This document shows positions 1 to 11,489 of a stretch of DNA of 11,489 nt, piece by piece (position 1 is the stretch's first letter; each line of letters opens with the position of its first letter). The notes below the pieces were generated by a model, which saw only the letters and a program-made list of their open reading frames with translations, had not been told where the DNA came from and did no database searches. Where the stretch lies: positions 1 to 11,489 of the forward strand of contig CAWBHS010000046.1 of NCBI GenBank assembly GCA_963788655.1. Direction: 5' to 3'. The translations under genes were made by a program, and so were the position numbers. The stretch comes from an uncultured Verrucomicrobiae bacterium (GTDB taxonomy: Bacteria > Verrucomicrobiota > Verrucomicrobiia > Limisphaerales > JAFGQR01).

Positions 1-1
1 C

Positions 2-205
2 TCACGCGAGCGGTAGCCATTTGGAAAGCGGTGGCAACTCCTCCATCGTCTTCGCTTTCTGCATCTGCTCCGCAACCCAGTCCGGGTGACTCCACATCGT
101 AGCGGCATTCGGATAGGAAACTGCGAGCCAAATGATGAACAGCAGGAAAAGAATCGCCGCAATAAGATTCGCCCGGAACAGTCTTTTGGTCGAATTGGAT
201 TTCAC
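2..205 (-). CDS. Integron cassette gene (cassette 2): small hypothetical protein with one N-terminal hydrophobic segment; may extend beyond the window if the 3' end is frameshifted
   Basis: GTG at 205-203 lies 12 nt after the reconstituted core GTTAGGC, a typical cassette gene position. Translation MKSNSTKRLFRANLIAAILFLLFIIWLAVSYP... includes a TM/signal-like stretch. The ORF-track ATG at 235 lies inside intron domain VI, so it is not the start. Confidence 0.55.
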   Translation of the reverse strand: MKSNSTKRLFRANLIAAILFLLFIIWLAVSYPNAATMWSHPDWVAEQMQKAKTMEELPPLSKWLPLA

Positions 206-219
206 GAGGGGTAACCCGC

Positions 220-294
220 ACCGGGTAGGCGTCATTGGTTACCCGCCGACGCCCCCCTAAGAACCGTACGTGAAAGTTTCCCTTCATACGGCTC
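220..294 (-). ncRNA. Group II intron catalytic domain V (294-261) and domain VI with branch A
   Basis: DV is GAGCCGTATGAAGGGAAACTTTCACGTACGGTTC (34 nt, AGC triad, GAAA loop). DVI is GGGGGCGTCG...TGACGCCT-A-CCC with the bulged A 7 nt from the 3' end. Confidence 0.93.
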
Positions 295-375
295 AAGCCT
301 TTCAAAGGCCGTCGTTGATCCGGACGACCCAGCTATCAGAGTTTTGGCCATAATAACAAGCCTTTCGAGAGCCGA

Positions 376-1866
376 TTATACGCCCCCGGTCGCCCGAGGC
401 GAGCCGTTTCCTACGGGGTAACTGCGCCAGGCAAAGCACCGACGCTTCTCGAAATACTTGACCCAGTCCGGATGATAAGGATTGGCCTCGGCTTTCACTT
501 TAATGTGCCGATCCATCACCGTCTGGAGCAGATTCCGCAGCTTCAACAATCGCGGCTCGCCGTCTCGGGTGCGAACCCAAGTCGAAAAGCAGCCTTTGCC
601 AGCGGCGGGATAATATTTGCGGCGTCGCCAAGTCCAGGATTTCTTGGGATGCCGCCGTTTCATCCATCGCCAGAGCAGGTCGTTCACTTACCGATCAACC
701 TGATAGAATGCTTCTCGGGCGACGACATGGCGGTGGTAGTTGGCCCACCCCCGCAGGATTGGATTTAACGTTCGGATTAACACTTCGGTCGCCAGACCCC
801 GACCTTGCCGAATGCACTGTCGGGCTTTCTCCCGTATCCCGGCAATCGCCTTGCGGGAGGGAGTGATCCGAAGTTTCTTTCCCCGTTTGCGCAGGTTCTG
901 TCCCAGGAAGTCAAAACCTTCCTCGATATGGGTGATCTTGGTCTTTTCCTCTGAGAGACTCAGGCCCCGTTCCTTCAGGAAGGAGGCGATCACCGGTTTG
1001 ACCTTGTCTTCGAGGGTTTCCCGACGTGCCGCCGTGACCACAAAGTCATCCGCATAGCGGATGAAGTTGACCTTGTCATGGCGCGGTCGGATCGCCGCCC
1101 GGATGGCGACTTCCAACCCATCGAGGGTCAGGTTGGCCAACAAAGGGGAGGCGATGCCCCCTTGCGGTGCTCCCGCTTCGGTCGGAAAGAGCCGACCTGC
1201 TTCCAGATAACCGGCGCGCAGCCATTTGCTCAGGATCTCGCGATCCATCGGGATGTGCTGGAGCAACCAGTCGTGGCTGATTTCGTCGAAACAGCTTTTA
1301 ATATCCCCTTCCAGAACCCAGACCGGCGCGTAGCTCTTGGCCAGTGCGTTGAAGCACTGCCCAATGGCATCGGCGCAACTACGGCCTTCCCGGAAACCAT
1401 AGGAGTTCTTGTCAGCGCAAGTCTCCGCAATCGGTTTCAAAGCCAAGGCATGGAGGGCTTGATGGGCGCGGTCAGTCATCACCGGAATACTGAGCGGCCT
1501 TAATTTGCCGTTCTTTTTCGGGATGTAGAGACGCCTCAGGGGTTGCGGTTGATAGCCGCGTTGTTTGAGGCGCGATACCGCTGCGAACTTTTGTGAATCG
1601 GTTCGCCAGACCTGTCCATCGACTCCGGGCGTGGCGTGTCCTTTGTTACTCGTCACCCGTTGAACGGCCAGTAATTTGGCCGCGCCCGAGTGCGTAAGAA
1701 TCCACTGCAGGGCTTTTGCCCGACCGTGGTCGTTTTCTCTGACCGCCTTGGCAATACGCATCTGCAGCCGTTTGACCGAGGCGCGCACGGATTCCCAGTT
1801 CAGGGCTTTCCATGCGGTGCCGCGACCGGAGGACGCACCAGTCGATCCCGAAAGATCAACCGTCAT
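376..1866 (-). pseudogene. ltrA: Group II intron reverse transcriptase/maturase (IEP), interrupted by one in-frame TAA at 690-688; no HNH endonuclease domain
   Basis: RT motifs TPGVDG, RRLYIPKKNGKLRPLSIP, SYGFREGRS, VLEGDIKSCFD, PQGGIASPLLAN and RYADD, plus maturase LNPILRGWANY. ORFs 688..1884 and 376..687 are in the same frame (GAT CGG TAA GTG AAC) and continue LLWRWMKRRHP...HIKVKAEANPY. Likely start is ATG 1866, behind a GGGGGAG RBS. Confidence 0.92.
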
Positions 1867-2115
1867 TTGCTTCTCCCCCTGCATCGGTTCTACCTATTCT
1901 CTTGCCAAGAAAGACCCGATCGAAGTGGGTCTATCCGATCCATTACAGACCGGTTTTTACTTTTTCGATCCTCTCAAAGCTGCTTCCCCTGAGCCGGCCT
2001 TGCGGTGGGCTTGCCTGGAGACCGTCCAGGCGGGATACCCGCAGCTTTTCCATGTTCCGCATTCATCACGAGATGGGTTAGGTCCACTCTGTACACCGGC
2101 GGTGCGCCATTCGCG

Positions 2116-2138
2116 TCGGGCCACGTTAGACGACCCGA
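2116..2138 (-). other. Intron domain I EBS1 stem-loop
   Basis: Minus strand TCGGGTCG-TCTAACG-TGGCCCGA forms an 8-bp stem with two G.U pairs. The loop CUAACG pairs 6/6 with the last six 5'-exon bases CGTTAG. Confidence 0.85.
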
Positions 2139-2428
2139 ACCTGACCGCTGGCCTTATTTTGGCCTGAGCCTTAAAACAGCCTCGTCTGGCTCGTTCCTCT
2201 GACGATGCTTGCGAGTGTTTAATTAGTTTGACCGTACCATCCGATTCTAGCGCCGCACCCGGATTGAGGCTCCCAGGCTGGCTACATTGTCGGGAAGGCT
2301 TCACACCCTGGACAGTAGCCTTGCGGCCGCCCGTCCAACGCATGCTTCCCTGGAATACCTGCCGCGAAAGGCAGGACTGAGTCAGGTTGCCCATGCTCAG
2401 CAGTGATGAATGCGACTTCATGTCACAA

Positions 2429-2532
2429 CTAACGACCAAGCTGAGCGACTGACATGAGCGCGCCGACGACATCCGATTGCAACCAAGACGCCGCCCGCGC
2501 TCATGGCAGTTCGCTCCAGCGTCTGGTTGGAC
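2429..2532 (-). other. Integron attC recombination site (about 106 bp when reconstituted), with R' split by the intron
   Basis: Minus strand order: R'' GTCCAAC (2532-2526), 5-nt spacer, L'' GCTGGAGC (8 nt, extra base), GAAC, long inner palindrome (ACTGCCATGAGCGCG...CGCGCTCATGTCAGT), GTC, L' GCTCAGC (2446-2440), 6-nt spacer, R' GTTAG (2433-2429) completed by GC at 219-218. The box asymmetry fixes the top strand as minus. Confidence 0.9.
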
Positions 2533-2686
2533 TGCGCTCGTTCCATGCGGTGATGGACTACGCGGCCCGAAACAACTGGAGCGAGCAATTGCTTGTGGAT
2601 GTCTGCAAGAAAAAGTTTGGCCGCGTGCGTCAAGGAGTTGGCGTGCTGCGTGAGAGTTACCGTTCGATGCTCGCCGCGCAGTCCAA
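2433..2686 (-). mobile_element. Integron gene cassette 1 (254 bp), apparently ORF-less
   Basis: Begins G|TTGGACTGCGC (2687-2676). Its attC begins with the exact 12-bp complement GCGCAGTCCAAC (2537-2526), as expected for the two halves of one cassette's R site. Only 148 bp lie between the two cores, with no convincing self-contained ORF. Confidence 0.75.
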
Positions 2687-2720
2687 CTATTATTATGCTA
2701 CCAGTGAACACATAATGAAC
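2681..2720 (-). other. attI-like primary recombination site
   Basis: Minus strand GTTCATTATGTGTTCACTGGTAGCATAATAATA-GTTGGAC: a GTTRRRY core preceded by an AT-rich degenerate L box (GCATAAT) rather than an attC hairpin. The core matches cassette 1 R''. Confidence 0.55.
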
Positions 2721-2999
2721 TTGCCAAGTTGTTGACAACAGGGCACCAAGGAAAAACAAGGTTGAAGCTGAGGCGATACCACGAATGCCGGCGGTAATTC
2801 GGTTGCGGCATCAGCCCTTTTCCACGGAACAATCCGATTGTAGCTGGCTCCGGCACTCCATTCGCTTCCGGCCCCGGGGGCCCACCAGGGCGTGTCGGCC
2901 TCAACCCAATACCAAGCATTCTCAGCATGGGGATTCTTTTATCAACAAGTAATGGATCGGTCACGGTAAAAAGAGCGGCGCTGGGTAAGCTGGCGCCCG

Positions 3000-5792
3000 T
3001 TACTTCAATTCCGCCAGGGCCTCCAGCAGCTCGGTTTCGATGCGTTTCTGCCGCTTCGCCTCCAGTATTTTCCGGCCGTCGTTGGCGGTGACGTAAAAGG
3101 TGTCCACGGCGGCGCCTTTCTCGGTGAGGATTTTGGCGAGGGAAATGTTGAGCTCCAATTCCGCCAGCGCCCGGGAGATGCGGAACAGCAGACCCAGGTG
3201 GTCTTCGGTTTCGATTTCGATCACGGTTTGGGTGGCGGACGCCGTGTTGTCAATCTGGATGGTGGTGGGCAGTTCCTCCCCGGCCAAGCCAAAGTAGAGG
3301 GGGCGCCCGGGGCGTTTTCCTTGGATGAGCCGCTCCAGGTTGAAGTCTTCGTCCGTCAACGCCGCGGTGAGCAGCCGCCCAAATTCCTGGCGCTCGTCCA
3401 CGGTCACGAGGCTGCCGGTGCGGGCATCCGCCACGGAGAAGGTGTCCAGGACGACTTTATCGGTGCGCGTAAAGACTTCGGCGCCGAGGATGTTGATGCC
3501 GGCGGCACTGAAGGCGCAGGTGATCTGGCTGAACAGGCCGGCGCGATCCCAGGTGCAGATTTTGGCCTTGGAATAGCCGCGGTCCCGTTGGTGGTGCCAG
3601 GTGATCACCGGTTCGAGCCCCCGTTTGCCGTCCGCCAATTGCCGGCGCATGAATCGCCGCACTTGGAGGAGATCCTTGGCAATGTCTTTCACACTGTGGA
3701 CGGTGAAATAGCGGGGGGGCAGGTCCTGGAAATGGCCGGCAATTTCCTCCGGCGTGACCCGCCGCTTCACGGTCCGCCCCACCTGTTCCGCCAGCAGTTC
3801 CCGGTGCCGGGTTTCGGCGGCGATGAATTCCGTGCTGCCGGCAAGAACGCGGGCCGACTTTTGGTGCAACTCGAGCAGGAGCGTGTTCTTGAAGCCGTTC
3901 CACAGATTGAGGCTGGTGCCCAGGGAATCGGCCAGCGTGTGCAGGGTCAGCATCCGGAGGTTTTCCAGGGACTGCACTTGGGCGGCGAAATGCCGGATCA
4001 CCGCCGGGTCGTCGAGATCCCGGCGTTGGGACACTTGCGCCATGGTGAGGTGCTGTTTCACCAGCAACCGCAGGATGTGCGCGGTGCTGCCGTCCAGGCC
4101 CAGGCGCCGGGCGACGCGCAGGGCAATTTCGCCACCCGCTTCCGCGTGATCTCCTTGATTCAGCGGCTTGGCCGAATCGTGCAACAGCATCGCCAGATAC
4201 AGCACAAAGGGCCGGGCCACTTCCGAGAAATATTCCGCGTAATATTTGTACGGCGGTTCGACGGCTTCCCAGACCCGGTCCAGTTGCTCGAGGCAATGCA
4301 GCGTATGTTCGTCGGCGGAATAGACATGATAGAATTCGTGCTGCACCAGGCAGGTGAGTTTGCCGAACTCGGGCAGGTATTTTCCCAAGAAACCCACCTC
4401 GTGCATCGTCCGGAGGATGCGCCCCACGTTCCCCCGCTGGTTGAGAATTTCCAGGAACGTCTCGCGGATGTGTTCATCCTTGAGGAAGGCGCGGTCCACC
4501 AGCGGCAATTCCCGGCGAATGAGCTGCGCCAGATCCGGGTGCAATTTCAGTCCCCGCTGCTGGGCATACAGGAACACGCGCATCAGCCGGCGCGGCTGGT
4601 CGCGAAACACTCGCAGGCTCGTGTAATGAATCTGCCCACCCTTGATTGTGAAGCCGTCCAGCAATTGTTCCTTCTCCGGGCGAAACGTGCCGGTGAGGAA
4701 CTTGCCCAGCGCCGCTAAGCGCCCGCGTTGCGGCAGCAACGCCAGCCGCTCCTCCAGGGTGCGGGTAATCAGGTACAGATAGCGTAAATGCACGTACAGA
4801 TCGCGCATGAAGCGCTCGAGGCGCCGGCTGGGGGAACGCTCCGCGTAGCCCAGTTCGAGCGCCACCGCCGGTTGCAGCACGCGCTGGAGCACGTCTTGTG
4901 AGCGGCCGACCTGGTAGTGCATTTCGTTGCGCACTTGCAGCAAGAAATCATACGCCCGCTCCAATTGTTTGCGCTCGGCCGGGGTGATCAACTCCTGTTG
5001 CTCCATTTCGGCCAGGGTGCGGGTGCGGTATTTAAAGAAGGCCATCCAGTGCAGGTTCTGATAATCGCGCAAGCCCCCGCAACCGTTTTTGACGTTGGGC
5101 TCCTGCATCGTCGGCGAATCACCAAATTTCATCCGCCGGGCGGTTTGATCTTCAATCCGCGCGTTGAGGTATTGTTCTTCGTGTCCTTCCACGCATTTGG
5201 CAATGACCGTCCGCTGGAACTTCTCGAACAGCACCTGGTTGCCGGTGATCAGCCGCGCCTCGATCAACGAGGTCTTGGTTTCCATGCTTTTGGGAGTCCG
5301 CGCATCGTTCGAGTTCTCCACGCAATCCGCGACGCTGCGCACCGAATGGCCGACCTTGAAGCCCAGGTCCCATAGCGGCAGCAGCAACCCGTCCATCAGC
5401 TTGCGCAGCGCCGGCAACGGTTTGGTGTGATAAGCGACCACCTGGCCTTCGTGCAGGAACATGAGGTCCAGGTCGCTGTACGGACACAACTCCGCGCGGC
5501 CGTAACCGCCCAACGCCACCAGGGCCAACGGGGGAAATTCTTTTTGCGCCTGGACCGAAAGCTCGTTGCGCGCCGTGTCCCACAAATGGCACAGCAGCAA
5601 ATCCACCATCGCCGCCCGGCTCTCGCACACGTCCCGTCCACCCGCGCCCGCCCGATGGTGCATCTTCAATCGTTGGGATTCGACCTTGAGGTAATTCTTG
5701 AATTGCGCCAACCGTTGCGCCGCCGTTTGGTCCGGCGAGGCCACCAACCGGGACTTCGCGCTTTTTTCAATCTTTTCAACCAGTGTTCGCAT
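3000..5792 (-). CDS. glnD: [Protein-PII] uridylyltransferase / uridylyl-removing enzyme GlnD (about 930 aa)
   Basis: NTase motif ALGGYGRAELCPYSDLDL, EPNVKNGCGGLRD, HD domain (YSADEHTL...LLHDSAK) and two C-terminal ACT domains (DRAGLF, DHLGLLF...AVDTFYV). Start moved to ATG 5792 (MRTLVEK) because the longer N-terminus runs through repeat DNA. Confidence 0.96.
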   Translation of the reverse strand: MRTLVEKIEKSAKSRLVASPDQTAAQRLAQFKNYLKVESQRLKMHHRAGAGGRDVCESRAAMVDLLLCHLWDTARNELSVQAQKEFPPLALVALGGYGRAELCPYSDLDLMFLHEGQVVAYHTKPLPALRKLMDGLLLPLWDLGFKVGHSVRSVADCVENSNDARTPKSMETKTSLIEARLITGNQVLFEKFQRTVIAKCVEGHEEQYLNARIEDQTARRMKFGDSPTMQEPNVKNGCGGLRDYQNLHWMAFFKYRTRTLAEMEQQELITPAERKQLERAYDFLLQVRNEMHYQVGRSQDVLQRVLQPAVALELGYAERSPSRRLERFMRDLYVHLRYLYLITRTLEERLALLPQRGRLAALGKFLTGTFRPEKEQLLDGFTIKGGQIHYTSLRVFRDQPRRLMRVFLYAQQRGLKLHPDLAQLIRRELPLVDRAFLKDEHIRETFLEILNQRGNVGRILRTMHEVGFLGKYLPEFGKLTCLVQHEFYHVYSADEHTLHCLEQLDRVWEAVEPPYKYYAEYFSEVARPFVLYLAMLLHDSAKPLNQGDHAEAGGEIALRVARRLGLDGSTAHILRLLVKQHLTMAQVSQRRDLDDPAVIRHFAAQVQSLENLRMLTLHTLADSLGTSLNLWNGFKNTLLLELHQKSARVLAGSTEFIAAETRHRELLAEQVGRTVKRRVTPEEIAGHFQDLPPRYFTVHSVKDIAKDLLQVRRFMRRQLADGKRGLEPVITWHHQRDRGYSKAKICTWDRAGLFSQITCAFSAAGINILGAEVFTRTDKVVLDTFSVADARTGSLVTVDERQEFGRLLTAALTDEDFNLERLIQGKRPGRPLYFGLAGEELPTTIQIDNTASATQTVIEIETEDHLGLLFRISRALAELELNISLAKILTEKGAAVDTFYVTANDGRKILEAKRQKRIETELLEALAELK

Positions 5793-5888
5793 CCGGGCGC
5801 AAGGTAGGCCGCAAAGCGGCTTTGGCGCAAGGGAACAGGGGCAGGAGGGGAGAAAGTGTGAAGGGGCAGGACAGAAGCTTTGAATGGG

Positions 5889-6036
5889 AATGACCAATGG
5901 CCAAGGACCAATGACCAGAGAATTCCCAAGAACCAATGATTAGCGAGCCGGCAGCCCGCTTTGTGAAATTGACATTGGTGCTTGGGGTTTGGTCCTGGGC
6001 ATTCTTTGGGATTTGGTTCATTGAACATTGGTCATT
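5889..6036. repeat. Inverted pair of degenerate heptamer arrays (AATGACC)n ... (TTGGTCA)n
   Basis: Left arm 5889-5939 is AATGACC AATGGCC AAGGACC AATGACC AGAGAATTCCC AAGAACC AATGA. The reverse complement of the right arm (5973-6036) is AATGACC AATGTTC AATGAACC AAATCCC AAAGAATGCCC AGGACC AAACCCC AAGCACC AATG. Confidence 0.8.
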
Positions 6037-6080
6037 GTGCTCAAGCCCTGTTCATTGGCGTGGCTCCCCTGCATTCGTTT

Positions 6081-6104
6081 CTGCCGGCGAGACGCCGGCA
6101 GCAC
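6081..6104. repeat. REP-like GC-rich palindrome
   Basis: CTGCCGGCG-AGA-CGCCGGCAG-CAC: perfect 9-bp stem with a 3-nt loop, intergenic, no U tract. Confidence 0.55.
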
Positions 6105-6118
6105 GCTGGTTTTCTTCC

Positions 6119-6146
6119 GCAACCTTGTGGGTTGGCCGGTTTTTGA
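6119..6146 (+). promoter_or_regulatory. Putative ECF-sigma autoregulatory promoter
   Basis: GCAACCTT-N10-CGGTTTTTGA ends 15 nt before the sigma ATG. The same motif and spacing recur at 6775-6802, and the AAC -35 core is typical of ECF promoters. Confidence 0.6.
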
Positions 6147-6161
6147 TAGATTTCTCTCGGA

Positions 6162-6773
6162 ATGTCCGCGGATATCGATCCAGATGCCCAGTTGATGCTG
6201 CGAGTCAAGCGAGGTGATCGCGAGGCGTTCACCACGCTGGTGGACAAGTATAAACAACCAATCATGAACCTCGTCTATCGAACCGTCCATGATTACACGG
6301 AAGCAGAGGATCTGGCTCAACACGTTTTTCTTCAGGTATTTAAATCGGCGCACCGGTACCAGGTGACCGCCAAGTTCTCCACCTGGCTGTTTACGATTGC
6401 CCGCAACTTGTGCCTCAACGAAATCCGCCGGCGTTCCCGGCATCCGGCCGAATCCATGGACGAAACCACCGGCGACGGCGACGACCAACCCCTGCGGCAG
6501 ATCGAGGACAACCGCGCCTTTTCCGCGCCGGACGCCCTGCTGCAGACCGAGTTGGAGGACAAGATCGAAGAAGCCCTGGCCGCGTTGCCGGAAAAGCAGC
6601 GCACGGCCATCACGCTTTGCCGACAAAACGAGTTGTCTTACGAGGACATCGCCAAAGTGCTGGATTGCTCGCTGTCCGCCACCAAATCGCTGATTCACCG
6701 GGGGCGGGAAACCCTCAAAGAAAAGCTTAAGCCCTATTTGGCCACCGGCGCCTGGCGGGAGAACAATCATTGA
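6162..6773 (+). CDS. ECF-family sigma-70 factor (RpoE/SigW-like), 203 aa
   Basis: Region 2 DAQLMLRVKRGDREAF...AEDLAQHVFLQVF...KFSTWLFTIARNLCLNEIRRR; region 4 ALAALPEKQRTAITL...LSYEDIAKVLDCSLSATKSLIHRGR. Confidence 0.95.
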   Translation: MSADIDPDAQLMLRVKRGDREAFTTLVDKYKQPIMNLVYRTVHDYTEAEDLAQHVFLQVFKSAHRYQVTAKFSTWLFTIARNLCLNEIRRRSRHPAESMDETTGDGDDQPLRQIEDNRAFSAPDALLQTELEDKIEEALAALPEKQRTAITLCRQNELSYEDIAKVLDCSLSATKSLIHRGRETLKEKLKPYLATGAWRENNH

Positions 6774-6774
6774 T

Positions 6775-6802
6775 GAAACTTTATGCCAATCACGGTTTTA
6801 AA
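6775..6802 (+). promoter_or_regulatory. Second putative ECF-type promoter, upstream of the anti-sigma gene
   Basis: GAAACTTT-N10-CGGTTTTAAA, with spacing identical to the 6119 copy. It also reads as GAAACTT-N16-TTAAA, resembling sigmaE-type GGAACTT-N16-TCAAA. Confidence 0.6.
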
Positions 6803-6816
6803 TGGGAAGGAACGGT

Positions 6817-7341
6817 ATGACTGAGCGTGAATACAATGACTTGCGGGAAATCAGTTGGCGGCGTCCGCTTCACCCCGCGGAAGAAGCCCAAGTGCAAACC
6901 TATCTGGCGTTGCACCCCGAAGCCCTGTCCGACTGGGAGGCCGAGTCCGGTCTAACCCATCTGTTGGACCAGACCGCGGATGTTCCGCTCGCTTCGAATT
7001 TTACCGCGCAGGTGTTGCAGGCCCTTGACCGCGAGGACGCCGCGCCCGCGCGAAGGGCGATCCTCGCCCGGTGGTGGCAGCGTTGGCTGCAAAACCCGTT
7101 GCCGCGTCTGGCGTGGGCCACGGCCATTCTGCTGGCGACGTTTTATGGCTACCAGCAATACCAGCATCATGAGCAGGAACAACTGACCAAAGGACTGGTC
7201 CAGTTCTCGCGAGCCAGCGGCCTGAATGAGCCAACCGTCTTCCAGGACTTTGACGTCATTCAACGATTGGGGCAGGTTCCGGCTCCGGCGGATGAGGAAC
7301 TGTGGCTGGTGTTGAGCAAAGCCCCCGCCCGGTCCAACTAG
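6817..7341 (+). CDS. Putative membrane-anchored anti-sigma factor
   Basis: Directly downstream of the ECF sigma. Helical N-terminus (LHPAEEAQVQTYLALHPEALSDW...VPLASNFTAQVLQAL), one TM segment (LAWATAILLATFYGY) and a short C-terminal domain. ATG 6817 has an AAGGAA RBS; the alternative start is 6802. Confidence 0.7.
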   Translation: MTEREYNDLREISWRRPLHPAEEAQVQTYLALHPEALSDWEAESGLTHLLDQTADVPLASNFTAQVLQALDREDAAPARRAILARWWQRWLQNPLPRLAWATAILLATFYGYQQYQHHEQEQLTKGLVQFSRASGLNEPTVFQDFDVIQRLGQVPAPADEELWLVLSKAPARSN

Positions 7342-7347
7342 ATTTTC

Positions 7348-8319
7348 ATGGAGCCACTTTACGGCATTCTTTATTTGGCCTTCAGCGCATGGAGCACCGC
7401 CAATTGGGTGCCCCCGCCGCAGCCGGTGCCAGGTTCATTTACGCCCAATGGACCGCCGGCGCCGCCGTCCTTCACGGTGCCCCAGCCGCCGACCGCGTTC
7501 TTCCGCGAATTGCTCGTGGCCAATGCCCAACAACGACACGAATTGCTGGCTAAACATCCGCCGGGCGAGCAACGTTTCCTGATCTCCAAAGTGCAGTACT
7601 ACGAATCCCTGTCTCCGGAACAGACGGAGGAGGAACTGCGCGCGCTGGAACTGCGCTGGTATCTCGCTTTCCTGATGCGCCAACCCCCGACCAACCGGAC
7701 GATCATGCTGAAAGATCTGCCGGAGAAAGATCGTCGGCTGGTGGAAACCCGGCTGGCGTTTTGGGACCGGCTCTCGGCCGACCTTCAAGATTCCATTCTC
7801 AAGAACGAAATCGCCATCCGCGTGCAGTACAGCCTGCCGCAGTTTGTAAAAACCCTCACCAATCTGCCGCCGATTCACCGTCGCAAGATTGCCGACGACA
7901 TTGCCCGGTGGAAGGCCATGCCGGCCAAGGAACAGCAGGTGGTTTATTGGAGTTACAAGCAGTTGTTCGAGTTGAATGAACCGCCCATGCCCCCGGGCGC
8001 GGTGCCCCCGAACGCGATGCCGCCGCCGTTGCCGGTGAACACCCTGTTGGTGCAGTTCAAACAACTCCCCTCCAGCGAGCAAAGCGACTGTCTGGCCAAT
8101 TTTCAACGATTCAAAGAACTGCCGCCGACGCAACGCGAACGCTTCGTCAAAGCCGCCCAGCGCTGGCTGAACATGAGCGAGGCCGAGCGGCAAGCGTGGC
8201 GGCAAGCCGTCAAGAGCGGCGCCACTCCGCCCTTGCCTGCCCGCCCGCCGATGCCACCAGGCTTTGTCCCTTCCCCGCGACCGCGCAGCCAGCCTCTTTC
8301 GCTGGACACCAACAAATAG
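7348..8319 (+). CDS. Proline-rich, probably exported helical-repeat protein (DUF3106-like)
   Basis: N-terminal hydrophobic stretch, Pro-rich linkers and repeated W/F-xx-L/M-P/S-xxxQ/R units (WDRLSADLQ, WKAMPAKEQ, FKQLPSSEQ, FKELPPTQR, WLNMSEAER). Starts 6 nt after the anti-sigma stop. Confidence 0.7.
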   Translation: MEPLYGILYLAFSAWSTANWVPPPQPVPGSFTPNGPPAPPSFTVPQPPTAFFRELLVANAQQRHELLAKHPPGEQRFLISKVQYYESLSPEQTEEELRALELRWYLAFLMRQPPTNRTIMLKDLPEKDRRLVETRLAFWDRLSADLQDSILKNEIAIRVQYSLPQFVKTLTNLPPIHRRKIADDIARWKAMPAKEQQVVYWSYKQLFELNEPPMPPGAVPPNAMPPPLPVNTLLVQFKQLPSSEQSDCLANFQRFKELPPTQRERFVKAAQRWLNMSEAERQAWRQAVKSGATPPLPARPPMPPGFVPSPRPRSQPLSLDTNK

Positions 8320-8403
8320 CCCTGTTGTTTCAGTCCCAATTCAATCGAAGCGCCAGCGTCAAGCAAGGCAGTGCTCCCGCTGCCGTAACGATTCAGTCAA
8401 AAA

Positions 8404-8551
8404 GGGGAGCGCGCCCGCCCCGGGCGCCGTGGTTGGCGCCTCGCCAACCACTTTCGAGGATCCCGAGGGATTCACTATTCAGTGGCTGCTCAGTCGCCGG
8501 GCCAATCGGCGAGGGCGCCGGTTGGCAGCGCCCGAGGCGGGCGCGCTCCCC
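8404..8551. repeat. 148-bp REPIN/MITE-like element with 24-bp terminal inverted repeats and two inner hairpins
   Basis: GGGGAGCGCGCCCGCCCCGGGCGC (8404-8427) matches the reverse complement of GCGCCCGAGGCGGGCGCGCTCCCC (8528-8551) at 23/24. Inner hairpins are GTGGTTGGCG-CCT-CGCCAACCAC and CCAATCGGCG-AGGG-CGCCGGTTGG. Confidence 0.8.
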
Positions 8552-8833
8552 CAACACAATTGCATGGATACGCCTTAGCAAATCAACCACCGGAAGGTGA
8601 GTGTCACCCATTTTGCAACGGCGGGCGGTCCCTCCGTTGGGAATGCGCCGGCTTGCCCTGTTGCTGCCGAGCCGATATTACGTCCAAGTTAAGTCCCGCC
8701 ATGTCCCAGACCATGCCGTGCCGTTTTGCAGGCTTGAGTTGCATCCAGTCGCCCCAGCATGAAAAGTCCCAAAAGGACGTATTGACCTTTCGGAGATTTT
8801 CTAGTGTTTTATTGCGCTTTGGCGCTCAGCGAT

Positions 8834-10133
8834 ATGAAGCTTACAAATGAGATTGTGCCTCCACCGCCGCCACCACCGATGGTGCAGAACACCTTCGCAG
8901 CGGTGCGAGAATTGTTCAGCCAGTTTGTGGTCCCCAGTTATGGGCGATTCGATCTCGCCTTTACGCGGGGTGCGGGAAGTTATTTGTGGGACGTGAACGG
9001 CAGGCGCTACCTCGATCTCGGCGGCGGCATTGCCGTGTGCGCACTGGGGCATGCGCATCCCGCGATTACCGAGGCGCTGGTGGAACAGTCGCAACGGTTG
9101 GTCCACATCTCGAACCTGTATTACCACGAACCGCAGGGACGCCTGGCGCAGGCAATCGTCCGGTTGATCGGACCGGGCAAGGTATTTTTCTCGAACAGTG
9201 GCGCCGAAGCCAACGAGGGTCTGTTCAAACTGGCCCGCAAGTTTGGCCATACCGAAGGCCGCTTCGAGGTTCTGACGGCGGTCAACTCCTTTCACGGACG
9301 CACGCTCGCGGGCATCGCGGCCACCGGCCAGGACAAAGTGAAGAAAGGCTTCGAGCCAATGATGGCCGGATTTCGGCACGTGCCCTTCAATGATCTTGCG
9401 GCCATGCGCGACGCCATTTCACCGGCAACGGCGGCGATCCTGATTGAAGGCATCCAGGGGGAAGGCGGCATTACGCCAGCCACTCCGGAATACCTGCTGG
9501 GCTTGCGGGCGCTGTGTGACGAAAAGAAACTGCTGCTCCTCATGGACGCGGTGCAGTGTGGGCATTTTCGCACCGGCCGATTTCAGAGTTTTCAGCGGAT
9601 TTTGGAAGGCGTGCCCGGTGGCGACCAATTTCTGCCCGACGGCATTTCGATGGCAAAATCCATGGGCGGTGGCTTCCCGATGGGCGCGTTCTGGGTGCGC
9701 GACCAACATGCCGATCGTGCTCGGTCCGGGCACGCATGCGACCACTTACGGTGGCACGCCGCTGGCGTGCGCGGTGGCGCTCAAGATCCTGGAAGTCATC
9801 GAGCGGGATCACCTGGCCGACCACGCCCGCGCCATCGGCGAGTTCATCAAGAACGGATTGGATCAACTGGCACAAAAGTATCCGCCCTGCATCCGTCGCG
9901 TACGGGGAATGGGCTTGATGCTCGGGTTTGAAATGGCGTCGGACATGCCAGTGTTCCGCGGCACCGGCAAAGCGCCCTCGCTCCAAATGGTCAACCGGCT
10001 GCACCAGGCGGGCGTGCTCACCATTCCGGCGGGCTTGCACGTGGTGCGTTTGCTGCCGGCGTTGAACCTACGGCAGGCCGAAGCCGAGGAGGGATTGAAC
10101 ATCATCGAGTCGGTGATGGCGAAATTGGCTTGA
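8834..10133 (+). CDS. argD: Acetylornithine aminotransferase (class III PLP); one apparent +1 frameshift near 9716
   Basis: GAGSYLWDVNGRRYLDLGGGIAVCALGH, FSNSGAEANE, SFHGRTL, EGIQGEGG, DAVQCG and AKSMGGGFP, then in the next frame LGPGTHATTYGGTPLACAVA...VRGMGLMLG...VVRLLPAL. Removing one base at about 9716 gives DQHADVLGPGTH. Adjacent to argF. Confidence 0.92.
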
Positions 10134-10229
10134 TAGATTTCACTGAAACAGCGGCGATCAAAAGTTCGCCCGCCCGTTCGAAAGAAGAGTTGCTCCAAGA
10201 TATTCGCCGCCACGTCCGTAATGATTGTT

Positions 10230-11175
10230 ATGAAACATCTGTTGAGTTTGGAAACGATGTAGCGGCTGGACATGGAAGCCGTATTGAAGTCGGCCCCCGG
10301 TTCAAAAAGCAGCGGGGCAACCGTCCCGCCCAGCCTTTGACGGGCCAGACGTGGGCCCTGCTGTTCGCCAAATCCTCGACCCGCACCCGCGTTTCCTTTG
10401 AAGTCGCCATCCGGGAAATGGGCGGGCAGTCGATGTTTCTCAGCGCCAGCGAAATTCAACTCGGCCGCGGCGAACCAATCAAGGACACCGCCCGCGTGCT
10501 GGGCCGGATGGTTCACGGAGCCGTCATCCGCACCTTCGCCCAAAGCGATGTCGAGGAGTTTGCGGGGTATGCCGGCATTCCCACAATCAATGCGCTCACC
10601 GATGAGGAACATCCCTGCCAGATTCTGACGGACATTTTCGTTCCAGGAAAAGCGCGGACCGATTCGGGGACAGGGTGGTGACATTCCTCGGCGACGGCGC
10701 GTGCAATGTGGCGCTCTCGTGGATTTTCGCGGCCGCCAAGCTGGGCTTTGAACTGCGGATCGCCGCGCCCAAGGATTTCCAACCGCCGGAGGATTTGCTG
10801 CGTCGCCGGCGGGTCAAGGTGGCGGCGCTGTCGGATGGGGTATGACGGCGAATTCCCAAGTGGCGGCCGAATACTCATCACCGAGCACATGGAACAGGCA
10901 GCCACGAATGCCGACCTGCTGTACACCGACGTCTGGGTGTCCATGGGCAAGGAAGCCGAAGCCACCGAGCGCTTGAATACCCTGGCGCCTTCCAACTGAA
11001 CCAGTCCGTCGTCAAACTGGCCAAGCCCGACGCGCTGGTCATGCATTGCCTGCCCGCGTACCGCGGCAAAGAAATCGACGAAGACACTTTCGAAGCCCAC
11101 GCCGCAACCATCTTCGATCAGGCGGAAAACCGGTTGCACGTGCAAAAAGCGATCCTGGACTGGATTGTAGCTTAA
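10230..11175 (+). CDS. argF: Ornithine carbamoyltransferase; as given it has one in-frame stop and about five frameshifts (likely sequence errors)
   Basis: MKHLLSLE start at ATG 10230, KSSTRTRVSFE, QLGRGEPIKDTARVL, NALTDEEHPCQILTD, FLGDGACNVA, YTDVWVSMGKE, MHCLPAYRGKEI, FDQAENRLHVQKAIL and TAA at 11173-11175, spread over different frames. Confidence 0.92.
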
Positions 11176-11178
11176 GTA

Positions 11179-11489
11179 ATGAATGATGCCGCTTCGCAGT
11201 CGATGCAGTTCCTGTTGACGTTGCCGCCGGGGATGGCGCGCGAGTTTGCCGCCCTCGAAGGCAAATCTCCGCCGGCATGGTTTGCCACCAGCGATCCCGC
11301 CGGCTCGAAACTCGGTTCCGGTGGCGGCACGGCGAATTTGCTGGCGGAAGCCTGTGGCGTGCCACCGGGGCGAACCAGCCGTTTGAGCAATGGCTCAATG
11401 CCAGCCGCAAGTTGATCATCGATGGCGGCGGACAAAGCCGGCGGCTGCCTGCATACGCACCGGTGGGCAAACTGCTCATGCCCATACCG
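11179..11489 (+). CDS. fkp: N-terminus of bifunctional L-fucokinase / L-fucose-1-phosphate guanylyltransferase (partial, frameshifted near 11355-11385)
   Basis: MQFLLTLPP...WFATSDPAGSKLGSGGGTANLL, then in another frame FEQWLNASRKLIIDGGGQSRRLPAYAPVGKLLMPIP. Both match my recollection of the Bacteroides Fkp N-terminus. Confidence 0.85.

Follow-up and report, generated by a model that had tools for sequence, protein, structure and literature searches.

The window, the whole 11,489-nt stretch of DNA from an uncultured Verrucomicrobiae bacterium analysed here, contains on its minus strand a group II intron (2428..220) that splits the sequence GTTAG|GC, the R' core of an integron-type attC site. 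This arrangement had been proposed in an earlier note made from the sequence alone, and Rfam searches together with boundary alignments to relatives recovered each of its elements. Very probably, a CL1/IIB1 intron retrohomed here into the top strand of the attC, between bases 5 and 6 of R', mainly by means of its EBS1 pairing; the target would have been chosen largely by Watson-Crick pairing of EBS1 CUAACG with CGUUAG. The features on which the argument draws are the following.

220..2428, minus strand: group II intron of IIB1 type, 2209 nt (Rfam, boundary alignment to relatives, covariation of the ends)
Intron termini, minus strand: 5'-UUGUGAC...CCUACCCGGU-3' (boundary alignment with relatives)
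2251..2376, minus strand: Domain I core (Rfam RF02012, 63.2 bits; gathering score 34)
2124..2129, minus strand: EBS1, CUAACG, in a Domain I hairpin loop (pairing and covariation test)
376..1884, minus strand: ORF of the intron-encoded protein, a reverse transcriptase/maturase with RVT_N, RVT_1 and GIIM domains, in Domain IV (Pfam)
296..220, minus strand: Domains V and VI together (Rfam RF00029, 63.9 bits; gathering score 40)
261..294, minus strand: Domain V, 34 nt, beginning with GAGC and with the AGC triad inside (RF00029 alignment)
220..257, minus strand: Domain VI, with a bulged A at 226, 7 nt from the intron 3' end
2429..2532, minus strand: attC up to the intron, from R'' through GTTAG of R' (5' exon; models R1 and R2, folding)
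2526..2532, minus strand: R'' core GTCCAAC, which fits RYYYAAC (sequence; positions 1-7 of model R1)
2510..2517, minus strand: two single-base bulges, G2517 and A2510, in the 5' arm (R1 alignment, both at consensus bulge positions)
2429..2434, minus strand: IBS1, CGUUAG, whose last five bases are R' positions 1-5 (pairing with EBS1)
218..219, minus strand: the final R' bases GC of GTTAG|GC, start of the 3' exon (sequence and 3' boundary)
2..205, minus strand: small ORF with a GTG start, 67 aa, with a hydrophobic N-terminus (no Pfam family)

The intron boundaries were set by alignment: the 5' end UUGUGAC (2428) lines up with GUGCGAC, UUGCGAC or UCGCGAC in relatives, and the 3' end (220) with ..CCCGGU or ..CCCGAU. 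A penultimate G accompanies a first-nucleotide U in 18 of the 19 distinct U-starting introns, and AY ends are found in all 27 G-starting ones; the clade of the window intron appears to have swapped the canonical G1...A(penultimate) ends for U1...G. The EBS1 loop lies within Domain I about 300 nt from the intron 5' end, which fits IIB1/CL1. Where class C introns have a class C protein and a short Domain V with a CGC triad, this one has a Domain V of 34 nt with AGC, and its protein scored 489.5 bits against the T.el4h maturase (6me0_C), compared with 139.5 for LtrA and 104-129 for class IIC reverse transcriptases. The protein is also 54.9% identical to the ltrA-annotated intron reverse transcriptase on pO157, which we infer from its location to be EcI5; T.el4h and EcI5 are classed as IIB1/CL1, and EcI5 is placed on pO157, in PMC8643678. 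By these scores the protein is CL1-like and not class C, as the note had argued.

The interrupted sequence forms an imperfect hairpin with the R'' (RYYYAAC) and R' (GTTRRRY) cores at its base, and it shows the unpaired spacer and the two extrahelical bases expected in the R''-L'' arm of an attC; the re-joined flanks fold at dG -37 kcal/mol. Two covariance models were built for this analysis. R1 comprises eight uninterrupted attC sites from loci L002 and L003 only, that is, from two other genomes (L002 4621-4734 was omitted from the training alignment because of the poor alignment at its 3' end), and it matches the window at 2532..2427 with 53.3 bits (E 2.9e-10 in 675 kb), running 2 nt into the intron. 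R2, trained on sequences from the loci of the window intron's own clade, scores the same site at 55.9 bits. In the consensus structure of alignment A3, 17 of 29 pairs show compensatory changes. Both models are direction-specific. As a control, R2 was applied to the class 1 integron of plasmid pKJK5, where it recovered the attC of aadA11 (46.6 bits) and of dfrA1 (37.3 bits) on the gene strand and, under E 0.001, nothing further but a 17-bit reverse read; the forward direction of the model corresponds to the cassette-gene strand in this plasmid. Over all R2 matches, 50 of 53 lie on the intron strand, the other three being weak reverse reads. To judge by these matches, the split site is a genuine attC entered on its top strand, and the match lies on the intron strand, not on the bottom strand opposite the cassettes as in class C insertions. 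Both the canonical attC and the co-orientation with cassettes that the note had read from the letters are therefore upheld, the latter also by the ORFs of the L003 array described below.

An earlier attC finder, based on AAC..GTT closure and a folding-energy threshold, was replaced by the covariance models. In its strict form it recovered the L003 and L002 arrays, and 4 of 65 junctions passed it compared with 3 of 197 background GTT positions; in its relaxed form it gave many spurious matches in G+C-rich DNA.

The integron context of this copy is not demonstrable, since there is one attC and no intI and the neighbours are housekeeping genes (glnD, an aminotransferase and an OTCase). Searches of the 11.5-kb window with Pfam, R1 and R2 found neither an intI nor another attC at E <= 0.1, a negative that covers the window only, which ends 219 nt beyond the intron. 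The small ORF at 2..205 starts 14 nt past the junction, is co-oriented with the intron and is placed like the cassette ORFs of L003. A terminator and promoter scan of 1..3100 gave nothing bearing on the target. A hairpin seen by eye at about 2785..2811 is absent from the output of that scan.

The intron ORF is interrupted by an in-frame TAA (690..688), a single nonsense codon with no frameshift, at a position where the consensus of 26 aligned relatives has Y; the proteins of the relatives begin at the Met encoded at window position 1866. Because the nonsense codon falls in the maturase region, the window copy probably depends on a maturase supplied in trans, or is decaying. The matches listed include more than 8000 homologues from metagenomes, and metagenome proteins 81-94% identical to the window protein are mostly full length (P0002-P0012, 490-502 aa). 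It is a serious possibility, though one we put somewhat below even, that this copy has lost both splicing and mobility and persists only as a scar in a degenerating attC next to glnD, as the nonsense codon and the lone attC with no intI within 11.5 kb would suggest. However, the RNA landmarks are all intact and above the Rfam thresholds, the ORF has a single nonsense codon and no frameshift, and the close metagenomic proteins might serve in trans, provided that they occur in the same cell.

EBS1 (2129..2124) pairs at six of six positions with CGUUAG (2434..2429), the end of the 5' exon. Among 48 distinct EBS1 loops the mean pairing score with the exon end was 5.5, compared with 3.64 +/- 0.16 when exons were shuffled, and none of 2000 shuffles equalled the observed value; the covariation persists in the 21 loops without NAAC. 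Compensatory pairs include CGAACG/CGTTCG (L027), CAUAAC/GTTATG (L010, L045) and CCUAAC/GTTAGG (L013), and the pairings span 5-7 bp. The position of the predicted EBS1 loop in the window intron is thus validated by covariation, and the six-base match reported in the note holds. No covarying block was found for EBS2-IBS2 or EBS3-IBS3 by an alignment-column scan and a per-intron search, the sole EBS2 candidate from these scans being GGUCAA (2233..2228) with UUGGUC.

The lack of a convincing EBS2-IBS2 pairing in both searches would suit guidance by structure in the manner of class C, in which the ribonucleoprotein reads the folded hairpin of the top strand and EBS1 pairing plays a secondary part. 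The intron does sit at the 3' foot of a hairpin, like the IIC introns described behind terminators and attC bottom strands in the relevant parts of PMC7923331 and PMC4424553. We nevertheless regard such guidance as unlikely: the EBS1 pairing is 5-7 bp long and covaries, the same intron also occupies two non-hairpin sites in genes with IBS1-like ends (see below), and the protein is of the CL1 type, whose studied members, as far as they are treated in PMC8643678, home by base pairing.

Relatives were sought by scanning one representative genome per species, and the best 80 of 560 confirmed relatives gave 79 distinct loci. In a tree obtained by a quick search, with SH-aLRT support only, the clade of the window intron comprises members from Verrucomicrobiota, Thermodesulfobacteriota/delta-proteobacteria and other phyla, and across it EBS1 is kept as (C)YUAAC(G). 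All 53 matches of R2, a model trained on this clade's loci, fall within 17 of the 35 window-clade sources (287 kb), and none was found in 45 sources (389 kb) with related introns carrying other EBS1 sequences. Among the 26 clade junctions that are readable and have at least 100 nt upstream, 12 end in a model-detected attC, and 38 further co-oriented attC sites were matched; of the 14 junctions without a model match, eight still end in GTTNN(N) and six do not. The relatives support the note's inference of a lineage that reaches attC sites.

Array or intI context was found in relatives L003, L022, L012 and L026. L003 lies in a complete integron: its intI scores 476.9 bits against TIGR02249, for which the cut-off is 265, shares 54.7% identity with IntI1 and is divergent from the cassette array; of nine attC matches on the intron strand, the second is split by the intron; and in seven of eight cassette intervals the longer ORF is on the intron strand. 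In four Bacteroidales loci searched with R2 and no filters, the strongest junction match reached 7.6 bits (E about 10). Two plasmid relatives, on a Klebsiella plasmid and on pYKBL021, are both in the plasmid backbone and not in integrons; the former, the only plasmid junction readable, follows ..CAGCTA and not GTTAG.

The integron integrase crosses over at G|TT, and an intron inserted 4 nt downstream of this point would become part of the downstream cassette and travel with it, so that both the integrase and its own reverse transcriptase may be able to move it. It is conceivable, but we think quite improbable, that the intron is mere cargo of one integrase-shuffled cassette and has no attC targeting of its own. 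Its position past the crossover, as well as the variation of 5' flanks among copies, would be expected from cassette shuffling. In one delta-proteobacterial MAG, however, near-identical introns occupy seven junctions with different 3' as well as 5' flanks, and two of these seven copies lie in ordinary genes, after the IBS1-like sequences GGTAGG and GTTCCG. Moreover, EBS1 covaries with the exon end, as in the change to CGAACG with CGTTCG. This MAG and the covariation over 48 loops together favour the note's proposal that attC is reached by EBS-IBS pairing. The already disfavoured reading of an ordinary homing intron whose lone home site is attC-like by chance is extremely improbable: although the window does offer a single attC-like site, set among housekeeping genes and lacking an integrase, R1, built from other genomes, finds the site at the E-value given, the 12 of 26 clade junctions and 38 co-oriented sites contrast with the absence of matches in 389 kb around other CL1 introns, and UHB.I2 offers a published parallel.

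Retrohoming by EBS1 pairing would then proceed by reverse splicing into DNA. No endonuclease (En) domain was found by Pfam in the intron protein, and reverse transcription would for this reason be primed at the replication fork. Once inserted, the intron would form part of the array transcript, which its splicing would restore. Members of the window clade recur in cassette arrays, in cassette orientation, and the relatives show repeated, independent insertions. To our knowledge, every attC and attI site shares GTT and the purines that follow it. A YUAAC-type EBS1 would read the GTTRR core of attC, and probably of attI, on the top strand, and cassette arrays would consequently be the home of the clade. 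At least two insertion registers seem to occur within it, after R' base 5 or base 6, and a Bacteroidales sister clade would insert into a different co-oriented repeat, following its base 4. The chances appear to us evenly balanced that the whole of this broader reading holds, namely, that a phylum-spanning CL1/IIB1 clade has fixed a YUAAC EBS1 and represents a second, independent invention of attC targeting, based on pairing and not on recognition of the hairpin.

Sense-strand attC insertion by a CL1 intron is already in print. UHB.I2, a group IIB1/CL1 intron in a cassette array of the Tanatar-5 soda lake metagenome, was described as a single full intron from a single hypersaline sample (Sonbol and Siam, 2021, PMC7923331), so the possibility raised in the note that such an intron was unreported has to be dropped. 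According to the sections of that paper devoted to it, UHB.I2 resembles the window intron in its CL1 protein of about 500 aa, in its orientation with the cassettes and in its odd boundaries (5'-UUGCG..GU-3' compared with UUGUG..GU). IntegronFinder places its attC at c(7295..7364) while the intron occupies c(5096..7296), an overlap of 2 nt like that in the window, and its printed protein, judged by eye, shares long motifs with that of the window. The window intron accordingly shows the combination seen in UHB.I2, with 5'-UUGYG..GU-3' ends, cassette orientation and an attC match over the first two intron bases. The same sections place UHB.I2 'immediately after' attC, with poor exon conservation, and state no rule connecting EBS1 with R'. 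Unlike UHB.I2, the window copy has a Verrucomicrobia-like context, adjoins glnD and has a broken ORF.

Textbook accounts of how bacterial group II introns choose targets, as covered in PMC4424553, distinguish three rules and associate attC insertion with class C introns, on the bottom strand and in antisense. The IIC-attC introns (S.ma.I2 and relatives), as portrayed in the portions of PMC3001079 and PMC4424553 concerned with them, are like the window intron in that they have no endonuclease domain and recur in attC. They differ from it in having class C RNA and protein, as opposed to a CL1 protein and a Domain V of 34 nt with AGC. Their insertions lie at TTGT/T in R'', on the bottom strand and against the direction of the cassettes, and they combine 3-4 bp of EBS1 pairing with stem-loop recognition (PMC7923331, in its treatment of this group), whereas the window intron is in the top strand, in R', with a 6-bp EBS1 pairing. 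EcI5 (pO157) and T.el4h/Th.e.I3 share the protein lineage and RNA subgroup of the window intron, and their homing is guided by base pairing (PMC8643678, where it deals with these introns). They start with GUGYG and home to one gene-specific site, in contrast to the UUGUG start in the window.

Our literature search found no published account of a lineage-wide EBS1-R' targeting rule. The window copy alone is modest news, being a second, partly decayed case of a published oddity, in a lone attC beside glnD. If the broader reading is true, however, a IIB lineage recognising the universal GTTRR core of the sense strand by base pairing would be transcribed along with the cassettes, could be spliced out without silencing the downstream genes, and could ride with the cassettes. 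It could supply reverse transcriptase inside integrons, which would bear on the long-standing question of how cassettes are made, and it would offer a natural IIB scaffold with an EBS1 aimed at every integron.

The minus strand of the window carries a complete group II intron RNA, recognized by Rfam models, with an ORF in domain IV; domain V carries the AGC triad, as it opens with GAGC.

Features of the window
2428..220, minus: intron, 2209 nt
2376..2251, minus: domain I core (RF02012, 63.2 bits)
1884..376, minus: intron ORF in domain IV, with RVT_N, RVT_1 and GIIM domains
296..220, minus: domains V-VI (RF00029, 63.9 bits; gathering score, 40)
294..261, minus: domain V, 34 nt, opening with GAGC
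5936..3000, minus, same strand as the intron: GlnD-type uridylyltransferase, a housekeeping neighbour
elsewhere in the window: class III aminotransferase, a housekeeping neighbour
elsewhere in the window: ornithine/aspartate carbamoyltransferase N-domain, a housekeeping neighbour

Relatives of the intron were collected by scanning one genome per species; 599 stretches matched, 560 were confirmed, and the 80 best of these were retained, which gave 79 loci (L001-L079). The 5' end of the window intron, UUGUGAC (from 2428), aligned column for column with GUGCGAC, UUGCGAC and UCGCGAC of the relatives, and its 3' end, CCUACCCGGU (to 220), with their ..CCCGGU, ..CCCGAU or ..CCCGAC. Both ends were read in 46 distinct introns; a GU ending was found in 18 of the 19 starting with U, and an AY ending in all 27 starting with G. 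In group II introns the first and penultimate nucleotides are in contact, and the alternation of U1 and penultimate G with G1 and penultimate A looks like covariation of this pair; the odd ends of the window intron are genuine, not an error.

Compared with all PDB chains, the window protein scored 489.5 bits to the T.el4h maturase (6me0_C), 139.5 bits to LtrA and 104-129 bits to class C enzymes. In a plasmid search it shared 54.9% identity, across 99% of its length, with an intron reverse transcriptase annotated as ltrA on pO157 of E. coli O157:H7, which we infer from its plasmid location to be EcI5. Passages of PMC8643678 describe T.el4h (Th.e.I3) and EcI5, the latter residing on pO157, as IIB1 introns with CL1 reverse transcriptases. 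These scores and published classes indicate that the window intron is CL1/IIB1-like and not class C, as the earlier note had proposed. No endonuclease domain was found in its ORF by domain search. A single in-frame TAA (690..688), with no frameshift, breaks the ORF in the maturase (GIIM) region, at a position that is tyrosine in the alignment consensus of 26 relatives; because of this nonsense codon, mobility and splicing of the window copy are doubtful unless the protein is supplied in trans.

The 5' exon runs from GTCCAAC through a spacer into an imperfect stem of 23-25 nt, whose 5' arm has two bulges of one base each; after the loop and the return arm come TTGGTC and GTTAG|GC. An energy-threshold attC finder, used as the first test, was too unspecific and was replaced by covariance models; nevertheless, it brought out textbook arrays in L003 and L002, which are the two closest loci. 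Model R1 was built from eight uninterrupted sites of these two loci only, and its consensus contains an R-box, a spacer left unpaired and, on the 5' arm, two bulges of one base each, with compensatory changes in 17 of 29 pairs. It matched the window at 2532..2427 over its full length (53.3 bits, E 2.9e-10 in 675 kb searched), with both bulges in register and the first two intron bases taking up the final two positions of the model. Interrupted sites were likewise matched by R1 in L002, L003, L013, L027, L012, L009, L075, L010 and L026, as were additional uninterrupted sites in other loci, every one of them on the intron strand. A broader model, R2, made from 19 matches outside L002 and L003, gave 53 matches at E <= 0.1, of which 50 were on the intron strand and three were weak reverse reads of strong palindromes. 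All 53 fell within 17 of the 35 sources of the window's clade (287 kb), and none in the 45 sources (389 kb) with related CL1 introns of other EBS1 sequence. As a positive control, R2 was run with filters off on the class 1 integron of plasmid pKJK5, where its matches were the site behind aadA11 (46.6 bits) and that behind dfrA1 (37.3 bits), both on the cassette-gene strand; apart from one 17-bit reverse read, there was no other match below E 0.001. Therefore, the models recognise canonical attC, and their forward direction is the top strand. The window's site outscores both canonical pKJK5 sites, and its proposed identity as an attC entered on the top strand is borne out by this control and by the R1 and R2 matches on the intron strand.

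The intron loop ..UCGUCUAACGUGG.. contains CUAACG (EBS1, 2129..2124), complementary at all six positions to the exon end CGUUAG (IBS1, 2434..2429). For each relative the boundaries were located, domain I was aligned and the homologous loop was read; the loop covaries with the last 5' exon bases of each intron's own exon, which upholds the proposed six-base pairing.

EBS1 loops and 5' exon ends of relatives
L001: loop GACUUUU, exon AAAAGTC
L024: loop GUCACGG, exon CCGTGAC
L028: loop GCCUGUUU, exon GAACAGGC
L027: loop CGAACG, exon CGTTCG
L010 and L045: loop CAUAAC, exon GTTATG
L013: loop CCUAAC, exon GTTAGG

The pairing score averaged 5.5 over 48 distinct loops, against 3.64 +/- 0.16 when exons were shuffled among introns, and none of 2000 shuffles reached the observed score. 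NAAC was present in 27 of the 48 loops, and the 21 loops lacking it gave the same outcome. Partners for EBS2 and EBS3 were sought by a scan of alignment columns and a per-intron search, and none was pinned down.

In a quick tree of 77 rows, the window's clade takes up 32 rows and has an SH-aLRT support of 96. Of its junctions, 26 had at least 100 nt upstream and were judged; six others were too near a contig end. R2 matched at 12 junctions (window, L002, L003, L009, L012, L013, L021, L026 twice, L027, L034 and the second L075 copy), and eight more ended in GTTNN(N) without an R2 match (L006, L008, L015, L018, L022, L032, L045 and the first L075 copy), with other attC matches in the flanks of L022 (seven) and L006 (three). 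The remaining six had no GTT ending: L005 ends in CTTTAG; in L001, L004 and L044 EBS1 differs and pairs with the exon of the respective intron; L050 sits within a further copy of an intron; and L007 is described below. Tandem introns were seen in L050 (724), L076 (5644), L063 (8749-8755) and L073 (4371-4377), the next copy starting 0 or 6 nt past the 3' end.

One delta-proteobacterial MAG carries near-identical introns at seven junctions, in L006, L007, L008, L012, L013 and L075 (two copies), whose 5' and 3' flanks differ; this pattern points to independent insertion and not mere cassette shuffling. At L007 3324-4376 a copy lies inside a PAS-domain ORF behind GGTAGG, and at L008 3684-4376 one interrupts a Xer-like recombinase gene behind GTTCCG; both are ectopic sites resembling IBS1. 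Insertion follows R' base 5 (GTTAG|, GTTAT|, GTTCG|) in the window and in many other copies, its Verrucomicrobial relatives among them, and base 6 (GTTAGG|C, GTTATG|C) in the delta lineage. In a Bacteroidales clade the insertion point lies behind CGTTR| of a repeat of a different kind, about 130 nt long and ending CATAYYG..CGTTR, with 30 copies in 13 loci of one MAG (within L051-L068; e.g., L052 at 4365, 8492, 9620 and 10406), on one strand only; a CL1 intron directly follows CGTTR in 12 of the 30. R2 did not recognise this repeat, which may represent either a divergent form of attC or a separate family of repeats. A sister CL1 group from Clostridia MAGs (L036, L046, L070, L072, L077) occupies one conserved gene site, ..TGG|CAGAC..AAGCAGAA.., which is classic gene-specific homing, unlike the attC clade.

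No integrase gene was found within the 11,489-nt window. The closest genome copy in the scan of one genome per species, L003 from a Verrucomicrobiae MAG (69% protein identity), is a complete integron. Its integrase (3563..2532, opposite strand; TIGR02249, 476.9 bits, cut-off 265) is 54.7% identical to IntI1, and nine attC matches on the intron strand extend beyond it from 4033 to 9969, the second being split by the intron. The longer ORF is on the intron strand in seven of eight cassette intervals, and the intron-strand ORFs start a few bases past R' and are hydrophobic at the N-terminus. A similar 67-aa ORF with a hydrophobic start begins in the window's 3' exon, 14 nt past the junction. With the intron removed, a frame through the attC (2429-2759 joined to 2-219, minus) runs in frame into this ORF, which is probably a coincidence, as the L003 cassette ORFs start after R'. 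Between glnD and the attC there is an antisense ORF of 93 aa (2454-2735, plus; 60 aa from Met at 2553) without a Pfam family, its first codons overlapping the attC; a hairpin seen by eye after it, at about 2785-2811, is absent from the terminator scan list. In L075 the integron integrase (3133-4272; TIGR02249, 495 bits) is oriented as the intron, and an intron copy at 4358 lies 86 nt past its stop, behind AAGTTAGA, possibly an attI of an integron with an inverted integrase.

In the relevant passages, the review of Zimmerly and Semper (2015; PMC4424553) ties attC insertion to class C, with homing as the rule elsewhere, and Léon et al. (2010; PMC3001079) place IIC-attC introns in the bottom strand. 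Beyond the class C literature, one relevant paper was found in open-access sources and bioRxiv, and subscription journals could hold more. In it, Sonbol and Siam (2021; PMC7923331) describe UHB.I2, an intron of subgroup IIB1 that encodes a CL1 protein of 500 aa; it is in cassette orientation "immediately after an attC", with ends 5'-UUGCG..GU-3' like those of the window intron. They found its exons poorly conserved and saw no EBS3 bulge. In their supplementary table the intron spans c(5096..7296) and the attC called by IntegronFinder c(7295..7364), an overlap of 2 nt, the same geometry as in the window. The intron, EBS1 pairing and attC first noted in the window are all present, and base-pairing attC targeting on the sense strand is supported by EBS1 covariation and the clade junctions. 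The window element is a slightly decayed new case of a kind with one published example, UHB.I2; the rule that a conserved EBS1 reads the R' core across a whole clade of CL1 introns appears not to be in print and is supported on a comparative basis.

At the level of sequence, these comparisons show a CL1/IIB1 ribozyme with an EBS1 matching the conserved attC R' core on the top strand. They also show that, in several phyla, such sites have been occupied repeatedly, with the intron in cassette orientation. From what is known of group II introns that lack an endonuclease domain (in part from passages of PMC4424553), the intron RNA would reverse-splice behind GTTAG into the DNA strand, and a replication fork would provide the primer for cDNA synthesis. 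Given its orientation, the intron would be co-transcribed with the cassettes and able to splice out. The 5' exon with the first two intron bases is still read as an R' box by the model. Integron crossover occurs at G|TT, and since this point is 4 nt upstream of the insertion, the intron would belong to the downstream cassette.
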